Assembly: GCF_044324785.1 (NCBI RefSeq) | Contig: NZ_CP172127.1 | Length of the DNA stretch: 64,000 nucleotides | Source of the DNA: Escherichia coli | GTDB taxonomy: Bacteria > Pseudomonadota > Gammaproteobacteria > Enterobacterales > Enterobacteriaceae | Strand: one strand, 5' to 3' | Shown: one piece after another, positions 1-64,000 of the stretch | Layout: each line of letters begins with the position of its first letter | Numbering within the stretch: the first letter of the stretch is position 1 | The notes under the pieces: model-generated | What the model was told of the DNA's origin: nothing | The model's input: only the letters and a program-made list of their open reading frames with translations | Databases searched by the model: none | Position numbers and translations under genes: made by a program

Positions 1-177
1 ATCGGCATGCACAAAAAAATCTTTAATCGTATTTCTTGTGTCATTAATTGTTTGATGTTCAGATTGTTTTCCTCGCGGGCTGGCGCGCCTCAGAAAGTAA
101 AGCTTGTTGACAGGGGTAAACGTTCGGCAATAATTTTCTGCCGCATGCGGGTGTTGCATAAAACGTGCTACGTTCCT

Positions 178-483
178 TTATCGACAGGTCAGGTCACCGC
201 TCACCCGCCGACGAGAAAGCAACACTGACATGCTAAAGCAAAAAATAGATGAATAAGTTGAGTTGTGCATATGTAGCCTGACCGTCACAAAGTATATGGT
301 GTCTGTACCAGTAAGATGATGGCCGGACTCTTTAAAAACGAGCTGACCTGCACAATACAGGATGGACTTAGCAATGGCTGCTCCTGGCACAAAGCGGACA
401 GTGATCACCGTTCTTACGACTACTTTCTGACTTCCTTCGTGACTTGCCCTAAGCATGTTGTAGTGCGATACTTGTAATGACAT
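178..483 (-). CDS. Hypothetical protein divergent from relB (possibly ydfV-like)
   Basis: 101-aa ORF in track, divergent from relBE; size matches my recollection of K-12 YdfV but sequence identity not verifiable. Confidence 0.3.
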   Translation of the reverse strand: MSLQVSHYNMLRASHEGSQKVVVRTVITVRFVPGAAIAKSILYCAGQLVFKESGHHLTGTDTIYFVTVRLHMHNSTYSSIFCFSMSVLLSRRRVSGDLTCR

Positions 484-495
484 TTGTAATTACAA
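444..495 (+). promoter_or_regulatory. relBE promoter/operator: -35 TTGCCC (444-449), 17-nt spacer, -10 GATACT (467-472), overlapping TTGTAAT/TTGTAATTACAA operator repeats (472-495)
   Basis: Sigma70-like hexamers with 17-bp spacing directly upstream of relB RBS; 12-bp palindrome TTGTAATTACAA at 484-495. Confidence 0.5.
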
Positions 496-507
496 GAGGT
501 GTAAGAC

Positions 508-747
508 ATGGGTAGCATTAACCTGCGTATTGACGATGAACTTAAAGCGCGTTCTTACGCCGCGCTTGAAAAAATGGGTGTAACTCCTTCTGAAGCGCTT
601 CGTCTCATGCTCGAGTATATCGCTGACAATGAACGCTTGCCGTTCAAACAGACACTCCTGAGTGATGAAGATGCTGAACTTGTGGAGATAGTGAAAGAAC
701 GGCTTCGTAATCCTAAGCCAGTACGTGTGACGCTGGATGAACTCTGA
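508..747 (+). CDS. relB: RelB antitoxin
   Basis: 79-aa ORF MGSINLRIDDELKARSYA... recognised as RelB; stop overlaps relE start (ATGA). Confidence 0.95.
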   Translation: MGSINLRIDDELKARSYAALEKMGVTPSEALRLMLEYIADNERLPFKQTLLSDEDAELVEIVKERLRNPKPVRVTLDEL

Positions 748-1034
748 TGGCGTATTTTCTGGATTTTGACGAGCGGGCACTAAAGGAATGGCGAAAGCTG
801 GGCTCGACGGTACGTGAACAGTTGAAAAAGAAGCTGGTTGAAGTACTTGAGTCACCCCGGATTGAAGCAAACAAGCTCCGTGGTATGCCTGATTGTTACA
901 AGATTAAGCTCCGGTCTTCAGGCTATCGCCTTGTATACCAGGTTATAGACGAGAAAGTTGTCGTTTTCGTGATTTCTGTTGGGAAAAGAGAACGCTCGGA
1001 AGTATATAGCGAGGCGGTCAAACGCATTCTCTGA
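747..1034 (+). CDS. relE: RelE mRNA interferase toxin
   Basis: 95-aa ORF MAYFLDFDERALKEWRKL... recognised as RelE. Confidence 0.95.
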   Translation: MAYFLDFDERALKEWRKLGSTVREQLKKKLVEVLESPRIEANKLRGMPDCYKIKLRSSGYRLVYQVIDEKVVVFVISVGKRERSEVYSEAVKRIL

Positions 1035-1105
1035 ACCAAAGCATGACATCTCTGTTTCGCACCGAAGGTGACACTTCTGCTTTGCGTTGACAGGAGAAGC
1101 AGGCT

Positions 1106-1261
1106 ATGAAGCAGCAAAAGGCGATGTTAATCGCCCTGATCGTCATCTGTTTAACCGTCATAGTGACGGCACTGGTAACGAGGAAAGACCTCTGCGAGGT
1201 ACGAATCCGAACCGGCCAGACGGAGGTCGCTGTCTTCACAGCTTACGAACCTGAGGAGTAA
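1106..1261 (+). CDS. hokD: Hok-family membrane toxin (51 aa), third gene of relBE operon
   Basis: Hand-translated (below 60-aa track cutoff): MKQQKAMLIALIVICLTVIVTALVTRKDLCEVRIRTGQTEVAVFTAYEPEE; Hok family single TM + C-terminal periplasmic tail. Confidence 0.85.
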   Translation: MKQQKAMLIALIVICLTVIVTALVTRKDLCEVRIRTGQTEVAVFTAYEPEE

Positions 1262-1331
1262 GAGACCCGGCGGGGGAGAAATCCCTCGCCACCTCTGATG
1301 TGGCAGGCATCCTCAACGCACCCGCACTTAA

Positions 1332-1356
1332 CCCGCTTCGGCGGGTTTTTGTTTTT
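1332..1356 (+). terminator. Intrinsic terminator after hokD
   Basis: Hairpin CCCGC-TTCG-GCGGG followed by TTTTTGTTTTT. Confidence 0.5.
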
Positions 1357-1477
1357 ATTTTCAACGCGTTTGAAGTTCTGGACGGTGCCGGAATAGAATC
1401 AAAAATACTTAAGTAGCGCGCAGGGATAAGAGGGATGGTCCCTTAAAGGGGAGAGCTAATTATCCGGAAGGATTCTG

Positions 1478-1729
1478 ATGATGAACATCGAAGAACTGCG
1501 TAAAATTTTTTGTGAAGATGGCCTCTATGCTGTGTGCGTTGAAAATGGAAATCTTGTTAGTCATTACCGCATTATGTGTTTGCGAAAGAATGGGGCTGCG
1601 TTAATTAATTTTGTGGATGCTCGGGTCACGGACGGATTTATCTTGCGCGAAGGTGAGTTTGTCACTTCATTACAGGCATTGAAAGAGATCGGAATAAAAG
1701 CTGGCTTTTCTGCTTTTTCAGGAGAATAA
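1478..1729 (+). CDS. rem: Rem (prophage protein of unknown function)
   Basis: 83-aa ORF MMNIEELRKIFCEDGLYAV...; position between hokD and ydfU as in Qin. Confidence 0.8.
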   Translation: MMNIEELRKIFCEDGLYAVCVENGNLVSHYRIMCLRKNGAALINFVDARVTDGFILREGEFVTSLQALKEIGIKAGFSAFSGE

Positions 1730-1795
1730 ACTCATCTACAATCTTGCGCGGGGCTGAACTCCCGCTGAGTAACACCGTGCCACCGGAGAAAACCG

Positions 1796-2074
1796 ATGGC
1801 ACGCAACGCAAAATATTACAATTCTGATAATTCGCCCGTTCTTGCCTGCACGCACGGGCGGTATTCTCACGCATTCAAGTCTGAATGGTTCCAGCACCCT
1901 CCATGCACTGCAGAACAGGCCGAATGGCTGATTCATTCTTACCGCAGGCGCGGGTTCGAGGTTAAGAAAGCTCTCAGTCTCGACTATCGGCACTGGATAA
2001 TCTCTGTCAGGCTGCCTTATTCCGAACGCCCACCACGTGCGTCCCGCACTTTCCAGCAACGGATCTGGAGGTAA
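1796..2074 (+). CDS. Hypothetical small protein (unassigned)
   Basis: 92-aa ORF, non-repetitive composition; overlaps ydfU start by ~38 nt in another frame; could also reflect a 5' extension/frameshift of ydfU. Confidence 0.3.
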   Translation: MARNAKYYNSDNSPVLACTHGRYSHAFKSEWFQHPPCTAEQAEWLIHSYRRRGFEVKKALSLDYRHWIISVRLPYSERPPRASRTFQQRIWR

Positions 2075-3125
2075 CGTGCGGGTATTACTTAGACCTGTTC
2101 TGGTGCCTGAGCTTGGGCTGGTGGTCCTTAAGCCGGGCCGTGAATCCATACAGATATTTCATAATCCTCGAGTGCTGGTGGAACCGGAACCAAAAAGCAT
2201 GCGTAATCTGCCATCCGGAGTCGTTCCTGCCGTTCGCCAGCCGCTGGCGGAAGACAAAACATTGCTGCCGTTTTTTAGTAACGAACGGGTGATTCGTGCT
2301 GCTGGCGGCGTTGGCGCATTGTCCGACTGGCTATTACGTCATGTTACATCCTGCCAGTGGCCTAATGGCGATTACCATCACACTGAAACAGTCATTCACC
2401 GTTATGGTACCGGCGCAATGGTGTTGTGCTGGCACTGCGACAACCAACTGCGTGACCAGACATCGGAATCACTGGAGCTGCTTGCTCAACAAAATCTGAC
2501 AGCATGGGTGATTGACGTCATCCGTCACGCAATAAGCGGTACGCAGGAGCGGGAATTATCTTTGGCTGAATTATCCTGGTGGGCGGTCTGCAATCAGGTG
2601 GTGGATGCACTACCTGAGGCTGTATCGCGTCGTTCGCTGGGATTACCAGCGGAAAAAATCTGCTCGGTGTACCGCGAAAGCGACATCGTACCGGGAGAGC
2701 AGACCGCCACCAGCATATTGAAACAACGCACAAAAAATCTTGCACCGTTGCCTTACGCCCACCAGCAACAAAAATCACCACAGGAAAAGACGGTGGTAAG
2801 CATCACCGTTGATCCAGAGTCTCCGGAATCTTTCATGAAGCTGCCTAAACGTCGCCGCTGGGTTAAGGAGAAATACACACGTTGGGTTAAGACACAGCCG
2901 TGTGCTTGCTGCGGTATGCCAGCCGACGATCCGCATCATCTGATTGGTCACGGGCAGGGCGGAATGGGAACAAAAGCACATGATCTCTTTGTGTTGCCTT
3001 TGTGCAGAAAGCATCACAACGAGCTGCATACGGATACAGTGGCATTTGAAGATAAGTATGGCTCCCAACTGGAGCTGATATTTCGTTTTATCGATCGCGC
3101 GCTGGCAATTGGCGTACTGGCGTAA
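2037..3125 (+). CDS. ydfU: YdfU-family protein (DUF968) with C-terminal HNH-like zinc motif
   Basis: 362-aa ORF; C-terminus CACCGMPADDPHHLIGHG...CRKHHNELH resembles HNH/Zn-finger; exact start uncertain (in-frame GTG ~2073 possible). Confidence 0.75.
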   Translation: MRPALSSNGSGGNVRVLLRPVLVPELGLVVLKPGRESIQIFHNPRVLVEPEPKSMRNLPSGVVPAVRQPLAEDKTLLPFFSNERVIRAAGGVGALSDWLLRHVTSCQWPNGDYHHTETVIHRYGTGAMVLCWHCDNQLRDQTSESLELLAQQNLTAWVIDVIRHAISGTQERELSLAELSWWAVCNQVVDALPEAVSRRSLGLPAEKICSVYRESDIVPGEQTATSILKQRTKNLAPLPYAHQQQKSPQEKTVVSITVDPESPESFMKLPKRRRWVKEKYTRWVKTQPCACCGMPADDPHHLIGHGQGGMGTKAHDLFVLPLCRKHHNELHTDTVAFEDKYGSQLELIFRFIDRALAIGVLA

Positions 3126-3138
3126 GTGGAGAACGAGC

Positions 3139-3891
3139 ATGAACCTTGAAGCCTTACCAAAATATTACTCCCCAAAATCTCCAAAATTGAGCGATGACGC
3201 TCCAGCGACAGGCACCGGTTGTTTAACAATTACGGATGTAATGGCAGCGCAGGGGATGGTGCAGTCGAAAGCACCACTTGGGTTGGCCTTATTTCTGGCA
3301 AAAGTTGGTGTTCAGGACCCCCAGTTTGCGATTGAAGGCCTGCTAAATTACGCGATGGCACTGGATAACCCGACATTGAACAAATTGAGTGAAGAAATCC
3401 GGTTACAGATTATTCCTTACCTCGTGAGTTTTGCCTTTGCTGATTACTCCAGGTCTGCGGCAAGTAAGGCTCGCTGTGAGCATTGTTCAGGTACGGGATT
3501 TTATAATGTATTGCGCGAAGTGGTGAAACACTACAGACGCGGGGAATCTGTAATCAAGGAAGAATGGGTGAAGGAACTATGTCAGCATTGCCATGGTAAG
3601 GGCGAAGCCAGCACAGCGTGCAGAGGGTGTAAGGGTAAAGGGATTGTTCTGGATGAAAAAAGAACCCGGTTTCATGGCGTACCGGTATATAAGATTTGTG
3701 GGCGTTGTAATGGAAACCGGTTTAGTCGTTTACCGACCACGCTGGCACGACGTCATGTCCAGAAGCTGGTACCAGACCTGACCGATTATCAGTGGTATAA
3801 GGGGTATGCGGACGTCATTGGTAAACTGGTAACAAAGTGCTGGCAGGAAGAAGCATACGCGGAAGCGCAATTGAGGAAGGTGACAAGATAA
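3139..3891 (+). CDS. quuQ: Late-gene antiterminator Q
   Basis: ORF 3109-3891; start placed at MNLEAL (250 aa); multiple CxxC zinc-finger pairs (CEHCSGTG, CQHCHGKG, CRGCKGKG, CGRCNG) typical of Q-family antiterminators. Confidence 0.85.
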   Translation: MNLEALPKYYSPKSPKLSDDAPATGTGCLTITDVMAAQGMVQSKAPLGLALFLAKVGVQDPQFAIEGLLNYAMALDNPTLNKLSEEIRLQIIPYLVSFAFADYSRSAASKARCEHCSGTGFYNVLREVVKHYRRGESVIKEEWVKELCQHCHGKGEASTACRGCKGKGIVLDEKRTRFHGVPVYKICGRCNGNRFSRLPTTLARRHVQKLVPDLTDYQWYKGYADVIGKLVTKCWQEEAYAEAQLRKVTR

Positions 3892-3922
3892 ATGATTTTT
3901 GCTGAAGATGGCGACATGATGT

Positions 3923-3951
3923 TTGCATTTTTCAAAAAATATGGATAAAAT
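3923..3951 (+). promoter_or_regulatory. Candidate late promoter (PR'-like): -35 TTGCAT, 17-nt spacer, -10 TAAAAT
   Basis: Near-consensus sigma70 hexamers ~30 nt downstream of Q stop and ~45 nt upstream of an intrinsic terminator, the lambdoid PR'/qut/tR' arrangement. Confidence 0.45.
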
Positions 3952-3996
3952 TTTTTCAACGATGGGCTTTGTATACCCGACGTTAAGAAAAAGTAG

Positions 3997-4026
3997 AAAA
4001 CCCGCTGATGAGCGGGTTTTGTGCTT
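3997..4026 (+). terminator. Intrinsic terminator downstream of Q (tR'-like)
   Basis: Hairpin CCCGCT-GATGA-GCGGG followed by TTTTGTGCTTT. Confidence 0.6.
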
Positions 4027-4312
4027 TAAATGGGGCAATGGTAATGTTGAATCTCATCCCGGGACTCATGTCTGTTAACTTATTATTTAGCTGGTGACTT
4101 GGTTATTTGCCTGATGTTTAAAATGTTTTCTTCCAGTACAATGTCCCTAAACACAATGAGTCTGCTTATTATATTATTAGCAGAGCTATTACGGCCAAAG
4201 TACAGCATAAGCTTTTAAAGCCAATCAACCAGTCATCAAGACAGACGGGGTTATTCATAAAAACTCTCCATGTGTGATCCGATGGGGCCTGAAATTAAAG
4301 CTTTAATATAGC

Positions 4313-4525
4313 TCATGAAAGGTAAACATTGGCAGCTGAAGGGCCACGCAGACCATTTATCCGGCAAAATTCCACGCGTAATCCGGTGGTAATTTCTTCT
4401 GCATCGCGGAGATTGAGCGCTGAGACATGAAGCTGGACATCGATACGACCATCGGATGGGGTGATAAGACCCTTGCCGCTTTTGCCGTCAAAGGTTTTGA
4501 CAATTCCTGTCATTTTACGGGACAA
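4313..4525 (-). CDS. cspF: Cold-shock protein CspA family
   Basis: 70-aa [29 protein letters not shown]...; CSD fold motifs. Confidence 0.9.
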
Positions 4526-4825
4526 AAAAATTCCTTAATACTGATAACTTGGCGCACTATACACACGTTCCTGAAGAAAGCTATAGTTTTTTGATGGGGT
4601 TGAAGATGGCTGGATGTCTAAAATAAACATTGCTTCATATGTTCAACTATGCGTTAATGATTGCGTCGGTTTGAAGAACAGACGATATACGAAGTAGTTT
4701 ACTAAAGCAGTTCTCATTTCAGGTGTTATTCACTTATTCCTTCTTTGAGTCTCTCCAATTAAGTACGAAGTCGTTTCTGTTATGCAAACCATTTATGCCG
4801 AAAGGCTCAAGTTAAGGAATGTAGA

Positions 4826-5041
4826 ATGTCAAATAAAATGACTGGTTTAGTAAAATGGTTTAACGCTGATAAAGGTTTCGGCTTTATTTCTCCTGTTGAT
4901 GGTAGTAAAGATGTGTTTGTGCATTTTTCTGCGATTCAGAATGATAATTATCGAACCTTATTTGAAGGTCAAAAGGTTACCTTCTCTATAGAGAGTGGTG
5001 CTAAAGGTCCTGCAGCAGCAAATGTCATCATTACTGATTAA
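4826..5041 (+). CDS. cspB: Cold-shock protein CspA family
   Basis: 71-aa [26 protein letters not shown]...; RNP1/RNP2 motifs; long AT-rich 5' leader. Confidence 0.95.
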
Positions 5042-5322
5042 AATTCATCGCTCGTCTGTATACGATAACGAAGAAGGCTGATGCCTGAGTAGAGATACGG
5101 ACAGAGTAGTGAATATTGGATCTCTTTAATAAAAAGTAAGGAGGTCCAATACATGAAACAATGGCTAGCATATTTGGCAAAATCTTAATCAGGAAAAGTA
5201 TGCTAACCATTGTGGTGAAGTGCAGGTTTGCTGCATGAATAGTTTTACAGCAGAAGCTAACTGCTGGCATGGCAAAACAAAGTGCGTAAGTGGATGACTC
5301 CCACAAAAAGCACCACAATCTC

Positions 5323-5348
5323 AAACCCGCTCAGGCGGGTTTTTTATT
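5323..5348 (+). terminator. Intrinsic terminator
   Basis: Hairpin CCCGC-TCAG-GCGGG followed by TTTTTTATTAT. Confidence 0.55.
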
Positions 5349-5404
5349 ATCTGCTTTAAATATATTATTAAAATATAAAAAATACTTGTTACTAATAAAA
5401 TCAA

Positions 5405-5575
5405 TCAGGCTACAGCTTTAAGATTTGTCTGGAATACTTTGTTGCAATGAGGGCAGATCAAAAGGGCACCTTTTTGTACTCTTGAAAAACTGTGTTCTGA
5501 CTCTTGGGTGCAGTTTGGGCAGGAACATTTAACGAGATAATTACGGCGTGATTTTGAGTTTTTACGTTCTGACAT
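5405..5575 (-). CDS. Small zinc-ribbon protein (56 aa from internal Met; possibly ynfU-like)
   Basis: ORF 5405-5626; MSERKNSKSRRNYLVKCSCPNCTQESEHSFSRVQKGALLICPHCNKVF has two CxxC pairs; name from uncertain recollection. Confidence 0.45.
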   Translation of the reverse strand: MSERKNSKSRRNYLVKCSCPNCTQESEHSFSRVQKGALLICPHCNKVFQTNLKAVA

Positions 5576-5794
5576 AGGCTTTTCCTGTATAAATGGCCGT
5601 ATACAGTACACTAAATATGAAAACATTTCTCGTATTATTATTTTATATATGACTTTCTTTCAAAATAATTACCCACATTTTTAATGTGTATGTTTTTTTA
5701 GCGCCGTTGAGAACAACGTGTGCTGTCAAAACTACCCCGTAGACTCCGATCTTTTCAAACATATTGCACCATCCGTGTACATCGGGGTGAGGAT

Positions 5795-6010
5795 ATGAAA
5801 TCAATGGATAAGTTAACAACAGGTGTTGCCTATGGCACATCGGCGGGTAATGCTGGTTTCTGGGCATTGCAGTTACTCGATAAAGTAACTCCGTCACAGT
5901 GGGCTGCAATCGGTGTGCTGGGTAGCCTGGTTTTTGGCCTGCTGACGTATCTGACAAATCTTTATTTCAAGATTAAAGAAGACAGGCGTAAGGCTGCGAG
6001 AGGAGAGTAA
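5795..6010 (+). CDS. essQ: Pinholin, phage 21 S-type, dual-start motif
   Basis: [26 protein letters not shown]... 71 aa; Met1 and Met4 starts as in S21 holin/antiholin; two TM segments; SD GGGGTGAGG upstream. Confidence 0.85.
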
Positions 6011-6014
6011 TCCA

Positions 6015-6322
6015 ATGACTCAAGACTATGAACTGGTTGTGAAAGGAGTCCGTAATTTTGAGAATAAAGTTACGGTAACTGTAGCCTTACAGGACAAAGA
6101 ACGCTTTGACGGTGAAATTTTTGACCTGGATGTCGCCATGGACCGTGTTGAAGGAGCTGCGCTGGAGTTTTATGAGGCAGCAGCCAGAAGGAGCGTCCGG
6201 CAAGTCTTCCTGGAAGTAGCAGAAAAATTGTCAGAAAAAGTTGAGTCTTATCTGCAGCATCAGTACTCCTTTAAGATTGAAAATCCTGCCAATAAGCACG
6301 AGCGTCCTCATCATAAATATAT

Positions 6323-6326
<4 letters not shown>
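6015..6326 (+). CDS. ydfR: YdfR (DUF1327) protein inserted between holin and endolysin
   Basis: 103-aa ORF MTQDYELVVKGVRNFENKV... Confidence 0.85.
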
Positions 6327-7350
<1,024 letters not shown>

Positions 7351-7713
7351 GGTAATATTAAATCGGAACATTTACATCGCGGAATGTAAAATTTAAATAA
7401 AAAGGACTCTTCCATGAGCCAAAATTCCTGAAATCTTAAGGGTAAGATAAAAGGTCTTAATCAGAATGACACGTTATTATTAATAAATAAAGCTATTCTT
7501 TCATTGCTGTGTTTTTCTTTACAAAAGTAATCCTTGCTATGGGTGGTTAATCATGCGTTAATGGTGTTCTGGTTTGTTACAAATTTATCTGAAGCAGTCA
7601 TTGTTATAATTTTATTATTTGTACCTCTTGAGATTTCCTTGTTGGTTTTTCTCTCTGATATTTTTTTTCGGACCATTCTGCCCAAGGGCTAATTTCTTCA
7701 AAAGGTAATAATT

Positions 7714-7926
7714 ATGTCTAACAAAATGACTGGTTTAGTGAAATGGTTTAACCCTGAAAAAGGTTTTGGTTTCATCACGCCGAAAGATGGCAGCAAAGAT
7801 GTGTTTGTCCATTTCTCAGCAATTCAGAGCAACGATTTCAAAACATTAACTGAGAATCAGGAAGTTGAATTTGGTATTGAGAACGGACCTAAAGGTCCTG
7901 CCGCTGTTCATGTAGTGGCGCTTTGA
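7714..7926 (+). CDS. cspI: Cold-shock protein CspA family
   Basis: 70-aa [26 protein letters not shown]...; long 5' leader. Confidence 0.95.
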
Positions 7927-8014
7927 GGTAGACAATATTACAAACCATATTCACTTTAGATGCCCGTGTTGTCATGGTTCCCAGTATAGAACATCATCTT
8001 TTGATGTTTCTGAC

Positions 8015-8125
8015 ATGAATCCTTTCGGGGCAAAATGTATCTTTTGTAAATCAATGATGATTACATTTGATAATATTTCACAATACTTAAATGCCAGCCG
8101 TCTGTCGTTGGATTTAAAAAAGTGA
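8015..8125 (+). CDS. Small Cys-containing ORF (possibly ynfN-like)
   Basis: Hand-translated MNPFGAKCIFCKSMMITFDNISQYLNASRLSLDLKK; in-frame upstream CPCCHG lacks canonical start; intrinsic terminator immediately downstream. Confidence 0.3.
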   Translation: MNPFGAKCIFCKSMMITFDNISQYLNASRLSLDLKK

Positions 8126-8132
8126 AAATGAA

Positions 8133-8153
8133 GGCTCCTTCGGGAGCTTTTTT
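8133..8153 (+). terminator. Intrinsic terminator
   Basis: Hairpin GGCTCC-TTCG-GGAGCT followed by T6. Confidence 0.45.
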
Positions 8154-8155
8154 GC

Positions 8156-8428
8156 TTGGTATCTATTCGATGGATACTCACATACTACGGTAACATCATG
8201 AAAAAAATCATAGTTTTTTTTAACTCTGAACCTGCAGTGGTAGTGCCAGCGATGACTGGAGTTAACACCATCATGCGTGAATATCCAAATGGCGAAAAAA
8301 CACACCTTACTGTAATGGCCGCAGGGTTTCCATCTCTGACCGGAGATCATAAAGTCATTTATGTAGCCGCGGATCGACATGTTACTTCAGAAGAAATTCT
8401 GGAAGCAGCAATAAGGCTCTTGAGTTGA
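8156..8428 (+). CDS. Hypothetical protein (unassigned moron ORF)
   Basis: 90-aa ORF; likely start at MKKIIVFF (8195, 77 aa); no family recognised. Confidence 0.4.
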   Translation: MVSIRWILTYYGNIMKKIIVFFNSEPAVVVPAMTGVNTIMREYPNGEKTHLTVMAAGFPSLTGDHKVIYVAADRHVTSEEILEAAIRLLS

Positions 8429-8596
8429 TTTGATGCTATTGTATTGATAATTCAGGAAAATTTTCTTTGTCTGTTTGTGTAAAATTTAGACTATCGTATG
8501 TTGATTATTGCGATGTTTCATCTTATCTTTTACACGTTTGCACCATATAATCGACTTACTGTGTAACTGGAAAGTCATAACAGACTAAAAGAGGAA

Positions 8597-8773
8597 ATGA
8601 TGAATATTGAAAACTTAAAAACAAAAGCAGAAGCAGATATTTCTGAATATATAACAAAAAAAATTATTGAACTTAAGAAAAAGACCGGGAAAGAAGTTAC
8701 CAGTATTCAGTTTACCGCACGGGAAAAAATGACGGGTCTTGAAAGCTATGATGTCAAGATTAATTTAATCTGA
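8597..8773 (+). CDS. gnsB: GnsA/GnsB family protein
   Basis: Hand-translated 58 aa MMNIENLKTKAEADISEYITKKIIELKKKTGKEVTSIQFTAREKMTGLESYDVKINLI; SD GAGG upstream. Confidence 0.8.
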   Translation: MMNIENLKTKAEADISEYITKKIIELKKKTGKEVTSIQFTAREKMTGLESYDVKINLI

Positions 8774-8924
8774 TGTATTCAATAATAAAATTTATCCATA
8801 AACCTCGTTTTTACGGGGTTTTGTTATATTTGAATGGTTCCGAATATCTAAATCACAATTGTTGATGGTTTTTATTAAACCAATGCAGTCCGGCTCAGGA
8901 GTGAGAGAAGCCGGACGTTATGGT

Positions 8925-9335
8925 TTAGCGTGGTAAGATCTGTGTAGTTTTCTGGATGCTTTCAGTAAATAGTAATGAATTATCAAAGGTATAGTAATAT
9001 CTTTTTTGTTCGTGGATATTTGTAACCCACCGAAAAACTCCTGCTTTAGCAAGGTTTCTTCTGTATTCCTGAAATGTGATCTCTCTGGATTTCAGCTTAT
9101 TAGAGGTCGTTTCTATAAGATGCCTATCCTTTGAAAATTTGACAGACACAATGTTTTTTAGGCCCTTTAATAACACTGTATTATCATTTTTTAATACAAT
9201 ATGAACATTCTCTGTGGCTAAATAGTAAATGTAATGTGAGACATTGTGACGTTTTAGCTCAGAATAAAACCATTGATAGTTTAAATCGTTTCGAACTTTA
9301 TCAAATATTTGTTTAAAAATGACTACCTGATCCAT
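8925..9335 (-). CDS. ydfO: YdfO (DUF1398) protein
   Basis: ORF 8925-9350; start placed at [13 protein letters not shown] (136 aa). Confidence 0.8.
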
Positions 9336-9392
9336 AGATAAACCTTCCATATGATATGAGGGGGCGTAGTCTGCACGATTATCTAAATTGCT

Positions 9393-9626
9393 TCAATCTG
9401 GTCTGACCTGTTTTCTGAGCAATTCAGTAATGTCACTCTTTTCTTTGTTTGCTTCAGAAGAAACTCTTTTTTCTGAGCACAGTCTCCGGCGGCAGGCTTC
9501 AATGACCCAGGCTGAGAAATTCCCGGACCCTTTTTGCTCAAGAGCGATGTTAATTTGTTCAATCATTTGGTTAGGAAAGCGGATGTTGCGGGTTGTTGTT
9601 CTGCGGGTTCTGTTCTTCGTTGACAT
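9393..9626 (-). CDS. ynfO: Arc/MetJ-like ribbon-helix-helix DNA-binding protein
   Basis: 77 aa; RNIRFPNQMIEQINIALEQKG...FSAWVIEACRRRL resembles RHH fold; homologous to an ORF at the lambda right end as I recall it. Confidence 0.75.
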   Translation of the reverse strand: MSTKNRTRRTTTRNIRFPNQMIEQINIALEQKGSGNFSAWVIEACRRRLCSEKRVSSEANKEKSDITELLRKQVRPD

Positions 9627-9789
9627 GAGGTTGTCCCGTATTCAGTGTCGCTGATTTGTATTGTCTGAAGTTGTTTTTACGTTAAGTTGATGCAGATCAA
9701 TTAATACGATATCTGCGTCATAATTGATTATTTGACGTGGTTTGATGGCGTAGATGCACGTTGTGACATGCAGATGATAATTATTATCA

Positions 9790-10014
9790 TTTTGCGGGTC
9801 CTTTCCGGCGATCCGACAGGTTACGGGGCGGCGACCTCGCGGGTTTTCGCTATTTATGAAAATTTTCCGGTTTAAGGCATTTCCGTTCTTCTTCGTCGTA
9901 ACTTAATGTTTTTATTTAAAATACCCCCTGAAAAGAAAGGAAACAACAGGTGCTGAAAACGAGCTTTTGGGCCTCTGTCGTTTCCTTTCTCTGTTTTTGG
10001 CCGTGGAATGAACA
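9790..10014 (+). other. cos site (cosQ-cosN-cosB) of lambda type; cosN 12-nt cohesive end GGGCGGCGACCT at 9827-9838
   Basis: Sequence ...GATCCGACAGGTTACG|GGGCGGCGACCTCGCGGGTTTTCGCTATTTATGAAAATTTTCCGG matches my recollection of the lambda right-end/left-end junction; lies immediately upstream of Nu1. Confidence 0.8.
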
Positions 10015-10534
10015 ATGGAAGTCAACAAAAAGCAGCTGGCTGACATTTTCGGTGCGAGTATCCGTACCATTCAGAACTGGCAGGAACAGGGAATGCCCGT
10101 TCTGCGAGGCGGTGGCAAGGGTAATGAGGTGCTTTATGACTCTGCCGCCGTTATAAGATGGTATGCCGAAAGGGATGCTGAAATTGAGAACGAAAAGCTG
10201 CGCCGGGAAGTTGAAGAACTGCGGCAGGCCAGCGAGACAGATCTCCAGCCAGGGACTATTGAGTACGAACGCCATCGACTTACGCGTGCGCAGGCCGACG
10301 CACAGGAGCTGAAAAATGCCAGAGACTCCGCTGAAGTGGTGGAAACCGCATTCTGTACTTTCGTGCTGTCGCGGATCGCAGGTGAAATTGCCAGTATTCT
10401 CGACGGGATCCCCCTGTCGGTGCAGCGGCGTTTTCCGGAACTGGAAAACCGACATGTTGATTTCCTGAAACGGGATATCATCAAAGCCATGAACAAAGCA
10501 GCCGCGCTGGATGAACTGATACCGGGGTTGCTGA

Positions 10535-10560
<26 letters not shown>
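10015..10560 (+). CDS. nu1: Terminase small subunit (lambda Nu1-like)
   Basis: 181 aa MEVNKKQLADIFGASIRTIQNWQEQGMPVLRGGGKGNEVLYD...; winged-HTH N-terminus. Confidence 0.95.
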
Positions 10561-14241
<3,681 letters not shown>

Positions 14242-14261
<20 letters not shown>

Positions 14262-15561
14262 TCTCCCGCATATTGCCAGCATGGCTTTTAATGAGCCGCT
14301 GATGCTTGAACCCGCCTATGCGCGGGTTTTCTTTTGTGCGCTTGCAGGCCAGCTTGGGATCAGCCGCCTGACGGATGCGGTGTCCGGCGACAGCCTGACT
14401 GCCCAGGAGGCACTCGCGACGCTGGCATTATCCGGTGATGATGACGGACCACGACAGGCCCGCAGTTATCAGGTCATGAACGGCATCGCCGTGCTGCCGG
14501 TGTCCGGCACGCTGGTCAGCCGGACGCGGGCGCTGCAGCCGTACTCGGGGATGACCGGTTACAACGGCATTATCGCCCGTCTGCAACAGGCTGCCAGCGA
14601 TCCGATGGTGGACGGCATTCTGCTCGATATGGACACGCCCGGCGGGATGGTGGCGGGGGCATTTGACTGCGCTGACATCATCGCCCGTGTGCGTGACATA
14701 AAGCCGGTATGGGCGCTGGCCAATGACATGAACTGCAGCGCAGGTCAGCTGCTTGCCAGTGCCGCCTCCCGGCGTCTGGTCACGCAGACCGCCCGGACAG
14801 GCTCCATCGGCGTCATGATGGCTCACAGTAATTACGGCGCTGCACTGGAGAAACAGGGCGTGGAAATCACGCTGATTTACAGCGGCAGCCATAAGGTGGA
14901 TGGCAATCCCTACAGCCATCTTCCGGATGACGTCCGGGAGACACTGCAGTCCCGGATGGACGCAACCCGCCAGATGTTTGCGCAGAAGGTGTCGGCATAT
15001 ACCGGCCTGTCTGTGCAGGCTGTGCTGGATACCGAGGCTGCAGTGTACAGCGGTCAGGAGGCCATTGATGCCGGACTGGCTGATGAACTTGTCAACAGCA
15101 CCGATGCGATCACCGTTATGCGTGATGCACTGGATGCACGTAAATCCCGTCTCTCAGGAGGGCGAATGACCAAAGAGACTCAATCAACAACTGTTTCAGC
15201 CACTGCTTCGCAGGCTGACGTTACTGACGTGGTGCCAGCGACGGAGGGCGAAAACGCCAGCGCGGCGCAGCCGGACGTGAACGCGCAGATCACCGCTGCG
15301 GTTGCGGCAGAAAACAGCCGCATTATGGGGATCCTCAACTGTGAGGAGGCTCACGGACGCGAAGAACAGGCCCGCGTGCTGGCAGAAACCCCCGGTATGA
15401 CCGTGGAAACGGCCCGCCGCATTCTGGCAGCTGCACCACAGAGTGCACAGGCGCGCAGTGACACTGCGCTGGATCGTCTGATGCAGGGGGCACCGGCACC
15501 GCTGGCTGCAGGTAACCCGGCATCTGATGCCGTTAACGATTTGCTGAACACACCAGTGTAA
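14242..15561 (+). CDS. C: Head maturation protease / scaffold gpC (ClpP/SppA-like)
   Basis: ORF 14107-15561; start placed at GTG 14242 (VTAELRNLPHIASMAF...) with SD GGAGGAG upstream, giving 439 aa. Confidence 0.85.
15166..15561 (+). CDS. nu3: Scaffolding protein Nu3, nested in-frame in the 3' part of C
   Basis: Internal in-frame ATG at 15166 (MTKETQSTTVSATASQ...), 131 aa; by analogy to lambda C/Nu3 nesting. Confidence 0.6.
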   Translation: MTKETQSTTVSATASQADVTDVVPATEGENASAAQPDVNAQITAAVAAENSRIMGILNCEEAHGREEQARVLAETPGMTVETARRILAAAPQSAQARSDTALDRLMQGAPAPLAAGNPASDAVNDLLNTPV

Positions 15562-15570
15562 GGGATGTTT

Positions 15571-15903
15571 ATGACGAGCAAAGAAACCTTTACCCATTAC
15601 CAGCCGCTGGGCAACAGTGACCCGGCTCATACCGCAACCGCGCCCGGCGGATTGAGTGCGAAAGCGCCTGCAATGACCCCGCTGATGCTGGACACCTCCA
15701 CCCGTAAGCTGGTTGCGTGGGATGGCACCACCGACGGTACTGCCGTTGGCATTCTGGCGGTTGATGCTGACCAGACCAGCACCACGCTGACGTTCTACAA
15801 GTCCGGCACGTTCCGTTATGAGGATGTGCTCTGGCCGGAGGCTGCCAGCGACGAGACGAAAAAACGGACCGCGTTTGCCGGAACGGCAATCAGCATCGTT
15901 TAA
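15571..15903 (+). CDS. D: Head decoration protein gpD
   Basis: ORF 15565-15903; start at [12 protein letters not shown] (110 aa). Confidence 0.9.
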
Positions 15904-15958
15904 CTTTACCCTTCATCACTAAAGGCCGCCTGTGCGGCTTTTTTTACGGGATTTTTTT

Positions 15959-16984
15959 ATGTCGATGTACACAACCGCCCAGCTGCTGGCGGCAAATGAG
16001 CAGAAATTTAAGTTTGATCCGCTGTTTCTGCGTCTCTTTTTCCGTGAGAGCTATCCCTTCACTACGGAGAAAGTCTATCTCTCACAAATTCCGGGACTGG
16101 TAAACATGGCGCTGTACGTTTCGCCGATTGTTTCCGGTGAGGTTATCCGTTCCCGTGGCGGCTCCACCTCTGAATTTACGCCGGGATATGTCAAACCCAA
16201 GCATGAAGTGAATCCGCAGATGACCCTGCGTCGCCTGCCGGATGAAGATCCGCAGAATCTGGCGGACCCGGCTTACCGCCGCCGTCGCATCATCCTGCAG
16301 AACATGCGTGACGAAGAGCTGGCCATTGCTCAGGTCGAAGAGATGCAGGCAGTTTCTGCCGTGCTCAAGGGCAAATACACCATGACCGGTGAAGCCTTCG
16401 ATCCGGTTGAGGTGGATATGGGCCGCAGTGCGGCGAACAACATCACGCAGTCCGGCGGCACGGAGTGGAGCAAGCGTGACAAGTCCACGTATGACCCGAC
16501 CGACGATATCGAAGCCTACGCGCTGAACGCCAGCGGCGTGGTGAATATCATCGTGTTTGATCCGAAAGGCTGGGCGCTGTTCCGTTCCTTCAAAGCCGTC
16601 AAGGAGAAGCTGGATACCCGTCGCGGCTCTCATTCCGAGCTGGAGACAGCGGTAAAAGACCTGGGCAAAGCGGTGTCCTATAAGGGAATGTATGGCGATG
16701 TGGCCATCGTCGTGTATTCCGGACAGTACGTGGAAAACGGCGTCAAAAAGAACTTCCTGCCGGACAACACGATGGTGCTGGGTAACACTCATGCACGCGG
16801 TCTGCGCACCTATGGCTGTATTCAGGATGCGGATGCATTGAGTGAGGGTATTAATGCGTCTCCCCGTTATCCGAAAAACTGGAAGACATCCGGCGATCCG
16901 GCGCGAGAGTTCACCATGATTCAGTCAGCACCGCTGATGCTGCTGGCTGATCCTGATGAGTTCGTGTCCGTTCAACTGGCGTAA
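15959..16984 (+). CDS. E: Major capsid protein gpE
   Basis: ORF 15932-16984; start at MSMYTTAQLLAANEQ (341 aa). Confidence 0.95.
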   Translation: MSMYTTAQLLAANEQKFKFDPLFLRLFFRESYPFTTEKVYLSQIPGLVNMALYVSPIVSGEVIRSRGGSTSEFTPGYVKPKHEVNPQMTLRRLPDEDPQNLADPAYRRRRIILQNMRDEELAIAQVEEMQAVSAVLKGKYTMTGEAFDPVEVDMGRSAANNITQSGGTEWSKRDKSTYDPTDDIEAYALNASGVVNIIVFDPKGWALFRSFKAVKEKLDTRRGSHSELETAVKDLGKAVSYKGMYGDVAIVVYSGQYVENGVKKNFLPDNTMVLGNTHARGLRTYGCIQDADALSEGINASPRYPKNWKTSGDPAREFTMIQSAPLMLLADPDEFVSVQLA

Positions 16985-17025
16985 TCATGGCCCTTCGGGG
17001 CCATTGTTTCTCTGTGGAGGAGTCC

Positions 17026-17421
17026 ATGACGAAAGATGAACTGATTGCCCGTCTCCGCTCGCTGGGTGAACAACTGAACCGTGATATCAGCCTGACGGGG
17101 ACGAAAGAAGAACTGGCGCTCCGTGTGGCAGAGCTGGAAGAAGAGCTTGATGACACGGGCGACACTGCCGGTCAGGATACCCCTCTCAGCCCGGAAAATG
17201 TGCTGACCGGACATGAAAATGAGGTTGTATCAGCGCAGCCGGATACCGTGACTGATACGGCTGATCTGGTCACGGTTGTGGCACTGGTGACGCTGCATAC
17301 TGATGCACTTCACGCCACGCGGGATGAGGCTGTGGCATTTGTGCTGCCGGGAACGGCGTTCCGTGTCTCTGCCGGTGTGGCAGCTGAAATGACAGAGCGC
17401 GGCCTGGCCAGAATGCAATAA
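17026..17421 (+). CDS. FI: DNA packaging protein gpFI
   Basis: ORF 16987-17421; start at MTKDELIARLRSLG (131 aa). Confidence 0.85.
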   Translation: MTKDELIARLRSLGEQLNRDISLTGTKEELALRVAELEEELDDTGDTAGQDTPLSPENVLTGHENEVVSAQPDTVTDTADLVTVVALVTLHTDALHATRDEAVAFVLPGTAFRVSAGVAAEMTERGLARMQ

Positions 17422-17432
17422 CGGGAGGCGCT

Positions 17433-17786
17433 GTGGCTGATTTCGATAACCTGTTCGATGCTGCCATTGCCTGCGCCGATGAAACGATACGCGGGTACAT
17501 GGGAACGTCAGCCACCATGACATCCGGTGAGCAGTCCGGTGCTGTGATACGTGGTGTTTTTGATGACCCTGAAAATATCAGCTATGCCGGACAGGGCGTG
17601 CGCGTTGAAGGCTCCAGCCCGTCCCTGTTTGTCCGGACTGATGATGTGCGGCAGCTGCGGCGCGGCGACACGCTGACCATCGGTGAGGAAAACTTCTGGA
17701 TAGACCGGATTTCGCCGGATGATGGCGGAAGCTGTCATCTCTGGCTTGGGCGGGGCGTACCGCCTGCCGTTAACCGTCGCCGCTGA
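17433..17786 (+). CDS. FII: Head-tail connector gpFII
   Basis: 117 aa MADFDNLFDAAIACADETIRG... Confidence 0.9.
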   Translation: MADFDNLFDAAIACADETIRGYMGTSATMTSGEQSGAVIRGVFDDPENISYAGQGVRVEGSSPSLFVRTDDVRQLRRGDTLTIGEENFWIDRISPDDGGSCHLWLGRGVPPAVNRRR

Positions 17787-17797
17787 AAGGGGGATGT

Positions 17798-18376
17798 ATG
17801 GCCATAAAAGGTCTTGAGCAGGCCGTTGAAAACCTCAGCCGTATCAGCAGAACGGCGGTGCCCGGTGCCGCCGCAATGGCCATTAACCGCGTTGCTTCAT
17901 CCGCGATATCGCAGTCGGTGGCACAGGTTGCCCGTGAGACAAAGGTACGCCGGAAACTGGTAAAGGAAAGGGCCAGGCTGAAAAGGGCCACGGTCAAAAA
18001 TCCGCAGGCCAGAATCAGGGTTAACCGGGGGGATTTGCCCGTAATCAAGCTGGGTAACGCGCGGGTTGTCCTTTCCCGCCGCAGACGTCGTAAAAAGGGG
18101 CAGCGTTCATCCCTGAAAGGTGGCGGCAGCGTGCTTGTGGTGGGAAACCGTCGTATTCCCGGCGCGTTTATTCAGCAACTGAAAAATGGCCGGTGGCATG
18201 TCATGCAGCGTGTGGCCGGGAAAAACCGTTACCCCATTGATGTGGTGAAAATCCCGATGGCGGTGCCGCTGACCACGGCGTTTAAACAGAATATTGAACG
18301 GATACGGCGTGAACGTCTTCCGAAAGAGCTGGGCTATGCGCTGCAGCATCAACTGAGAATGGTAATAAAGCGATGA
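17798..18376 (+). CDS. Z: Tail completion protein gpZ
   Basis: 192 aa MAIKGLEQAVENLSRISR... Confidence 0.9.
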   Translation: MAIKGLEQAVENLSRISRTAVPGAAAMAINRVASSAISQSVAQVARETKVRRKLVKERARLKRATVKNPQARIRVNRGDLPVIKLGNARVVLSRRRRRKKGQRSSLKGGGSVLVVGNRRIPGAFIQQLKNGRWHVMQRVAGKNRYPIDVVKIPMAVPLTTAFKQNIERIRRERLPKELGYALQHQLRMVIKR

Positions 18377-18768
18377 AACATACTGAACTCCGTGCAGCCG
18401 TACTGGATGCACTGGAGAAGCATGACACCGGGGCGACGCTTTTTGATGGTCGCCCCGCTGTTTTTGATGAGGCGGATTTTCCGGCAGTTGCCGTTTATCT
18501 CACCGGCGCTGAATACACGGGCGAAGAGCTGGACAGCGATACCTGGCAGGCGGAGCTGCATATCGAAGTTTTCCTGCCTGCTCAGGTGCCGGATTCAGAG
18601 CTGGATGCGTGGATGGAGTCCCGGATTTATCCGGTGATGAGCGATATCCCGGCACTGTCAGATTTGATCACCAGTATGGTGGCCAGTGGCTATGACTACC
18701 GGCGCGACGATGATGCGGGCCTGTGGAGTTCAGCCGATCTGACTTATGTCATTACCTATGAAATGTGA
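18373..18768 (+). CDS. U: Tail terminator protein gpU
   Basis: 131 aa [19 protein letters not shown]... Confidence 0.9.
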
Positions 18769-18775
18769 GGACGAT

Positions 18776-19516
18776 ATGCCAACACCAAATCCTCTGGCAC
18801 CGGTGAAAGGGGCCGGGACCACCCTGTGGGTTTATAACGGGAGCGGCGACCCTTATGCAAACCCGCTTTCAGACAATGACTGGTCGCGTCTGGCAAAGGT
18901 TAAAGACCTGACGCCCGGCGAACTGACCGCTGAGTCCTATGACGACAGTTATCTCGATGATGAAGATGCGGACTGGACCGCGACCGGACAGGGGCAGAAA
19001 TCCGCCGGAGATACCAGCTTCACGCTGGCGTGGATGCCCGGAGAGCAGGGGCAGCAGGCGCTGCTGGCGTGGTTTAATGAAGGTGATACCCGTGCCTATA
19101 AAATCCGCTTCCCGAACGGCACGGTCGATGTGTTCCGCGGCTGGGTCAGCAGTATCGGTAAGGCGGTGACGGCGAAGGAAGTGATCACCCGCACGGTGAA
19201 AGTCACCAATGTGGGCCGTCCGTCGATGGCAGAAGATCACAGCACGGTCACAGCGGCAACCGGCATGACCGTGACGCCTGCCAGCACCTCGGTGGTGAAA
19301 GGGCAGAGCACCACGCTGACCGTGGCATTCCAGCCGGAAGGCGCAACCGACAAGAGCTTCCGTGCGGTGTCAGCGGATAAAACAAAAGCCACCGTGTCGG
19401 TCAGTGGTATGACCATCACCGTGAAAGGTGTTGCTGCAGGCAAGGTCAACATTCCGGTCGTATCCGGTAATGGTGAACTTGCTGCGGTTGCAGAAATCAA
19501 CGTCACCGCCAGTTAA
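18776..19516 (+). CDS. V: Major tail tube protein gpV (C-terminal Ig-like domain)
   Basis: ORF 18746-19516; start at [18 protein letters not shown] (246 aa). Confidence 0.9.
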
Positions 19517-19531
19517 TCCGGAGAGTCAGCG

Positions 19532-19954
19532 ATGTTCCTGAAAACCGAATCATTTGAACATAACGGTGTGACCGTCACGCTTTCTGAACTGTCAGCCCTG
19601 CAGCGTATTGAGCATCTCGCCCTGATGAAACGGCAGGCAGAACAGGCGGAGTCAGACAGCAACCGGAAGTTTACTGTGGAAGACGCCATCAGAACCGGTG
19701 CTTGTGTGGTGGCGATGTCCCTGTGGCATAACCATCCGCAGAAGACGCAGATGCCTTCCATGAATGAAGCCGTTAAACAGATTGAGCAGGAAGTGCTTAC
19801 CACCTGGCCTACAGAGGCAATTTCTCATGCTGAAAACGTGGTGTACCGGCTGTCCGGTATGTATGAGTTTGTGGTGAATGATGCCCCTGAACAGGCAGAG
19901 GATGCCGGGCCTGCAGAGCCTGTTTCTGCGGGAAAGTGTTCGACGGTGAGCTGA
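19532..19954 (+). CDS. G: Tail assembly chaperone gpG
   Basis: 140 aa MFLKTESFEHNGVTVTLSELSALQRIEHL... Confidence 0.9.
   Translation: MFLKTESFEHNGVTVTLSELSALQRIEHLALMKRQAEQAESDSNRKFTVEDAIRTGACVVAMSLWHNHPQKTQMPSMNEAVKQIEQEVLTTWPTEAISHAENVVYRLSGMYEFVVNDAPEQAEDAGPAEPVSAGKCSTVS
19930..19936 (+). promoter_or_regulatory. Programmed -1 ribosomal frameshift slippery heptamer GGGAAAG (G to G-T fusion)
   Basis: G GGA AAG at the 3' end of G; the T ORF opens in the -1 frame exactly here. Confidence 0.65.
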
Positions 19955-20370
19955 GTTTTGCCCTGAAACTGGCGCGCGAGATGGGGCGACCCGACTGGCG
20001 TGCCATGCTTGCCGGGATGTCATCCACGGAGTATGCCGACTGGCACCGCTTTTACAGTACCCATTATTTTCATGATGTTCTGCTGGATATGCACTTTTCC
20101 GGGCTGACGTACACCGTGCTCAGCCTGTTTTTCAGCGATCCGGATATGCATCCGCTGGATTTCAGTCTGCTGAACCGGCGCGAGGCTGACGAAGAGCCTG
20201 AAGATGATGTGCTGATGCAGAAAGCGGCAGGGCTTGCCGGAGGCGTTCGTTTTGGCCCGGACGGGAATGAAGTTATCCCCGCTTCCCCGGATGTGGCGGA
20301 CATGACGGAGGATGACGTAATGCTGATGACAGTATCAGAAGGGATCGCAGGAGGAGTCCGGTATGGCTGA
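19936..20370 (+). CDS. T: gpT portion of the gpG-T frameshift fusion chaperone
   Basis: 144-aa -1 frame ORF beginning at slippery site (no independent RBS expected). Confidence 0.85.
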   Translation: MFDGELSFALKLAREMGRPDWRAMLAGMSSTEYADWHRFYSTHYFHDVLLDMHFSGLTYTVLSLFFSDPDMHPLDFSLLNRREADEEPEDDVLMQKAAGLAGGVRFGPDGNEVIPASPDVADMTEDDVMLMTVSEGIAGGVRYG

Positions 20371-22942
20371 ACCGGTAGGCGATCTGGTCGTTGATTTAAG
20401 TCTGGATGCGGCCAGATTTGACGAGCAGATGGCCAGAGTCAGGCGTCATTTTTCCGGTACGGAAACTGATGCGAAAAAAACAGCGGCAGTCGTTGAACAG
20501 TCGCTGAGCCGACAGGCGCTGGCTGCACAGAAAGCGGGGATTTCCGTCGGGCAGTATAAAGCCGCCATGCGTATGCTGCCTGCACAGTTCACCGACGTGG
20601 CCACGCAGCTTGCAGGCGGGCAAAGTCCGTGGCTGATCCTGCTGCAACAGGGTGGTCAGGTTAAGGACTCCTTCGGCGGGATGATCCCCATGTTCAGGGG
20701 GCTTGCCGGTGCGATCACCCTGCCGATGGTGGGGGCCACCTCGCTGGCGGTGGCGACCGGTGCGCTGGCGTATGCCTGGTATCAGGGCAACTCAACCCTG
20801 TCCGATTTCAACAAAACGCTGGTCCTTTCCGGCAATCAGGCGGGACTGACGGCAGATCGTATTCTGGCCCTGTCCAGAGCCGGGCAGGCGGCAGGGCTGA
20901 CGTTTAACCAGACCAGCGAGTCACTGACGGCGCTGGTGAATGCCGGTGTGCGTGGTGGTGAGCAGTTTGAGGCGATCAGCCAGAGTGTGGCGCGTTTCTC
21001 CTCTGCATCCGGCGTGGAGGTGGACAAGGTCGCTGAAGCCTTCGGGAAGCTGACCACAGACCCGACGTCGGGACTGACAGCGATGGCACGTCAGTTCCAT
21101 AACGTGACGGCGGAGCAGATTGCGTATGTTGCTCAGTTGCAGCGTTCCGGAGATGAAGCCGGGGCATTGCAGGCGGCGAACGAGGCCGCAACGAAAGGGT
21201 TTGATGACCAGACCCGCCGCCTGAAAGAGAACATGGGCACGCTGGAGACCTGGGCAGACAGGACAGCACGGGCATTCAAATCCATGTGGGATTCGGTGCT
21301 GGATATTGGTCGCCCGGACACTGCCCAGGGAATGCTGGAGAAAGCAGAAAAGGCTTTTGATGAGGCGGACAAAAAATGGCAGTGGTATCAGAGCCGAAGC
21401 CACCGGCGCGGTAAAACCTCAGCATTTCTTGCCAATCTCCGGGGAGCATGGGAGGACAGAGCGAATGCGCAACTTGGGCTTTCAGCCGCCACGTTGCAGG
21501 CCGATCTTGAAAAGGCCAGAGAGATGGCAGCAAAGGACTGGGCCGAGTCTGAGGCATCACGGCTGAAATATACCGAAGAGGCGCAGAAGGCTTACGAACG
21601 CCTGCAGACGCCGCTGGAGAAATATACCGCCCGTCAGGAAGAACTGAACAAGGCACTGAAAGACGGGAAAATCCTGCAGGCAGATTACAACACGCTGATG
21701 GCGGCGGCGAAAAAGGATTATGAAGCGACGCTGAAAAAGCCGAAACAGTCCGGCGTGAAAGTGTCTGCGGGCGATCGTCAGGAAGACAGTGCTCATGCTG
21801 CCCTGCTGACGCTTCAGGCTGAACTCCGGACGCTGGAGAAGCATGCCGGAGCAAATGAGAAAATCAGCCAGCAGCGCCGGGATTTGTGGAAGGCGGAGAG
21901 TCAGTTCGCGGTACTGGAGGAGGCGGCGCAACGTCGCCAGCTGTCCGCACAGGAGAAATCCCTGCTGGCGCATAAAGATGAGACGCTGGAGTACAAACGC
22001 CAGCTGGCTGCACTTGGCGACAAGGTTACGTATCAGGAGCGCCTGAACGCGCTGGCGCAGCAGGCGGATAAGTTCGCACAGCAACAACGGGCAAAACGGG
22101 CAGCCATTGAGGCGAAAAACCGGGGGCTTACTGACCGGCAGGCAGCGCGGGAAGCCACAGAACAGCGCCTGAAGGAACAGTATGGCGATAATTCGCTGGC
22201 GCTGAATAACGTCATGTCAGAGCAGAAAAAGACCTGGGCGGCTGAAGACCAGCTTCGCGGGAGCTGGATGGCAGGCCTCAGGTCCGGCTGGAGTGAGTGG
22301 GAAGAGAGCGCCACGGACAGTATGTCGCAGGTTAAAAGTGCAGCCACGCAGACCTTTGATGGTATTGCGCAGAATATGGCGGCGATGCTGACCGGCAGTG
22401 AGCAGAACTGGCGCAGCTTCACCCGTTCCGTGCTGTCCATGATGACAGAAATTCTGCTTAAGCAGGCAATGGTGGGGATTGTCGGGAGTATCGGTAGCGC
22501 CATTGGCGGGGCTGTTGGTGGCGGCGCATCCGCATCAGGCGGTACAGCCATTCAGGCAGCTGCGGCGAAATTCCATTTTGCAACCGGAGGATTTACGGGA
22601 ACCGGCGGCAAATATGAGCCAGCGGGGATTGTTCACCGTGGTGAATTTGTCTTCACGAAGGAGGCAACCAGCCGAATTGGTGTCGGCAACCTGTACCGCC
22701 TGATGCGGGGCTATGCGGAAGGTGGTTATGTGGGCGGTGCCGGAAGTCCGGCGCAGATGCGGCGGGCTGAAGGCATTAATTTTAATCAGAACAATCACGT
22801 GGTGATTCAGAACGACGGTACGAATGGTCTGCCAGGTCCACAGATGATGAAGGCAGTGTATGACATGGCCCGCAAGGGTGCCCGTGATGAAATTCAGGCA
22901 CAGATGCGCGATGGTGGTCTGTTCTCCGGAGGTGGACGATGA
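20363..22942 (+). CDS. H: Tail tape measure protein gpH
   Basis: 859 aa; long alpha-helical/coiled-coil region, Gly-rich C-terminal segment. Confidence 0.95.
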   Translation: MAEPVGDLVVDLSLDAARFDEQMARVRRHFSGTETDAKKTAAVVEQSLSRQALAAQKAGISVGQYKAAMRMLPAQFTDVATQLAGGQSPWLILLQQGGQVKDSFGGMIPMFRGLAGAITLPMVGATSLAVATGALAYAWYQGNSTLSDFNKTLVLSGNQAGLTADRILALSRAGQAAGLTFNQTSESLTALVNAGVRGGEQFEAISQSVARFSSASGVEVDKVAEAFGKLTTDPTSGLTAMARQFHNVTAEQIAYVAQLQRSGDEAGALQAANEAATKGFDDQTRRLKENMGTLETWADRTARAFKSMWDSVLDIGRPDTAQGMLEKAEKAFDEADKKWQWYQSRSHRRGKTSAFLANLRGAWEDRANAQLGLSAATLQADLEKAREMAAKDWAESEASRLKYTEEAQKAYERLQTPLEKYTARQEELNKALKDGKILQADYNTLMAAAKKDYEATLKKPKQSGVKVSAGDRQEDSAHAALLTLQAELRTLEKHAGANEKISQQRRDLWKAESQFAVLEEAAQRRQLSAQEKSLLAHKDETLEYKRQLAALGDKVTYQERLNALAQQADKFAQQQRAKRAAIEAKNRGLTDRQAAREATEQRLKEQYGDNSLALNNVMSEQKKTWAAEDQLRGSWMAGLRSGWSEWEESATDSMSQVKSAATQTFDGIAQNMAAMLTGSEQNWRSFTRSVLSMMTEILLKQAMVGIVGSIGSAIGGAVGGGASASGGTAIQAAAAKFHFATGGFTGTGGKYEPAGIVHRGEFVFTKEATSRIGVGNLYRLMRGYAEGGYVGGAGSPAQMRRAEGINFNQNNHVVIQNDGTNGLPGPQMMKAVYDMARKGARDEIQAQMRDGGLFSGGGR

Positions 22943-23268
22943 AGACCTTCCGCTGGAAAGTGAAACCCGGTATGGATGTGGCTTCGGCCCCTTCCGTCAG
23001 GAAAGTGCGCTTTGGTGATGGCTATTCCCAGCGAGCGCCTGCCGGGCTGAATGCCGACCTGAAAACGTACAGCGTGACGCTTTCTGTTCCCCGTTGGGAG
23101 GCCACGGCGCTGGAGTCGTTTCTGGCTGAGCACGGGGGCTGGAAAGCCTTTCTGTGGACGCCGCCTTATGAGTGGCGGCAGATAAAGGTGACCTGCGCAA
23201 AATGGTCGTCGCGGGTCAGTATGCTGCGTGTTGAGTTCAGCGCAGAGTTTGAACAGGTGGTGAACTGA
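22939..23268 (+). CDS. M: Tail tip protein gpM
   Basis: 109 aa MKTFRWKVKPGMDVASAPS... Confidence 0.9.
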   Translation: MKTFRWKVKPGMDVASAPSVRKVRFGDGYSQRAPAGLNADLKTYSVTLSVPRWEATALESFLAEHGGWKAFLWTPPYEWRQIKVTCAKWSSRVSMLRVEFSAEFEQVVN

Positions 23269-23966
23269 TGCAGGATATCCGGCAGGAAACACTGAATGAA
23301 TGCACCCGTGCGGAGCAGTCGGCCAGCGTGGTGCTCTGGGAAATCGACCTGACAGAGGTCGGTGGAGAACGTTATTTTTTCTGTAATGAGCAGAACGAAA
23401 AAGGTGAGCCGGTCACCTGGCAGGGGCGACAGTATCAGCCGTATCCCATTCAGGGGAGTGGTTTTGAACTGAATGGCAAAGGCACCAGTACGCGCCCCAC
23501 ACTGACGGTTTCTAACCTGTACGGTATGGTCACCGGGATGGCGGAAGATCTGCAGAGTCTGGTCGGTGGAACGGTGGTCCGGCGTAAGGTTTACGCCCGT
23601 TTTCTGGATGCGGTGAACTTCGTCAACGGAAACAGTGGCGCCGATCCGGAGCAGGAGGTGATCAGCCGCTGGCGCATTGAGCAGTGCAGCGAACTGAGCG
23701 CGGTGAGTGCCTCTTTTGTACTGTCCACGCCGACGGAAACGGATGGCGCTGTTTTTCCGGGACGTATCATGCTGGCCAACACCTGCACCTGGACCTATCG
23801 CGGTGACGAGTGCGGTTATAGCGGTCCGGCTGTCGCGGATGAATATGACCAGCCAACGTCCGATATCACGAAGGATAAATGCAGCAAATGCCTGAGCGGT
23901 TGTAAGTTCCGCAATAACGTCGGCAACTTTGGCGGCTTCCTTTCCATTAACAAACTTTCGCAGTAA
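23268..23966 (+). CDS. L: Tail tip protein gpL (C-terminal Cys cluster)
   Basis: 232 aa; C-terminal CxxC...C...C cluster (CTWTYRGDECGY...CSKCLSGC). Confidence 0.9.
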   Translation: MQDIRQETLNECTRAEQSASVVLWEIDLTEVGGERYFFCNEQNEKGEPVTWQGRQYQPYPIQGSGFELNGKGTSTRPTLTVSNLYGMVTGMAEDLQSLVGGTVVRRKVYARFLDAVNFVNGNSGADPEQEVISRWRIEQCSELSAVSASFVLSTPTETDGAVFPGRIMLANTCTWTYRGDECGYSGPAVADEYDQPTSDITKDKCSKCLSGCKFRNNVGNFGGFLSINKLSQ

Positions 23967-23971
23967 ATCCC

Positions 23972-24715
23972 ATGACACAGACAGAATCAGCGATTCTGGC
24001 GCACGCCCGGCGATGTGCGCCAGCGGAGTCGTGCGGCTTCGTGGTAAGCACGCCGGAGGGGGAAAGATATTTCCCCTGCGTGAATATCTCCGGTGAGCCG
24101 GAGGCGTATTTCCGTATGTCGCCGGAAGACTGGCTGCAGGCAGAAATGCAGGGTGAGATTGTGGCGCTGGTCCACAGCCACCCCGGTGGTCTGCCCTGGC
24201 TGAGTGAGGCCGACCGGCGGCTGCAGGTGCAGAGTGATTTGCCGTGGTGGCTGGTCTGCCGGGGGACGATTCATAAGTTCCGCTGTGTGCCGCATCTCAC
24301 CGGGCGGCGCTTTGAGCACGGTGTGACGGACTGTTACACACTGTTCCGGGATGCTTATCATCTGGCGGGGATTGAGATGCCGGACTTTCATCGTGAGGAT
24401 GACTGGTGGCGTAACGGCCAGAATCTCTATCTGGATAATCTGGAGGCGACGGGGCTGTATCAGGTGCCGTTGTCAGCGGCACAGCCGGGCGATGTGCTGC
24501 TGTGCTGTTTTGGTTCATCGGTGCCGAATCACGCCGCAATTTACTGCGGCGACGGCGAGCTGCTGCACCATATTCCTGAACAACTGAGCAAACGAGAGAG
24601 GTACACCGACAAATGGCAGCGACGCACACACTCCCTCTGGCGTCACCGGGCATGGCGCGCATCTGCCTTTACGGGGATTTACAACGATTTGGTCGCCGCA
24701 TCGACCTTCGTGTGA
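23972..24715 (+). CDS. K: Tail tip assembly protein gpK (MPN/JAB + NlpC/P60 domains)
   Basis: HSHPGGLPWLSEAD JAMM-like motif and Cys/His NlpC-like residues; 3' end overlaps I by ~100 nt in another frame, exact stop not verified. Confidence 0.8.
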   Translation: MTQTESAILAHARRCAPAESCGFVVSTPEGERYFPCVNISGEPEAYFRMSPEDWLQAEMQGEIVALVHSHPGGLPWLSEADRRLQVQSDLPWWLVCRGTIHKFRCVPHLTGRRFEHGVTDCYTLFRDAYHLAGIEMPDFHREDDWWRNGQNLYLDNLEATGLYQVPLSAAQPGDVLLCCFGSSVPNHAAIYCGDGELLHHIPEQLSKRERYTDKWQRRTHSLWRHRAWRASAFTGIYNDLVAASTFV

Positions 24716-25284
24716 AAACGGGGGCTGAAGCCATCCGGGCACTGGCCACACAGCTCCCGGCGTTTCGTCAGAAACTGAGCGACGGCTGGTATCAGGTACG
24801 GATTGCCGGGCGGGACGTCAGCACGTCCGGGTTAACGGCGCAGTTACATGAGACTCTGCCTGATGGCGCTGTGATTCATATTGTTCCCAGAGTCGCCGGG
24901 GCCAAGTCAGGTGGCGTATTCCAGATTGTCCTGGGGGCTGCCGCCATTGCCGGATCATTCTTTACCGCCGGAGCCACCCTTGCAGCATGGGGGGCAGCCA
25001 TTGGGGCCGGTGGTATGACCGGCATCCTGTTTTCTCTCGGTGCCAGTATGGTGCTCGGTGGTGTGGCGCAGATGCTGGCACCGAAAGCCAGAACTCCCCG
25101 TACACAGACAACGGATAACGGTAAGCAGAACACCTATTTCTCCTCACTGGATAACATGGTTGCCCAGGGCAATGTTCTGCCTGTTCTGTACGGGGAAATG
25201 CGCGTGGGGTCACGCGTGGTTTCTCAGGAGATCAGCACGGCAGACGAAGGGGACGGTGGTCAGGTTGTGGTGATTGGTCGCTGA
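24613..25284 (+). CDS. I: Tail tip assembly protein gpI
   Basis: 223 aa MAATHTLPLASPGMARICLYGDLQRFGRR...; Gly/Ala-rich hydrophobic C-half. Confidence 0.85.
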   Translation: MAATHTLPLASPGMARICLYGDLQRFGRRIDLRVKTGAEAIRALATQLPAFRQKLSDGWYQVRIAGRDVSTSGLTAQLHETLPDGAVIHIVPRVAGAKSGGVFQIVLGAAAIAGSFFTAGATLAAWGAAIGAGGMTGILFSLGASMVLGGVAQMLAPKARTPRTQTTDNGKQNTYFSSLDNMVAQGNVLPVLYGEMRVGSRVVSQEISTADEGDGGQVVVIGR

Positions 25285-25344
25285 TGCAAAATGTTTTATG
25301 TGAAACCGCCTGCGGGCGGTTTTGTCGTTTATGGAGCGTGAGGA

Positions 25345-28300
25345 ATGGGTAAAGGAAGCAGTAAGGGGCATACCCCGCGCGAAGCGAAGGACAACCTGAA
25401 GTCCACGCAGTTGCTGAGTGTGATTGATGCCATCAGTGAAGGGCCGATTGAAGGTCCGGTGGATGGATTAAAAAGCGTGCTGCTGAACAGTACGCCGGTG
25501 CTGGACAGTGATGGGAATACCAACATCGCCGGTGTCACGGTGGTGTTCCGGGCTGGTGAGCAGGAGCAGACTCCGCCGGAGGGATTTGAATCCTCCGGCT
25601 CCGAGACGGTGTTGGGTACGGAAGTGAAATACGACACGCCGATCACCCGCGCCATCACGTCGGCAAACATCGACCGACTGCGCTTTACCTTCGGTGTGCA
25701 GGCACTGGTGGAAACCACCTCAAAGGGGGACCGGAATCCGTCGGAAGTTCGCCTGCTGGTTCAGATACAGCGTAATGGTGGCTGGGTGACGGAAAAAGAC
25801 ATCACCATTAAGGGCAAAACCACCTCGCAGTATCTGGCCTCGGTGGTGGTGGATAACCTGCCGCCGCGCCCGTTTAATATCCGGATGCGCAGAATGACGC
25901 CGGACAGCACCACAGACCAGCTGCAGAACAAAACGCTCTGGTCGTCATACACCGAAATCATCGATGTGAAACAGTGCTACCCGAACACGGCACTGGTCGG
26001 CGTGCAGGTGGACTCGGAACAGTTCGGCAGCCAGCAGGTGAGCCGTAATTATCATCTTCGCGGGCGCATTCTGCAGGTGCCGTCGAACTATAACCCGCAG
26101 ACGCGGCAATACAGCGGTATCTGGGACGGAACGTTTAAGCCAGCATACAGCAACAACATGGCCTGGTGTCTGTGGGATATGCTGACCCATCCGCGCTACG
26201 GCATGGGGAAGCGTCTCGGTGCGGCGGATGTGGACAAATGGGCGCTGTATGTCATCGGCCAGAATTGCGACCAGTCGGTGCCGGATGGCTTTGGTGGCAC
26301 GGAGCCGCGCATCACCTGTAATGCCTGGCTGACCACACAGCGCAAGGCGTGGGATGTTCTCAGTGATTTCTGCTCGGCGATGCGCTGTATGCCGGTATGG
26401 AACGGGCAGACGCTGACGTTCGTGCAGGACCGACCGTCGGATAAGGTGTGGACCTATAACTGCAGTAATGTGGTGATGCCGGATGATGGCGCGCCGTTCC
26501 GCTACAGCTTCAGTGCCCTGAAGGACCGTCATAATGCCGTTGAGGTGAACTGGATTGACCCGGATAACGGCTGGGAGACGGCGACAGAGCTTGTTGAAGA
26601 TACGCAGGCCATTCTCCGTTACGGTCGTAACGTCACGAAGATGGATGCCTTTGGCTGTACCAGCCGGGGGCAGGCGCACCGCGCCGGGCTGTGGTTGATT
26701 AAAACGGAACTACTGGAAACGCAGACCGTGGACTTCAGCGTGGGGGCGGAAGGGCTTCGCCATGTGCCGGGCGATGTCATTGAAATCTGCGATGATGACT
26801 ATGCGGGGATCAGCACCGGCGGGCGCGTGCTGGCGGTGAACAGCCAGACCCGGACGCTGACGCTCGACCGTGAAATCACGCTGCCATCCTCCGGTACCAC
26901 GCTGATAAGCCTGGTTGACGGAAGTGGCAATCCGGTCAGCGTGGAGGTCCAGTCCGTCACCGACGGCGTGAAGGTAAAAGTGAGCCGTGTTCCTGACGGC
27001 GTTGCCGGATACAGCGTATGGGGGCTGAAGCTGCCGACGCTGCGCCAGCGCCTGTTCCGCTGCGTGAGTATCCGTGAGAACGACGACGGCACGTATGCCA
27101 TCACCGCCGTGCAGCATGTACCGGAAAAAGAAGCTATCGTGGATAACGGGGCGCACTTTGACGGCGACCAGAGCGGCACGGTGAATGGTGTCACGCCGCC
27201 AGCAGTGCAGCACCTGACTGCCGAAGTCACCGCAGACAGCGGGGAGTATCAGGTACTGGCCCGCTGGGACACGCCGAAGGTGGTGAAGGGCGTGAGTTTC
27301 ATGCTTCGCCTGACCGTAACAGCGGATGACGGCAGTGAGCGGCTGGTCAGCACGGCCCGGACGACGGAAACCACTTACCGCTTCACACAACTGGCTCTGG
27401 GGAACTACAGGCTGACAGTCCGGGCAGTAAATGCGTGGGGGCAGCAGGGCGATCCGGCGTCGGTATCGTTCCGGATTGCCGCACCGGCAGCGCCGTCGCG
27501 GATTGAGCTGACGCCGGGCTATTTTCAGATAACCGCCACGCCGCATCTTGCGGTTTATGATCCGACGGTACAGTTTGAGTTCTGGTTCTCGGAAAAGCGG
27601 ATTGCGGATATCAGGCAGGTTGAAACCAGCGCGCGTTATCTTGGTACGGCACTGTACTGGATAGCCGCCAGTATCAATATCAAACCGGGCCATGATTATT
27701 ATTTTTACGTTCGCAGTGTGAACACCGTTGGCAAATCGGCATTCGTGGAGGCTGTCGGTCAGCCGAGTGATGATGCATCAGGCTATCTGGATTTTTTCAA
27801 AGGCGAGATAGGGAAAACCCATCTGGCTCAGGAGCTGTGGACGCAGATTGATAACGGTCAGCTTGCGCCTGACCTGACTGAAATCAGGACGTCCATAACG
27901 GATGTCAGCAATGAAATAACACAGACCGTCAATAAGAAACTGGAAGACCAGAGTGCAGCGATCCAGCAGATACAGAAGGTTCAGGTTGATACAAATAATA
28001 ACCTGAACAGCATGTGGGCAGTGAAGCTGCAGCAGATGCAGGACGGACGCCTTTATATTGCGGGTATCGGTGCCGGTATTGAGAACACCCCTGACGGCAT
28101 GCAGAGTCAGGTGCTGCTGGCGGCGGACAGGATTGCGATGATTAATCCTGCAAATGGCAACACAAAACCGATGTTTGTTGGTCAGGGTGATCAGATATTC
28201 ATGAATGACGTGTTCCTGAAACGCCTGACGGCTCCCACCATTACCAGCGGTGGAAATCCGCCGGCATTTTCCCTGACACCGGACGGAAAGCTGACCGCTA

Positions 28301-28842
28301 AAAATGCGGATATCAGTGGCAGTGTGAATGCGAACGCCGGGACGCTCAACAATGTCACGGTAAATGAAAACTGTACGATTAAGGGCATGCTGGAGGCGAC
28401 TCAGGTCAGAGGTGACTTCGTTAAAGCTGTATCCAAATCATTCCCGAAACAGGCTGGTACGTGGGGTAATACGGAAACACCAAACGGGACGGTTACAGTC
28501 ACCATCAGCGATGATCATAACTTTGACCGTCAAATCATTATTCCGCCCATTATCTTTAACGGAATAGCGTATAGCGATCCGGGAAGTGGTAATAACCCGG
28601 GAGGTACAAGATACACGGGTTATGGTTTTGAAGTTCGCAAAAACGGCGTATTAATCGCATCCAGAGAAACTAAAGGGGCCATTCCCGGTAGTTACAGTGC
28701 AGTTATTGATATGCCGAGTGGCAGGGGAAGCGTCACTCTGGAGTTTAAGATTTTCCAGAAAGGCAATCAGGGGGCAGGCAATATCACCGACTGTACGGTG
28801 ATTGTGACCAAAAAAGCCGCTTCCGGCATCAGTATTCGTTGA
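25345..28842 (+). CDS. J: Central tail fiber / host specificity protein gpJ
   Basis: 1165-aa ORF; N-terminal and central regions lambda J-like; C-terminal region appears divergent. Confidence 0.95.
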
Positions 28843-28863
28843 AATATTTATAACCCCAATAAA

Positions 28864-28889
28864 GGGCGTCAGGAATGACGCCTTTTTTA
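28864..28889 (+). terminator. Intrinsic terminator after J
   Basis: Hairpin GGGCGTCA-GGAA-TGACGCCT followed by T-run. Confidence 0.5.
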
Positions 28890-28912
28890 TTGCAGAAAAG
28901 CGAGAGGTAATT

Positions 28913-29512
28913 ATGCGTAAAGTTTGTGCAGCAATTTTGTCCGCAGCCATTTGTCTGGCCGTATCCGGTGCGCCTGCATGGGCGTCTGAACATCAGTCCA
29001 CGCTGAGCGCGGGGTATCTTCATGCCTCGACGAACGTCCCCGGCAGTGATGATCTGAACGGGATTAACGTGAAATACCGTTATGAGTTTACGGACACACT
29101 GGGGCTGGTGACGTCATTCAGCTATGCAGGAGACAAGAATCGCCAGCTGACCCGTTACAGCGATACCCGCTGGCATGAAGATTCCGTTCGTAACCGCTGG
29201 TTCAGCGTAATGGCGGGGCCGTCTGTGCGCGTGAATGAATGGTTCAGCGCGTATGCGATGGCGGGTGTGGCTTACAGCCGTGTGTCGACTTTCTCCGGGG
29301 ATTATCTTCGCGTAACTGACAACAAGGGGAAAAAGCACGATGTGCTGACCGGAAGTGATGACGGTCGCCACAGCAACACGTCTCTGGCGTGGGGGGCTGG
29401 CGTGCAGTTTAACCCGACCGAATCCGTGGCCATTGATATTGCTTATGAAGGCTCCGGCAGTGGTGACTGGCGCACTGACGGTTTCATCGTGGGTGTCGGT
29501 TATAAATTCTGA
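28913..29512 (+). CDS. lom: Lom/Ail/PagC-family outer-membrane beta-barrel protein
   Basis: 199 aa with signal peptide; conserved C-terminus ...DIAYEGSGSGDWRTDGFIVGVGYKF. Confidence 0.9.
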   Translation: MRKVCAAILSAAICLAVSGAPAWASEHQSTLSAGYLHASTNVPGSDDLNGINVKYRYEFTDTLGLVTSFSYAGDKNRQLTRYSDTRWHEDSVRNRWFSVMAGPSVRVNEWFSAYAMAGVAYSRVSTFSGDYLRVTDNKGKKHDVLTGSDDGRHSNTSLAWGAGVQFNPTESVAIDIAYEGSGSGDWRTDGFIVGVGYKF

Positions 29513-29538
29513 TTAGCCAGGTAACACAGTGTTATGAC

Positions 29539-29566
29539 AGCCCGCCGGTTCAGGTGGGCTTTTTTG
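29539..29566 (+). terminator. Possible intrinsic terminator after lom
   Basis: Imperfect hairpin AGCCCGCC...GGTGGGCT followed by TTTTTTG. Confidence 0.4.
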
Positions 29567-29576
29567 TGGGGTGAAT

Positions 29577-32405
29577 ATGGCAGTAAAGATTTCAGGTGTA
29601 CTGAAAGACGGCACAGGAAAACCGGTACAGAACTGCACAATCCAGCTGAAAGCAAAACGTAACAGCACCACGGTGGTGGTAAACACGCTGGCCTCAGAAA
29701 ATCCGGATGAAGCCGGGCGTTACAGCATGGACGTTGAGTACGGGCAGTACAGCGTTATTCTGTTGGTGGAGGGATTCCCGCCGTCACATGCCGGGACCAT
29801 CACCGTGTATGAAGATTCCCGACCCGGTACGCTGAATGATTTTCTCGGTGCCATGACGGAGGATGATGCCCGTCCTGAGGCACTGCGCCGTTTTGAACTG
29901 ATGGTGGAAGAGGTGGCGCGTAACGCGTCCGCGGTGGCACAGAACACGGCAGCCGCGAAGAAGTCAGCCAGCGATGCCGGCACATCAGCACGTGAGGCGG
30001 CAACCCATGCGACTGATGCTGCAGGCTCAGCACGCGCAGCCAGCACGTCAGCCGGACAGGCCGCGTCGTCGGCTCAGTCAGCATCTTCCAGCGCAGGAAC
30101 GGCATCAACAAAGGCCAGTGAAGCATCGAAAAGTGCTGCTGCTGCAGAGTCCTCAAAAAGCGCGGCAGCTACCAGTGCCGCTGCGGCGAAAACGTCAGAA
30201 ACGAATGCGGCAGCGTCACAACAATCAGCAGCCACTTCTGCATCCGCCGCGACCACGAAGGCGTCAGAAGCTGCCACCTCAGCCCGGGATGCGGCGGCCT
30301 CAAAAGAGGCGGCAAAATCATCAGAAACGAGCGCAGCCTCGAGCGCCAGTAGTGCAGCCTCCTCGGCAACAGCGGCAGGAAATTCCGCGAAGGCGGCAAA
30401 AACGTCCGAGACGAACGCTAAGTCTTCTGAGACGGCAGCAGCACAGAGTGCCTCCGCAGCAGCAGACTCAAAAACAGCGGCTGCCTCATCTGCCAGCGCC
30501 GCGTCAACAAATGCCGGGCAGGCCTCAGCCAGTGCCACCGCCGCCGGAAAATCGGCAGAAAGTGCTGCATCGTCCGCTTCAACAGCCACAACGAAGGCTG
30601 GCGAAGCCGCTGTACAGGCCAGCGCAGCAGCGAGGTCTGCTTCCGCAGCGAAGACATCCGAGACGAACGCGAAAGCGTCGGAAACCAGCGCAGAATCCTC
30701 AAAAACGGCTGCCGCATCGTCCGCCAGTTCGGCGGCGTCATCGGCATCATCTGCGTCTGCTTCAAAAGATGAGGCGACCAGACAAGCGTCCGCAGCGAAG
30801 GGCAGCGCCACGACAGCATCCACGAAGGCGACAGAGGCAGCTGGCAGTGCGACGGCGGCAGCACAGAGCAAAAGTACGGCGGAATCCGCGGCAACGCGCG
30901 CCGAGACAGCGGCAAAACGGGCAGAGGATATTGCATCCGCCGTGGCGCTTGAGGATGCGAGCACGACGAAAAAGGGGATAGTACAGCTCAGCAGTGCGAC
31001 CAACAGCACTTCCGAGTCACAGGCGGCAACGCCAAAAGCCGTTAAGGCCGCGTATGACCTGGCTAACGGGAAATACACCGCACAGGACGCTACGACAGCA
31101 CAAAAAGGAATTGTCCAGCTCAGTAGTGCAACCAACAGCACATCTGAAACGCTTGCTGCGACACCGAAAGCAGTGAAAGCAGCTAATGACAATGCGAATG
31201 GTCGGGTACCTTCTGCCCGTAAGGTGAATGGTAAGGCGCTTTCAGCGGATATAACACTGACGCCGAAAGATATTGGTACGCTTAACTCAACAACAATGTC
31301 ATTCAGCGGTGGTACTGGTTGGTTCAAATTAGCAACGGTAACCATGCCACAGGCGAGTTCTGTTGTTTCAATTACGTTGATTGGTGGCGCTGGATTTAAC
31401 GTGGGGTCACCTCAACAGGCAGGTATATCTGAACTTGTTTTACGTGCAGGTAATGGTAATCCGAAGGGGATTACTGGTGCTTTATGGCAGCGCACATCGA
31501 CAGGGTTTACAAATTTTGCCTGGGTCAATACATCTGGTGATACTTACGATATTTACGTTGCAATCGGAAATTATGCGACTGGTGTAAATATTCAATGGGA
31601 TTATACCAGTAATGCCAGCGTGACGATTCATACGTCACCAGCATATTCTGCTAATAAGCCGGAAGGGTTAACGGACGGTACAGTTTATTCACTCTATACG
31701 CCATCAGAGCAGTTTTATCCGCCTGGCGCACCAATCCCGTGGCCATCAGATACCGTTCCGTCTGGCTATGCCCTGATGCAGGGGCAGACTTTTGACAAAT
31801 CTGCATACCCGAAACTTGCAGCCGCTTATCCGTCAGGCGTGATCCCTGATATGCGTGGCTGGACGATTAAGGGCAAACCTGCCAGTGGTCGGGCCGTATT
31901 GTCTCAGGAACAGGACGGCATTAAATCGCATACCCACAGCGCCAGCGCATCCAGTACGGATTTGGGGACGAAAACCACATCGTCGTTTGATTACGGCACT
32001 AAATCCACGAATAACACTGGTGCGCATACCCATAGTTTAAGTGGCAGCACGAATGCAGCTGGTAATCACAGCCATAGAGATGGCCGTCGATTTAACCCCA
32101 GTGTTTTTAAAGATACTTATCAATATGGTTATACAAGCTCAGGTCAAAATACCTGGGGTGTACAAGGCTCAGTAGGTATGTCTACGGGGTGGTTAGCGAA
32201 TACCAGTACAGATGGTAATCATAGCCATTCACTGTCCGGCACAGCAGCATCTGCAGGTGCACACGCGCATACTGTCGGTATTGGTGCTCATACGCACTCC
32301 GTTGCGATTGGTTCACATGGACACACCATCACCGTTAACGCTGCTGGTAACGCGGAAAACACCGTCAAAAACATCGCATTTAACTATATTGTGAGGCTTG
32401 CATAA
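29577..32405 (+). CDS. stf: Side tail fiber protein Stf
   Basis: ORF 29571-32405; start at [12 protein letters not shown]; Ala/Ser-rich repeat block, duplicated phage tail-fiber repeat ([15 protein letters not shown]...[10 protein letters not shown]), His-rich HxH C-terminal motifs. Confidence 0.9.
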
Positions 32406-32980
32406 TGGCATTCAGAATGAGTGAACAACCACGGACCATAAAAATTTATAATCTGCTGGCCGGAACTAATGAATTTATTGGTGAAGGTGACGCATATATT
32501 CCGCCTCATACAGGTCTGCCAGCAAACAGTACCGATATTGCACCACCAGATATTCCTGCTGGCTTTGTGGCTGTTTTCAACAGTGATAAGGCATCGTGGC
32601 ATCTCGTTGAAGACCATCGGGGTAAAACGGTTTATGACGTAGCGTCAGGGGACGCGTTATTTATTTCTGAACTCGGTCCGTTACCGGAAAATGTTACCTG
32701 GTTATCGCCGGAAGGGGAGTTTCAGAAGTGGAACGGCACAGCCTGGGTGAAAGATGCAGAAGCAGAAAAACTGTTCCGGATCCGAGAGGCGGAAGAAACA
32801 AAAAACAGCCTGATGCAGGTAGCCAGTGAGCATATTGCGCCACTTCAGGATGCTGTAGATCTGGAAATCGCAACGGAGGAAGAAACCTCATTGCTGGAAG
32901 CCTGGAAAAAGTATCGGGTGTTGCTGAACCGTGTTGATACGTCAACTGCACAGGATATTGAATGGCCAGCACTGCCGTAG
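32405..32980 (+). CDS. tfa: Tail fiber assembly protein Tfa
   Basis: 191 aa [24 protein letters not shown]...; ATG overlaps stf stop (TAATG). Confidence 0.9.
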
Positions 32981-33077
32981 GGTAAAACATATAAATTCTA
33001 TAATTAGATGTATCTTTCCATTTACGGCAAGGAAGGGGGCTTGGAAGACGTAAAGCATCTCACACCGAGATTATTTT

Positions 33078-33668
33078 TTATATGTCAGGTGTCTGAAGTT
33101 TTGCTTTGGCTCTTAAAATGGTTTGCCGCGAGGTTTTGAATTCCCGGGCAATGGCACTTATACTTACACCTGACTTAATTCGTTCGAATACCACCTGTTT
33201 CTGTTCTTCATTTAACACAGGTGGTCGACCAAAACGTTTCCCTGCGCCGCGGGCTCTTACTATCCCGGAATGAGTGCGTTCAAGTAAAAGGTCTCGTTCA
33301 AATTCAGCGACTGCTGAAATTACGTGCATCATCATTTTTCCTGTTGGACTGGTCAGGTCAATGCCCCCCAATGCTAAGCAATGCACTCTGATACCTGTTT
33401 CGGTCAGTTGTTCCACTGTTTTCCTGATATCCATTGCATTACAACCAAGGCGATCCAGTTTTGTCACAATCAATTGATCACCACATTTCAGGCGAGCAAG
33501 CAACCGGTTAAAACCAGGACGCTCACTGGTTGCTGCTGAGCCGCTAATGTGTTCTTCGATTATTTGCTGAGGTTTGATTTTAAAACCTGCACTTTCGATT
33601 TCCCGGCGTTGATTTTCGATGGTCTGATCCAGCGTTGATATCCGACAGTAAGCAAAAATTCGAGACAT
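33078..33668 (-). CDS. pin: Pin/Gin/Hin-family serine DNA invertase
   Basis: 196 aa [20 protein letters not shown]... with catalytic Ser in the N-terminal motif and C-terminal HTH. Confidence 0.9.
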
Positions 33669-33984
33669 AGTGAGACTCTATACGAAATTGGTGTTCATAT
33701 CATAATGCATCTCAGAAAATAATTTTGATTATTTTTGTGCATATTTGTATGTACACGTTCGAAAATAAACGAATGCGTATGCAACCCCGTAATTTTGGTG
33801 AGACCCAAAATCGATTTTGTGAAAAATGGCTTTAACTCGGTTTGTTTTTCGAGTTCCGGGCGGACTCAAGGAAGAAGAATAGTGTTGCGTGTTATTTTAA
33901 CCAGATTTCAAGTTGTTTGGTCGTGGAAAAGTGGAGCAAAATGTTGTTAAAGTGGAAAAATGATAAAAAAGTAAGTTTATTATA

Positions 33985-34218
33985 TTACATTTTACCATTT
34001 AAATTTTGGTTGTCTTTAAGAACTGATATCGCTGTTTGTAATAATTCTTTGTTATCCAGCCATGATTTTTTCTTTATGTTTCCTTCAATGTAATCAAGCA
34101 ATGTTCTGGTATTGATAGGTCTTCCCTGTTTTGCTACTTCCACTACAGCATCCCCTAGGATAATTCTTACTTCAGGAAGCTGCGCAGGGAACCACTTTAG
34201 GGTGTCTTTTGATTTCAT
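33985..34218 (-). CDS. ydfK: YdfK/YnaE-family prophage protein
   Basis: ORF 33985-34251; start at MKSKDTLKWFPAQLPEV (77 aa). Confidence 0.75.
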   Translation of the reverse strand: MKSKDTLKWFPAQLPEVRIILGDAVVEVAKQGRPINTRTLLDYIEGNIKKKSWLDNKELLQTAISVLKDNQNLNGKM

Positions 34219-35003
34219 GAAGATATTCCTTAAAATATTATTGAGTTTCATTGCGATATTGTATGTCTGATTCAGGATATGTTGACTTATACATCGGTTT
34301 TGTCTGGGTTATTGGATATGCCAATCCCTAATTTTATTAGGGCATGACTAAAAATGCTGAATATGATAAGGAGAGAAGTGATTATCAGTATGCTGTTCAT
34401 ATAGCCTCGAATTAGTAATGTGTTATATATGATATAGTTGACAATTTTTATCTTGGGTGTTCTTAAAGTTCGTAGATAAACATTGTCGTTTCAGGTATAC
34501 AGGAATGCTAACAGGTGGCAGCAAAAATCAGGCGGTTTATGGCGCAAGCTGAAGCGGCAACTGCAAACTATCTTATGCAGAGACTCTACACGGATTGGGT
34601 TTAAAAGTATACATAGATAACAGTTTTTATCTGAAAAAGAAAAATATCAAGGTGATATAGCCTATATGCCTTTGATGCGGAGGAATGAATGTGATGGGAG
34701 TGATGTATCTGAATAGTTGAAAAACCGCAGACACGCCTTATGCAAGAACGTGCTGCGGTTGGCTGGTAAATTTTTCGATAGTGTGAGTATTGAATGATTT
34801 CCAGCCGTTCTTGATTTTACGCATAAATCCATGAAAAAACTACTTATCTGTTGGGGAGTTTTTTTGGGGCATATATGGGACAGAAATAGGCCCCAGATAG
34901 ACACTGAGATCGAACTTAGGATGCTTTTTAAAAAATGCAACTATCTGAAAAAACCTAGAAAACGCCAAGGAAACCACAGGATGGGAAAAAACACCTGTGA
35001 ATT

Positions 35004-36287
35004 ATGGATTTCCAGTTATATTCGCTCGGCGCAGCGTTAGTGTTTCATGAAATATTTTTTCCTGAATCATCAACGGCAATGGCGTTAATTCTGGCAATGG
35101 GAACCTACGGTGCAGGTTATGTGGCACGTATTGTCGGAGCATTTATTTTCGGCAAAATGGGCGACAGAATCGGGCGTAAAAAAGTGCTCTTTATTACCAT
35201 CACCATGATGGGGATCTGTACCACCTTAATTGGTGTGCTGCCGACCTATGCACAAATTGGTGTGTTTGCGCCAATTTTGCTGGTGACGCTGCGTATTATT
35301 CAGGGGCTGGGGGCAGGCGCGGAAATTTCCGGTGCCGGCACGATGCTGGCGGAATATGCACCAAAAGGTAAGCGCGGAATTATCTCCTCATTTGTTGCTA
35401 TGGGGACTAACTGCGGAACCTTGAGCGCAACGGCAATCTGGGCCTTTATGTTCTTCATTCTCAGTAAAGAGGAACTGCTGGCGTGGGGATGGCGTATACC
35501 GTTCCTGGCGAGCGTTGTCGTGATGGTCTTTGCTATCTGGTTGCGTATGAATCTGAAAGAAAGCCCGGTCTTTGAGAAGGTTAACGACAGCAACCAACCG
35601 ACAGCAAAACCTGCACCTGCTGGTAGCATGTTCCAGAGCAAATCCTTCTGGCTGGCAACAGGGCTGCGTTTTGGTCAGGCGGGTAACTCAGGTTTAATTC
35701 AGACTTTCCTTGCAGGCTATTTAGTGCAGACGTTATTGTTTAACAAAGCAATTCCAACAGATGCATTGATGATCAGTTCGATTCTCGGCTTTATGACCAT
35801 TCCGTTCCTTGGTTGGTTATCCGATAAAATTGGTCGCCGGATCCCGTATATTATTATGAATACCTCCGCGATTGTGCTGGCATGGCCAATGCTTTCTATC
35901 ATCGTAGATAAAAGCTATGCCCCGAGCACCATTATGGTTGCACTGATTGTGATTCATAACTGTGCGGTGCTGGGATTATTTGCTCTGGAAAACATTACCA
36001 TGGCAGAAATGTTCGGCTGTAAAAACCGCTTTACCCGGATGGCTATTTCTAAAGAAATTGGTGGTCTTATCGCTTCCGGTTTTGGTCCTATCCTGGCGGG
36101 TATTTTCTGCACCATGACGGAATCCTGGTATCCGATCGCCATTATGATCATGGCATATTCAGTGATTGGTTTAATCTCTGCGCTGAAAATGCCAGAGGTG
36201 AAAGACCGTGATTTAAGTGCGCTGGAAGACGCTGCGGAAGATCAACCGCGTGTTGTAAGAGCTGCGCAACCTTCCAGAAGTCTGTAA
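35004..36287 (+). CDS. ydfJ: MFS transporter (metabolite:H+ symporter family), apparently lacking the normal N-terminus
   Basis: 427-aa ORF MDFQLYSLGAALVFHEIFFPESS...; aligns from the conserved WYDF motif onward of MHS transporters; in-frame stop immediately upstream. Confidence 0.85.
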   Translation: MDFQLYSLGAALVFHEIFFPESSTAMALILAMGTYGAGYVARIVGAFIFGKMGDRIGRKKVLFITITMMGICTTLIGVLPTYAQIGVFAPILLVTLRIIQGLGAGAEISGAGTMLAEYAPKGKRGIISSFVAMGTNCGTLSATAIWAFMFFILSKEELLAWGWRIPFLASVVVMVFAIWLRMNLKESPVFEKVNDSNQPTAKPAPAGSMFQSKSFWLATGLRFGQAGNSGLIQTFLAGYLVQTLLFNKAIPTDALMISSILGFMTIPFLGWLSDKIGRRIPYIIMNTSAIVLAWPMLSIIVDKSYAPSTIMVALIVIHNCAVLGLFALENITMAEMFGCKNRFTRMAISKEIGGLIASGFGPILAGIFCTMTESWYPIAIMIMAYSVIGLISALKMPEVKDRDLSALEDAAEDQPRVVRAAQPSRSL

Positions 36288-36376
36288 ATCCTCCATCCCT
36301 TCTCTTACCGGAGAGGGGATTTTTTATTCATATAACAAAACATGCAGCTTGCCATATTTAAATTTAAGGAATTGTT

Positions 36377-37837
36377 ATGGGAAATAATTTGTTATCAGCA
36401 AAAGCGACGCTCCCTGTTTATGATCGTAATAACCTGGCCCCAAGAATTGTTCATTTAGGCTTTGGTGCATTTCACCGTGCGCATCAGGGCGTGTATGCCG
36501 ATATTCTTGCTACGGAACATTTCAGTGACTGGGGATATTATGAGGTCAATTTAATCGGCGGCGAACAGCAAATTGCCGATTTACAACAGCAAGATAATCT
36601 TTATACCGTTGCGGAAATGTCGGCCGATGCGTGGACGGCTCGCGTCGTTGGCGTCGTTAAAAAAGCCTTGCACATACAAATAGATGGCTTAGAAACCGTG
36701 CTGGCCGCGATGTGTGAACCGCAAATCGCGATTGTCTCTCTGACAATCACCGAAAAAGGGTATTTCCACTCTCCGGCGACCGGACAGTTAATGCTCGATC
36801 ACCCGATGGTCGTTGCCGACGTACAAAATCCCCACCAGCCGAAAACTGCAACAGGGGTGATTGTCGAGGCGCTGGCTCGCCGTAAAGCGGCAGGACTTCC
36901 CGCATTTACCGTCATGTCATGTGACAACATGCCAGAAAACGGTCATGTTATGCGTGACGTTGTCACTTCCTACGCGCAAGCTGTTGATGTAAAACTGGCA
37001 CAATGGATCGAAGAAAACGTGACTTTCCCATCAACAATGGTGGACCGTATTGTGCCCGCAGTGACGGAGGATACGCTGGCGAAAATCGAACAACTTACCG
37101 GTGTGCGCGATCCTGCTGGCGTTGCCTGTGAACCTTTCCGCCAGTGGATAATAGAAGATAACTTTGTTGCCGGACGTCCGGAATGGGAAAAAGCGGGAGC
37201 CGAACTGGTTAGTGATGTGCTGCCTTATGAAGAGATGAAGTTGCGCATGCTCAACGGCAGTCATTCATTCCTGGCGTATCTGGGTTATCTTGCCGGATAT
37301 CAGCACATTAATGACTGCATGGAAGATGAACATTATCGTCATGCAGCGTATGCCTTGATGTTGCAAGAACAAGCGCCGACGTTGAAAGTGCAGGGCGTTG
37401 ATTTGCAAGATTACGCTAACCGATTAATTGAACGCTATAGCAACCCGGCGCTACGTCATCGAACCTGGCAGATTGCGATGGATGGCAGCCAGAAATTGCC
37501 ACAGCGGATGTTGGATTCTGTTCGCTGGCATCTGGCGCATGACAGCAAGTTCGATCTGCTGGCTCTGGGCGTCGCAGGTTGGATGCGTTATGTCGGTGGT
37601 GTTGATGAACAGGGAAATCCGATAGAAATCAGTGACCCACTGTTACCTGTTATTCAGAAGGCTGTACAAAGTAGTGCCGAAGGGAAAGCGCGCGTCCAGT
37701 CATTGCTGGCGATTAAGGCGATCTTTGGTGATGATTTGCCAGACAATAGCTTGTTTACTGCAAAAGTGACGGAAGCGTACTTGTCTTTATTAGCGCATGG
37801 TGCGAAAGCGACCGTGGCGAAATATTCCGTGAAGTAA
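36377..37837 (+). CDS. ydfI: Mannitol dehydrogenase-family oxidoreductase
   Basis: 486-aa ORF; N-terminal Rossmann GFGAFHRAH. Confidence 0.9.
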
Positions 37838-37872
37838 AAAAAGCAATGCCGCCATCGGCGGCATTCACACGC

Positions 37873-38076
37873 TTAGTTCATGCCGAGACGAATCAGGTCC
37901 AGAGGTGCCAGTTTCTCTTCACAACCTTCAACAACTACGGTTTTTCCGCGGCGGATTTGCTCAGCGGTCAGACCTTCAGTATCAATCGACAGGATCTTGC
38001 CAGTGTGACCGGTGCCGCTAACCATAACACGGCTGCCAGTGGTGATTGCGTTACGGTTACGATCGTAGGTCGTCAT
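37873..38076 (-). CDS. ydfZ: YdfZ small protein
   Basis: 67 aa [32 protein letters not shown]... Confidence 0.85.
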
Positions 38077-38252
38077 AGGTGTTTTCTCCTTTCTGATTTA
38101 CAGTCGAAGCCCACGTAACGGGCGCAATATAAATACTCCTGTCGAGTGAAATATTTTTTGTTTTTGATCAAGCTCACATCTTTTTTGATGCATGCATGAG
38201 CCATATGACGGAGGGAAAAACTCTCACCCCGGATGGGATGAGAGGAAATGAA

Positions 38253-38939
38253 TTACTCTTCGCTAAACCAGTCGCTGTTTTCCTGGCGGATCTGGCGCAC
38301 GGATTCGCTGATTTCCTGCAAATGTTGCGTCATTGCACGTTCTACCGCATCGCCATCACGTTTTTGCAGGGCAGAGAAAATCTCAAGATGCTGGCGTAAC
38401 AGCATTTCTGGTGGAGAAACGTGGTCGAAACTCATATAGCGCACGCGATCAACGGTCGCTTTCAGGTTCTCAATGGTATCCCACGCCAGTTGACAGTCGG
38501 CAATCTGGGTCAAGAGTTGATGGAAGTTGTCATCAAGTTCAAAAAAATCATCCAGTTGTTTGCGCTCAATGGCAATGCGTTGCTGATGAAGATTTTGTTC
38601 CAGTTGGTAGCACTGGCTTTCGGTAATCATGCTCGCCGCCCGACGCGCCACCGCGCACTCAATGGCCTGACGGATAAAACTGCCGTTGCGCACCTGGGCC
38701 ATGGAAATTTTGTTGACGTAGCTGCCACGCTGCGGACGAATTTGAATCAGGCCGTTTTCCGCCAGTTTAATAAAGGCTTCACGAACCGGCTGGCGTGACA
38801 CATTGAAACGAACAGAAACTTCTTTTTCCGACAACGGTGTGCCTGGTGCAATCAGGCAATGGACAATGTCGCGACGAAGAATACGATAAATCTGCTGATT
38901 GACAGGCTGTGTGGGATTAAGTTGCGTTTCGACGGTCAT
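38253..38939 (-). CDS. ydfH: GntR/FadR-family transcriptional regulator
   Basis: 228 aa; N-terminal winged HTH, C-terminal FCD-like domain. Confidence 0.9.
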
Positions 38940-39027
38940 TCGTTCTTGCTTGTGAGTGAGTTAACTGCATGAGTCTACCACTTTTTTGTGACAAGCAATA
39001 ACCCGGCAGTTACGCCGGGTATAAAAA

Positions 39028-39774
39028 TTACTGACGGTGGACATTCAGTCCGGCATAGCTTTGGGTAACCGGCATCATTTCCAGGGTATTGATATTGACG
39101 TGAGCAGGCAGCGTTGACACCCACCAGACGGCTTCGCTGACATCTTCTGGCGTCAATGCAACGGTATTTTGATAGGTTTTTTCCGCTTTACCGTCATCGC
39201 CTTTAAAGCGGACATTGGAAAACTCGGTGCCACCCACCAGACCCGGCTCGATGTCGGTGACGCGCACCGCCGTACCATGCAGGTCCGTACGCAGATTCAG
39301 GCTAAACTGACGAACAAACGCTTTCGTCGCACCGTAAACGTTACCACCGGCATACGGCCAGCTGCCTGCCGTTGAGCCAATGTTAATAATATGACCATGA
39401 TTACGTTCAACCATACCCGGTAAGACGGCGCGCGTCATATATACCAGGCCTTTGTTGTTGGTATCAATCATCGTTTCCCAGTCTTCAACGCTGGCTTTAT
39501 GCGCAGGCTCCATGCCCAACGCCAGACCGGCATTATTTACCAGGATATCAATATTGCACCACTCGGCAGGAAGCGATGCCAGCATCTCTTCAATAGCGGC
39601 GCGGTTGCGAACGTCCAGTTGGGCGATATAAAGATTATCTCCCAGTTCGTCTTTTAACTCCTGCAACCGCTCCTGGCGACGGCCAGTGGCGATAACTTTA
39701 TGCCCTTGTTGAATAAAACGACGAGTAATGCATTCACCAAAACCTGCCGTTGCTCCAGTTACTAAAACGATCAT
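39028..39774 (-). CDS. ydfG: NADP-dependent short-chain dehydrogenase (3-hydroxy acid dehydrogenase)
   Basis: ORF 39028-39789; start at MIVLVTGATAGFG (248 aa); SDR motifs TGATAGFG and YGATK. Confidence 0.9.
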   Translation of the reverse strand: MIVLVTGATAGFGECITRRFIQQGHKVIATGRRQERLQELKDELGDNLYIAQLDVRNRAAIEEMLASLPAEWCNIDILVNNAGLALGMEPAHKASVEDWETMIDTNNKGLVYMTRAVLPGMVERNHGHIINIGSTAGSWPYAGGNVYGATKAFVRQFSLNLRTDLHGTAVRVTDIEPGLVGGTEFSNVRFKGDDGKAEKTYQNTVALTPEDVSEAVWWVSTLPAHVNINTLEMMPVTQSYAGLNVHRQ

Positions 39775-39910
39775 CTCACTGTTCCTCAACGCTTTTGTGT
39801 GTCAATAACATAGCACGTGATGCTTAAGAGCGGGTAATACTGGTTTGCAAGATTGCACTCCGTTATCAGTAAGCCTACGCTATGGAACACCTCGCGTTCA
39901 GGAGAAGAAA

Positions 39911-41956
39911 ATGACAACAATGAATCCTTTCCTTGTGCAAAGCACACTGCCGTATCTGGCTCCCCATTTTGATCAAATTTCCAATCATCACTATCGCCCG
40001 GCATTCGATGAGGGAATGCAGCAAAAGCGGGCAGAAATTGCTGCCATCGCGCTTAATCCGCAAACGCCTGATTTCAACAATACTATTCTGGCACTGGAAC
40101 AAAGCGGAGAATTACTTACCCGCGTTACCAGCGTCTTTTTTGCGATGACTGCGGCGCATACTAATGATGAATTACAGCGTCTTGATGAACAGTTTTCCGC
40201 TGAACTGGCGGAACTGGCTAATGATATCTATCTGAACGGTGAATTATTCGCGCGGGTAGATGCTGTCTGGCAACGCCGTGAATCCCTGGGACTTGATAGT
40301 GAATCCATCCGCCTGGTGGAGGTCATTCATCAACGTTTTGTCCTTGCCGGAGCCAAACTTGCACAAGCTGATAAAGCAAAATTAAAAGTACTGAATACAG
40401 AAGCTGCGACCCTGACCAGCCAGTTTAACCAGCGGTTACTGGCAGCAAATAAATCCGGCGGTCTGGTTGTGAACGATATCGCGCAGCTGGCAGGAATGAG
40501 TGAGCAAGAGATTGCGCTGGCGGCAGAGGCGGCTCGCGAGAAAGGTCTGGATAACAAATGGCTGATTCCGTTGCTGAATACCACCCAGCAACCAGCGCTT
40601 GCTGAACTGCGCGATCGCGCGACGCGTGAAAAACTGTTCACTGCGGGCTGGACGCGAGCGGAAAAAAATGATGCCAATGATACCCGCGCTATCATTCAAC
40701 GTCTGGTGGAGATCCGCGCGCAGCAGGCGAAACTGCTTGGTTTCCCTCATTATGCCGCATGGAAAATCGCCGATCAGATGGCAAAAACGCCAGAAGCAGC
40801 ACTCAACTTTATGCGGGAAATTGTTCCAGCGGCGCGTCAACGTGCGAGCGATGAATTAGCCTCCATACAGGCGGTTATCGATAAGCAGCAGGGCGGGTTT
40901 AGCGCGCAGCCGTGGGACTGGGCATTTTATGCCGAGCAGGTAAGACGTGAGAAATTCGATCTCGATGAAGCGCAGCTCAAGCCTTATTTCGAATTAAACA
41001 CGGTGTTGAATGAAGGCGTATTCTGGACTGCGAATCAGCTCTTCGGTATTAAGTTTGTCGAACGTTTTGATATTCCTGTCTACCATCCTGACGTTCGGGT
41101 GTGGGAAATTTTTGATCATAATGGCGTGGGGCTGGCGTTATTTTACGGTGATTTCTTCGCCCGTGATTCAAAAAGCGGCGGTGCATGGATGGGCAATTTT
41201 GTTGAGCAATCAACGCTGAATGAAACGCATCCGGTAATTTATAACGTCTGCAATTATCAGAAACCCGCTGCCGGTGAGCCTGCGTTGTTACTCTGGGATG
41301 ATGTCATAACCTTATTCCATGAATTTGGTCATACGCTGCACGGCCTTTTTGCCCGCCAGCGTTATGCCACGCTTTCCGGCACCAACACGCCGCGTGATTT
41401 TGTCGAATTTCCGTCGCAAATCAACGAACACTGGGCAACGCATCCGCAGGTATTCGCTCGCTATGCCCGGCATTATCAGAGCGGGGCAGCAATGCCTGAC
41501 GAACTGCAACAGAAAATGCGTAATGCCAGCCTGTTCAACAAAGGGTATGAGATGAGCGAACTGCTTAGCGCCGCACTTCTCGATATGCGCTGGCATTGCC
41601 TGGAAGAAAACGAAGCAATGCAGGATGTCGATGATTTCGAATTGCGGGCGCTGGTGGCGGAAAATATGGATCTTCCTGCTATACCGCCACGCTATCGCAG
41701 CAGTTATTTCGCCCATATTTTTGGTGGCGGATATGCCGCAGGTTATTACGCTTATCTGTGGACGCAAATGTTGGCCGATGATGGTTATCAGTGGTTTGTT
41801 GAGCAGGGCGGATTAACGCGTGAAAATGGGCTGCGTTTTCGCGAGGCGATCCTTTCCAGAGGTAACAGCGAAGATCTGGAACGCCTGTATCGACAATGGC
41901 GCGGTAAGGCACCTCAGATTATGCCGATGCTGCAACATCGTGGCTTGAACGTATAA
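39911..41956 (+). CDS. dcp: Dipeptidyl carboxypeptidase II (M3 zinc metallopeptidase)
   Basis: ORF 39845-41956; start at MTTMNPFLVQSTLPY (681 aa); HEFGH zinc motif present. Confidence 0.95.
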   Translation: MTTMNPFLVQSTLPYLAPHFDQISNHHYRPAFDEGMQQKRAEIAAIALNPQTPDFNNTILALEQSGELLTRVTSVFFAMTAAHTNDELQRLDEQFSAELAELANDIYLNGELFARVDAVWQRRESLGLDSESIRLVEVIHQRFVLAGAKLAQADKAKLKVLNTEAATLTSQFNQRLLAANKSGGLVVNDIAQLAGMSEQEIALAAEAAREKGLDNKWLIPLLNTTQQPALAELRDRATREKLFTAGWTRAEKNDANDTRAIIQRLVEIRAQQAKLLGFPHYAAWKIADQMAKTPEAALNFMREIVPAARQRASDELASIQAVIDKQQGGFSAQPWDWAFYAEQVRREKFDLDEAQLKPYFELNTVLNEGVFWTANQLFGIKFVERFDIPVYHPDVRVWEIFDHNGVGLALFYGDFFARDSKSGGAWMGNFVEQSTLNETHPVIYNVCNYQKPAAGEPALLLWDDVITLFHEFGHTLHGLFARQRYATLSGTNTPRDFVEFPSQINEHWATHPQVFARYARHYQSGAAMPDELQQKMRNASLFNKGYEMSELLSAALLDMRWHCLEENEAMQDVDDFELRALVAENMDLPAIPPRYRSSYFAHIFGGGYAAGYYAYLWTQMLADDGYQWFVEQGGLTRENGLRFREAILSRGNSEDLERLYRQWRGKAPQIMPMLQHRGLNV

Positions 41957-41967
41957 ACACCACCAAT

Positions 41968-41997
41968 GGCTGGCCTGGAGAAATCGCCAGGCCAGCC
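41968..41997. repeat. Perfect 11-bp inverted repeat (GGCTGGCCTGG / CCAGGCCAGCC) with 8-nt loop immediately after dcp
   Basis: Read directly; no downstream U-tract, so likely a stabilising stem or bidirectional structure rather than a canonical intrinsic terminator. Confidence 0.4.
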
Positions 41998-42320
41998 TGG
42001 TTAGAGTAGTAATTGCAGCAGCTGGGCGAGGGCAAACCTCACCGCTAATGCTAATACCGTTTCGCAGTCGCCAGCAAAATTACTTTTTTTGTATACCCTT
42101 CCGTTATAATAATTTTCAAATTTATAAATCTGATTGTTCTGAAATATGTTTAAGACTCTTTAATCTTCTTCTTACTTTAGTGAGTAAAATTCTCTGAATA
42201 TTTGACAGTTAGTTGCCTGATTTTAAATGCCTTATAACAATTGGCAGTATTCTTATTTGTCAATTATAAAAATAGCAACCAGACTTAATAAGTCAAACCA
42301 AACGCAATTAAGGAGTCAGT

Positions 42321-42713
42321 ATGAAATTTCAGGCCATTGTATTAGCAAGTTTTCTTGTCATGCCTTATGCGTTGGCAGATGACCAGGGCGGATTAAAACA
42401 GGATGCAGCGCCACCGCCGCCTCATGCAATAGAAGATGGCTATCGTGGAACCGATGATGCAAAAAAAATGACCGTTGATTTCGCAAAAACCATGCACGAT
42501 GGCGCTTCGGTTTCACTACGCGGTAATTTGATTTCTCACAAAGGAGAAGACCGTTACGTTTTTCGCGATAAGAGCGGAGAAATTAATGTTGTTATTCCTG
42601 CGGCGGTCTTTGATGGACGAGAAGTTCAGCCGGACCAGATGATCAACATTAGCGGTAGTCTGGATAAGAAAAGCGCGCCGGCCGTCGTTCGGGTCACTCA
42701 TTTGCAGAAATAA
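42321..42713 (+). CDS. ydeI: YdeI/YgiW (BOF/OB-fold) periplasmic stress protein
   Basis: 130 aa with signal peptide [19 protein letters not shown]. Confidence 0.85.
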
Positions 42714-42967
42714 AAATAAATTAGCCTGATGGCCTGAACTACTGGGCCATTAGGGTATTGGGTTATGCTATTTGTCATCCTTTTATTTACGATAATGCAG
42801 AGGTAATTTACAGAATTAAACACTTTATTATCCGCTGATTTTGTTTTAAATCACAATGTTATCTCAGAGATGACTCATAACTTCGGATTTCTATGAAAAT
42901 ATTGACGTAATTTTGCTTTTCTCTCGTTAGAATAGCGCGCACAAGGAACTGTGAAAAAGGAGTTGCA

Positions 42968-43858
42968 ATGATCAAGAAGACAACGGAAATTGATGCCATC
43001 TTGTTAAATCTCAATAAGGCTATCGATGCCCACTACCAGTGGCTGGTAAGTATGTTTCACAGCGTAGTCGCGAGAGATGCCAGTAAGCCAGAAATAACGG
43101 ATAACCATTCTTATGGACTGTGCCAGTTTGGTCGGTGGATTGATCATCTGGGGCCACTCGATAACGATGAATTACCTTACGTTCGGCTAATGGATTCTGC
43201 CCATCAACATATGCATAACTGTGGTCGGGAATTAATGTTGGCTATTATTGAAAATCACTGGCAGGACGCGCATTTCGACGCCTTTCAGGAAGGGTTGCTT
43301 TCTTTTACTGCGGCATTAACCGATTACAAAATTTATTTGCTGACGATCCGTAGCAATATGGATGTTTTGACGGGATTGCCGGGTCGTCGGGTTCTTGATG
43401 AATCCTTTGATCATCAGTTACGCAACGCTGAGCCTCTGAATCTTTATTTAATGTTGTTGGATATTGACCGATTTAAATTGGTTAATGATACCTACGGGCA
43501 TTTAATCGGCGATGTAGTATTACGCACCCTGGCAACTTACTTAGCCAGTTGGACGCGCGATTACGAAACGGTTTATCGCTACGGTGGCGAAGAATTTATC
43601 ATTATTGTCAAAGCGGCTAATGATGAAGAAGCATGTCGTGCAGGTATCAGAATTTGCCAGTTAGTCGATAACCATGCCATCACACATTCTGAAGGGCATA
43701 TCAACATTACCGTGACTGCAGGTGTGAGTCGCGCATTTCCTGAAGAGCCTCTGGATGTGGTCATTGGAAGAGCGGACCGGGCAATGTATGAGGGTAAGCA
43801 AACCGGAAGAAATCGCTGTATGTTTATTGACGAACAAAATGTGATTAACCGAGTTTAA
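42968..43858 (+). CDS. dgcZ: Zinc-sensing diguanylate cyclase
   Basis: 296 aa; N-terminal chemoreceptor zinc-binding (CZB)-like His/Cys motifs, C-terminal GGDEF domain with GGEEF. Confidence 0.9.
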   Translation: MIKKTTEIDAILLNLNKAIDAHYQWLVSMFHSVVARDASKPEITDNHSYGLCQFGRWIDHLGPLDNDELPYVRLMDSAHQHMHNCGRELMLAIIENHWQDAHFDAFQEGLLSFTAALTDYKIYLLTIRSNMDVLTGLPGRRVLDESFDHQLRNAEPLNLYLMLLDIDRFKLVNDTYGHLIGDVVLRTLATYLASWTRDYETVYRYGGEEFIIIVKAANDEEACRAGIRICQLVDNHAITHSEGHINITVTAGVSRAFPEEPLDVVIGRADRAMYEGKQTGRNRCMFIDEQNVINRV

Positions 43859-43975
43859 GCTCCGTTTAACATTCATTGAGAAAACTGATGCTACTGTGTC
43901 AACGATCCGTTATCAGTGCAGGAAAATGCCTGTTAGCGTAAAAGCAAAACACAAATCTATCCATGCAAGCATTCA

Positions 43976-44001
43976 CCGCCGGTTTACTGGCGGTTTTTTT
44001 T
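43976..44001 (+). terminator. Intrinsic terminator (plus strand) in dgcZ-mgtS intergenic region
   Basis: Hairpin CCGCCGG-TTTA-CTGGCGG followed by T8. Confidence 0.55.
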
Positions 44002-44007
44002 CGCCGT

Positions 44008-44049
44008 CATAAAAATCAGGCCCCTTGTACACAACTGTAACAAGGGGCC
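44008..44049 (-). terminator. Intrinsic terminator for mgtS (minus strand)
   Basis: 10-bp stem GGCCCCTTGT/ACAAGGGGCC followed on the minus strand by TGATTTTTAT. Confidence 0.55.
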
Positions 44050-44076
44050 GGTTAGGTGAGGGATTATCTCCGTTCA

Positions 44077-44172
44077 TTAGTCATCCCATTTGTGGCTGAA
44101 ATACGCGGCCAGAAAACCAGAAAATAAAATTATTCCCAGTACGGCCATAAAAACATTCATATTACCCAGCAT
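44077..44172 (-). CDS. mgtS: MgtS (YneM) 31-aa inner-membrane small protein
   Basis: Hand-translated MLGNMNVFMAVLGIILFSGFLAAYFSHKWDD; SD GGAGG upstream; below track cutoff. Confidence 0.8.
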   Translation of the reverse strand: MLGNMNVFMAVLGIILFSGFLAAYFSHKWDD

Positions 44173-44298
44173 TATTTGCCTCCGTTTATGGTGTGGTGTG
44201 TTTCCTCGCTTACCTTAATTTTCATCTCAATGAGAAAGATATTAGCAGAGGTAACCTAAACGAAGGCTGAATTAAATTTTTATTGTGTTCGACTTAAA

Positions 44299-45486
44299 TC
44301 AACAAAGCGCGGGCTGCCCCCACGGTCTTGCACGAATTCCTTTTAACATCAGCACCCACGCAGCAATGATCACCAACGCTAAGATGATAAACAGCGAGGA
44401 AGGCGGCAGGTTGGTTAGCACTATGCCACTCACTAATGGGTTAATCGCCGCACCAAGCCAGCCTAAAGACTGAGCGGAAAAATAGCTGGCTTTCATTCCT
44501 GGCGGCGCAATATGGTCAATCAACATATACTCGCCCGGCGCATAAATGATTTCACCGACAGTAAATACCGCAGCTGACATACCCCACAATAGCAGGCTGT
44601 TGCCGGAAAAAATAAAACCGACCAGACCGATGACGAAACAGAGGGTGCCTGCTGTCATCAGCGTGCGGATGTTAGCCGGGTTAAGTCGCCGGCCCACGGA
44701 ATATTGCAACGTAACCACCATGGCAGCATTCACCGGAAGAACAACCGCGACCACCTTTTCGGCAAAATCCCCATCAGCAATCACCATCACATATTGTGAA
44801 ATGCATGAAGCAAATGCGCCGCTAACAAAAGAAGCCAGAAAGCCAGAGCAGGTAAACCACAACAGTGCTTTATCTTGTAATAAAACTTTCGGCGACCAGG
44901 CACTGGCTGTTTCCGTGGCGATGATTTTCTCGCTGCGCTTTACCCAAATTTGAATGAAAAGCATGGGAAACGCGGAACAGATAGCTGCCAGCCAAAAGGG
45001 CAGATTGATGCTCTGCATCACCAACAGCGTGCCGAGCGGCGGACCGATGGTCCAGCCAATGTTTAGCATGGTGTAGTTGATTGAGAAGATTTTCGTTTTG
45101 CTGGTGGAGGAAAGATTGTCGGCAAACCAGGCTTTCAACACGGTAGCAAAAACGGAATAGGCGCAGTTAATAAGGGCAAAAAAGAGTACCACCAGCGTCA
45201 CGTTATTCACTAAAGGAATGGCAATAAAACCGCTGGCGAAGGCGGTAATTGCCAGTAACATATAGCGTTTCTTGTCGAACTTATCCGCCAGGATACCAAA
45301 ACCGAGGCTAAAAACGACGCCAATAGTGAGCGCAATTGTCATCGCATAACCGATTAGATCGACACTCAGGCTGTACTGGCGACTCAAGTAAATGGTCATA
45401 AACGGCAGCGTAGCGCCGCGTCCGATGGTTAATAACAACGACGAGGCAAGAAGGGCGCTGGTAGAGCGTCGTAGGGATAAGTTCAT
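44299..45486 (-). CDS. ydeE: MFS efflux transporter
   Basis: 395 aa, 12-TM profile. Confidence 0.9.
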   Translation of the reverse strand: MNLSLRRSTSALLASSLLLTIGRGATLPFMTIYLSRQYSLSVDLIGYAMTIALTIGVVFSLGFGILADKFDKKRYMLLAITAFASGFIAIPLVNNVTLVVLFFALINCAYSVFATVLKAWFADNLSSTSKTKIFSINYTMLNIGWTIGPPLGTLLVMQSINLPFWLAAICSAFPMLFIQIWVKRSEKIIATETASAWSPKVLLQDKALLWFTCSGFLASFVSGAFASCISQYVMVIADGDFAEKVVAVVLPVNAAMVVTLQYSVGRRLNPANIRTLMTAGTLCFVIGLVGFIFSGNSLLLWGMSAAVFTVGEIIYAPGEYMLIDHIAPPGMKASYFSAQSLGWLGAAINPLVSGIVLTNLPPSSLFIILALVIIAAWVLMLKGIRARPWGQPALC

Positions 45487-45680
45487 TTGTCTGTCCGGCA
45501 GTGCGTTTCGTTATGTTTTGTTTTAGAGATGTAAAGAAATAGCATGGCAAAAATCCGAAGTATAGCGACTTATTTGCGCTTTAATGCCGTCGTAATCGGC
45601 GACTAACGAATCAACTGTTAAAGAAAAGTAAATTCAGCTAAGTTGATTGCTTACAAAAGATGAAATTCAGAGGCGGTAGA

Positions 45681-46580
45681 ATGTCGCGAAAAGATGGGGT
45701 GTTGGCGCTACTGGTAGTGGTCGTATGGGGGCTGAATTTTGTGGTCATCAAAGTGGGACTTCATAACATGCCACCGCTGATGCTGGCCGGTTTGCGCTTT
45801 ATGCTGGTCGCTTTTCCGGCCATCTTTTTTGTCGCACGACCGAAAGTACCACTGAATTTGCTGCTGGGGTATGGATTAACCATCAGTTTTGCGCAGTTTG
45901 CCTTTCTGTTTTGCGCCATTAACTTTGGTATGCCTGCTGGACTGGCCTCGCTGGTGTTACAGGCACAGGCGTTTTTTACTATCGTACTTGGCGCATTTAC
46001 TTTCGGTGAGCGGCTGCATGGCAAACAATTGGCGGGGATTGCCTTAGCGATTTTTGGCGTACTGGTGTTAATCGAAGATAGTCTGAATGGTCAGCATGTG
46101 GCGATGCTCGGCTTTATGTTGACCCTGGCGGCAGCATTTAATTGGGCGTGTGGCAACATCTTCAATAAAAAGATCATGTCGCACTCAACGCGTCCGGCGG
46201 TGATGTCGCTGGTAATCTGGAGCGCATTAATCCCAATCATTCCCTTCTTTGTTGCCTCGCTGATTCTCGATGGTTCCGCAACCATGATTCACAGTCTGGT
46301 CACTATCGATATGACCACCATCTTGTCTCTGATGTATCTGGCGTTTGTGGCGACAATTGTTGGTTATGGGATCTGGGGGACGTTACTGGGACGCTATGAA
46401 ACCTGGCGGGTTGCACCGTTATCGTTACTGGTGCCCGTAGTAGGACTGGCAAGTGCGGCACTATTGCTGGATGAACGCTTAACGGGTCTGCAATTTTTCG
46501 GTGCGGTGCTCATTATGACCGGGCTGTATATCAATGTATTTGGCTTGCGGTGGCGTAAAGCGGTAAAGGTGGGAAGTTAA
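45681..46580 (+). CDS. eamA: Cysteine/O-acetylserine exporter (DMT superfamily)
   Basis: ORF 45660-46580; start at MSRKDGVLALLVVVVWG (299 aa). Confidence 0.9.
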   Translation: MSRKDGVLALLVVVVWGLNFVVIKVGLHNMPPLMLAGLRFMLVAFPAIFFVARPKVPLNLLLGYGLTISFAQFAFLFCAINFGMPAGLASLVLQAQAFFTIVLGAFTFGERLHGKQLAGIALAIFGVLVLIEDSLNGQHVAMLGFMLTLAAAFNWACGNIFNKKIMSHSTRPAVMSLVIWSALIPIIPFFVASLILDGSATMIHSLVTIDMTTILSLMYLAFVATIVGYGIWGTLLGRYETWRVAPLSLLVPVVGLASAALLLDERLTGLQFFGAVLIMTGLYINVFGLRWRKAVKVGS

Positions 46581-46610
46581 TAAGCCCCGAGATGTCGGGG
46601 CCAGAACAAA

Positions 46611-46829
46611 CTACATAGCGTGTTGATTATAATAGGGCACGCCGAGCGCATCCGACTTATCACTGCCAGTACCCATGTGATTTAAATCAAACGGTGGTTG
46701 TTCCTGCGATGGGGGAACAACCACGACATTGGCACAGGAAGTAACAACCGGCTGCGTGGTTTGTTCCGCAATGCCCTGCGTGGAAAAGAGAATAAGCGCA
46801 GCTGCTATTGCGGATAAAAGTGGTTTCAT
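46611..46829 (-). CDS. marB: MarB periplasmic protein
   Basis: 72 aa MKPLLSAIAAALILFSTQGIA... Confidence 0.9.
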   Translation of the reverse strand: MKPLLSAIAAALILFSTQGIAEQTTQPVVTSCANVVVVPPSQEQPPFDLNHMGTGSDKSDALGVPYYNQHAM

Positions 46830-46860
46830 GATTGCCTCAGTGACGTTGTCACGTTATCAA

Positions 46861-47244
46861 CTAGCTGTTGTAATGATTTAATGGATGTAAAAAGCGCGAT
46901 TCGCCCTGCATATTGGTCATCCGGTATTTATGCGGCGGAACATCAAAGTAATTTTTGAAGGTTCGGGTCAGAGTTTGTTGCGACTCGAAGCCATATCGTT
47001 CTGCCAGATAGAGTATCGGCTCGTTACTTTCCTTCAGCTTTTGCGCGATTTCCGTCATCTTACGGCTGCGGATGTATTGGCCTAATGAATGACCGGTTTC
47101 TTTTTTAAACATCCGTTGCAGGTGCCATTTGGAGTAACCCGAACGCTCTGACACTTTCTCCAGTGACAGTGGCGATTCCAGGTTGTCCTCGATCCAGTCC
47201 AAAATGCTATGAATGGTAATAGCGTCAGTATTGCGTCTGGACAT
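46861..47244 (-). CDS. marA: MarA AraC-family transcriptional activator
   Basis: ORF 46861-47250; start at [22 protein letters not shown]. Confidence 0.95.
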
Positions 47245-47264
47245 CGTCATACCTCTTTTTTTGT

Positions 47265-47699
47265 TTACGGCAGGACTTTCTTAAGCAAATGCTCAAGTGT
47301 TGCCACTTCGTCCGCCGTCAGGTTTTTTGTTAATTCTTGGTGCAGGTCCTGGCCAACTAATTGATGGCATTGTTCACATATTGCCGCGCCGCTGGTGGTA
47401 AGTTTTACCAGTACGCCGCGCTTATCATTCGGGTTCGGCAACCTTTCCACCCAGCCTTTACAGACCAGGCGATCCAGCATACGGGTCAGTGCTCCCAGGT
47501 CGACCGACAATACCTTTTTCAGTTCAACCGGAGTAATACACGCCGCGCAGCGGATAGAGCAGAGCACCTTAAACTGTGCCGCGGTAATATCCAGCGGAGA
47601 CAGATACTCGTTAAGCAGGCGATCTTTCTTCTGATTAACCATATGGATTAAGCGACCCAATGGAATAATTTCATTGAACAGATCGCTGGTACTTTTCAC
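47265..47699 (-). CDS. marR: MarR repressor
   Basis: 144 aa [29 protein letters not shown]... Confidence 0.95.
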
Positions 47700-47800
47700 A
47701 TTAGTTGCCCTGGCAAGTAATTAGTTGCAGAGGATAATATTGCCCAGGCAAGTATAAGTCAAATGAATGAATTGACCGATGCCACGTTTTGCTAAATCGG
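47700..47800 (-). promoter_or_regulatory. marO operator/promoter with two MarR-binding palindromes TTGCCCTGGCAA (47705-47716) and TTGCCCAGGCAA (47740-47751)
   Basis: Two near-identical palindromes read directly upstream of marR on its coding strand. Confidence 0.6.
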
Positions 47801-47910
47801 TTCAAGTTTTGGTCAATGCGATGCAAGGTTAGCTAAAGAGTGACACTTTATCCTTGTTTACCCCTTATACTTTTCGCTGATAACCCAGATACACAGGATA
47901 ACAACCACCA

Positions 47911-48576
47911 ATGTTAGATTTGTTTAAAGCAATTGGCCTGGGGCTGGTGGTGTTACTACCGTTAGCTAACCCATTAACAACTGTCGCGTTATTTCTTGGC
48001 CTGGCAGGCAACATGAACAGTGCCGAACGTAATCGTCAGTCGTTGATGGCCTCGGTGTACGTCTTTGCCATCATGATGGTGGCGTATTACGCCGGGCAAC
48101 TGGTGATGGATACATTTGGCATTTCGATTCCCGGTCTGCGAATTGCAGGCGGCTTAATCGTCGCGTTTATCGGTTTTCGGATGCTCTTTCCGCAACAGAA
48201 AGCAATTGATTCACCGGAAGCGAAAAGCAAGTCGGAAGAGCTGGAAGATGAACCCAGTGCCAATATTGCTTTTGTACCACTGGCAATGCCTAGTACCGCC
48301 GGACCGGGAACCATTGCGATGATTATTAGCTCGGCGTCCACTGTGCGTCAGAGTTCAACCTTCGCTGATTGGGTACTGATGGCTGCGCCGCCGCTGATCT
48401 TTTTCCTGGTGGCGGTTATTTTGTGGGGAAGTCTACGCAGCTCTGGCGCAATTATGCGGCTGGTGGGCAAGGGGGGAATTGAAGCGATCTCCCGCCTGAT
48501 GGGATTCCTGCTGGTATGTATGGGCGTGCAGTTTATTATTAACGGCATCCTGGAAATCATTAAAACGTACCATTAA
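47911..48576 (+). CDS. marC: MarC-family inner membrane protein
   Basis: 221 aa [22 protein letters not shown]... Confidence 0.9.
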
Positions 48577-48597
48577 AAAAGGCCCGAATGGGCCTTT
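48575..48597. terminator. Bidirectional intrinsic terminator between convergent marC and ydeA
   Basis: A-run, hairpin GGCCC-GAAT-GGGCC, T-run. Confidence 0.5.
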
Positions 48598-48600
48598 CAA

Positions 48601-49791
48601 CTATTGCGTCTGTTCTTCGAGTGTCACTGGCCAGCGGCGAAAAATGATGATTGACCATATTAACGCGGCAAAAGCAGGCACCGCGCCCACATAACCAATC
48701 ATCGACATTGACCAGTGCAGACTGACCTGATTACCTACCAACGCGCCAGCGCCGATTCCAATATTAAATATCCCCGAGAATAGCGCCATCGCGACATCGG
48801 TGGCATCTGGTGCCAGCGCCAGCACTTTAACCTGCATACCAAGCCCGATGATCATCATCGCGATCCCCCAGAAAATACTTAGCACCCCGAGGTGTATTTC
48901 ACTGTTCGCCGCAGGTAGCAGCAGTGCGAGGCACACCAGCAACAGCGCAATCGCCGTACTCACCAACGCAGACGCATACTGATTACCCAGTTTCCCGAAA
49001 ATCACGCTGCCAATAATGCCCGCACCACCGAGTAATAACAGTAATGCCGTGGCAAAGTTGGCGCTGAATCCCGCAATGTTTTGCACAAAAGGCTCGATAT
49101 AGCTGTATGCCGTGTAATGGGCGGTGACAACCACCACAGTTAACAAATAAATGCTCATTAATGCCGGGCGGCGGAACAATAGCGGGAGGCTTTTCAATGA
49201 ACCGGAATGCTCACTGGGCAGCAAGGGAAGTAACTTAATCAGGCACAAAAGGGTAATAAACGCCCCGATACCAATCGCGAAGAAGGTCATTCGCCAGCCA
49301 AAATACTGCCCCACAATGCGCCCGAGAGGTAAACCTAATACCATTGCCAGTGCTGTACCGGTGGCAATTAAACTCAACGCCTGCGCTCGCTTCCCGGCCG
49401 GAGCCATACGGATCGCCAGAGACGCCGTAATCGACCAGAAAATCGCATGTGCAAAAGCCACACCAATGCGACTGATCACCAGAACGGTAAAGCTCCACGA
49501 CAAAAACGACAGTACGTGGCTGGCAATAAACACCACAAACAGGCAGATCAGTAATTTGCGTCGTTCAACCTGGCTGGTCATTAACATAAAAGGCAATGAC
49601 ATTAGCGCCACTACCCATGCATAAATCGTCAACATGATGCCGACCTGAGCGGTTTGCATGTGAAAACTTTGCGCAATGTCAGAGAGCAGGCCAACAGGGA
49701 CAAATTCGGTGGTGTTGAAGATGAAGGCGGCGACTGCCAGCGTAACGACCCGTAGCCACGCCACTTTGCGGGAAACAGTGTTTGTTGTCAT
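48601..49791 (-). CDS. ydeA: MFS sugar efflux transporter
   Basis: 396 aa, 12-TM profile. Confidence 0.9.
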
Positions 49792-49940
49792 AACAGATTA
49801 TCGGGTGAGTTGCGAAAAAGTGATGAAATGATCTTAAAACGGTTAATGATGTGAATACAATGCATTTGTGATCTGGATCGCGTTTTCCGTTTCTCTGACG
49901 CTGATTCTGTTCCGCGTCAGAGAGTCGGTAACATCACGGT

Positions 49941-51056
49941 TTAATGACGTTCAGGGAGGTCTGGCGTTTTGGCGGTTGCGGGTATAGGTGATCTGACAGG
50001 GGAGCGAGGCCTGTTTTTCACCAGGTCTTCGTGAGTAACTTTTGGCGGCGTTTCATTTTTTACAAAAAGTTTGAGGGTCCTGCGCGCCATATGTTTGATA
50101 ATTTTATCATCACTTAATGATGCTGGCATCAACACGTCATTCAAATCACTTTCATTGGGATTCATAAATTGGTGATAGTGCAACAACATATTGGCGAAAA
50201 ATAAAAACAAGTCCTGAAAATGTGGAAAATCTTGTTCTGCTAAAAGGGATAAAAAGCAGATACAGACTTCGGGTAGTACATGTTTGTTAGAACCTAATGA
50301 ATCCATCAGACTTTGCAATAAATCCTCTTTTAATTCGCTGTCCTTTATGTCAAGAATGGCGGTGATCAAGTTAGGCTCTTTATTGACGAACCATCTGTGA
50401 ACTTCAGAGTTATTCCATAATCGGGGGAGTATGACAAAATTACCGCGAGAGATAAAATTCAGGACAAGCAAATCAAACTGGCGTAAGTAATCTGCAGCGG
50501 TATGGTGATCCGGAGGCAGGGGTTCAATATGTGGTGTATGCGCTCTTTTGATGGGAACGCCAGGGTTGATCATTGGAAATTGTTCAATAAAATCATTCAG
50601 AAACAGAAAGAGCACACGCTCGACGCCGGTCTGAAATACGCGCCCCATAGTGACAGGCTTTGGGTTGGGAGCGCAAAAAATATTAATTTCTCCATCATGG
50701 CGAAAATTATCTAAATAAATAGGGCTTAAATTTATTACTACCTGAAATTCAATATTTTCTTTGTGTCTTCCATTCTTGACGGGATAAGTGAGTTTAAACT
50801 GAACCTTTTCATTGTATAGCGTGTCGTTACCCCGGAAAGAAGTCCTCTGAATATATGATAAGTTATCAAGGTTATTAAATATCTTTTTTGTGGCTGAGTT
50901 GATGTTTAAAGACGTGCGCCACTCTTCATCACATATTATGGTACTGAGTGCATCAATAAAATCCTTTAAAACTTCTTTTACCTGAGGTGCAATATTACGT
51001 ACGGGAAAATCATCAGGAAGAGATATGTAATTGCTGATGCTTACTGGCGTAACCAT
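49941..51056 (-). CDS. yneK: YneK protein of unknown function
   Basis: 371-aa ORF, AT-rich gene. Confidence 0.8.
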   Translation of the reverse strand: MVTPVSISNYISLPDDFPVRNIAPQVKEVLKDFIDALSTIICDEEWRTSLNINSATKKIFNNLDNLSYIQRTSFRGNDTLYNEKVQFKLTYPVKNGRHKENIEFQVVINLSPIYLDNFRHDGEINIFCAPNPKPVTMGRVFQTGVERVLFLFLNDFIEQFPMINPGVPIKRAHTPHIEPLPPDHHTAADYLRQFDLLVLNFISRGNFVILPRLWNNSEVHRWFVNKEPNLITAILDIKDSELKEDLLQSLMDSLGSNKHVLPEVCICFLSLLAEQDFPHFQDLFLFFANMLLHYHQFMNPNESDLNDVLMPASLSDDKIIKHMARRTLKLFVKNETPPKVTHEDLVKNRPRSPVRSPIPATAKTPDLPERH

Positions 51057-51139
51057 ATTTGCCCCATATAGTCATAAGTCATCGGAGCATCACTATATAG
51101 AGCATATTAGCCGCAAGAACTATCAAAAATAGCTCATTG

Positions 51140-52015
51140 CTAACTCTGTTTTGCCGAGTCAGACACATCCAGTAGTTGAATAAATGCCTCAAGCGGACGC
51201 GTTTTCGCACCGCGACGCCAGACCAGCCAGGTTGTTAACCAACGCCATTGCTCAGCTAACGGCCACGCTTCAACCTGGTGATGCCCCGGCATACTTTCCA
51301 GCATAGAGCGTGGAATAAGCGCAATGCCTGCTCCTGCGACCACACAGGCCAACATCCCGTGATACGACTCCATCTCGTGAATAGTTCCCGGAGCGGCACC
51401 GTCAGCATGAAACCAGCTCTCGAAGTGGCGACGATACGAACAATTGGCGCGGAAGGCATAAATGTTACTGCCATTAACCTGACTGGCACGGGTTACTGGC
51501 GCATGTCCTTGTGGCGTGACAATCATCAGCTCCTCGCGGTACACCGGTATCCCGTCAATGGCAGTATGGTTAATGGGCCCATCAATAAACGCCGCATTCA
51601 GTTTTCCCTCCAGCACCCCTTCCAGCATAGTGCCGGAAGGGCCGGTGGAAAGTGAAAACTGAATTTTGGGATAACGACGGTTAAATTCCGCCAGCGTGGC
51701 CGGAATGCGCACTGCAGCGGTGCTTTCCAGCGAACCAAGAGAAAATAAACCTTGCGGCTCATCGCCAGCGACAACGCTCCGCGCTTCATCCACTAACGCG
51801 AGAATTTGTTGGCTATAGCGTAAAAAGTTATGCCCGGCAGGCGAGAGACGTAAACGCTGATTCTCGCGAATAAACAGATCAACCCCCAGTTCTGTTTCCA
51901 GCTGGCGTAGACGGGTAGTGAGATTCGACGGCACGCGATGCACTTTTGCTGCAGCCTGGGTTATGCTGCCAGCTTCGGCAACCGCGTTGAACATCTCCAG
52001 TTGGGTCAGATCCAT
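51140..52015 (-). CDS. yneJ: LysR-family transcriptional regulator
   Basis: 291 aa; N-terminal [43 protein letters not shown]. Confidence 0.85.
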
Positions 52016-52115
52016 AATATTCTCGATTCGTGAATAAGTGGCTTAATATTATTCATTTTAAAGCAAGAGTAAATCTGCGTATCTTCATACAATGACTCAT
52101 AAAGGAGATACCCCG

Positions 52116-53504
52116 ATGACCATTACTCCGGAAACTCATGCAATTTCGATAAATCCTGCCACCGGTGAACAACTTTCTGTGCTGCCGTGGGCTGGCGCTG
52201 ACGATATCGAAAACGCACTACAGCTGGCGGCAGCTGGCTTTCGCGACTGGCGCGAGACAAATATAGATTATCGTGCTGAAAAACTGCGTGATATCGGTAA
52301 GGCTCTGCGTGTCCGTAGCGAAGAAATGGCGCAAATGATCACCCGTGAAATGGGCAAACCAATCAACCAGGCGCGCGCTGAAGTGGCGAAATCGGCGAAT
52401 TTGTGTGACTGGTATGCAGAACATGGTCCGGCAATGCTGAAGGCGGAACCTACGCTGGTGGAAAATCAGCAGGCAGTTATTGAGTATCGACCGTTGGGGA
52501 CAATTCTGGCGATTATGCCGTGGAATTTTCCGTTATGGCAGGTGATGCGTGGCGCGGTTCCCATCATTCTTGCTGGTAACGGCTACTTACTTAAACATGC
52601 GCCGAATGTGATGGGCTGTGCACAGCTCATTGCCCAGGTGTTTAAAGATGCGGGTATCCCACAAGGCGTATATGGCTGGCTGAATGCCGACAACGACGGC
52701 GTCAGTCAGATGATTAAAGACTCGCGCATTGCTGCTGTCACGGTGACCGGAAGTGTTCGTGCGGGAGCGGCTATTGGCGCACAGGCTGGAGCGGCACTGA
52801 AAAAATGCGTACTGGAACTGGGCGGTTCGGATCCATTTATTGTGCTTAACGATGCCGATCTGGAACTGGCGGTTAAAGCGGCGGTAGCCGGACGTTTTCA
52901 GAATACCGGACAGGTTTGTGCAGCGGCAAAACGCTTTATCATCGAAGAGGGAATTGCTTCGGCATTTACCGAACGTTTTGTGGCAGCTGCGGCAGCCTTG
53001 AAAATGGGCGATCCCCGTGACGAAGAGAACACTCTCGGACCAATGGCTCGTTTTGATTTACGTGATGAGCTGCATCATCAGGTGGAGAAAACTCTGGCGC
53101 AGGGTGCGCGTTTGTTACTGGGCGGGGAAAAGATGGCAGGGGCAGGTAACTACTATTCGCCGACGGTTCTGGCGAATGTTACCCCAGAAATGACTGCGTT
53201 TCGGGAAGAAATGTTTGGCCCCGTTGCGGCAATCACCATTGCGAAAGATGCAGAACATGCACTGGAACTGGCTAATAATAGCGAGTTCGGCCTTTCAGCG
53301 ACCATTTTCACCACCGACGAAACACGGGCCAGACAGATGGCGGCACGTCTGGAATGCGGTGGGGTGTTTATCAATGGTTATTGTGCCAGCGACGCGCGAG
53401 TGGCCTTTGGTGGCGTGAAAAAGAGTGGCTTTGGTCGTGAGCTTTCCCATTTCGGCTTACACGAATTCTGTAATATCCAGACGGTGTGGAAAGACCGGAT
53501 CTGA
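52116..53504 (+). CDS. sad: NAD-dependent succinate semialdehyde dehydrogenase
   Basis: ORF 52092-53504; start at [20 protein letters not shown] (462 aa); ALDH catalytic motifs (ELGGSDP, Cys in QVCAAAKRF). Confidence 0.9.
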
Positions 53505-53567
53505 CGCGACATATTCAGCTCTGATATACTCGCAGGTCTTTTCAGACCTGCGGTCCAGGAGTAGAAA

Positions 53568-54494
53568 GTGGCAGTCGCCATGGATAATGCAATTTTAGAA
53601 AACATCTTGCGGCAAGTGCGGCCGCTCATTGGTCAGGGTAAAGTCGCGGATTATATTCCGGCGCTGGCTACGGTAGACGGTTCCCGGCTGGGCATTGCTA
53701 TCTGTACCGTTGACGGACAGCTTTTTCAGGCCGGAGACGCACAAGAACGTTTTTCCATTCAGTCTATTTCCAAAGTGCTGAGTCTCGTTGTCGCCATGCG
53801 TCATTACTCCGAAGAGGAAATCTGGCAACGCGTCGGCAAAGATCCGTCTGGATCACCGTTCAATTCTTTAGTGCAACTGGAAATGGAGCAGGGTATTCCG
53901 CGTAATCCGTTTATTAATGCCGGTGCGCTGGTGGTCTGCGATATGTTGCAAGGGCGATTAAGCGCTCCTCGGCAACGTATGCTGGAAGTCGTGCGCGGCT
54001 TAAGCGGTGTGTCTGATATTTCATACGATACGGTGGTAGCGCGTTCCGAATTTGAACATTCCGCGCGAAATGCGGCTATCGCCTGGCTGATGAAGTCGTT
54101 TGGCAATTTCCATCATGATGTGACAACCGTTCTGCAAAACTACTTTCATTACTGCGCTCTGAAAATGAGCTGTATAGAGCTGGCCCGGACGTTTGTCTTT
54201 CTGGCTAATCAGGGGAAAGCTATTCATATTGATGAACCTGTGGTGACGCCAATGCAGGCGCGGCAAATTAACGCGCTGATGGCGACCAGTGGTATGTACC
54301 AGAACGCGGGGGAGTTTGCCTGGCGGGTGGGACTACCAGCGAAATCTGGCGTTGGTGGCGGTATTGTGGCGATTGTTCCGCATGAAATGGCCATCGCAGT
54401 CTGGAGTCCGGAACTGGATGATGCAGGTAACTCGCTCGCGGGTATCGCCGTCCTTGAACAATTGACGAAACAGTTAGGGCGTTCGGTTTATTAA
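53568..54494 (+). CDS. glsB: Glutaminase 2
   Basis: 308 aa; serine-dependent beta-lactamase-like glutaminase fold (SISK motif). Confidence 0.9.
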
Positions 54495-54853
54495 TGCAGT
54501 CTCTCGATCCACTCTTCGCGCGTTTATCCCGTTCAAAATTTCGCTCTCGCTTTCGTTTGGGCATGAAAGAGCGTCAGTATTGTCTGGAGAAAGGCGCGCC
54601 AGTCATCGAACAACATGCGGCGGATTTTGTCGCTAAACGTCTTGCTCCGGCATTACCGGCTAATGACGGTAAGCAAACCCCCATGCGCGGGCATCCGGTG
54701 TTTATCGCTCAGCACGCCACCGCGACCTGCTGTCGCGGTTGTCTGGCTAAGTGGCATAACATTCCGCAGGGTGTTTCGTTAAGCGAGCAACAACAACGTT
54801 ATATCGTGGCGGTAATCTATCACTGGCTGGTTATACAGATGAATCAGCCATGA
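54494..54853 (+). CDS. yneG: YneG (DUF4186) protein
   Basis: 119-aa ORF directly after glsB. Confidence 0.85.
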   Translation: MQSLDPLFARLSRSKFRSRFRLGMKERQYCLEKGAPVIEQHAADFVAKRLAPALPANDGKQTPMRGHPVFIAQHATATCCRGCLAKWHNIPQGVSLSEQQQRYIVAVIYHWLVIQMNQP

Positions 54854-54991
54854 GAATTGCGGAAAACGATAAAATAGCATTCCCAGGGTATCTTTATTTG
54901 CCGCCGCTGTCAGCGAACATGCTATCCTTTATGAGAATTTACTTATTACGTTGAGATAATTGCCACCCGCAATTGTATGGACAGATAATTA

Positions 54992-56410
54992 ATGCATGTA
55001 CACCCCATTTCAACTTTCCGTGTGTTCCAGGAAGGTCATCTGCTACGTAATAGCATCGCTATTTTTGCGCTAACCACGCTGTTCTATTTTATTGGTGCAG
55101 AGTTACGGCTGGTTCACGAACTTTCTCTTTTCTGGCCGCTGAATGGCGTAATGGCGGGGGTGTTTGCGCGCTATGTCTGGCTTAATCGACTGCATTACTA
55201 TGCGATCAGTTATGTGGCGATGCTGGTTTATGATGCCATAACCACCGAATGGGGACTGGTTTCACTGGCTATCAATTTCTCCAATATGATGTTTATTGTT
55301 ACCGTCGCCTTACTGGTCGTGCGGGATAAGCGTCTGGGGAAAAATAAGTATGAGCCAGTAAGTGCCTTACGGCTATTTAATTACTGTCTGATTGCCGCAT
55401 TATTATGCGCTATTGTCGGGGCGATTGGTTCGGTCAGTATTGATAGTCTGGATTTCTGGCCTTTGCTTGCCGACTGGTTCAGTGAGCAATTCTCAACGGG
55501 CGTGTTGATCGTGCCTTGTATGCTGACATTGGCAATTCCTGGAGTGCTGCCGCGCTTTAAAGCAGAACAGATGATGCCCGCTATCGCGCTTATTGTGTCG
55601 GTTATTGCCTCGGTAGTCATTGGCGGAGCGGGGAGTCTGGCGTTCCCGCTGCCTGCATTAATCTGGTGTGCAGTGCGCTATACGCCGCAGGTAACATGTC
55701 TGTTGACCTTTGTTACCGGTGCGGTGGAAATCGTACTGGTGGCAAATTCGGTGATTGATATCTCGGTCGGTTCGCCGTTCTCCATTCCGGAAATGTTCTC
55801 CGCACGTCTCGGTATTGCTACGATGGCGATATGCCCAATTATGGTTTCTTTTAGCGTGGCAGCGATCAATTCGCTAATGAAGCAAGTTGCGCTGCGAGCC
55901 GACTTTGATTTTCTGACTCAGGTTTACTCACGGTCCGGTCTTTATGAGGCGCTGAAAAGTCCATCGCTGAAACAGACACAACATCTGACTGTCATGCTGC
56001 TTGATATCGACTATTTCAAAAGCATTAACGATAACTATGGACATGAATGTGGCGATAAAGTGTTAAGCGTGTTTGCCCAGCATATTCAGAAGATTGTCGG
56101 TGATAAGGGGCTGGTGGCGCGAATGGGCGGCGAAGAATTTGCTGTTGCAGTGCCATCAGTGAATCCTGTCGATGGTCTGCTAATGGCGGAAAAAATCCGT
56201 AAAGGCGTTGAACTGCAACCGTTCACCTGGCAACAAAAAACGCTTTATCTCACGGTAAGTATTGGCGTCGGTAGTGGTTGCGCATCGTACCGAACGCTGA
56301 CCGATGACTTTAATAAATTGATGGTCGAAGCTGATACGTGTCTGTATCGCTCGAAGAAAGATGGGCGCAACCGTACCAGCACTATGCGTTACGGTGAGGA
56401 AGTTGTCTGA
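54992..56410 (+). CDS. dgcF: Membrane-anchored diguanylate cyclase
   Basis: 472-aa ORF; multi-TM N-terminal sensor, C-terminal GGDEF domain with GGEEF; true start may be downstream. Confidence 0.8.
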   Translation: MHVHPISTFRVFQEGHLLRNSIAIFALTTLFYFIGAELRLVHELSLFWPLNGVMAGVFARYVWLNRLHYYAISYVAMLVYDAITTEWGLVSLAINFSNMMFIVTVALLVVRDKRLGKNKYEPVSALRLFNYCLIAALLCAIVGAIGSVSIDSLDFWPLLADWFSEQFSTGVLIVPCMLTLAIPGVLPRFKAEQMMPAIALIVSVIASVVIGGAGSLAFPLPALIWCAVRYTPQVTCLLTFVTGAVEIVLVANSVIDISVGSPFSIPEMFSARLGIATMAICPIMVSFSVAAINSLMKQVALRADFDFLTQVYSRSGLYEALKSPSLKQTQHLTVMLLDIDYFKSINDNYGHECGDKVLSVFAQHIQKIVGDKGLVARMGGEEFAVAVPSVNPVDGLLMAEKIRKGVELQPFTWQQKTLYLTVSIGVGSGCASYRTLTDDFNKLMVEADTCLYRSKKDGRNRTSTMRYGEEVV

Positions 56411-56636
56411 CATCTTTATTCATTCTGCGCGATTTAAATGCAATGTGTTCTACCACTTTATGATCGAAGAAAAGGCGTATTTCCTCGATTAAACCATGAT
56501 CCGCGCCACACTTTTCTCATAAAACTGCTCATTAATCATCAGGAGTTGATCAAAACAGGGGTTCGGCGTATTAAAGTTTGCTAACCTGTCGTACCAATTC
56601 AAACAGGTTGTATGACTAATCAGAAGGGAACCCATT

Positions 56637-58088
56637 GTGAAAACACTAAAACGTCGCGATTTTCCCGGTGCACAGTATCCAGAACGTATCATTCAGTTTG
56701 GTGAAGGTAACTTCCTGCGCGCCTTTGTTGACTGGCAAATTGATCTCCTGAATGAGCACACCGATCTGAATTCTGGCGTGGTCGTTGTTCGTCCGATTGA
56801 AACTTCATTCCCGCCGTCACTGAGCACGCAGGATGGTCTGTACACCACCATTATCCGTGGTCTGAACGAGAAGGGGGAAGCGGTCAGCGACGCGCGTCTG
56901 ATTCGCTCGGTTAATCGTGAAATCAGCGTCTACAGTGAATACGATGAATTCCTGAAACTGGCGCACAACCCGGAAATGCGCTTTGTTTTCTCTAACACCA
57001 CCGAAGCGGGTATCAGCTACCATGCGGGCGATAAATTCGATGACGCGCCAGCGGTAAGTTATCCGGCAAAACTGACACGTCTGCTTTTCGAGCGTTTTAG
57101 CCATTTCAACGGTGCGCTGGATAAAGGTTGGATCATCATCCCGTGTGAGTTGATCGACTACAATGGCGACGCGTTGCGTGAACTGGTGCTGCGCTATGCG
57201 CAAGAGTGGGCACTGCCAGAAGCATTTATTCAATGGCTGGATCAGGCTAACAGCTTCTGTTCTACGCTGGTGGACCGTATCGTTACCGGTTATCCGCGCG
57301 ATGAAGTGGCTAAACTGGAAGAAGAACTGGGTTATCACGATGGTTTCCTCGACACCGCTGAACACTTTTACCTGTTTGTGATTCAGGGGCCGAAATCCTT
57401 AGCGACTGAACTGCGTCTGGACAAATATCCGCTCAACGTGCTGATTGTTGACGATATTAAACCGTATAAAGAACGCAAAGTGGCAATACTCAACGGTGCG
57501 CACACCGCGCTGGTGCCGGTAGCGTTCCAGGCAGGGCTGGATACCGTAGGTGAAGCGATGAACGATGCTGAAATTTGCGCATTCGTTGAAAAAGCCATCT
57601 ACGAAGAAATTATTCCGGTACTGGATTTGCCACGCGATGAGCTGGAGTCTTTCGCCAGTGCAGTCACCGGACGTTTCCGTAACCCGTACATCAAGCATCA
57701 GCTGCTGTCTATCGCGCTCAACGGTATGACCAAGTTCCGCACCCGTATCCTGCCGCAGCTGCTGGCAGGGCAGAAGGCAAACGGCACACTTCCGGCGCGC
57801 CTTACTTTCGCATTAGCGGCATTGATTGCGTTTTATCGCGGTGAGCGTAACGGAGAAACATATCCGGTACAGGACGATGCACACTGGCTGGAACGTTATC
57901 AGCAACTCTGGAGCCAGCATCGTGACCGTGTTATCGGCACCCAGGAACTGGTAGCGATTGTTTTGGCAGAAAAAGACCACTGGGAGCAGGACCTGACGCA
58001 AGTGCCTGGACTGGTCGAGCAGGTTGCTAAGGACCTGGATGCGATTCTCGAAAAAGGAATGCGCGAAGCTGTACGCCCGTTGTGCTAA
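56637..58088 (+). CDS. uxaB: Altronate oxidoreductase (tagaturonate reductase)
   Basis: 483 aa [38 protein letters not shown]... Confidence 0.95.
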
Positions 58089-58097
58089 TACTCTGAA

Positions 58098-58120
58098 CCC
58101 GGTTTCGACCGGGTTTCTCA
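58098..58120 (+). terminator. Intrinsic terminator after uxaB
   Basis: Hairpin CCCGG-TTTCGA-CCGGG followed by TTTCTCATTT. Confidence 0.45.
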
Positions 58121-58284
58121 TTTCACTATATTAGTTACAACATCCTATATGCCTTTATCATTAACAGGTGCCACATGCAGCATCTGTTAATGTTGTAAGC
58201 TTGTAGGTAATTTGTACGTAGCGTCTTGAGAATGTGATCGTAATCACGTTTAATAGGGCGACTTTTCCACGCCTGAAGATAACC

Positions 58285-59199
58285 ATGATTGTTCGTCCAC
58301 AACAACACTGGCTGCGCCGTATTTTTGTCTGGCATGGCTCAGTATTATCCAAGATATCCTCGCGCTTACTACTCAATTTTCTCTTTTCTATCGCTGTTAT
58401 TTTCATGCTGCCCTGGTACACGCATCTGGGCATCAAATTCACCCTCGCACCGTTCAGCATTCTCGGTGTCGCCATCGCCATTTTTCTTGGTTTTCGTAAT
58501 AATGCCGGGTACGCCCGTTACGTTGAAGCGCGAAAACTTTGGGGGCAGTTGATGATTGCCTCACGGTCGTTACTGCGGGAGGTAAAAACGACATTGCCGG
58601 ATTCGGCAAGTGTAAAGGAGTTTGCCCGGCTGCAAATCGCCTTCGCTCACTGTTTACGCATGACATTACGCAAACAGCCACAGGCGGAAGTGCTGGCACA
58701 TTATCTCAAGACTGAAGATCTTCAGCGTGTACTGGCTTCGAACTCTCCAGCTAACCGTATCTTGTTAATAATGGGAGAATGGTTGGCGGTTCAGCGCCGC
58801 AATGGACAGCTTTCAGATATCCTGTTTATTAGCTTCAACGATCGGCTTAACGATATTTCAGCGGTTCTGGCAGGCTGCGAGCGCATTGCCTATACGCCAA
58901 TTCCCTTTGCCTACACCCTGATTTTGCATCGTACCGTTTATCTGTTTTGTATCATGCTGCCGTTCGCGCTGGTCGTGGATCTGCATTACATGACGCCTTT
59001 TATCTCTGTGCTGATTTCCTACACTTTTATTTCGCTGGATTGTCTGGCGGAAGAACTGGAAGATCCCTTCGGTACTGAAAACAATGATTTACCGCTGGAT
59101 GCTATCTGCAACGCTATTGAAATTGACCTGTTACAGATGAACGATGAAGCAGAAATTCCGGCAAAAATTCTTCCCGATCGTCATTACCAGCTGACGTAA
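58285..59199 (+). CDS. yneE: Bestrophin-family membrane protein
   Basis: ORF 58234-59199; start at MIVRPQQHWLRRIFVWHG (304 aa). Confidence 0.85.
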   Translation: MIVRPQQHWLRRIFVWHGSVLSKISSRLLLNFLFSIAVIFMLPWYTHLGIKFTLAPFSILGVAIAIFLGFRNNAGYARYVEARKLWGQLMIASRSLLREVKTTLPDSASVKEFARLQIAFAHCLRMTLRKQPQAEVLAHYLKTEDLQRVLASNSPANRILLIMGEWLAVQRRNGQLSDILFISFNDRLNDISAVLAGCERIAYTPIPFAYTLILHRTVYLFCIMLPFALVVDLHYMTPFISVLISYTFISLDCLAEELEDPFGTENNDLPLDAICNAIEIDLLQMNDEAEIPAKILPDRHYQLT

Positions 59200-59202
59200 G
59201 AT

Positions 59203-59961
59203 TTACTCCGTACGCTGGGCAACAATAAACAGACGCGGAAATGCCAGCAGTATCTGTCCGTTCTCTTGCAGTGGATACTGCTCTTCCAGCATCTGATGGT
59301 AGCGCGTAAGAAAATGCTGCTGTTCGCTCTCGGTCAGATCCTGTAACCACGGACGTAATCCAGTGGCGGTCACCCAATCGATAATCGCCTGGTGCGACGG
59401 CATCTGGTGATAGTAGGTGGTTCGCCAGATATCGACCTCACATCCGGCTTCGCTCAAAATATCGTAGTAAGCATGAACGCCAGCCAGCGGCTCACGCCCG
59501 CGATCCGGATAATTTTGTTCCCAGGCGACTTCGCGCATGAGCACATGGGTTGGCTCTAGCCAGTTATCTGGCATCTGTACTGCCAACACACCATGCGAAT
59601 TAAGTAAAGAAACCAGATGAGGGAACAATTCGTAGTGGTCGGGCAGCCATTGCAGTGAGGCATTAGCAAAAATCAGATCGAGTGCCTGTTCCGGTTGCCA
59701 GTTGCGGATGTCTGCTTCCACGAACTGGCAATCTGGCAAAGCACTGCGCGCTTCAGCAATCATCGCCGGAGACGAGTCGATGCCTGTTATCCTGGCCGCA
59801 GGCCAACGTTGATGCAGCAGGGCGGTGCTGTTACCTGGGCCACAGCCAAGATCGGCAACGTATTTGATATTCTCCAGCGGCACTCTGGCAAGCAGCTCCA
59901 CCGCCGGACGCGATCGTTCAGCGGCAAAGTGCAGATATAAAGAGGGGTTCCAGTCAGACAT
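59203..59961 (-). CDS. tam: Trans-aconitate 2-methyltransferase
   Basis: 252 aa; SAM-binding motif VADLGCGPG. Confidence 0.9.
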
Positions 59962-60017
59962 TTATTTACTCCCGTCAGTGCGTTACCCCAATTGTAGATA
60001 AAACTGATAAATTCGCC

Positions 60018-60308
60018 TCACGGCATCAACCCATTGAACAGACGTTTTTTACGCGGCCCGGTCATTAAAGATTCCAGTTTCGCGACACAGGTTTTGTAGT
60101 GGGGCGTGGTTTTATGGAACGCCACTGCGTCTTCATCTTTATAGGCTTCGTAAATATAAAAGCGCGAATTCACTTCCGGGTCCTGTAAGACATCGAAGCG
60201 CAAATTGCCTGATTCCTGTACCGAGCCCAGGTGGTTCTGGCGAAAAACTTCGATAAACTCGTCAACCTTGTCTTCATGAACGTTAATTTCAACCAGTGTG
60301 ACGTGCAT
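60018..60308 (-). CDS. lsrG: (4S)-4-hydroxy-5-phosphonooxypentane-2,3-dione isomerase
   Basis: 96 aa [32 protein letters not shown]... Confidence 0.9.
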
Positions 60309-60331
60309 AATTCTTCTCCTTAAATCCGCAG

Positions 60332-61207
60332 TTACTGTTTTTCACTCAGATAGAGTTCATATGCCCGATCAGCCGTTTCGTTATGGTGTACCACCGCCTG
60401 TACGGCTTTCATCATCGCCACCGGATGGTCAGACTGGAAAATATTACGCCCCATATCCACACCAGAAGCGCCCTGATCGATAGCCTGCCAGCACATTTCC
60501 AGCGCCTCGCGCTCCGGTAATTTTTTACCGCCAGCAATAACAATGGGTACCGGACATCCGGCAACAATCCGTTCAAAACCTTTATCGACATAATAGGTTT
60601 TGATAATTTGCGCCCCCATTTCAGCGGCGATTCGAGTCGCGAGCGAGAAATAACGCTGATCGCGCACCATATCTTTGCCCACGCCTGTCACGGCCATGGT
60701 CGGCATTCCCACTTTCATTCCGGCATCGACCAGCTGAATAATATTTTTGATCGACTGATGTTCATATTCGCTGCCGATATAAACCTGCGCCGCCACCGCG
60801 CAACTGTTCAGGCGCACGGCGTCATCCATCGATAACGCCACGGCTTCATTACTTAATTCCGCCAGAATAGAGTTCGCACCTGACGCCCGCAGTACCACCG
60901 GCTTATTGGTCGCCGGGGGAACTACGCTGCGCAAAATGCCGCGCGTACACATTAATACATCGGCATGTTCAAACAGCGGGGCGATATTTATATCAATGCG
61001 TTCAAGTCCGGTAGTCGGCCCCTGAAAATAACCATGGTCAAAGGCCAACATCACGGTTTTACCCGTTTTCGGATTAAATATCCGCGATAAGCGTGACTGC
61101 ATTCCCCAATCCAGTGCACCGCAACCTTTCAGGGTAAAAGGGATATTATGTTGCGGTTGATCGATACGAAAATCTTTACCATCTTTAATATCATCTAAAT
61201 CTGCCAT
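60332..61207 (-). CDS. lsrF: 3-hydroxy-5-phosphonooxypentane-2,4-dione thiolase (class I aldolase fold)
   Basis: 291 aa [19 protein letters not shown]... Confidence 0.9.
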
Positions 61208-61233
61208 AACTTACTCCGGTTAAGTAATGCACA

Positions 61234-62256
61234 TCAGAAATCGTATTTGCCGATATTCTCTTTGTTGAATATCACGCGCTCCGGTAACAGTACGATGCCA
61301 TTACCATCCGCTTCGTAGTCATAGCCCTGAACGCTGTTTGGCGAGACTTCCACCTGACCTACGCCCTGAATATCCAGCTTGTCGCCCGTTTTCATTGATC
61401 CTTTTTTCAATAATGCATCCGCGACATAAACTGATATTTTGCCTTGCTGAACCACATCCCACAGGCCAAATTCTTTCACCGTGCCGCGTTCCACATATGG
61501 ACGCATCACGTTTGGCGTACTGAATCCGACAATCGCAACTTTGTCATTTTTCAGGTTTTCTGCGGCTTGTGCGGCAGCGGGCAGGGCATTGGCATCGGGG
61601 GCGATAATGGCGTCGAGATCGCTATACGCTTTTAATATTCCTTCTGCGGTTTGTAATGATTTAGTGGCATCGTTATAGCCAAACTGCGTAGTGACAATTT
61701 CCCAGCCAGGATGCTCTTTGGCGATTTTCGCTTTCGCTTCTTTCACCCACTGGTTTTGGTCCGTAACGGTGGGGCTTGAGTAGAAAAACGCGACTTTGGC
61801 TTTGTCTTTATTCACCTGACGCGCCGCCATATCCACCAACATACCTCCCAACTGGGCGGGCGTTCCCTGATTAATGTAGTAAGAGCGGCACTCCGGTTTA
61901 GTATCAGAGTCCCAGGTCAGCACTCTCACACCACGTTGCATGGCGCGTTTCAGTGCCGGACACAAGCCATCAGGCGAAACCGCAGAAACGATAATGGCGT
62001 TATAACCCTGATTGACGAAGTTATTAATCAACTGTACCTGACCAGAAACACTGGGTTCTGTCGGCCCGTCGTAGGTCACATCAACGCCCAGCTCTTTACC
62101 CGCTTGTTGTGCGCCGTTGCCACCGCTGGTAAAAAATCCCACGCCAACCAGTTTGGGAATAAATGCAATACGCTCTGCGGCCTGCACATTCATAGAGATT
62201 GCGGCAATGCCAAACGCGCTAAGTAAGGCGATTTTCTTAAAGCGATGAAGTGTCAT
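61234..62256 (-). CDS. lsrB: Autoinducer-2 periplasmic binding protein
   Basis: 340 aa with signal peptide. Confidence 0.9.
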
Positions 62257-62267
62257 GAAGATATCCT

Positions 62268-63260
62268 TTATGGCAATGGGTTATTGGCCCGACGCGCCAG
62301 CCACTCTCTAATTTGCTGGCGATGCAGGCTAACGGAACGACCTACGACAACGACGATAAGTAGCGCACCGGAAAGGGCGCTGGACACCTGATTTGGCACT
62401 CCTGCCATTTGCAAACCTTGTTGCAAATATCCCACTAATAAAACCGCAATGGCGGTGCCGATAATGGAACCAGAACCACCATAAATATTGGCGCCGCCGA
62501 GGACTACGGCGGTGATGGCGGGCATCAGAAACGACGCACCGAGATCGGAACGTGCTGAACCAAAATACGATACCAGCAGCACAGCGGCGACCGCAGACGC
62601 CAGCCCCGTCATGGCATAGAGCGCACACAAGGTGCGGTTAACTGGAATCGCGCTATAAACCGCCACGCGCGGGCTTTGCCCAATCAAAAACACATTACGT
62701 CCGGCATGGGTTTTATGCAGCCAGAGCCAGAAAACGAGGAGACATATCAGGAAGATAATCAGCGGAACGGGGAGTCCCAGCACATCCAGGTTAGCGAAAT
62801 CTGTAAACGCCATCGGGAATCCACCAATACCTTCGTACCCCGTCGCTCCGGCCATACCGGAAAGCAGCAGAGCGCTTCCGGCAAACAGATACAGCGTGCC
62901 AAGCGTAATCACCAGCGGGTTAACTTTGGTATAGATAATTAATCCGGCGTTGATCAGCCCGCACAATGCGCCGAGCAGTAAGGTCAGGAGTATCGCCAGC
63001 GGCATCGGCACACCACTTTGAAACAGTACGCCCAATGCAATGGCGCAGAGGCCGATGGTCGAACCAAACGAAATATCGATCCCGCCACTGACAATCACCA
63101 TCGTCAGCGGTAGGGCGACAATGCCAATGCAGATAAAGTCACTGGTGCTGAACAGCAACATATTGAGATCTAACATCCGCGGGTTAATTGCACCAAATGC
63201 AACAATCTCAATAACGAGCAGTGCGGCAAGAGCCAGTTCCCAACCGTAGCGAATACGCAT
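62268..63260 (-). CDS. lsrD: AI-2 ABC transporter permease
   Basis: 330-aa multi-TM ORF. Confidence 0.9.
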
Positions 63261-64000
63261 TACGCGGCCTCCCGTTTTTTACCTGACGAAGCGGGTTTAA
63301 CGGATGGCGGTGGCATCATAAAGCGGGCATATTTTTGCCGCCGCAGATTACGTTCCAGCGCACAACGCAGGCGTCCATCAAACACCAGCACCGCCAGCAG
63401 AACCATGCCCGCGATAAAATCATTCCACCATGCCGGAATGCGCAACAGCACCAGTACACTATCGATCTGCGTCAGGAACCATGCGCCGAGTACCGCACCG
63501 ATGATCGCGCCGGAACCGCCGAGCAAACTAATGCCGCCCAGCACGCAGGCTGCAATTGCTTTCATCTCCAGCCCGGTACCGGTCTGGTTGGGGATAAAAC
63601 CAATCTGCGAAGCAAACACAATTCCCGCCAGTGCCGCCATGCAGCCGTTCAACGAAAATGCCACAATGCGAATGGCTTCCGTACGAACGCCCAGTTGACG
63701 AGCGCCCTGTAAATTATCGCCCGTGGCATAAAAACTGCGTCCAAACGCCGTCTTCGCCAGCAGCCAGGCCATAAATGCCACCAGAATTATCGTCAACCAA
63801 CCAATTGCTGAAACGCCAAACAGTAGCGGGGCGGAGAGTTGTTTCAGTTCGGCAGGTAAGCCCTCAATCCATTTACCGCCAGTCCACAGCAACATGATGC
63901 CCCTGTACAATCCTAATGTACCGAGCGTGGCAACAATGGCAGGGATCTTTAGCCACGCGACCAGGACACCGTTGAAAAATCCCGCGAGCAAACCAAGCAG
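63260..64000 (-). CDS. lsrC: AI-2 ABC transporter permease, 3' portion only (gene continues beyond window edge)
   Basis: Open frame runs to the window end; stop overlaps lsrD start. Confidence 0.85.

What the first reader, a model, noticed from the sequence alone, without database searches (positions are those of the whole stretch)
444..1356. relBE-hokD: a type II toxin-antitoxin pair with a Hok toxin in one operon inside the prophage
RelB and RelE have overlapping stop/start, followed by a 51-aa Hok-family toxin gene and a terminator, with a promoter and palindromic operator upstream. Two mechanistically different toxins in one operon next to the late-control region may stabilise the prophage or provide abortive-infection-like protection.
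Basis: partly seen in the sequence, partly recalled or inferred. Interest (0 to 1): 0.35.

Follow-up and report, generated by a model that had tools for sequence, protein, structure and literature searches.

The report
Known relB-relE-hokD prophage toxin operon
This is the long-known relBEF (relB-relE-hokD) operon of the Qin-type lambdoid prophage of E. coli: a protein toxin-antitoxin pair followed by a Hok membrane-toxin gene that has lost its own promoter, mok frame and Sok RNA antidote, so the finding is real but ordinary.

Summary
Window 444-1356 is 100% identical to relB-relE-hokD of the E. coli K-12 Qin prophage. It holds the mapped promoter/operator (relO), relB (508-747), relE (747-1034, one-base stop/start overlap), a 71-nt spacer, hokD (1106-1261) and an intrinsic terminator (1330-1347).

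The operon was sequenced in 1985. Co-transcription of the three genes is shown in the literature, and HokD (RelF) is toxic when over-expressed.

The answer is negative. The Rfam model of the hok leader/Sok region scores 89-115 bits on four canonical hok loci used as controls. It finds nothing here, even at E<=10. Homology to a complete phage hok locus (mEp460, about 99.5% identical) starts abruptly at base 1092, the first base of the hok ribosome-binding site. Only the 3' 'fbi' element of the hok regulatory RNA survives, without its partner.

hokD is therefore a decapitated type I toxin gene carried on the RelB/RelE-autorepressed transcript. This agrees with Pedersen & Gerdes (1999).

Side observations: the same relBE-hok cassette, with other hok alleles, sits on at least 451 large plasmids. 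A 15-codon upstream ORF could couple hokD translation to relE. Neither was tested functionally. Novelty: already known.

The parts
444..449 (+). -35 hexamer TTGCCC of the relBEF promoter (inferred)
   Evidence: Read from the sequence. It lies 17 nt from the -10 hexamer. The position is consistent with relO covering -10..+17 relative to the start (PMC2812701). The generic scan (9/12 threshold) misses it because the match is 8/12.
467..472 (+). -10 hexamer GATACT of the relBEF promoter (inferred); transcription start expected near 479
   Evidence: Read from the sequence. Sort-Seq and DNA-affinity work confirm RNAP and RelBE sites on this promoter (bioRxiv 10.1101/239335).
472..495 (.). relO operator: four hexads [A/T]TGT[A/C]A forming a pseudo-palindromic half-site (472-483) and a perfect palindromic half-site (484-495)
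   Evidence: Inverted repeats found. Hexad positions. Motif and architecture from PMC2812701.
508..747 (+). relB, RHH antitoxin and autorepressor (79 aa)
   Evidence: ORF. Pfam RelB 1e-32. NCBIfam equivalog NF008412, 133 bits against a cut-off of 96. Annotated relB in MG1655.
747..1034 (+). relE, ribosome-dependent mRNA interferase toxin (95 aa); its start overlaps the relB stop by one base
   Evidence: ORF. Pfam ParE_toxin 2e-13. TIGR02385 RelE_StbE. Full-length match to PDB 4fxe/4v7j/4v7k RelE.
1035..1091 (+). relE-hokD spacer of unresolved origin. It travels with relBE on plasmids. It contains a 15-codon uORF (1043-1090, MTSLFRTEGDTSALR*).
   Evidence: Identical or near-identical next to relE on Klebsiella and Citrobacter plasmids. 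Not significantly similar to canonical hok leaders. uORF read.
1092..1096 (+). hokD Shine-Dalgarno AGGAG. Base 1092 is also the recombination joint where homology to complete hok loci begins.
   Evidence: Phage hits all start at query 649 = window 1092. Plasmid hokD hits start at window 1092. Alignments A1 and A5.
1106..1261 (+). hokD (relF), 51-aa Hok/Gef family membrane toxin
   Evidence: ORF. Pfam HOK_GEF 1.2e-23. Protein identical to the Hok of phage mEp460. Toxic on over-expression.
1244..1247 (+). TACG motif at Tyr47 codon: published TadA A-to-I editing site (Tyr->Cys), about 6% edited in hokD mRNA
   Evidence: Sequence. PMC5630033 and PMC12214031.
1311..1323 (+). orphan fbi (fold-back inhibition) element CCTCAACGCACCC; its partner tac is absent
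   Evidence: Identical in mEp460, which carries the complementary tac GGGTGCTTGAGG at its hok mRNA 5' end. In the related pSCEC128 hokD mRNA the fold predicts tac-fbi pairing. Mechanism described in PMC9841398.
1330..1356 (+). intrinsic terminator of the operon (stem 1330-1347, then a T run); inherited from the hok locus
   Evidence: Terminator scan. Identical in mEp460.

Best explanation
This is the relBEF operon (relB-relE-hokD) of a Qin-type lambdoid prophage.

Shown in the literature: a single sigma-70 promoter drives one roughly 0.87-kb transcript. RelB dimers, helped by RelE as co-repressor, bind the four-hexad operator relO that overlaps the -10 box and the start site. Transcription is therefore auto-repressed and rises when RelB is degraded or RelE is in excess (conditional cooperativity).

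Shown here: hokD is a Hok-family toxin gene whose native 5' regulatory leader has been cut off exactly at its ribosome-binding site and replaced by relBE plus a 57-nt spacer. The lost leader comprises the hok promoter, tac, ucb, the mok start, the Sok target and the sok gene.

Inferred: hokD has no RNA antitoxin and no mok coupling. Its expression depends on read-through from the RelB/RelE-repressed promoter. It is probably kept low further by weak or occluded translation initiation and by low-level Tyr47->Cys RNA editing. Under normal growth it behaves as a largely silent passenger. Under strong derepression, stable hokD-containing 3' fragments accumulate; that accumulation is shown, but whether HokD protein is then made is not known.
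For: Identity: 100% identical to K-12 over window 300-1500, with matching annotation. Family assignments come from Pfam, NCBIfam and PDB.

Regulation: operator hexads are at 472-495 and match PMC2812701. Sort-Seq and affinity data support the promoter and RelBE sites.

Co-transcription: there is a full-length relBEF mRNA, no internal inducible promoter in a delta-PrelBEF strain, and the relF part accumulates (PMC3598666). PMC5120126 also lists the genes as co-transcribed. No promoter-like site lies between 135 and 1369 on either strand.

Loss of the leader: Rfam RF01794 scores 114.9, 105.2, 88.9 and 115.3 bits on canonical hok loci (L003, L009, L010, L012). It gives no hit in the window at E<=1 or at E<=10 on 940-1140. 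The alignment with mEp460 is about 99.5% identical from 1092 to beyond 1500 and unrelated upstream. The position equivalent to the Sok promoter reads CTGTCA-17-CACCTT (6/12; -10 hexamer 2/6), against 7-8/12 in the controls. The frame that mok would occupy has a stop at 1069-1071 and no ATG or SD.

Literature agreement: hokD is 'inactivated by genomic rearrangement' and lacks canonical components. HokD is toxic when over-expressed. Its mRNA is about 6% edited.
Against: Nothing contradicts the identity.

The 'largely silent passenger' part is inference. hokD keeps a strong AGGAG with 9-nt spacing and an intact ORF. Its protein is identical to that of a functional phage. The relBE-hok arrangement recurs with at least three hok alleles on at least 451 plasmids. 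Both points could mean the third cistron is maintained by selection.

A uORF (1043-1090) could provide coupling to relE translation.

My promoter scan could not detect even the genuine Sok promoters in the controls. The absence of an antisense promoter therefore rests on positional comparison and the Rfam model, not on transcript data.
Confidence: 0.9

Rival explanations
1. hokD is a selected, functional third cistron. The relBE-hok cassette would be a chimeric addiction or abortive-infection module. RelB acts as transcriptional 'antitoxin' for Hok. hokD translation is coupled to relE translation through the 15-codon uORF: its ATG lies 8 nt after the relE stop and its stop lies 1 nt before the hokD SD. 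Translation may also be gated by a fold-back of the orphan fbi onto the SD.
For: The cassette is widespread: at least 451 large, mostly conjugative plasmids and 1161 of 5426 E. coli genomes. Three different intact hok alleles are joined to near-identical relBE and spacer. Synonymous differences exceed non-synonymous ones between alleles. The uORF is intact in all relBE-hok copies examined, and its ATG is AGG in a Salmonella relBE copy that lacks hok. In the fold of 1035-1352, both the MFE and the centroid pair 1083-1094 (which includes the SD) with the fbi. hokD-containing fragments accumulate after toxin induction. HokD is toxic.
Against: The copies are nearly identical, so conservation has no statistical power. 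hok alleles may simply be swapped in from functional loci by recombination at the conserved SD-ATG box. The fbi-SD duplex (-17.4 kcal/mol) is not better than shuffles (p=0.10), and the full-length mRNA fold pairs the fbi elsewhere. The fbi is identical in mEp460, so it has not adapted to the new partner. The uORF has no SD. IS elements sit precisely at the hok SD in some plasmid lineages, which suggests that uncoupling hok is tolerated. PADLOC gives no hit. Cited work found that chromosomal hok loci do not mediate post-segregational killing.
Confidence: 0.2
2. hokD is a pure evolutionary relic. It is transcribed as a passive 3' extension but never productively translated, and it has no function (the Pedersen & Gerdes 1999 view, as cited).
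For: All canonical activating elements (tac, ucb, mok) are missing. The literature classifies hokD as inactivated. The local fold can occlude the SD, although not better than shuffles (z=0.01).
Against: The ORF and SD are intact, and the protein is identical to that of an active phage's Hok. In canonical loci, mok coupling is needed because the leader occludes the hok SD; that leader is gone here, so the SD may be more accessible, not less (inference). The mRNA is edited at the functionally relevant Tyr codon. The joint is young (about 99.5% identity to mEp460), so lack of decay is uninformative either way.
Confidence: 0.35

Closest known systems
relBEF (relB-relE-hokD/relF) operon of the E. 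coli K-12 Qin cryptic prophage
   Same: 100% nucleotide identity over 300-1500. Same genes, operator, spacer and terminator.
   Different: Nothing within the finding's coordinates. The host prophage in this window is not the K-12 copy. It is collinear with Qin for only 10.5 kb (99.7%) and then carries a complete lambda-like morphogenesis module that K-12 Qin lacks.
Canonical hok/mok/sok type I toxin-antitoxin loci (plasmid R1 parB type; lambdoid-phage hok of mEp460/PPompW type)
   Same: Hok CDS, SD, 3' UTR with fbi, and terminator. The segment from 1092 onward is about 99.5% identical to mEp460, and the Hok protein is identical.
   Different: No hok promoter, tac, ucb, mok start, Sok target or sok gene. 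Rfam RF01794 is negative here and scores 89-115 bits in four controls. Transcription comes from a type II TA promoter instead.
relB-relE-hok cassettes on large IncHI1B/IncF plasmids of Klebsiella, Enterobacter, Citrobacter and Salmonella
   Same: Identical RelE protein (same accession, WP_000323025.1). RelB is identical in some copies and a close variant in others. The 71-nt spacer is the same or nearly so, and the joint at the hok SD is the same.
   Different: The hok allele is R1-like (52 aa) rather than hokD-like, with a different 3' UTR.
Other type II TA operons with a co-transcribed third gene (e.g. mazEFG)
   Same: A TA promoter/operator drives a downstream passenger gene with no intervening promoter or terminator (PMC5120126).
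   Different: Here the passenger is itself a toxin of another TA type.

Membership tests
RelBE type II toxin-antitoxin system | RelB/DinJ-family ribbon-helix-helix antitoxin encoded first | tested here: met
   Pfam RelB 1e-32. NCBIfam equivalog NF008412, 133 bits against a cut-off of 96.
RelBE type II toxin-antitoxin system | RelE-fold mRNA interferase toxin encoded second, tightly linked to the antitoxin gene | tested here: met
   Full-length match to E. coli RelE structures 4fxe/4v7j/4v7k. TIGR02385. One-base stop/start overlap. K52, K54, R61, R81 and Y87 are present in the translation; their catalytic role is from my own knowledge.
RelBE type II toxin-antitoxin system | Autoregulatory operator: four [A/T]TGT[A/C]A hexads overlapping the promoter | tested here: met
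   Hexads at 472-495. Motif from PMC2812701.
RelBE type II toxin-antitoxin system | Ribosome-dependent mRNA cleavage by RelE, neutralised by RelB | not testable with these tools
   Established for the identical K-12 proteins in the literature (PMC3507626 and PMC2812701, listed).
Hok/Gef toxin protein family | About 50-aa protein matching the HOK_GEF profile, with an N-terminal hydrophobic helix and conserved Cys | tested here: met
   Pfam PF01848, 82.9 bits against a cut-off of 22. Sequence MKQQKAMLIALIVICLTVIVTALVTRKDLCEV... with C15 and C30.
Hok/Gef toxin protein family | Toxic to the host when expressed | not testable with these tools
   Reported toxic (HokD control in bioRxiv 10.1101/2025.08.07.668861).
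Canonical hok/sok type I TA locus | 5' leader with tac/ucb elements and Sok target (Rfam RF01794 region) | tested here: not met
   No hit at E<=1 or E<=10. Controls score 89-115 bits. Homology to mEp460 starts only at 1092.
Canonical hok/sok type I TA locus | Overlapping mok reading frame with its own start, to which hok translation is coupled | tested here: not met
   The frame overlapping hokD is closed by TGA at 1069-1071. Its first possible start is a TTG at 1087 without an SD. Only a non-overlapping 15-codon uORF exists.
Canonical hok/sok type I TA locus | cis-encoded Sok antisense RNA gene with promoter | tested here: not met
   The positional equivalent of the Sok promoter is 6/12 with a 2/6 -10 hexamer, against 7-8/12 in the controls. 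There is no Rfam hit. Transcript data were not examined, so a non-homologous antisense RNA is not excluded.
Canonical hok/sok type I TA locus | 3' fold-back inhibition (fbi) element and terminator | tested here: met
   CCTCAACGCACCC at 1311-1323 and the terminator at 1330-1347, both identical to mEp460. The tac partner is missing.
Known anti-phage defence systems (PADLOC) | Protein match to a defence-system model | tested here: not met
   No PADLOC hit for RelB, RelE, HokD or Rem at E<=0.01.

The most novel reading that the evidence does not exclude
The relBE-hok cassette is not a decaying accident. It would be a maintained, mobile chimeric module found in Qin-type prophages and on at least 451 large plasmids, with at least three hok alleles swapped in at the same SD joint. 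In it, a type I membrane toxin has exchanged its RNA antitoxin for control by a type II antitoxin/repressor. hokD translation would be chained to relE translation through the 15-codon uORF (1043-1090). Loss of RelB would then unleash two toxins in sequence, giving stabilisation or abortive-infection-like killing.
Probability: 0.15. Interest if true: 0.45.

Novelty: already known. Interest (0 to 1): 0.1.

Why it matters
As it stands, this matters little. It re-identifies a textbook locus: the relB operon was sequenced in 1985, the relF-hok homology was reported in 1986, relBE was recognised as a TA family in 1998, and hokD was described as a rearranged hok locus in 1999.

hokD has no mok and no Sok, and the break lies exactly at its ribosome-binding site.

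If the minority reading were true, the locus would be a natural example of a type I toxin re-wired under a type II antitoxin's transcriptional control. It would be a simple system for asking how Hok toxins are restrained without an antisense RNA.

Tried and rejected
1. Spacer as a degenerate hok leader. By eye, the 1035-1091 spacer looked like the mok-start region of the R1-type leader. Local and position-constrained alignments against three canonical leaders were not significant (p=0.16-0.45, and 0.06-0.24). The leaders among themselves gave z=4.4-14.9. I left this as unresolved.

2. Adaptation of the fbi. I considered whether the C in the fbi (CAACGC) had adapted to pair with GCGTTGA upstream of the SD. 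This is rejected, because mEp460, which still has tac, carries the identical fbi.

3. An fbi-SD lock. This pairing is the best duplex partner in the whole mRNA (-17.4 kcal/mol), but p=0.10 against shuffles, and the 875-nt fold pairs the fbi elsewhere. It is not convincing.

4. Generic promoter scan for a Sok promoter. The scan failed on the positive controls: it found the hok promoters but not the Sok promoters. I replaced it with a positional hexamer comparison.

5. 'relBE-only' and 'hok-only' Klebsiella plasmid classes as evidence for independent parental modules. They turned out to be two halves of one cassette split by an IS481-family insertion at the SD.

6. Klebsiella pHSKP5 hok, which has the spacer but no relBE (L007). 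It could be either an ancestor or a derivative. It lacks an Rfam sok hit as well. Uninformative.

7. Sub-threshold Rfam isrK hit on the hok 3' UTR (25 bits against a gathering score of 50). A distant BLAST of 1262-1480 against phages returned almost only Escherichia/Stx-phage records (one Salmonella record among 93, not in the rows listed), so no Gifsy/isrK link emerged.

8. The original papers (PMC554300, PMC1167073) are not held in the library. The 'sokD' literature search returned only unrelated papers.

Full report
**What is there.** The ORF list and sequence show three genes on the + strand. relB is at 508-747. relE is at 747-1034 and shares one base between the relB TGA stop and its own ATG. 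A 51-codon ORF lies at 1106-1261, preceded by AGGAG (1092-1096).

Pfam assigns the three proteins to RelB (1e-32), ParE_toxin/RelE (2e-13) and HOK_GEF (1.2e-23), all above the curated cut-offs. NCBIfam agrees. RelE matches the solved E. coli RelE chains over its full length. A 7-bp G+C-rich hairpin at 1330-1347 followed by a T run is the only terminator-like site in 1-1800.

Upstream, an inverted repeat at 471-496 resolves into four hexads [A/T]TGT[A/C]A at 472-495. This is exactly the relO architecture defined by mutagenesis and footprinting in PMC2812701. TTGCCC (444-449) and GATACT (467-472), separated by 17 nt, fit the published position of relO at -10..+17. The generic scan misses them because the match is 8/12.

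**Identity.** Window 300-1500 is 100% identical to E. coli K-12 MG1655 and many other strains, where it is annotated ydfV/relB/relE/hokD/rem. The full stretch occurs in 1161 of 5426 complete E. coli genomes.

The window as a whole is not K-12. It is collinear with K-12 Qin for 10.5 kb at 99.7%. It then carries about 21 kb of lambda-like head and tail genes that K-12 Qin lacks. The closest genomes are IAI1-like at 99.5%.

**What is already known.** The three genes are co-transcribed. One full-length relBEF mRNA is detected with relB, relE and relF probes. Deleting PrelBEF abolishes induction of the transcript and the accumulation of its 3' part. After induction of several toxins, the relF (hokD) part accumulates as the most abundant fragment (PMC3598666; also PMC5120126).

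The promoter and RelBE operator have been dissected (PMC2812701; bioRxiv 10.1101/239335). HokD is toxic on over-expression (bioRxiv 10.1101/2025.08.07.668861). Its mRNA is edited A-to-I at the Tyr codon in a TACG motif at about 6% (PMC5630033 and PMC12214031); that motif is TAC 1244-1246 plus G1247 here.

The same papers, citing Pedersen & Gerdes 1999, state that hokD is considered inactivated by a genomic rearrangement that removed components of the canonical system. I could not open the original 1985 and 1986 papers.

Canonical hok loci need a 5' leader with tac and ucb, the overlapping mok frame, the Sok target, an antisense sok gene, and a 3' fbi element (mechanism summarised in PMC9841398). 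Rfam RF01794 models that leader up to the hok AUG.

The model scores 114.9 bits on a plasmid hokD copy (L003), 105.2 and 88.9 bits on Klebsiella and E. coli IncF hok loci (L009, L010), and 115.3 bits on phage mEp460 (L012). It finds nothing in the window at E<=1 over 1-3000. It finds nothing at E<=10 when only 940-1140 is searched. It also finds nothing in the plasmid relBE-hok cassettes.

BLAST against phages shows that every hok hit begins at exactly window 1092. The pairwise alignment with mEp460 is about 99.5% identical from 1092 through hokD, its 3' UTR, the terminator and into rem, and is unrelated upstream.

The frame that mok would use is closed by TGA at 1069-1071 and has no ATG or SD. 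The position equivalent to the Sok promoter reads CTGTCA-17-CACCTT (6/12), against 7-8/12 for the real Sok promoters in the controls. The only leader-related element left is the orphan fbi CCTCAACGCACCC (1311-1323). It is identical to mEp460's fbi, whose tac partner GGGTGCTTGAGG is absent here.

The conclusion is that hokD has no mok-like coupled frame, no Sok homologue and no promoter of its own.

**How it most likely works.** Shown: transcription comes from PrelBEF, is repressed by RelB2-RelE at relO, and ends at the hok-derived terminator. Shown: hokD-containing 3' fragments are stable.

Inferred: HokD output is limited by autorepression of the sole promoter, by inefficient initiation, and possibly by the need for Tyr47->Cys editing (by analogy with HokB). 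Whether HokD protein is ever produced from the native locus is unknown.

**Leads examined beyond the literature.**

- *Cassettes on plasmids.* The same relBE plus 71-nt spacer is fused at the same SD to an R1-like hok on Klebsiella IncHI1B plasmids, and to a third allele on a Citrobacter IncF plasmid. At least 451 plasmids carry the full cassette. This may reflect selection for the arrangement. It may equally reflect allele exchange by recombination at the conserved SD-ATG box.
- *A short upstream ORF.* A 15-codon uORF (1043-1090) starts 8 nt after the relE stop and ends 1 nt before the hokD SD. It is intact in all cassettes examined. It is a plausible substitute for mok coupling, but it is untested and has no SD.
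- *fbi-SD pairing.* In the 318-nt fold, the fbi pairs with 1083-1094, which includes the SD. The duplex is no better than shuffles (p=0.10), and the full-length fold differs.
- *Origin of the spacer.* The spacer is not demonstrably a remnant of a hok leader.
- *IS insertions.* IS elements sit exactly at the hok SD in Klebsiella (IS481 family) and Citrobacter braakii (IS21 family) plasmids.

**Verdict.** The structural interpretation is correct but already known. The functional speculation is unsupported: PADLOC gives no hit. Interest is low. The residual novel reading, a selected chimeric type II/type I cassette with uORF coupling, gets about 15%.

Noticed in passing
window 1091/1092 (joint); right side 1092 to >1500: There is a razor-sharp recombination joint at the first base of the hok Shine-Dalgarno. 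To the right, hokD, its 3' UTR, the terminator and rem are about 99.5% identical to the functional lambdoid phage mEp460, which has a complete hok/mok/sok leader. To the left there is no similarity at all. Only one phage record (PhiR42_1 from ECOR13) carries the whole relBE-hokD.
   Followed up: yes
L002:974-1840, L011:15-771 (plasmid loci); equivalent to window ~380-1110: A relB-relE-spacer-hok cassette with R1-like hok alleles (at least two, plus the hokD type) sits on at least 451 large, mostly conjugative plasmids of Klebsiella, Enterobacter, Citrobacter and Salmonella. The left edge of the shared module is at window ~380-384.
   Followed up: partly
L005:1563-2660, L015, L016, L006:1558 (equivalent to window 1092-1097): An IS481-family element is inserted precisely inside the hok SD in a Klebsiella plasmid lineage, and later rearrangements separated relBE from hok. 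In a C. braakii plasmid, homology to the cassette breaks at the same spot (window 1092), with an IS21-family element (ISSen3) annotated about 250 bp downstream. A small E. tarda plasmid also breaks there. This could reflect selection to uncouple hok, or it could be coincidence.
   Followed up: partly
window 1043-1090 (+): A 15-codon uORF (MTSLFRTEGDTSALR*) lies in the relE-hokD spacer. Its ATG is 8 nt after the relE stop and its TGA is 1 nt before the hokD AGGAG. It has no SD of its own. In a Salmonella relBE copy without hok, the ATG is AGG.
   Followed up: partly
window 107-134 (+): A near-consensus sigma-70 promoter-like site (TTGACA-16-AATAAT, 11/12) points toward relBE and runs antisense through ydfV. 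It lies outside the mobile relBE module and I know of no described transcript from it.
   Followed up: no
window 178-483 (-): The start codon of the annotated ydfV ORF lies inside the relO operator. Plasmid copies of the module end at ~380, which cuts this ORF. ydfV may therefore be a fortuitous ORF rather than a real gene.
   Followed up: partly
window 1352-1729 (+): rem, shown elsewhere to be the antirepressor of the Qin repressor DicA with an unknown inducing signal, starts 126 nt after the relBEF terminator. It has its own promoter-like site at 1370-1399. Published northerns show transcripts longer than relBEF after RelE or MqsR induction. Terminator read-through could therefore link TA activation to prophage derepression.
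   Followed up: no
window 10544-31710: The window is not K-12. After 10.5 kb collinear with Qin (99.7%), it carries a full lambda-like morphogenesis module (terminase, portal, tape measure, J, side tail fibre). This module is 97% similar to phages PhiR68_2, PhiR34_1 and Kati, so this Qin relative is far more complete than the K-12 cryptic prophage.
   Followed up: partly
window 1270-1351 (+): There is a sub-threshold Rfam isrK match (25.1 bits, gathering score 50) on the hok 3' UTR and terminator. The same match appears in mEp460. It probably reflects a generic two-hairpin-plus-terminator shape.
   Followed up: partly
window 4665-5057, 7568-7953, 32748-32946, 43870-44083 (+): Rfam hits above the gathering score: two cspA-type thermoregulator leaders (prophage csp genes), IS009 and STnc560.
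   Followed up: no

What the first reader, a model, noticed from the sequence alone, without database searches (positions are those of the whole stretch)
1796..3125. ydfU region: upstream overlapping ORF and an HNH-like C-terminal zinc motif
The large ydfU-like ORF ends with CACCGMPADDPHHLIGHGQGGMGTKAHDLFVLPLCRKHHNELH, a Cys pair followed by His/Asn residues reminiscent of HNH nuclease cores. A 92-aa ORF (1796-2074) overlaps its 5' end in another frame. Either there are two genes, or the pair reflects a frameshifted longer ancestral gene or a translationally coupled start. Nuclease-like genes between the TA cassette and Q could function in recombination or anti-defence.
Basis: partly seen in the sequence, partly recalled or inferred. 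Interest (0 to 1): 0.4.

Follow-up and report, generated by a model that had tools for sequence, protein, structure and literature searches.

The report
Known prophage HNH nuclease plus small gene
This stretch of the E. coli Qin prophage holds two ordinary, separate genes: a small conserved phage protein of unknown function, followed one base later by ydfU, whose C-terminus was already published as an HNH-type nuclease domain.

Summary
The window matches the Qin cryptic prophage of E. coli K-12 (4 mismatches in about 5 kb).

**Observation.** Both ORFs exist. The overlap comes from calling ydfU at the first upstream GTG (2037).
- RefSeq and distant homologues start ydfU at GTG 2076 (349 aa).
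- The 92-aa ORF stops at 2072-2074, one base before that start. A GGAGG sits in its last codons.
- This junction is identical in 8 diverged loci. GTG 2037 is not conserved.

**The 92-aa ORF is a real gene.**
- dN/dS is 0.16 in its own frame and above 1.3 in the ydfU and antisense-ORF frames.
- It belongs to phrog_1212.
- 66-aa relatives occur in phages of Salmonella, Klebsiella, Cronobacter, Yersinia and Edwardsiella.
- These usually lie directly upstream of a DNA-junction nuclease gene (YdfU, YbcO, NinG or RusA).
- It is missing from the MG1655 reference annotation.

**The YdfU C-terminus is an HNH/His-Me finger.**
- Pfam DUF968 scores 1.5e-76, and HNHc_6 scores above its cut-off.
- This was published in 2017 (His-Me finger group 7).

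**Verdict.** Two translationally coupled genes, not a frameshifted one. Already known; low interest. Nuclease activity and the small protein's role remain untested.

The parts
1783..1787 (+). GGAGA Shine-Dalgarno-like element 8 nt upstream of the ATG of the 92-aa ORF
   Evidence: Read from the sequence. It is weaker (AGAGA) in some relatives.
1796..2074 (+). Small protein gene (92 aa). It has a variable, disordered N-terminal extension (aa 1-26), a conserved beta-alpha-beta-beta core (aa 28-75) and a conserved C-terminal tail LP..PRPSRTxQQRIWR (aa 73-92). It belongs to phrog_1212 and its function is unknown.
   Evidence: - RefSeq annotates it as WP_012304870.1, 'hypothetical protein'.
- It is not annotated in MG1655 NC_000913.3.
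- phrog_1212 match, E 1.7e-35.
- dN/dS is 0.16 overall: 0.46 for the extension, 0.08 for the core and 0.07 for the tail.
- Distant 66-aa homologues at 30-48% identity occur in many phages.
- AF2 model: core pLDDT above 90, ends low.
2037..2075 (+). Apparent 13-codon 5' extension of ydfU. This is an artefact of longest-ORF calling and is not part of the gene.
   Evidence: GTG 2037 is not conserved; it is GTC or GCC in 6 of 8 loci. Homologues start at residue 1 of the 349-aa form. The ydfU frame over the 92-aa ORF gives dN/dS 2.6.
2067..2078 (+). Coupling junction: GGAGG (2067-2071), TAA stop of the small gene (2072-2074), C (2075), GTG start of ydfU (2076-2078).
   Evidence: The junction is invariant in 8 loci. 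A 53%-identical YdfU homologue has the equivalent GGAGGGACTGATG junction, where stop and start overlap.
2076..3125 (+). ydfU (349 aa plus stop); homologue of K-12 b1560, with one amino-acid difference (Q209 here, L in MG1655).
   Evidence: Pfam DUF968 1.5e-76. phrog_96 'HNH endonuclease' matches over the full length, 2.8e-171. dN/dS 0.17.
2076..2540 (+). YdfU N-terminal domain (aa 1-155). No Pfam family matches it. It contains a conserved Cys/His cluster.
   Evidence: No Pfam hit. phrog_11007 matches aa 2-134. AF2 pLDDT is about 80-95.
2352..2444 (+). Conserved Cys/His cluster of the N-terminal domain: C93, H101/H102 (Cys in many homologues), C118-W119-H120-C121-D122-N123. It lies on a predicted hairpin plus helix and is a putative structural zinc site.
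   Evidence: C118 is invariant; C93, W119 and D122 are at least 90% conserved. Strands 105-110 and 113-118 and helix 119-125 come from the model. Zinc binding is inferred only.
2541..2837 (+). YdfU helical middle region (aa 156-225) and low-confidence linker (aa 226-254). This is the first half of the Pfam DUF968 model.
   Evidence: DUF968 profile positions 2-78 match here. pLDDT is below 50 for aa 230-240.
2838..3122 (+). YdfU C-terminal His-Me finger (HNH) domain, aa 255-349.
2898..3029 (+). HNH core motif, aa 275-318: PC276xxC279G, DPH287H288, D303, P308-L-C310, H313H314-N315-E-L-H318, on the predicted beta-beta-alpha element.
   Evidence: C276, D303 and P308 are invariant and H288 is at least 90% conserved in 34 homologues. 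Strands 285-288 and 306-309 and helix 311-319 come from the model.
1736..2149 (-). 137-aa antisense ORF overlapping the small gene. It is not a gene.
   Evidence: dN/dS is 1.6 in its frame, and the variable sites fall on codon position 3 of the + strand gene. No credible family match.

Best explanation
The region holds two separate genes of the Q-proximal ('nin') recombination module of the lambdoid cryptic prophage Qin. They are very probably co-transcribed.

Gene 1 (1796-2074) encodes a 92-aa protein of the phage family phrog_1212. It has a small beta-alpha-beta-beta core and a conserved basic/aromatic C-terminal tail. Its function is unknown.

Gene 2 is ydfU (2076-3125, GTG start). Its protein has three parts:
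- an N-terminal domain with no assigned family, carrying a putative Cys/His zinc site;
- a helical middle region and a flexible linker;
- a C-terminal His-Me finger (HNH, beta-beta-alpha-metal) nuclease domain of the DUF968/DUF1364 group.

The stop codon of gene 1 lies one base before the GTG of ydfU, and a GGAGG sits inside gene 1's last codons. I infer that ribosomes finishing gene 1 re-initiate on ydfU (translational coupling).

For function, I infer that YdfU is a zinc-stabilised, divalent-metal-dependent DNA endonuclease acting on recombination or replication intermediates of the phage. In related phages the same slot before rusA/Q is held by NinG/Rap or YbcO, and its closest solved fold is the RecA-dependent nuclease Ref of phage P1.

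Shown here:
- gene boundaries;
- purifying selection on both genes;
- the conserved junction;
- family and fold assignment.

Inferred, not shown:
- coupling;
- zinc binding;
- nuclease activity and substrate;
- any link between the small protein and the nuclease.
For: Identity of the locus:
- The window differs from MG1655 Qin at 4 positions in about 5 kb.
- RefSeq annotates rem, a hypothetical 92-aa protein, ydfU (start equal to window 2076) and ydfT.

Start of ydfU:
- Homologues from a library of 1.8 billion representative proteins align from residue 1 of the 349-aa form.
- GTG 2037 is not conserved, while GGAGGTAACGTG is invariant.

The small gene is real:
- Variable sites by codon position are 20/22/54 and dN/dS is 0.16.
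- The core and tail have dN/dS 0.07-0.08.
- phrog_1212 match at 1.7e-35.
- 522 database relatives, all labelled hypothetical.
- 66-aa relatives occur in Gifsy-2, mEp237, phiES15, PY54, GF-2 and others.

Module behaviour:
- In many E. coli genomes the megablast match begins at window 1779 and ends at 3125, which is exactly the pair.

HNH assignment:
- Pfam DUF968 scores 256.6 bits. HNHc_6 scores 29.5 bits on the C-terminal 96 aa, above its 26.6 cut-off.
- phrog_96 is labelled 'HNH endonuclease'.
- AF2 mean pLDDT is 87, with a beta-beta-alpha element at 285-319.
- hhalign to YbcO gives E 3e-5.
- The motif residues are conserved.

Literature:
- YdfU/DUF968 with YbcO/DUF1364 form His-Me finger group 7 (PMC5714182).
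- DUF968 is described as carrying an HNH zinc-finger motif (PMC4118853).

Context:
- RusA and/or Q follow ydfU in relatives.
- The small-gene family sits directly upstream of NinG, YbcO, RusA or YdfU.
Against: - No biochemical data exist for YdfU or any close relative, so nuclease activity, metal dependence and substrate are inferred from fold and motif.
- Three of the 34 aligned family members lack the HH dyad, so catalysis is not universal in the family.
- A sequence profile of the family finds nothing in the PDB at E <= 1. The link to Ref and YbcO rests on a predicted structure and one hhalign match of moderate probability (73%).
- The spacing between GGAGG and GTG is only 4 nt, and coupling was not measured.
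- Qin is a cryptic prophage. A strong Rho-dependent terminator is reported upstream of ydfU (PMC9160355), so the genes may be largely silent in K-12.
- The small gene's position next to nucleases may reflect conserved nin-region gene order rather than a functional link. In 79 of 80 short-form loci its upstream neighbour (DUF1367) is more constant than its downstream one.
Confidence: 0.8

Rival explanations
1. The two ORFs are the halves of one longer gene. Either an ancestral gene was split by a frameshift in the decaying prophage, or the gene is read through by programmed frameshifting.
For: The ORFs abut, and the mechanical ORF calls overlap by 38 nt. Qin is a decaying prophage.
Against: - The stop/1-nt/start junction is identical in 8 diverged loci, including inducible phages.
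- The small protein is a free-standing 66-67-aa gene upstream of unrelated genes (NinG, YbcO, RusA) in many phages.
- YdfU homologues begin at residue 1, with no ORF92-like N-terminal extension.
- The odd-length database entries are singleton chimeras or deletions.
- Both genes are under purifying selection in their own frames.
Confidence: 0.02
2. The 92-aa ORF is not translated. The 346 nt between rem and ydfU is a leader that carries the Rho-dependent terminator reported upstream of ydfU.
For: - The ORF is not annotated in the MG1655 reference.
- A strong Rho-dependent terminator upstream of ydfU is reported (PMC9160355).
- The stretch 1700-2100 is C-rich relative to G, with GC skew down to -0.24.
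Against: - The codon-position pattern, the dN/dS of 0.16 and protein-level conservation at 30-48% identity across genera cannot be explained by an RNA element.
- PGAP annotates the ORF in other strains, and PHROGs has a family for it.
- The two ideas are compatible: a rut site can lie inside a poorly translated gene.
Confidence: 0.04
3. The YdfU C-terminus is a non-catalytic zinc finger used for DNA binding or regulation, for example a transcription factor of the late-gene region, and not a nuclease.
For: - There is no biochemical proof of cleavage.
- Some family members lack the HH dyad.
- Some phage records label the homologue 'antitermination protein Q', and one family member is called a transcriptional regulator in PMC5714182.
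- The N-terminal two-thirds of the protein have no nuclease signature.
Against: - The general-base His (H288), D303 and the helix His residues are conserved in at least 90% of 34 homologues.
- The best fold matches are active nucleases such as Ref, IscB, Cap5 and McrA.
- The 'Q' label is an annotation error. The real Q (Pfam Antiterm) is the next gene or the next but one.
Confidence: 0.1
4. YdfU, with or without the small protein, is a defence or anti-defence nuclease rather than a recombination enzyme. Examples would be superinfection exclusion or degradation of host or competitor DNA.
For: - HNH domains are common effectors in defence systems; Cap5 and McrA are among the fold matches.
- The gene sits near toxin-antitoxin cassettes in Qin.
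- The module is present in 4919 of 5426 complete E. coli genomes.
Against: - There is no PADLOC match for either protein.
- The TA cassettes are not part of the conserved module, since upstream neighbours vary.
- The conserved neighbours are recombination genes (RusA, Orf/DUF1367, NinG slot) and Q.
Confidence: 0.08

Closest known systems
YbcO / DUF1364 (PF07102; DLP12/phage 82 prophage protein, PDB 3g27)
   Different: YbcO is about 96 aa and consists of the HNH domain only. YdfU carries about 250 extra N-terminal residues. YdfU does not hit the Pfam YbcO model.
Phage P1 Ref (RecA-dependent HNH nuclease; PF16786, PDB 3plw)
   Different: The Pfam score is below the family cut-off (21.8 against 26.9 bits). 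Ref has a disordered basic N-terminus rather than the folded YdfU N-domain. RecA dependence of YdfU is untested.
Lambda NinG / Rap (PF05766), branch-specific endonuclease
   Same: It occupies the equivalent position in the nin region and is preceded by the same small-protein family in Gifsy-2, SPN3UB, GF-2 and Klebsiella phages. It shares the PCxxCG...H motif start.
   Different: There is no family-level similarity: hhalign probability is 7.8% and there is no Pfam NinG hit.
Gram-positive DUF968 proteins described as lambda Orf-like domain plus HNH (Curtis et al. 2014, PMC4118853)
   Same: They belong to the same Pfam family (DUF968) and have the same C-terminal HNH zinc-finger motif.
Lambda NinE and NinF (small nin-region proteins directly upstream of ybcO and ninG)
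   Same: The small protein has the same size class and the same position, immediately upstream of the nuclease gene.
   Different: There is no detectable similarity (hhalign probability below 1%) and no Pfam NinE or NinF hit. In Erwinia and Pantoea phages the family coexists with NinF.

Membership tests
Pfam DUF968 (PF06147) | Score above the curated gathering cut-off over the full model | tested here: met
   256.6 bits against a 27.8 cut-off, profile positions 1-171 of 171.
His-Me finger / HNH superfamily | Beta-beta-alpha-metal fold | tested here: met
His-Me finger / HNH superfamily | Catalytic His at the end of the first strand, and His/Asn/Asp metal ligands on the helix and loop | tested here: met
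   H287-H288, D303, H313-H314-N315 and H318 are present. H288 is at least 90% conserved and D303 is invariant in 34 homologues.
His-Me finger / HNH superfamily | Structural zinc site formed by two Cys/His pairs (in the zinc-containing HNH subgroup) | tested here: inconclusive
   C276 (invariant), C279, C310 and H313/H314 are present and conserved. Actual zinc binding cannot be tested here.
His-Me finger / HNH superfamily | Metal-dependent nucleic-acid cleavage | not testable with these tools
   The papers found give only sequence- and structure-based predictions for YdfU and YbcO, with no biochemical assay.
Pfam HNHc_6 (PF16784) | Score above the gathering cut-off | tested here: inconclusive
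   The whole protein scores 26.2 bits, below the 26.6 cut-off. The C-terminal 96 aa alone score 29.5 bits, above it. Only profile positions 123-184 of 204 are matched.
P1 Ref family (RecA_dep_nuc, PF16786) | Score above the gathering cut-off; RecA-dependent cleavage | tested here: not met
   17.6 and 21.8 bits against a 26.9 cut-off. The fold similarity is real. RecA dependence is not testable here.
YbcO / DUF1364 (PF07102) | Pfam model match | tested here: not met
   No PF07102 hit for YdfU. The relationship is detectable only by hhalign (73%) and by fold, so it is a sister family and not membership.
NinG / Rap (PF05766) | Pfam model match or profile similarity | tested here: not met
   No Pfam hit. 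hhalign probability is 7.8% over 18 columns.
Lambda Orf (NinB) / YbcN / DUF1367 recombination mediators (as an N-terminal domain) | Profile or fold similarity of the YdfU N-terminal or middle region to Orf | tested here: not met
phrog_1212 (small phage protein, unknown function), for the 92-aa ORF | Full-length profile match | tested here: met
   E 1.7e-35, with aa 27-92 matching profile positions 1-66 of 66. The Gifsy-2 and YDC107_1 relatives match the same family.
NinE (PF05322) / NinF (PF05810), for the 92-aa ORF | Pfam or profile similarity | tested here: not met
   No Pfam hits. hhalign probability is below 1%.
Split or programmed-frameshift gene | Fused in-frame versions in relatives, and coding conservation across the junction in a single frame | tested here: not met
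   The stop codon and 1-nt spacer are invariant. There are no natural fusions. The small gene is independent in other phages.
Known anti-phage defence systems (PADLOC) | Match to a defence-system protein model | tested here: not met
   Nothing below E 0.07.

The most novel reading that the evidence does not exclude
The phrog_1212 small protein may be a dedicated accessory factor of the nin-region junction nucleases: a regulator, inhibitor, or DNA- or partner-docking subunit. It would be made in fixed ratio with the nuclease through translational coupling and would act through its conserved C-terminal tail (LP..PRPSRTxQQ+IW+). Its ability to sit directly upstream of three different His-Me nuclease families (YdfU, YbcO, NinG) and of RusA would then mark a previously unrecognised two-component recombination nuclease in temperate enterobacterial phages. 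It is also a gene missing from the E. coli K-12 reference annotation.
Probability: 0.2. Interest if true: 0.45.

Novelty: already known. Interest (0 to 1): 0.15.

Why it matters
The practical value is limited.

- **Annotation.** ydfU starts at GTG 2076, with no overlap. A conserved 92-aa gene between rem and ydfU is absent from the MG1655 reference record, although PGAP calls it in other strains.
- **YdfU.** It remains a 'y-gene' without experimental function (PMC11551758). The analysis narrows the hypothesis to test: a Ref/YbcO-like HNH nuclease of the phage recombination module. The module is present in about 91% of complete E. coli genomes, often in several copies.
- **The small protein.** Its recurrent placement directly before a junction-nuclease gene gives a cheap, testable lead for a family with no known function.

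Tried and rejected
- **Frameshifted or fused gene.** Rejected; see the rival explanations.
- **Modular N-domain fusions.** Longer 'YdfU' proteins of 400-800 aa looked like new architectures. Their sequences are YdfU N-termini joined to tail-fibre or host-specificity segments, which means prophage deletions or misassemblies.
- **Orf-like N-domain,** as described for Gram-positive DUF968. There is no similarity to lambda NinB, YbcN or DUF1367.
- **Small protein as NinE or NinF.** No similarity.
- **Sequence search of the PDB.** The single sequence and the family profile found nothing useful.
- **NCBIfam.** No model matches either protein.
- **Defence role.** No PADLOC hit.
- **RNA element in the region.** No Rfam match within 1796-3125 at E <= 1.
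- **Promoter and terminator scan.** Nothing distinctive was found between rem and ydfU apart from a weak promoter-like site at 1715-1742.
- **Obligate pairing with YdfU.** A YdfU homologue at 53% identity has the small gene, but homologues at 41%, 38% and 31% identity have unrelated or no upstream small genes.
- **The search for related loci with the broad small-protein alignment.** It failed because no conserved stretch was available. A narrower alignment worked, but it sampled only one closely related clade.
Full report
**Where we are.** The ORF map of the first 6.5 kb reads relB, relE, hokD, rem, a 92-aa ORF, a long ORF, a Q-type antiterminator, then cspF and cspB. Megablast against complete E. 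coli genomes finds the 1.9-kb stretch at 100% identity, annotated rem / hypothetical protein / ydfU (DUF968) / ydfT. Compared with MG1655 the window has 4 mismatches in about 5 kb. One of them changes YdfU (Q209 here, L in MG1655). This is the Qin cryptic prophage. The pair is very common: 4919 of 5426 complete E. coli genomes hold a match, with a median of two places per genome.

**The observation.** Both ORFs are present as described, and the quoted Cys/His motif is in the long ORF, 31 residues before its end. The reported overlap depends on the mechanical ORF call, which starts at the first GTG (2037). Four results place the real start at GTG 2076:
- RefSeq starts ydfU there, giving 349 aa.
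- In a search of 1.8 billion representative proteins, full-length relatives down to about 30% identity align from residue 1 of the 349-aa form and have no N-terminal extension.
- The codon at 2037 is GTG only in the window and one close relative. It is GTC or GCC in six other loci.
- The ydfU reading frame over the upstream region shows no coding constraint, with dN/dS 2.6.

With this start the small ORF ends at TAA 2072-2074, one base (C) follows, then GTG. GGAGG lies at 2067-2071. The 14-nt string CTGGAGGTAACGTG is identical in eight loci whose small proteins are 75-99% identical. A YdfU relative at 53% identity has the analogous GGAGGGACTGATG, where stop and start overlap.

**Is the 92-aa ORF a gene?** Yes.
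- Across eight loci the variable sites fall 20/22/54 on codon positions 1/2/3.
- Median pairwise dN/dS is 0.16 in its frame. It is 1.6 in the frame of the 137-aa antisense ORF and 2.6 and 1.3 in the other sense frames.
- Constraint is uneven: 0.46 in the first 26 codons, 0.08 in the core and 0.07 in the tail.
- The protein matches phrog_1212 (unknown function) over residues 27-92.
- tblastn finds 66-aa relatives at 30-48% identity in phages of Salmonella (Gifsy-2, SPN3UB), E. coli (mEp237), Cronobacter, Klebsiella, Yersinia (PY54), Edwardsiella, Hafnia and Erwinia.
- A profile search finds 522 proteins, all labelled hypothetical and none with a Pfam domain.
- The AlphaFold model has a confident beta-alpha-beta-beta core (residues 28-75, pLDDT above 90), a disordered N-terminal extension and a low-confidence but highly conserved tail, LP..PRPSRTxQQRIWR.
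- The family is unrelated to lambda NinE or NinF.
- The MG1655 reference record leaves this 346-nt interval unannotated.

**What is YdfU?** Pfam gives DUF968 at 1.5e-76 over residues 160-346, with weaker HNHc_6 and RecA_dep_nuc matches at the C-terminus. The last 96 residues alone score above the HNHc_6 cut-off. PHROG 96, labelled HNH endonuclease, matches the whole length.

An alignment of 34 full-length homologues (26-80% identity) shows these conserved motif residues:
- C276, D303 and P308 are invariant.
- H288 is nearly invariant.
- The consensus is PCxxCG...DDPHH...KAHDLF..PLCR..H.ELH.

- Cap5, McrA and other HNH enzymes below these.

hhalign against a YbcO-family protein gives E 3e-5. 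This agrees with the literature. Jablonska et al. 2017 put YdfU/DUF968 and YbcO/DUF1364 together as His-Me finger group 7. Curtis et al. 2014 already noted the HNH zinc-finger motif of DUF968. Kaur and Subramanian 2016 predicted a nuclease function for DUF1364.

The rest of YdfU is less clear.
- Residues 1-155 have no Pfam family. They carry a conserved cluster (C93, H101/H102 or Cys, C118-W-H-[HC]-D-N) on a predicted hairpin plus helix. I read this as a structural zinc site, by inference only.
- The Orf-like N-domain that Curtis et al. describe for Gram-positive DUF968 proteins is not detectable here.
- Database 'fusions' of the N-domain to other C-termini are chimeras with tail-fibre sequences.

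**Context and likely function.** In relatives, ydfU is followed by rusA and Q, or by Q directly. The conserved megablast block in many genomes runs exactly from just upstream of the small gene's ATG to the ydfU stop, so the pair moves as one module.

The small-gene family has these immediate downstream neighbours:

| Downstream gene | Where seen |
|---|---|
| YdfU | Qin-type loci; a homologue at 53% identity |
| YbcO | mEp237, phiES15, a Klebsiella phage |
| NinG | Gifsy-2, SPN3UB, GF-2, a Klebsiella phage |
| RusA, then YdfU | Citrobacter phage Chris1 |
| An exonuclease | N15-like phage YDC107_1 |

In four other phages the neighbour is different. PY54 has an uncharacterised 175-aa ORF downstream. 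In Hafnia, Erwinia and Pantoea phages one to three other genes precede NinG.

In 80 IMG/VR loci of one short-form clade, the nearest recognised nuclease gene downstream is NinG in 64, YbcO in 14 and RusA in 2. In most loci it abuts the small gene. The upstream neighbour is DUF1367 in 79 of 80. These loci are closely related, so the counts are not independent.

More distant YdfU homologues (41%, 38% and 31% identity) lack the small gene. The pairing is therefore a feature of enterobacterial lambdoid nin regions and not of DUF968 as a whole.

Taken together, the best reading is a recombination-module nuclease occupying the NinG/YbcO slot, translationally coupled to a small protein of unknown role. 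There is no PADLOC match to suggest defence.

**Limits.**
- Nuclease activity, zinc binding, substrate, coupling and any small-protein/nuclease interaction are all inferences.
- Qin is cryptic, and a strong Rho-dependent terminator is reported upstream of ydfU. The small gene's region is C-rich relative to G, which would fit a rut site inside a weakly translated gene.

**Verdict.** This is an ordinary, already-described prophage gene pair. The HNH reading is right but published, and the frameshift option is wrong. Two small results are new: a gene missing from the K-12 reference annotation, and the recurrent placement of the phrog_1212 protein directly before junction-nuclease genes.

Noticed in passing
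window 1796-2074 (MG1655 NC_000913.3 about 1644306-1644584, complement): The conserved 92-aa gene is not annotated in the E. coli K-12 MG1655 reference record, where the interval between rem (b1561) and ydfU (b1560) is empty. PGAP annotates it in other strains as WP_012304870.1.
   Followed up: yes
window 1700-2100: The small-gene region has negative GC skew (C over G, down to -0.24), whereas rem just upstream is strongly G-rich. A paper reports one of the strongest Rho-dependent terminators of K-12 'upstream of ydfU' (PMC9160355). The rut site may lie inside the small gene, so translation of that gene could gate transcription into ydfU and Q.
   Followed up: partly
window 2352-2444 (YdfU aa 93-123): A second conserved Cys/His cluster (C93, H101/H102 or Cys, invariant C118, W119, H/C121, D122) lies on a predicted hairpin plus helix in an N-terminal domain with no Pfam family. 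In PHROGs the domain is a separate family (phrog_11007). It is probably a structural zinc site.
   Followed up: partly
L024-L103 (IMG/VR loci), L004, L005, L018, L020, L023: In the short-form clade the small gene keeps the same upstream neighbour (DUF1367, 79 of 80 loci), while the downstream nuclease switches between NinG (64), YbcO (14) and others. This points to a mosaic exchange point at the small gene's 3' end.
   Followed up: partly
proteins P0126, P0146, P0157, P0166, P0190, P0191, P0257; also P0096, P0097: Public databases hold chimeric proteins in which a YdfU N-terminus runs into tail-fibre or host-specificity sequences, or the small protein runs into the YdfU C-terminus or into Q. 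These look like prophage deletions or assembly errors and could mislead domain-architecture surveys.
   Followed up: yes
L010 (phage Evi, LR597642) 2781-3830; L011 (ON470583) 2501-2779: There are annotation errors in phage records. The YdfU homologue is labelled 'Phage antitermination protein Q' in phage Evi, and the small gene is labelled 'toxin to Rem' in vB_EcoS-689R5.
   Followed up: no
window 1270-1351 (+): There is a sub-threshold Rfam match to isrK, an Hfq-binding sRNA first described in Salmonella (25.1 bits against a gathering score of 50, E 0.014). It lies just downstream of the hokD stop codon and covers the terminator-like hairpin at 1330-1347.
   Followed up: no
L108 2328-2501 and L106 2153-2497: Distant YdfU homologues (38-41% identity) also have a short upstream gene whose stop abuts or overlaps the ydfU start. 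These proteins are unrelated to phrog_1212.
   Followed up: partly

Follow-up and report, generated by a model that had tools for sequence, protein, structure and literature searches.

The placement of cargo genes between a Q/pR′/tR′ unit and the lysis genes is established in Stx phages (PMC7547250, PMC6266700). The order there is Q-pR′-tR′-(tRNAs)-stxAB-lysis; the late promoter is constitutive and terminated, and transcription extends into the cargo, which precedes the holin gene, through Q antitermination (PMC7547250). In Stx2c and Stx2k phages the Q/pR′/tR′ segment is about 90% identical to that of the Escherichia coli prophage locus described here. Phage lambda also has a homologous Q, but about 680 bp separate its Q from S and there is no independent cargo. 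In the Qin prophage of E. coli K-12 MG1655 the gene order is ydfT/quuQ-ynfS-cspF-cspB-ynfU-essQ-ydfR-rrrQ-rzpQ-cspI. A further related arrangement is the chromosomal cspH-cspG-ymcF-ymcE-gnsA island. Its divergent csp pair has ∼76% identity to cspF-cspB, and its downstream portion shares 73–74% identity with cspI-ynfQ and gnsB, but it does not have Q, the promoter/terminator unit or the lysis genes.

The locus is contained in a 64-kb stretch of E. coli DNA, which was analysed as a whole and is termed the window (Table 1). cspF and cspB are flanked by a lambda-type late promoter on one side and by the lysis genes on the other, and the arrangement described in the original prediction is confirmed: Q, the TTGCAT-17-TAAAAT promoter, a terminator, cspF on the minus strand, cspB on the plus strand and a second terminator are all present at or near the positions assigned to them. 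The Q stop codon (3891) is separated from the essQ start (5795) by 1903 bp, of which a cassette forms 1.76 kb (about 4025–5782), with its 3′ limit at the essQ ribosome-binding site. The inventory of this interval was correct for the two csp genes, but ynfS and ynfU were overlooked; the gene content is ynfS(−), cspF(−), cspB(+) and ynfU(−).

Comparison with K-12 Qin, which had been proposed as a check, shows the same locus, with 99.7% identity over window positions 1–10382 and with the same gene order and regulatory elements. The window has ∼21 kb of genes for terminase, head and tail (about 10543–31711) that are missing from K-12 Qin; this full morphogenesis region is 97% identical to that of PhiR42_1. 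The arrangement is shared by complete genomes deposited for the phages PhiR42_1 (99.9%), 2H10 and Tritos, and can thus be reconciled with a functional lytic cycle. It is present in 1607 of 5426 complete E. coli genomes. Since the Qin layout has long been annotated, and since cargo usually occupies the slot after the late promoter, the placement of cspF and cspB is correct but ordinary, and was already known. The locus very probably represents the head of the late operon of a Qin-type lambdoid prophage, where a self-regulated moron cassette is crossed by Q-modified polymerase. Sequence elements, homology, conservation, cassette boundaries and K-12 RNA 3′ ends are the directly established components of this interpretation.

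Table 1. Features of the Q-to-cspI region, in window coordinates
Feature	Position	Strand	Basis
Q antiterminator gene ydfT/quuQ, 250 aa	3139–3891	+	ORF; RefSeq: antitermination protein
pR′-type late promoter	3923–3951	+	lambda pR′ alignment in register; conservation
AACGATGGG −10-like pause element	3958–3966	+	9-mer identical to that of lambda
tR′ intrinsic terminator, bidirectional	3997–4024 (hairpin 3997–4020)	+	fold, conservation, Term-seq
Weak hairpin, second late-strand 3′ end	4160–4192	+	antisense to ynfS; K-12 Term-seq
ynfS, small protein gene, 29 aa	4169–4258	−	MG1655 annotation; translation checked
cspF	4313–4525	−	NCBIfam CspF; annotation
cspB 5′ UTR, 161 nt, cspA-type thermoregulator	4665–4825	+	Rfam RF01766
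cspB coding sequence	4826–5041	+	NCBIfam CspA subfamily; annotation
Highly structured cspB 3′ region	5042–5156	+	fold; dominant cspB-strand 3′ end at 5154–5156
Hairpin + T6, bidirectional	5323–5348		scan, fold; identical in phage 2H10
ynfU, zinc-binding small protein gene, 56 aa	5405–5575	−	convergent with cspB
Overlapping promoter-like sites	5634–5669		scan
Lysis cassette	5795–7350	+	ORFs, annotation
essQ	5795–6010	+	
ydfR	6015–6326	+	
rrrQ	6323–6856	+	
rzpQ/rzoQ	6853–7350	+	
Second cold-shock cassette: cspI and thermoregulator	7568–7953	+	Rfam RF01766, annotation

The Q protein displays two matches to Pfam PF03589 (E 9.2e-31 and 1.1e-19) and a DnaJ CXXCXGXG domain. It aligns over its full length with lambda Q (BLASTP, 33% identity, E 2e-40), with the exception of a 48-amino-acid insert of the DnaJ zinc-finger type that is not found in the lambda protein. 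The profile and the similarity to lambda Q place the protein in the lambda Q family, and the gene is positioned directly upstream of a promoter (3923–3951) and a terminator (3997–4024). This promoter/terminator unit co-varies with the Q allele in the eight loci compared.

The promoter consists of a −35 hexamer, TTGCAT (3923–3928), a 17-bp spacer and a −10 hexamer, TAAAAT (3946–3951). It had been described as near-consensus, which is a generous description: TTGACA is matched at three of six positions only, or at four of six if the hexamer is read as TTTGCA with an 18-bp spacer. A promoter scan detects nine comparable sites in 2.4 kb, compared with 6.8 ± 2.7 in shuffled sequences, and the match to consensus alone is thus no better than chance. 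That the promoter is real is shown by orthology, by conservation and by the in vivo RNA 3′ end at its terminator. On the basis of sequence, it is the orthologue of lambda pR′. The geometry and the 9-mer AACGATGGG are identical to those of lambda in register, with AACGATGGG starting six bases past the −10 hexamer in both, and the predicted pR′/tR′ layout is borne out to the level of the pause element. The 17-bp spacer, which corresponds in position to the lambda Q-binding site, has a different sequence. Within the 64-kb window the composite promoter/pause pattern occurs once, against 0.05 occurrences expected. pR′ is almost invariant across the eight loci with the same Q allele, and the pause element of the relatives in this comparison reads AAYGATRGG. 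At the sequence level, the unit combines a sigma-70 promoter, a −10-like element within the stretch that is transcribed first and an intrinsic terminator close downstream. By analogy with lambda pR′, AACGATGGG would induce a sigma-70-dependent promoter-proximal pause, and transcription probably starts at 3958 (+1).

The tR′ hairpin is followed by UUUUGUGCUUU. The predicted pR′-tR′ RNA is about 67 nt and consists of an A-rich AAGAAAAAGUAGAAAA linker and then the terminator hairpin; it folds at −30.4 kcal/mol (z = −4.75). In lambda, tR′ is about 190 nt from the start. The tR′ stem is kept in the eight loci despite changes in loop and stem bases. A K-12 Term-seq 3′ end at MG1655 1642356(−) corresponds to window position 4024, exactly at tR′, and has three entries in a file that covers three growth conditions (Adams 2021, supplement 1). 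This Term-seq evidence was obtained with K-12 cells at 37 °C and represents neither this strain nor cold-shocked or induced cells. A terminator scan scored tR′ on the minus strand only; the plus strand was missed because the T tract is short (T4-GTGC-T3, with T4 compared with T7–T8 in the relatives). A second late-strand 3′ end, 1642188(−) or window 4192, appears in one of two Term-seq list sections, at a weak hairpin whose fold is not significant (z = −0.85). Together with the short T tract, this 3′ end suggests that some Q-independent read-through or an unrecognised start may exist. On the minus strand, the same tR′ hairpin also terminates the cspF-ynfS transcript, which would run opposite to the late strand and end at the back of the hairpin. 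It is a remote possibility that the constitutive ∼67-nt RNA acts in trans like StxS.

The hairpins 3997–4020 and 5323–5342 are both followed by GCTTTAAAT and were considered as a duplication formed by insertion of the cassette. This was rejected, as the AAACCCGC...GCGGGTTT combination is widespread among terminators and the flanks are otherwise unalignable.

Bases 4025–5782 are best explained as a "moron" cargo cassette in the standard slot between Q/pR′/tR′ and the holin gene. The boundaries were compared by DNA alignment, and homology breaks are sharp. Similarity to five relatives without csp genes stops just after the tR′ T tract. With PhiR40_1 it restarts at window position 5783, as it does for phages that carry an essQ-type holin (about 5783); the holin-upstream region of phiSTEC1575-Stx2k and of 2013C_3678 is unrelated to that of the window. 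The segment is present or absent among otherwise homologous phages, and its base composition differs from that of the flanking phage genes (34–45% GC in the cassette and 46–50% in Q and the lysis genes). It has its own promoter and terminator and is expressed from the repressed prophage, the expression data being from the K-12 literature. With respect to gene products, CspF scores 160.4 bits with the NCBIfam CspF model (cut-off 111), CspB 144.3 bits with the CspA subfamily model (cut-off 130) and YnfU 79.4 bits with the YnfU family model (cut-off 36). The YnfS and YnfU proteins have been detected in K-12 (10.1101/511675).

The interval between Q and the holin gene had been regarded as unusually long. 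This does not hold for phages with the same Q/pR′/tR′, as all six relatives examined have 1.7–4.4 kb of other cargo in the slot before the holin gene, which shows a long gap to be normal for this family. SfV and mEp460 carry a methylase there, phiSTEC1575 carries stx2k and tRNAs, 2013C_3678 has an esterase and PEC165 has hypothetical genes. The window differs from Stx phages in that its cargo is a divergent cold-shock pair with two small genes, that three of the four cargo genes are on the opposite strand and that the promoter, leader and 3′ end of cspB are its own, the promoter being cold-inducible.

The cspB promoter is just upstream of the 5′ UTR, at about 4630–4660. The Rfam model RF01766 matches positions 4665–5057 with 158.8 bits and the cspI thermoregulator with 112.8 bits (gathering score 78), and both cspB and cspI span model positions 1–428. 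A Rho-dependent 3′ end is found in the cspB 5′ UTR at window position 4746, and a region of Rho termination has been mapped to 4843 (Adams 2021). The region 3′ to cspB folds at −43.2 kcal/mol (z = −6.94), and the K-12 3′ ends 1641226 and 1641224(−), at window 5154–5156, have the highest values among the Term-seq rows listed for this region. cspB would be under the control of its own signals: the cold-inducible cspA-type promoter and the 161-nt leader would direct its transcription, with Rho attenuation at 37 °C and transcripts ending at 5154–5156. The expression of cspB is explicable without Q dependence.

An 11-codon open reading frame at 5138–5189 is preceded by a perfect Shine-Dalgarno sequence but is unlikely to be a gene. 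Its Shine-Dalgarno sequence forms the 3′ arm of a 14-bp hairpin, its ATG coincides with the dominant RNA 3′ end, and non-synonymous changes are found in phage 2H10.

The second terminator was predicted to be at 5323–5348, and the hairpin with its T6 tract is present there. The K-12 3′ end in its vicinity, 1641060(+) or window 5320, is on the ynfU strand and not on the late strand, and no late-strand 3′ end at 5323–5348 is among the K-12 Term-seq rows listed (37 °C). As the 3′ end is on the opposite strand, the hairpin is considered to terminate ynfU, whose transcript would run opposite to the late strand and end at the back of the hairpin at 5323–5342. An Rfam Trp_leader match at 5264–5348 is a chance match to what is merely a terminator (21.7 bits compared with a gathering score of 41, E 0.64).

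These 3′ ends bear on the proposed coupling between lysis timing and the cold-shock regulon, whereby cold-induced cspB transcription would leak into essQ and cold shock would prime or trigger the holin and endolysin. essQ has the orientation of cspB and follows it at a distance of 754 bp, without any sense gene in between, NCBIfam family descriptions call CspA-family proteins transcription antiterminators, and a transcriptome-mining study placed csp genes and 13 Qin genes, not named there, in one co-activated set (PMC11256956). Three barriers nevertheless stand in the path of such a transcript. The first is the very stable 3′ structure with the dominant Term-seq end, where K-12 cspB transcripts stop at 37 °C; the others are the intact 5323–5348 hairpin/T6, which is kept in 2H10, and the convergent ynfU. 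Also against leakage, no late-strand 3′ end between 5156 and about 8822 is among the K-12 Term-seq rows listed (37 °C). K-12, which carries the cassette and intact lysis open reading frames, survives cold shock despite massive cspB induction, and this too counts against coupling. The proposal is considered highly improbable.

Transcription of the lysis genes from a promoter of their own, in the 5350–5794 spacer, would bypass the cassette and make Q read-through irrelevant to lysis. The spacer displays a plus-strand site, TTTATA-16-AATAAT (5642–5669), in the direction of essQ, which matches consensus at 9 of 12 positions. A sigma-70 holoenzyme genomic SELEX peak with H-NS co-binding, assigned to "essQ--rrrQ-ydfP", is in the essQ-cspB spacer (PMC3946193), where the scan finds the same hexamers. 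This peak upstream of essQ leaves room for Q-independent transcription of the lysis genes. The assignment is older than the annotation of ynfU, which was unannotated in 2014, and the plus-strand site overlaps a better one on the minus strand (TTGAAA-18-AATAAT, 10 of 12 positions) that is suited to ynfU and at the right distance from it. The −35 hexamer of the plus-strand site is altered in 2H10, and an unregulated holin promoter would be harmful in a lysogen. In two other relatives a terminator-like hairpin is directly before the holin gene, and one is annotated in SfV; such pre-holin terminators fit with Q dependence. A separate lysis promoter is on these grounds improbable.

For the preferred interpretation, a cassette crossed by Q-modified polymerase, we infer Q loading, pausing and read-through as follows. 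In the lysogen, pR′ would be constitutive, and polymerase would pause at AACGATGGG and stop at tR′ (4024), which yields the ∼67-nt RNA. Upon induction, Q would load onto the paused polymerase and render it resistant to terminators. The late transcript would then pass tR′, ynfS and cspF in antisense, cspB in sense, the 5323–5348 terminator and ynfU in antisense. It would continue through essQ-ydfR-rrrQ-rzpQ, the segment from cspI to gnsB and ∼21 kb of head and tail genes. In the cspI-gnsB segment, cspI is followed by ynfQ/ymcF, ynfR, ynfN and gnsB, to about 8822, and a K-12 Term-seq 3′ end is found after gnsB at about 8822. That late transcripts are antisense over cspF and sense over cspB before they reach essQ, as originally predicted, is required by the layout. 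It is plausible, by analogy with stx (PMC7547250), that Q antitermination drives cspB. The literature searched (quuQ, essQ/cspB, Qin, ydfR) contains nothing on Q-dependent csp expression or on cold-induced Qin lysis genes.

A broader role has to be considered, in which the csp genes are functional late genes and Q-driven CspB and CspI, in the capacity of RNA chaperones or antiterminators, aid the transcription or translation of the long late mRNA, especially at low temperature, while late transcription silences cspF, ynfS and ynfU by antisense interference. The sense-oriented cspB and cspI flank the lysis cassette and are retained in phage genomes with 95–99.9% identity, there is the analogy to Q-driven stx, and opposite-strand genes are in the path of the late transcript. 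However, csp genes are absent from relatives that have Q, promoter and lysis genes in common with this locus, including the complete phages SfV, mEp460 and phiSTEC1575-Stx2k, and are thus dispensable; in addition, translation and stability are restricted by the cspA-type leader when the temperature is 37 °C. This role appears unlikely, if less so than the alternatives above. It is compatible with the moron explanation, to which it adds a benefit to the phage. That the cspB and cspI cassettes are not passive cargo but make late expression or lysis temperature-dependent is quite doubtful; this could occur by leakage of cspB transcription into essQ or by Q-driven CspB and CspI acting on the late transcript.

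The finding itself adds little: the K-12 reference annotation already contains this gene order, and cargo after pR′/tR′ is the textbook Stx-phage/moron layout. The Qin late promoter is now precisely placed, with a lambda-like pause element and with in vivo termination evidence at tR′. Synthetic constructs are integrated in the essQ-cspB spacer (PMC2847246), and this site is within a potentially Q-antiterminated transcription path. With respect to the chromosome, the cspH-cspG-gnsA island looks like the product of a cspB/cspI crossover that joined the two Qin cassettes, with loss of the lysis cassette. If this is true, the origin of the island from a Qin-type late region would neatly illustrate prophage domestication.

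The interval between the antiterminator gene Q (ydfT/quuQ) and the holin gene essQ contains every element named in the original prediction, that is Q, a promoter, two hairpins, cspF, cspB and essQ, and all were present as described, but two small minus-strand genes, ynfS and ynfU, had been overlooked. The structural reading of a pR′/tR′ layout with csp genes ahead of the lysis genes is correct. The Q stop codon and the essQ start are 1903 bp apart. The first 10.4 kb of the window is 99.7% identical, in reverse orientation, to the cryptic prophage Qin of K-12 MG1655 and matches the annotated K-12 order relB-relE-hokD-rem-ydfU-ydfT(Q)-ynfS-cspF-cspB-ynfU-essQ-ydfR-rrrQ-rzpQ-cspI-...-gnsB. The csp arrangement is thus already known in kind and in instance: the reference annotation of K-12 lists these genes in this order, and morons (autonomous cargo cassettes in phage operons) and Stx phages follow the same logic. 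Of 5426 complete E. coli genomes, 1607 cover at least 80% of a 3-kb Q-to-essQ query.

Features of the Qin-type late region (window positions)
Feature	Position	Strand	Remarks
relB-relE toxin-antitoxin pair and hokD	508-1261		precede rem, ydfU and Q; same placement in K-12 Qin
Q open reading frame	ends 3891	+	250 codons
−35, TTGCAT	3923-3928	+	followed by a 17-bp spacer
−10, TAAAAT	3946-3951	+	from sequence
First hairpin (tR′)	3997-4020		GC-rich; UUUUGUGCUUU directly after
ynfS	4169-4258	-	annotated small gene
cspF	4313-4525	-	open reading frame/annotation
cspB	4826-5041	+	open reading frame/annotation
Second hairpin with six T	5323-5348		from sequence
ynfU	5405-5575	-	annotated small gene
essQ, holin gene	starts 5795	+	open reading frame
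Second cold-shock cassette	7568-8822		cspI with its own RF01766 thermoregulator, ynfQ/ymcF, ynfR, ynfN, gnsB

Approximately 21 kb of terminase, portal, tape-measure, head and tail genes (window ∼10543-31711) are retained that are absent from K-12, and the strain is therefore not K-12. These morphogenesis genes share 97% identity with phage PhiR42_1, over 24 kb, and with other lambda-like phages. The late operon has retained all its downstream genes; the prophage may be complete. Complete genomes deposited for the phages PhiR42_1 (99.9%), 2H10 (94.8%, a classified species) and Tritos carry the identical csp arrangement, which is therefore compatible with a working lytic cycle. The second cold-shock cassette, cspI to gnsB, follows the spanin gene and precedes the terminase region, a position that is the other classic site for cargo in lambdoid late operons.

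By homology, the Q open reading frame encodes a lambda-family Q; it has two matches to Pfam PF03589 (E 9e-31 and 1e-19) and 33% full-length identity to lambda Q (E 2e-40). It differs from lambda Q in a 48-residue insert that contributes two extra CXXCXGXG motifs, which give a DnaJ-type zinc-finger array. The consensus match of the promoter alone is unremarkable. The −35 fits at just three or four positions, and a promoter scan detects 9 comparable sites in 2.4 kb vs 6.8 ± 2.7 in shuffled sequences. The geometry, however, is shared with lambda pR′: in both, 17 bp separate the −35 from the −10, and an identical 9-mer, AACGATGGG, follows six bases after the −10. In lambda pR′, this −10-like element at +1 to +6 induces a sigma-70-dependent pause where Q loads. 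The 64-kb window has a single match to the composite pattern TAAAWT-N6-AAYGATRGG, vs 0.05 expected. The spacer, which is the position of Q binding in lambda, differs in sequence from that of lambda; it is almost invariant across eight loci with this Q allele. The tR′ hairpin is kept in the same eight loci with changed loop and stem bases, and the predicted fold of the pR′-tR′ RNA is far more stable than that of shuffles (z = −4.75).

K-12 Term-seq data place an RNA 3′ end at 1642356 (minus strand), which is window position 4024, eight bases past the GC stem; it is listed three times in a file on three growth conditions (Adams et al., 2021, supplementary file 1). The promoter therefore appears to be active in the cryptic lysogen, with its transcripts ending at tR′. 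Promoter and terminator are a genuine pR′/tR′ unit. The lambda 6S RNA and StxS of Stx phages display the same pattern of transcripts ending at tR′ (PMC7547250). The predicted pR′-tR′ RNA of ∼67 nt (3958-4024, +) consists of a 5′ stem-loop, an A-rich linker, AAGAAAAAGUAGAAAA, and the terminator hairpin. As modelled, it resembles Hfq-binding small RNAs in overall form, and by analogy may be comparable to StxS, the pR′-derived small RNA of Stx phages. In the literature searched, no paper was found that locates the late promoter of Qin or mentions its lambda-like pause element; locating it refines what is known and is not a discovery in itself.

The csp genes form a cargo cassette at the position where such phages usually carry one. 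Q, promoter and terminator are found at ∼90% identity in five relatives: SfV, mEp460, phiSTEC1575-Stx2k and the PEC165 and 2013C_3678 prophages. In all five, homology to the window ends just past the terminator T tract. In phiSTEC1575-Stx2k and 2013C_3678, the sequence upstream of the holin gene is unrelated down to the ribosome-binding site. In another phage with an essQ-type holin, the match resumes from window 5783. These breaks at both ends delimit the cassette to about 4025-5782. Its GC content is 34-45% vs 46-50% in Q and the lysis genes. The original prediction implied that so long a gap between Q and holin is odd, and in lambda the distance is about 680 bp. The five relatives, however, span 1.7-4.4 kb, with other cargo in the same slot: a small open reading frame and a DNA methylase in SfV (1.7 kb), hypothetical genes in the PEC165 prophage (1.8 kb), three genes in mEp460 (2.3 kb), a sialate-esterase-like gene in the 2013C_3678 prophage (3.0 kb), and regulators, three tRNAs, stx2k and an opposite-strand iraM-like gene in phiSTEC1575 (4.4 kb). 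Long gaps are thus typical of this Q family.

The cassette carries its own signals. For cspB, a cspA-type thermoregulator matches Rfam RF01766 over its full length (158.8 bits vs a threshold of 78); it starts at 4665, giving a 161-nt leader. K-12 data at 37 °C place a Rho-dependent 3′ end within this leader, at window 4746, and a region of Rho termination where the open reading frame begins, at window 4843 (Adams et al., 2021). The dominant cspB-strand 3′ end in K-12 Term-seq, at 5154-5156, has the highest numeric-column value among the rows displayed for the region and is just past a very stable two-hairpin structure (5042-5156, +; −43.2 kcal/mol, z = −6.9). As this end has no U tract, the cspB 3′ region may represent a processed, stable 3′-UTR fragment. 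An 11-codon open reading frame (5138-5189, +) with a perfect Shine-Dalgarno sequence, TAAGGAGGT, seven bases ahead is probably not a gene; the Shine-Dalgarno forms one arm of a 14-bp hairpin, and the ATG coincides with the dominant RNA 3′ end.

The hairpins at 3997-4020 and 5323-5342 look bidirectional, and both appear to insulate the cassette from its neighbours. An opposite-strand K-12 3′ end at window 5320, at the foot of the second hairpin, indicates that this hairpin terminates ynfU; the K-12 Term-seq list has no late-strand 3′ end at the 5323-5348 terminator. The tR′ hairpin was flagged by the scan as a minus-strand terminator and is positioned to end a cspF-ynfS transcript.

The two Qin csp cassettes on either side of the lysis genes are both represented in the core chromosomal island cspH-cspG-ymcF-ymcE-gnsA, which is a mosaic of them. 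Window segments 4317-4940, 7710-8073 and 8582-8774 were compared with NC_000913 1050963-1052240. The left part of the island is 75.7% identical to cspF through the first third of cspB; the right part is 74.5% identical to cspI-ynfQ and 73% to gnsB. By sliding identity, cspG resembles cspB in its upstream part and cspI further downstream; the switch is at ∼+60 to +80 of the coding sequence. This pattern fits descent from an old Qin-type late region in which recombination between cspB and cspI, as direct repeats, would have removed the lysis cassette. No paper describing the island as a Qin cassette mosaic was found in the literature searched.

Standard Q/pR′/tR′ working is most likely for the locus. 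The sequence elements, their conservation, the boundaries and the K-12 3′ ends are observed; Q loading and read-through are inferred from homology and from how lambda and Stx phages behave. The pR′ promoter would be constitutive, with polymerase pausing at AACGATGGG and, without Q, halting at tR′. With Q, a terminator-resistant polymerase would pass, in order, the 4192 site, the Rho-dependent sites of the cspB leader, the 5154 structure and the 5323-5348 terminator, and then enter the lysis and morphogenesis genes. Along this path, cspB and cspI would be transcribed in the sense direction, whereas transcription across ynfS, cspF and ynfU would be antisense.

A coupling of lysis timing to the cold-shock regulon, as had been proposed, is not borne out. 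The sole point in its favour is the co-orientation of cspB and essQ, and several barriers lie between them. K-12 with intact lysis open reading frames tolerates massive cspB induction in the cold. The displayed K-12 Term-seq list has no late-strand 3′ end from 5156 to the gnsB terminator. One correlative hint comes from transcriptome mining, which groups six csp genes with 13 unnamed Qin genes as co-activated (PMC11256956). By analogy with stx, the opposite relation, in which Q would drive cspB, is plausible.

In the essQ-cspB spacer, SELEX with sigma-70 holoenzyme gave a reported peak, with H-NS, that was assigned to essQ, with hexamers TTTATA-16-AATAAT (PMC3946193). This sequence, a candidate for an essQ promoter of its own, is at window 5642-5669 and is overlapped by a better minus-strand site, TTGAAA-18-AATAAT (5663-5634), which is well placed for ynfU. 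The ynfU gene was not yet known when the peak was assigned. Synthetic constructs and reporter libraries are integrated into the chromosome at the same spacer (5349-5794; PMC2847246), which a potentially Q-antiterminated late transcript would cross and which contains an expressed small gene, ynfU.

Follow-up and report, generated by a model that had tools for sequence, protein, structure and literature searches.

The open reading frame at 8156-8428 (+) of the 64,000-nt stretch of Escherichia coli DNA analysed here (contig NZ_CP172127.1, hereafter the window) is ynfN, a genuine gene of 76 codons that runs from the ATG at 8198 to the TGA at 8428 in a Qin-type lambdoid prophage. The gene is already known and named, and in this respect the finding is an ordinary one. 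Indeed, RefSeq places "protein YnfN" (WP_000720962.1, 231 nt, 76 aa) at exactly 8198-8428, in a genome that is 100% identical to the window over 7700-8800. The translation from ATG 8198 begins MKKIIVFFNSEPAVVV and is 76 aa long; at least 1,000 contigs carry exactly this sequence under the name "protein YnfN", and it matches PHROG 3425, a family of unknown function, over residues 1-76 of a 76-position profile (E = 7.2e-54). When the segment 7700-8800 was compared by megablast with complete E. coli genomes, 2,150 records matched, and for 1,502 the identity was at least 99%. The best 25 of these 2,150 records were 100% identical to the window, and the features annotated under the listed matches were cspI, ynfQ/ymcF, ynfR, ynfN and gnsB.

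A first, sequence-only reading of this stretch had described a frame of 77 to 90 aa that it could not assign to any family. The maximal frame is present as described, starting at a TTG and encoding 90 aa, and the start proposed at MKKIIVFF agrees with the RefSeq ynfN CDS at ATG 8198; the product from that start is 76 aa and not 77. The frame was not in fact unassigned, since it already had a name (ynfN, b1551 in K-12) and a place in PHROG 3425. To call it uncharacterised was nevertheless right, as neither YnfN nor any of the 32 family members matched a Pfam, NCBIfam or PADLOC family, and as ynfN still counts as uncharacterised in a 2024 y-ome survey of E. coli (PMC11551758). The features on which the following argument relies, with the evidence for each, are:

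7568-7953 (+): cspA-type thermoregulator, comprising the cold-shock mRNA leader and the cspI coding region (Rfam RF01766)
7714-7926 (+): cspI, cold-shock protein, 70 aa (Pfam CSD, E = 1.6e-31; RefSeq)
7937-8125 (+): ynfQ, YmcF-like cold-shock small protein, 62 aa, with a CxxC...CxxC pattern and an ATT start (RefSeq CDS from L001 2738-2926; Pfam YmcF-like on orthologs; sequence read directly)
8128-8193 (+): ynfR, small ORF of 21 aa over the terminator (RefSeq CDS)
8133-8153 (+): intrinsic terminator GGCUCC-UUCG-GGAGCU followed by U6 (RNA fold; covariation; terminator scan)
8198-8428 (+): ynfN CDS, 76 aa (RefSeq WP_000720962.1; PHROG 3425; common Met start; dN/dS; AlphaFold2)
8214-8221 (+): T8 homopolymer in codons V6-F7-F8 of ynfN (alignment of the window with K-12 Qin; K-12 sequence; 156-nt K-12 annotation)
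8600-8773 (+): gnsB, GnsA/GnsB family, 57 aa, next gene of the cassette (Pfam GnsAB_toxin, E = 3.3e-35; RefSeq)
8800-8831 (+): terminator-like hairpin and T-run closing the cassette after gnsB (scan: 9-bp stem with 4 G-C pairs, tail TGTTATATTT)

Conservation of the coding sequence and of its start

The YnfN family is small. Word-indexed and exhaustive HMM searches of 1.8 billion representatives recovered 44 clusters at 50% identity. The full-length proteins have, almost without exception, 72-76 aa and, besides metagenomes, their named sources are Escherichia and Citrobacter. Every full-length homolog begins at one and the same column of the alignment, with the pattern MKK/MKR/MSK-V-[IL]-V-F-F-N; F7 is invariant, and M1, F8, N9, G32, A57, D59, R60, E66 and A70 reach at least 90% conservation. 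The N-terminal extensions that gene callers give to homologs are not homologous to one another. Likewise, the DNA 5' of the ynfN ATG diverges among lineages, except for a short Shine-Dalgarno-like element, ACGG(U/G)A, found in most of the closer cassettes. In the window, where a ribosome-binding site had been named as something to look for, a weak ACGGUAA Shine-Dalgarno would serve the 8198 start (predicted duplex, -3.0 kcal/mol).

Two other products have a footing in the databases, the 51 aa from Met26 that K-12 and UniProt annotate and the 90 aa from the TTG at 8156 that many gene callers choose. A GGAG lies 10 nt 5' of Met26 and forms a stronger predicted duplex (-5.9 kcal/mol) than the site at 8198, and 89/90-aa forms stand as cluster representatives in the protein collection. 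It seems to us very improbable, however, that either is the real product. The K-12 call results from a frameshift (see below), and relatives have I, L, T, S, E or R in place of Met26. Residues 1-25, with the invariant F7 and the conserved M1, F8 and N9, are under purifying selection: against a relative of 93% identity, dN/dS (Nei-Gojobori) was 0.17 for codons 1-25 and 0.10 for codons 26-75, and against relatives of 76-80% identity it was 0.05-0.10, with synonymous sites near saturation. In the structural model the same residues form two strands and part of a third, with a pLDDT of about 94. As for the TTG extension, it overlaps ynfR and the terminator and shows no conservation. Judged by its homologs, the conserved product of this locus is the 76-aa protein from 8198, and neither the 90-aa TTG form nor the 51-aa K-12 form.

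That the frame might be a chance or shadow ORF, or a decaying pseudogene, would find some support in its weak Shine-Dalgarno, its position 3' of a terminator, the antisense ORF of like length at 8114-8380 and the frameshifted copy in K-12. We consider this practically negligible. The dN/dS values lie between 0.05 and 0.17 throughout, and among the genes for the 24 distinct homologous proteins checked, the ynfN frame is the sole one free of stops in all, whereas stops build up in every other frame (3-7 within the antisense ORF in diverged copies). Moreover, the 44 clusters keep a steady length of about 75 aa, the AlphaFold2 fold is confident, and the intact allele outnumbers the frameshifted one in phage sequences. 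The first reading was correct in seeing no shadow-frame origin. It had also named a reading frame without homologs or conservation in related prophages as what would undo the proposal; homologs were found and the frame is kept in them, and the ORF stands as a gene. On these conservation data, the alternative-start and the non-coding readings are both to be regarded as refuted.

The K-12 copy is frameshifted

K-12 YnfN (b1551, UniProt YNFN_ECOLI, prophage Qin) occupies the same locus, in the same order cspI-ynfQ-ynfR-ynfN-gnsB-ydfO-ynfO-nohA as in the window, and the K-12 protein is identical to residues 26-76 of the window YnfN. What separates the two is a single base. Alignment of window 8214-8221 with positions 1660-1670 of the K-12 locus (L011) shows that ynfN of MG1655 has lost one T from the run in codons 6-8, T8 having become T7. 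Because of this deletion, the K-12, UniProt and PHROG 4911 entries have 51 aa, starting from Met26. The window carries the intact T8 allele, with 76 aa, whereas K-12 MG1655 carries T7 and is annotated from Met26, with 51 aa. In exact-pattern scans of IMG/VR, the T8 form was present on 48 contigs and the T7 form on 8; in the protein collection the 51-aa entry, like the 76-aa one, stands for at least 1,000 contigs. According to the structural model, the 51-aa form would be without strands 1 and 2 and most of strand 3.

Since the K-12 allele is truncated, K-12 experiments on ynfN concern a fragment. An example is the ynfN ASKA clone, which was among the 114 hits of a HOCl screen (PMC8228696). The Keio and ASKA collections are presumably both among the resources built on the K-12 allele.

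A mobile cold-shock cassette in the late region of lambdoid prophages

Five reading frames, cspI, ynfQ, ynfR, ynfN and gnsB, make up a mobile cold-shock cassette in which ynfN is the fourth; the Rz lysis gene lies on one side of the insertion and the terminase genes on the other. The late region has the Qin-type order essD, ydfR, rrrQ, rzpQ, cspI, ynfQ, ynfR, ynfN, gnsB, ydfO, ynfO, nohA, and the order of the products RrrQ, RzpQ, CspI, YnfQ, YnfR, YnfN, GnsB, YdfO, YnfO and NohA is that of K-12 Qin, which dozens of prophage contigs from IMG/VR share. The gaps from cspI to ynfQ, ynfQ to ynfR and ynfR to ynfN are of 10, 2 and 4 nt, the stop codon of ynfR lying 4 nt 5' of the ynfN ATG.

To compare cassettes, we ran tblastn with the proteins of the window against 99 fetched loci. 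A csp gene, a YmcF-like gene and YnfN form a recurrent core down to about 60% YnfN identity, and GnsB comes next after YnfN in every cassette examined in which YnfN identity is at least 68%. The terminases found 3' of the cassette are of different types (GpA-type, TerL-type and the Nu1-like NohA). Lying as it does after Rz and before such varied terminases, the cassette has the behaviour of a mobile moron module. The isolated phages Tritos, PhiR42_1, 2H10, mEp460, HannyBb and PHB10 carry it as well, and ynfN has been described as a moron of the LF82 prophage Tritos (PMC9928086). The suggestion that the ORF was an uncharacterised moron is thus well founded: it is conserved, under purifying selection, and found in different lambdoid prophages between the genes for lysis and those for the terminase.

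The most distant homologs depart from this arrangement. In L016-18 and L097, YnfN homologs without csp or gns lie directly between lysis and terminase genes. In L013-15, the family member comes after an HSP20 gene; the setting is a cluster of stress genes on the chromosome that includes a Mn-catalase, and a GnsAB gene is 2.8 kb off; over L013 and L093/94, GnsB is found 1.6-2.8 kb from the YnfN homolog. In L002-L005, from metagenome assemblies, two YnfN paralogs (at about 5037-5279 and 6001-6228) flank a csp gene in an icd-adjacent island, one of 80 aa with 35% identity to the window YnfN and the other of 75 aa with 60%. Since some distant members have no csp gene, a cold-specific role cannot be a property of the whole family.

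The same distribution bears on the idea that YnfN serves the phage and not the lysogen, for example as a factor for anti-defence or superinfection exclusion that occupies the late-region moron slot, its linkage with csp being incidental. The family is almost entirely from prophages and phages, the csp-less homologs of L016-18 and L097 sit directly between lysis and terminase genes, and one distant member, P0089, adjoins a gene with an Acb2/Tad1-hairpin domain (L019). Nevertheless, we find this idea unlikely. ynfN is transcribed in lysogens and co-varies with cspI and not with late genes. YnfN and its neighbours gave no PADLOC match, although PADLOC covers defence and not anti-defence. Finally, the Acb2 neighbour comes from a single contig of 1.6 kb, on which the match of P0089 to the family is weak (E = 1.4e-4). 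On that contig (L019 812-1093 and 1258-1536), P0089, a weak family member of 92 aa, is found beside the Acb2/Tad1-hairpin gene, of anti-CBASS/anti-Thoeris type.

Several further observations concern the neighbourhood. The ATT start of ynfQ lies in a TATTAC context. This context recurs at the cspG/ymcF locus and in one cassette of Citrobacter type, suggesting that a cold-shock operon has conserved a non-canonical start. ynfR is confined to E. coli-lineage cassettes, with YnfN identity of at least 93% (tblastn, 99 loci), whereas conservation of the terminator that it covers reaches far beyond these; this gives ynfR the look of a recently overprinted ORF or of an element akin to a leader peptide. 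An out-of-frame ORF at 7028-7300 (+), inside rzpQ (6853-7350), is the Rz1-type lipoprotein gene rzoQ, which is annotated in K-12 and unannotated in the RefSeq record identical over 7700-8800. Downstream, the window has uninterrupted ORFs of 641 aa (10535-12460) and 533 aa (12660-14261), unlike K-12 Qin and the matched RefSeq record, in which the terminase large subunit is a pseudogene with an internal stop. We take these to be the sizes of the lambda gpA terminase and portal protein. The prophage of the window may be less decayed than Qin.

A conserved terminator and the expression of ynfN

The intrinsic terminator and the gnsB gene that had been read on either side of the ORF are both there. 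The terminator has its stem at 8133-8138/8143-8148, a UUCG loop and a U-tract at 8148-8153; it begins 7 nt past the ynfQ stop codon and lies inside ynfR (8128-8193). The 88-nt RNA from 8118 to 8205 folds with -23.3 kcal/mol (z = -3.1). Every cassette with YnfN identity of about 68% or higher keeps this element, U-run included, between the YmcF-like gene and ynfN, and in each case the YmcF-like gene has its stop codon 5-7 nt from the stem. The stem shows compensatory changes in diverged cassettes, from GGCUCC:GGAGCC to GGCCUC:GGGGCC and GGCCCC:GGGGCC, and the same element is present at the cspG-ymcF locus.

Upstream, the RF01766 cspA thermoregulator was matched at 7568-7953 over the full length of the model, with 112.8 bits for a gathering score of 78 (E = 1.8e-29). 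The cspI transcript therefore starts about 145 nt 5' of cspI, and it has a leader of the cspA type. On the + strand between 8000 and 8198 a crude consensus promoter scan returned no sigma-70-like site, a kind of search that could miss a promoter of non-consensus type in the 45 nt by which terminator and ATG are separated. From this absence of a predicted promoter, together with co-regulation in published RNA-seq, we infer that ynfN is on the cspI RNA. Indeed, the inductions of cspI, ynfQ and ynfN by AZT are near-identical (6.5-, 5.9- and 5.8-fold), and so is their dependence on SspA after AZT (38-, 42- and 51-fold) (PMC11228462); the three genes also rise jointly in long-term stationary phase (PMC7406224). 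These published co-induction data fit a co-transcription of cspI, ynfQ and ynfN. Furthermore, YnfR-SPA, the product of the ORF that spans the terminator, is strongly induced by cold shock (PMC6001520), and lysogens of LF82 transcribe ynfN from their prophage Tritos (PMC9928086). For ynfN, b1551 or YnfN itself, the literature searched gave no direct cold-shock measurement.

Taken from the arrangement of these elements, the most likely mode of expression of ynfN is read-through of the cold-shock cspI transcript. ynfN would have no promoter of its own and would be made from this transcript when RNA polymerase passes the terminator. Read-through would be favoured by ribosomes that, on ending ynfQ or while translating ynfR, cover the 5' side of the stem, by melting of the hairpin through Csp proteins, or by both. 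Csp-family proteins have been described as antiterminators (PMC9765468). In the same work, the one published test that was found, overproduction of CspI stabilised terminated and read-through SgrS transcripts alike and did not shift their ratio, and for CspI itself the antitermination step is weakly supported. Once the RNA is made, translation of ynfN would proceed from the weak ACGGUAA Shine-Dalgarno, possibly coupled to termination of ynfR 4 nt upstream.

Two other elements were noticed on either side of ynfN. A second hairpin of 9 bp, GGUAUCUAU-UCG-AUGGAUACU, occupies 8158-8178, between the terminator and the ynfN Shine-Dalgarno region, and some diverged cassettes have hairpins of different sequence at a similar position. 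Reading the sequence 3' of ynfN, we saw at 8546-8551 a TATAAT that fits the consensus exactly, though its -35 element is poor; it may give gnsB a promoter of its own.

Predicted structure and role of YnfN

Structure prediction, one of the checks proposed at the outset, gave a confident AlphaFold2 model (pLDDT 89.8, pTM 0.76, from a 32-sequence alignment). The predicted strands cover residues 2-7, 14-18, 24-28, 34-45 and 51-58 and are followed by a C-terminal helix at 64-75; the SLTGD loop is the part of lowest confidence. In this model the N-terminus is a buried strand and not a signal peptide. By eye, the hydrophobic run is merely IIVFF, followed by N-S-E, too short for a signal peptide. A structure search with the model returned no significant neighbour in the PDB or BFVD, and a sequence-profile search of the PDB gave nothing significant. 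By structure or by sequence, no relatives of YnfN were detected outside its small enterobacterial/phage family.

From its context, our best guess is that YnfN is a small non-enzymatic binding protein, which would act alongside CspI and GnsB when the lysogen is exposed to cold or to another stress. One can go further and propose that YnfN founds a structurally new family of small proteins, that it is a stress (cold) effector gated by ribosome- or Csp-dependent read-through of the terminator, and that K-12-based resources, having tested only the 51-aa fragment, would have missed its phenotype. Taken as a whole, this proposal is rather doubtful.

A possible partnership with GnsB

Among the alternatives, the most attractive is that YnfN could be an antitoxin or neutralising partner of GnsB, by analogy with the proposed YmcE-GnsA pair. 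On either side of the slot that ynfN occupies, the cassette and the chromosomal cspG-ymcF-ymcE-gnsA cluster are homologous. Indeed, K-12 1051461-1052240 (L012) has about 74% DNA identity with window 7700-8800 over csp, ymcF and the terminator, and about 73% over gns; the match to the cassette runs as far as the terminator and resumes at gnsA, and the ynfN slot is taken by an unrelated 143 nt. YmcE resembles YnfN in its slot, after csp, ymcF and the conserved terminator and before gns, and in its annotated length of 76 aa. Thus ynfN fills the place directly 5' of a gns gene that ymcE has in the paralogous cassette. Moreover, ymcE-gnsA is listed in the literature as a type II toxin-antitoxin pair, the Pfam family is named GnsAB_toxin, and gnsB follows ynfN in all the cassettes examined above the 68% identity level.

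However, we judge this partnership to be distinctly improbable. YnfN has no protein similarity to YmcE (BLASTP, nothing at E <= 100), and the middle 143 nt of the cspG locus, the body of ymcE, have no DNA match to ynfN (blastn, word size 7). While ymcE overlaps both its neighbour genes, ynfN overlaps neither; it lies about 170 nt from gnsB, with what may be a separate -10 element in between, unlike typical toxin-antitoxin pairs. The linkage of ynfN and gnsB is neither obligate nor tight, as YnfN homologs of L002-5, L016-18 and L095-L099 have no detectable GnsB nearby, and GnsA occurs without YnfN. Furthermore, overexpression of GnsA and GnsB does not kill but rescues growth, with a rise in unsaturated fatty acids (bioRxiv 10.1101/2024.03.27.586906). 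We also considered ymcE as a decayed ynfN, MAFFT having seemed to align the FFN and LT(G) motifs of the two; we rejected this, as BLASTP and sensitive blastn found no similarity.

Significance

As a discovery ynfN has little value, the gene being named, annotated and already in the E. coli y-ome. Three points appear useful: the conserved product has 76 aa and the reference copy of K-12 is a frameshifted remnant; a covarying terminator 5' of ynfN suggests conditional read-through from the cspI transcript; and the confidently predicted fold of YnfN has no neighbour in the PDB or BFVD. If CspI, the YmcF-like protein, YnfN and GnsB do work as a unit, they would constitute a multi-part module for fitness at low temperature supplied by the prophage.

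Comparison with other lambdoid morons

The bor gene of lambda exemplifies the morons found in the late region of lambdoid phages between Rz and the terminase genes. YnfN is like such morons in that it is encoded by a small accessory gene in the same slot, dispensable for the phage life cycle and transcribed in the lysogen. It is unrelated to lambda bor in sequence, and it has no lipobox and, by eye, no signal peptide. Finally, ynfN is not an autonomous single unit with its own promoter and terminator, but part of a multi-gene cassette under cold-shock regulation.

What the first reader, a model, noticed from the sequence alone, without database searches (positions are those of the whole stretch)
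9790..10014. Lambda-type cos site with the canonical 12-nt cohesive end
The sequence GATCCGACAGGTTACG followed by GGGCGGCGACCTCGCGGGTTTTCGCTATTTATGAAAATTTTCC reproduces what I recall as the lambda cos junction (cosQ/cosN/cosB), placed exactly upstream of Nu1. An intact cosN plus intact Nu1/A argues the prophage genome is packageable and could also package cos-containing plasmids.
Basis: partly seen in the sequence, partly recalled or inferred. Interest (0 to 1): 0.45.

Follow-up and report, generated by a model that had tools for sequence, protein, structure and literature searches.

The report
Ordinary lambda-type cos site, Qin-type prophage
This is a genuine and apparently intact lambda-type DNA-packaging (cos) site, with lambda's cohesive-end sequence and a near-identical terminase next to it, in a full-length relative of the E. 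coli Qin prophage; the element is well known and very common, so the finding is correct but ordinary.

Summary
Window 9790-10014 aligns without a gap across the joined right and left ends of phage lambda. The 12-base cohesive end GGGCGGCGACCT lies at 9826-9837, cosQ (GGGTCCT) at 9796-9802, and I2 is identical to lambda's. R3, I1, inverted R2 and R1 are all present with lambda spacing, and the Nu1 start codon is at 10015.

Nu1 differs from lambda's at 3 of 181 residues, all outside the DNA-binding helix and wing. gpA differs at 2 of 641 residues. Fifteen listed phage records begin exactly at the base equivalent to window 9826.

The host element is a full-length Qin-type lambdoid prophage. K-12's cryptic Qin is this same element minus about 21 kb. 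An isolated phage, PhiR42_1, is collinear with it, has an identical Nu1, and its cos differs by one base.

That base, window 9945 in R2 (G to A), is the only unusual feature. It was absent from 5,426 complete E. coli genomes and from IMG/VR. It lies outside the published TerS contact core, so it is probably harmless.

"Packageable" is only partly supported. Every late gene in the window is intact, but the integrase, immunity and replication arm lies outside the window. Nothing here is novel: lambda-type cos sites occur in about 85% of complete E. coli genomes.

The parts
9796..9802 (+). cosQ (GGGTCCT), the 7-bp site needed to terminate packaging. It corresponds to lambda bp 48473-48479.
   Evidence: Identical to lambda. 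It occupies the same position (29 to 23 bp before the genome end) as the cosQ feature annotated in phage 434 record OL657226. 109 of 117 IMG/VR lambda-type cos loci have the same 7-mer.
9821..9842 (.). cosN, the roughly 22-bp nicking site; the boundaries are approximate. The top strand would be nicked between 9825 and 9826 and the bottom strand between 9837 and 9838.
   Evidence: All 22 bp are identical to lambda 48498-48502 plus 1-17. The figure of about 22 bp is from PMC4856287. The nick positions are inferred from the physical ends of lambda and 434.
9826..9837 (+). The 12-nt cohesive-end sequence GGGCGGCGACCT, which would be the left 5' overhang of the virion DNA.
   Evidence: Equals the first 12 bases of NC_001416 and the 'cos site' feature of phage DE3. 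Fifteen listed phage records start at exactly this base, query position 37. It is the only exact copy in the window.
9843..9875 (+). I2, the AT-rich, intrinsically bent segment between cosN and cosB (lambda bp 18-50). Its sequence is essential, and it sets the cosN-cosB spacing.
   Evidence: Identical to lambda with no insertions or deletions. Coordinates and function are from PMC4856287. 26 of 32 columns are invariant in 117 natural loci.
9875..9890 (+). cosB R3, the critical TerS (Nu1) binding site: AGGCATTTCCGTTCTT. Lambda has G at bp 54 where the window has A, at window 9879.
   Evidence: The extent bp 50-65 is from PMC9026076 and the 434 annotation. Contact bases 55-63, and bp 56, 58 and 59, are identical to lambda. 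The A54 allele is shared with isolated phage PhiR42_1 and with 19 of 117 IMG/VR loci.
9899..9911 (-). cosB I1, the IHF binding site (AAACATTAAGTTA on the minus strand).
   Evidence: Identical to the I1 feature annotated in phage 434 (bp 74-86) and to lambda's sequence there.
9933..9948 (-). cosB R2, the TerS binding site in inverted orientation. The top strand reads AAGAAAGGAAACAACA. It carries the private substitution G to A at window 9945 (lambda bp 120).
   Evidence: Position is from the 434 annotation, bp 108-123. The substitution is absent from all 8 phage cos sequences aligned. It is the single mismatch to the closest genome, 07-4299, and no complete E. coli genome has a 100% match.
9976..9991 (+). 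cosB R1, the accessory TerS binding site (TGTCGTTTCCTTTCTC).
   Evidence: Identical to lambda and 434. 15 of 16 columns are invariant in 117 loci.
10015..10560 (+). Nu1 (annotated nohA in E. coli genomes), the terminase small subunit, 181 aa.
   Evidence: Differs from lambda Nu1 at three residues: K48R, A75T and L132I. Residues 1-45, which include the recognition helix (17-24) and the wing (31-39), are identical. It is 100% identical to PhiR42_1 Nu1. It matches the solved lambda TerS structures 1J9I and 6HN7.
10535..12460 (+). A, the terminase large subunit (nuclease and ATPase), 641 aa, with a GTG start as in lambda.
   Evidence: Differs from lambda gpA at two residues, I459V and T466I. The reading frame is intact, whereas the closest genome has W262* at the codon equivalent to window 11318-11320.

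Best explanation
Window 9796-9991 is the cos site of a full-length Qin-type lambdoid prophage, with lambda's packaging specificity.

Inferred mechanism, taken from lambda. Nu1 dimers bind R3 and the inverted R2 across an IHF-induced bend at I1, with R1 in an accessory role. This anchors gpA at a fixed distance, set by I2. gpA then nicks cosN between 9825 and 9826 on the top strand and between 9837 and 9838 on the bottom strand, which produces the 12-nt 5' overhang GGGCGGCGACCT. Terminase stays bound to the cosB end, docks on the portal, and packages DNA rightwards, from Nu1 towards J. Packaging ends at the next cos in the concatemer, where cosQ (9796-9802) is needed for the bottom-strand nick.

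What is shown here: the presence, order, orientation, spacing and near-identity of every sub-site, and an essentially lambda-identical, intact terminase.

What is inferred: that cleavage really occurs at this site, and that the single private base change in R2 (window 9945) is tolerated.

What cannot be decided from the window: whether this particular prophage can excise, replicate and make particles.
For: The window aligns without a gap across lambda's right-end/left-end junction. cosQ, cosN and I2 are identical to lambda.

The sub-sites match the curated annotation of phage 434: R3 at bp 50-65, I1 at 74-86, R2 at 108-123, R1 at 151-166, and cosQ at 29 to 23 bp before the genome end. The Nu1 start is at +190, as in 434.

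The R motif occurs only three times in 64 kb, all in cosB and oriented + - +.

Fifteen listed phage records begin at the base equivalent to window 9826.

Nu1 has 3 substitutions, none in residues 1-45. gpA has 2 substitutions. The Nu1 N-terminus matches PDB entries 1J9I and 6HN7.

The bases published as important for TerS recognition (R3 bp 55-63, especially 56, 58 and 59; TerS residues 20 and 24) are all lambda-type (PMC9026076, PMC4669245).

Phage PhiR42_1, whose record gives E. coli ECOR13 as host, is collinear with window 1-25000 (99% coverage, 98.0% identity). It has an identical Nu1 and a cos that differs by one base.

The window's cos equals the majority base of 117 IMG/VR lambda-type cos loci at all but 4 columns.

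All genes compared with PhiR42_1 lack stop codons, and all but the mosaic stf align full-length.
Against: No experiment supports any of this; functionality rests on sequence identity.

R3 and R2 each differ from lambda by one base. The R2 change at 9945 was found in no other sequence examined. It lies where the Nu1 wing may touch the minor groove, which is placed 5' of the major-groove contacts (PMC9026076), so a modest defect cannot be excluded.

Members of this prophage family are often defective. K-12 Qin lacks about 21 kb. The closest complete genome has a nonsense codon in gpA and pseudogenes in the early region.

The left arm of this copy is outside the window.
Confidence: 0.88

Rival explanations
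1. The cos sequence is intact but sits in a prophage that is defective in this strain, as Qin is in K-12. Its own phage would never use it. At most it would be a passive target for terminase made by other lambda-specificity phages in the same cell.
For: The window starts at flxA/ydfV, so integrase, excisionase, repressor and replication genes cannot be seen. K-12 Qin keeps the same cos but has lost the region from A to stf. The closest complete genome (07-4299, 99.5% identical) has gpA W262*, three pseudogenes and an IS fragment in the early region. Lambda-type cos sites occur at a median of 2 places per E. coli genome; by my own reasoning, many of these are likely to be relics.
Against: Within the window, all 43 genes compared with the isolated phage PhiR42_1 lack stop codons, and all but the mosaic stf align full-length. 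These include Q, the lysis genes, the terminase and the head and tail genes. The gpA nonsense codon of the neighbouring genome is not present here.
Confidence: 0.4
2. The cos site is functionally weakened by its substitutions, R3 G54A plus the private R2 G120A. Nu1 would assemble poorly at cosB, so packaging would be inefficient or strictly dependent on IHF.
For: Both changes fall inside the annotated 16-bp R elements. The R2 allele was found nowhere else: not in 5,426 complete genomes, not in the phage records aligned, and not in IMG/VR. A single R3 change at bp 58 is known to make lambda IHF-dependent (PMC4669245).
Against: Neither change lies in bp 55-63, the segment that contacts the TerS DNA-binding domain, or at bp 56, 58 or 59 (PMC9026076). 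R3 A54 is present in PhiR42_1 and in 19 of 117 natural loci. On the R strand, the R2 change converts CGTTTCC to TGTTTCC. This is the base that 434, 2H10 and an Stx1 phage carry at the equivalent R3 position, bp 53. The same transition mutation was least harmful when placed in R2 or R1 rather than R3 (PMC9026076).
Confidence: 0.1
3. The cos belongs to a phage-inducible chromosomal island (PICI-type cos) or to a different packaging specificity (21-like or N15-like), and only resembles lambda around cosN.
For: PICI elements and phages 21 and N15 share nearly identical cosQ and cosN sequences with lambda (PMC9026076, PMC4669245), so matching the 12-mer alone would not tell them apart.
Against: All three R repeats and I1 are present, which PICI and N15 cos sites lack (PMC9026076). 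The downstream gene is a full 181-aa Nu1 that is 98% identical to lambda's, not an rpp gene. The discriminating positions, R3 bp 56 and 59 and TerS residues 20 and 24, equal lambda's (PMC4669245).
Confidence: 0.01

Closest known systems
Phage lambda cos (NC_001416, bp 48473-48502 joined to bp 1-166) with Nu1 and A
   Same: cosQ, cosN, the 12-nt cohesive end, I2, the I1 core and R1 are identical. The order R3-I1-R2(inverted)-R1 is the same. The terminase is 98-99.7% identical, with the same GTG start for A and an identical Nu1 DNA-binding domain.
   Different: There are 13 differences within the 238-bp segment that corresponds to the cloned lambda fragment 48446-182, which carries cosQ, cosN and cosB. 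They include R3 bp 54 (G to A), R2 bp 120 (G to A), and a 1-bp deletion between R2 and R1 that puts the Nu1 ATG at +190 instead of +191. On the right-end side the cos sits after the Qin-type accessory genes cspI, ynfN, gnsB, ydfO and ynfO, rather than after lambda's bor region.
cos of isolated phage PhiR42_1 (PV340562), a full-length Qin-type temperate phage from the ECOR-derived panel
   Same: PhiR42_1 is collinear with window 1-25000 at 98.0% identity. Nu1 is 100% identical. The cos is identical, including R3 A54, except for one base.
   Different: PhiR42_1 has G at the R2 position where the window has A (9945). The tape-measure protein (89%), G (86%) and the side tail fibre are mosaic variants.
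cos and nohA of the K-12 cryptic prophage Qin (NC_000913, 12-mer at 1636545-1636556)
   Same: Same chromosomal locus, between ydfJ and rspB. Same flanking genes. 99.7% identity over window 1-10543. The cos differs at 4 of 228 positions.
   Different: K-12 Qin has lost about 21 kb, equivalent to window 10543-31711, from the end of Nu1 and the start of A through to stf. It therefore keeps cos but has no large terminase subunit and no head or tail genes.
Phage 434 cos (OL657226, the record with curated sub-site annotation)
   Same: Same sub-site coordinates and the same +190 start for Nu1. The 36 bp on the right-end side are identical, including C at the base equivalent to lambda 48486.
   Different: Seven differences in 231 aligned columns. 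R3 in 434 reads AGGTGTTTCC, where the window reads AGGCATTTCC.

Membership tests
lambda-type cos with complex cosB and lambda packaging specificity | A 12-nt 5' cohesive-end sequence at cosN that is identical or nearly identical to GGGCGGCGACCT | tested here: met
   Exact match at 9826-9837 to the first 12 bases of NC_001416 and to the DE3 'cos site' feature.
lambda-type cos with complex cosB and lambda packaging specificity | The 7-bp cosQ at a fixed distance upstream of cosN | tested here: met
   GGGTCCT at 9796-9802, which is 29 to 23 bp before the top-strand nick, as in lambda and in the annotated 434 record.
lambda-type cos with complex cosB and lambda packaging specificity | The I2 segment (bp 18-50) conserved in sequence, with exact cosN-to-R3 spacing | tested here: met
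   Lambda bp 1-53 are identical in the window, with no insertions or deletions. The requirement is from PMC4856287.
lambda-type cos with complex cosB and lambda packaging specificity | Three R repeats in the order R3, I1 (IHF site), inverted R2, R1 | tested here: met
   The motif scan gives exactly three hits, at 9878(+), 9934(-) and 9979(+). The I1 core is identical to the 434 annotation.
lambda-type cos with complex cosB and lambda packaging specificity | R3 contact bases (bp 55-63; specificity bp 56 and 59; bp 58) of the lambda type | tested here: met
   TTTCCGTTC is identical to lambda. The criteria are from PMC9026076 and PMC4669245. The only R3 change is at bp 54.
lambda-type cos with complex cosB and lambda packaging specificity | A TerS gene immediately downstream, with lambda's recognition helix (residues 17-24) and wing (residues 31-39) | tested here: met
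   Residues 1-45 are identical to lambda Nu1. The protein matches 1J9I and 6HN7.
lambda-type cos with complex cosB and lambda packaging specificity | An intact TerL (gpA) to nick cosN | tested here: met
   A 641-aa ORF with two substitutions relative to lambda and no stop codon.
lambda-type cos with complex cosB and lambda packaging specificity | Actual terminase cleavage giving 12-nt cohesive ends in virion DNA | not testable with these tools
   Indirect evidence only: 15 listed phage records start at the equivalent base.
Qin-type lambdoid prophage (PhiR42_1-like) | Integrated between rspB and ydfJ, with the gene order relBE, hokD, rem, ydfU, Q, cspF/cspB, lysis genes, cspI, gnsB, ydfO, ynfO, cos, nohA | tested here: met
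   The right junction is at about window 35012, next to ydfJ. The left junction is outside the window.
PICI-type cos (Rpp-dependent) | cosQ and cosN with no R repeats and no IHF site, followed by an rpp gene instead of terS | tested here: not met
   The R repeats and I1 are present, and the downstream gene is a full-length Nu1. The family description is from PMC9026076.

The most novel reading that the evidence does not exclude
The chromosomal cos may act as more than the prophage's own packaging origin. Any lambda-specificity terminase in the cell, whether from this prophage, a co-resident one or a superinfecting phage, could cut it in situ. That would create a double-strand break that fuels recombination with incoming lambdoid phages, as reported for DLP12 (PMC3945230). 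It could also start one-directional packaging of the roughly 25 kb from cos to attR plus about 23 kb of host DNA beyond ydfJ. In this reading, the private R2 substitution would be an early step in adjusting or decaying that activity.
Probability: 0.2. Interest if true: 0.3.

Novelty: already known. Interest (0 to 1): 0.08.

Why it matters
It matters little beyond annotation. The result places a packaging origin at single-base resolution, with nicks predicted at 9825/9826 and 9837/9838. It shows that this strain carries the full-length form of the element that survives in K-12 as cryptic Qin, with an intact lambda-specificity terminase. In practical terms, if the prophage can be induced, it should package lambda-cos cosmids, and it could serve as a helper for cos-bearing satellites. 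Its virion ends can be predicted in advance. The one base that is unique to this copy (9945 in R2) offers a small natural test of how much sequence R2 needs.

Tried and rejected
- **NCBIfam.** It returned no family for Nu1 or gpA. This means no model matched, not that the proteins are unusual; direct comparison with lambda's proteins settles their identity.
- **PDB.** No entry matched gpA at sequence level.
- **Promoter and terminator scan around cos.** At background level and uninformative.
- **tRNA genes.** None in the window, so no tRNA-linked att site.
- **Rfam.** Nothing at cos.
- **Second cos downstream.** I looked for one in the same window that could allow in-situ packaging to terminate. 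There is no other exact 12-mer, and the four 2-mismatch hits are at chance level.
- **Source paper for the PhiR phage panel** (Brenes and Laub 2025). It is not in the held library. A citing paper (PMC13190303) confirms only that a panel of temperate lambda relatives was used in plaquing assays, and it does not name PhiR42_1.
- **Earlier work on lambda terminase cutting chromosomal cos sites at nohA.** Literature searches did not find it. I recall such a paper (Kotani et al., Nucleic Acids Research, 1992) but could not verify it, so I do not rely on it.
- **Exact source genome.** Not found. The best complete genome is 99.5% identical over 25 kb.
- **Chance resemblance and PICI, 21 or N15 specificity.** Considered and rejected at sequence level.

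Full report
**Observation.** GATCCGACAGGTTACG lies at 9810-9825 and GGGCGGCGACCTCGCGGGTTTTCGCTATTTATGAAAATTTTCC at 9826-9868. I joined the last 300 bases of reference lambda (NC_001416) to its first 300 bases and aligned that junction to window 9526-10125. The alignment has no gap at the junction, so lambda bp 1 corresponds to window 9826. Within cos proper, lambda bp 48487-48502 and bp 1-53 are identical to the window. The 12-base cohesive end equals lambda's and also equals the "cos site" feature annotated in phage DE3. Chance is excluded. The E-values are 4e-81 to the lambda left end and 8e-113 to phage PhiR42_1, and the exact 12-mer occurs once in the window.

**Anatomy.** I took the sub-site coordinates from published work and from a curated record, not from memory.

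- PMC9026076 gives R3 as bp 50-65, with TerS contacts at bp 55-63 and packaging-relevant mutations at bp 56, 58 and 59.
- The phage 434 record OL657226 annotates cosN at 1-12, R3 at 50-65, I1 at 74-86, R2 at 108-123, R1 at 151-166, and cosQ at 29 to 23 bp before the genome end.

Transferred to the window, this gives:

| Sub-site | Window coordinates |
|---|---|
| cosQ | 9796-9802 |
| cosN (approximate) | 9821-9842 |
| I2 | 9843-9875 |
| R3 | 9875-9890 |
| I1 | 9899-9911 |
| R2 (inverted) | 9933-9948 |
| R1 | 9976-9991 |
| Nu1 ATG | 10015 (+190, as in 434; lambda is +191) |

These positions rest. An independent motif scan for CGTTTCCKTTCT, allowing one mismatch, finds three hits in the whole 64 kb against 0.56 expected by chance. 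They fall exactly at R3(+), R2(-) and R1(+).

**The physical end.** In the phage collection, 15 listed records begin at exactly query position 37, which is window 9826. They include lambda J02459 and NC_001416, 434, 2G7b and O276. This is independent support for the cleavage point.

**Differences from lambda, and whether they matter.**

- Within the segment equivalent to the cloned fragment 48446-182 there are 13 differences.
- None falls in cosQ, cosN, I2, the I1 core or R1.
- R3 has G54A (window 9879) and R2 has G120A (window 9945).
- Both lie outside the bp 55-63 contact core and away from bp 56, 58 and 59 (PMC9026076, PMC4669245).
- R3 A54 is a natural allele. It is present in isolated phage PhiR42_1 and in 19 of 117 IMG/VR lambda-type cos loci.

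Across those 117 loci (77 distinct sequences), the window carries the majority base at every column except four: 9879, 9945, 9969 and 10000. The R2 columns of that panel were fixed by the way I selected the loci. In other words, the window is closer to the natural consensus than lambda itself is.

**The private R2 change.**

- It is the single mismatch to the closest genome, 07-4299, over the 225 bp. No genome among 5,426 complete E. coli genomes has a 100% match.
- It is absent from the eight phage cos sequences I aligned.
- Read on the R strand, it changes CGTTTCC to TGTTTCC. That is the base phages 434, 2H10 and an Stx1 phage carry at the equivalent R3 position, bp 53.
- The same transition mutation placed in each R site was least harmful in R2 and R1 (PMC9026076).

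I therefore expect the change to be neutral or mild. A modest effect through the Nu1 wing's minor-groove contact cannot be excluded.

**Terminase.**

- Nu1 (10015-10560, 181 aa) differs from lambda Nu1 at K48R, A75T and L132I.
- Residues 1-45, which hold the recognition helix and the wing, are identical.
- The protein matches the solved lambda TerS structures 1J9I and 6HN7.
- gpA (10535-12460, 641 aa, GTG start as in lambda) differs at I459V and T466I.

By published criteria the specificity is therefore lambda's, not that of 21, N15 or a PICI.

**Context.**

- The element is a Qin-type lambdoid prophage between rspB and ydfJ.
- K-12's cryptic Qin matches window 1-10543 at 99.7% and then resumes at window 31711. 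K-12 Qin is therefore this element minus about 21 kb, from A to stf, and it keeps the cos site.
- Isolated phage PhiR42_1 (host field E. coli ECOR13) is collinear with window 1-25000, with 99% coverage at 98.0% identity.
- All 43 of its genes that fall inside the window, from ydfV to ynaE, have counterparts without stop codons. All are full-length except the mosaic stf, whose 944-aa ORF is intact.
- The PhiR42_1 junction places the prophage's right end at about window 35012. The unique phage genome is about 47.9 kb, close to lambda's own 48.5 kb.
- The window begins at flxA/ydfV, so roughly 13 kb holding int, xis, the immunity genes and the replication genes is out of view.
- The closest complete genome (99.5% identical) has gpA W262* and several early-region pseudogenes. 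The window has TGG at that codon.

**Mechanism.** The mechanism is inferred from lambda (PMC4669245, PMC4856287, PMC9026076). [quoted passage not shown] Terminase stays on the cosB end and packages DNA towards Nu1, A and on to J. Termination at the next cos requires cosQ. The architecture and the sequence identity are shown here. Cleavage itself was not tested.

The identification is correct and the coordinates are precise. "Packageable" is plausible but rests on parts of the prophage that are not in the window. Packaging of lambda-cos plasmids is a fair inference from the identical Nu1 DNA-binding domain.

**Novelty.** There is none. Lambda-type cos segments occur in 4,590 of 5,426 complete E. 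coli genomes, at a median of two places per genome. This very locus is present in K-12. A functional role for cos and nu1 from a defective prophage has already been shown for DLP12 (PMC3945230). The only unusual feature is one private base in R2.

Noticed in passing
window 10543-31711: K-12's cryptic prophage Qin matches window 1-10543 (99.7%) and resumes at window 31711. K-12 Qin is therefore a roughly 21-kb deletion derivative of this full-length element, missing everything from the Nu1/A junction to stf.
   Followed up: yes
window 11318-11320: The closest complete genome (E. coli 07-4299, NZ_CP027462) has TGA (W262*) in the terminase large subunit, where the window has TGG. The window copy is the intact one.
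   Followed up: yes
window 35002-35012; L004 9065-9075: A candidate att core, TTATGGATTTC, is shared between the rspB-int junction of a related genome and the prophage's right end. It overlaps the ydfJ start codon at 35004. It rests only on a short exact match (E = 0.085) and on the end of homology with PhiR42_1.
   Followed up: partly
L013 (PV340562, PhiR42_1) 3-1027 versus 47888-48668: The GenBank record of PhiR42_1 repeats about 780 bp at both ends, and it is linearised in prophage order rather than at cos. The unique genome is about 47.9 kb, not 48.7 kb.
   Followed up: partly
IMG/VR loci L015 onward, at the columns equivalent to window 9831-9837: 16 of 117 loci with a lambda-type R2 carry a different cohesive end: GGGCGGAAGGCG (12 loci), GGGCGGCAGGCG (3) and GGGCGTCAGGCG (1). 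In 15 of the 16 the changes are confined to bases 7-12, which fits the published statement that the right half of the overhang varies (PMC4669245).
   Followed up: no
window 9732-9875: A 47-aa ORF runs across cosN. Overlapping ORFs are annotated as 'hypothetical protein' in PhiR42_1 and in phage Kati. It is probably a spurious gene call over the cos site.
   Followed up: no
window 4665-5057, 7568-7953 and 32748-32946: Rfam matches above the gathering score: the cspA thermoregulator over the leaders and coding regions of cspB and cspI, and the IS009 RNA family inside the tail-fibre assembly gene tfa.
   Followed up: no
window 508-1258: The relB/relE and hokD toxin-antitoxin modules lie in the prophage upstream of Q. 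Their proteins are 100% identical to those of PhiR42_1.
   Followed up: no
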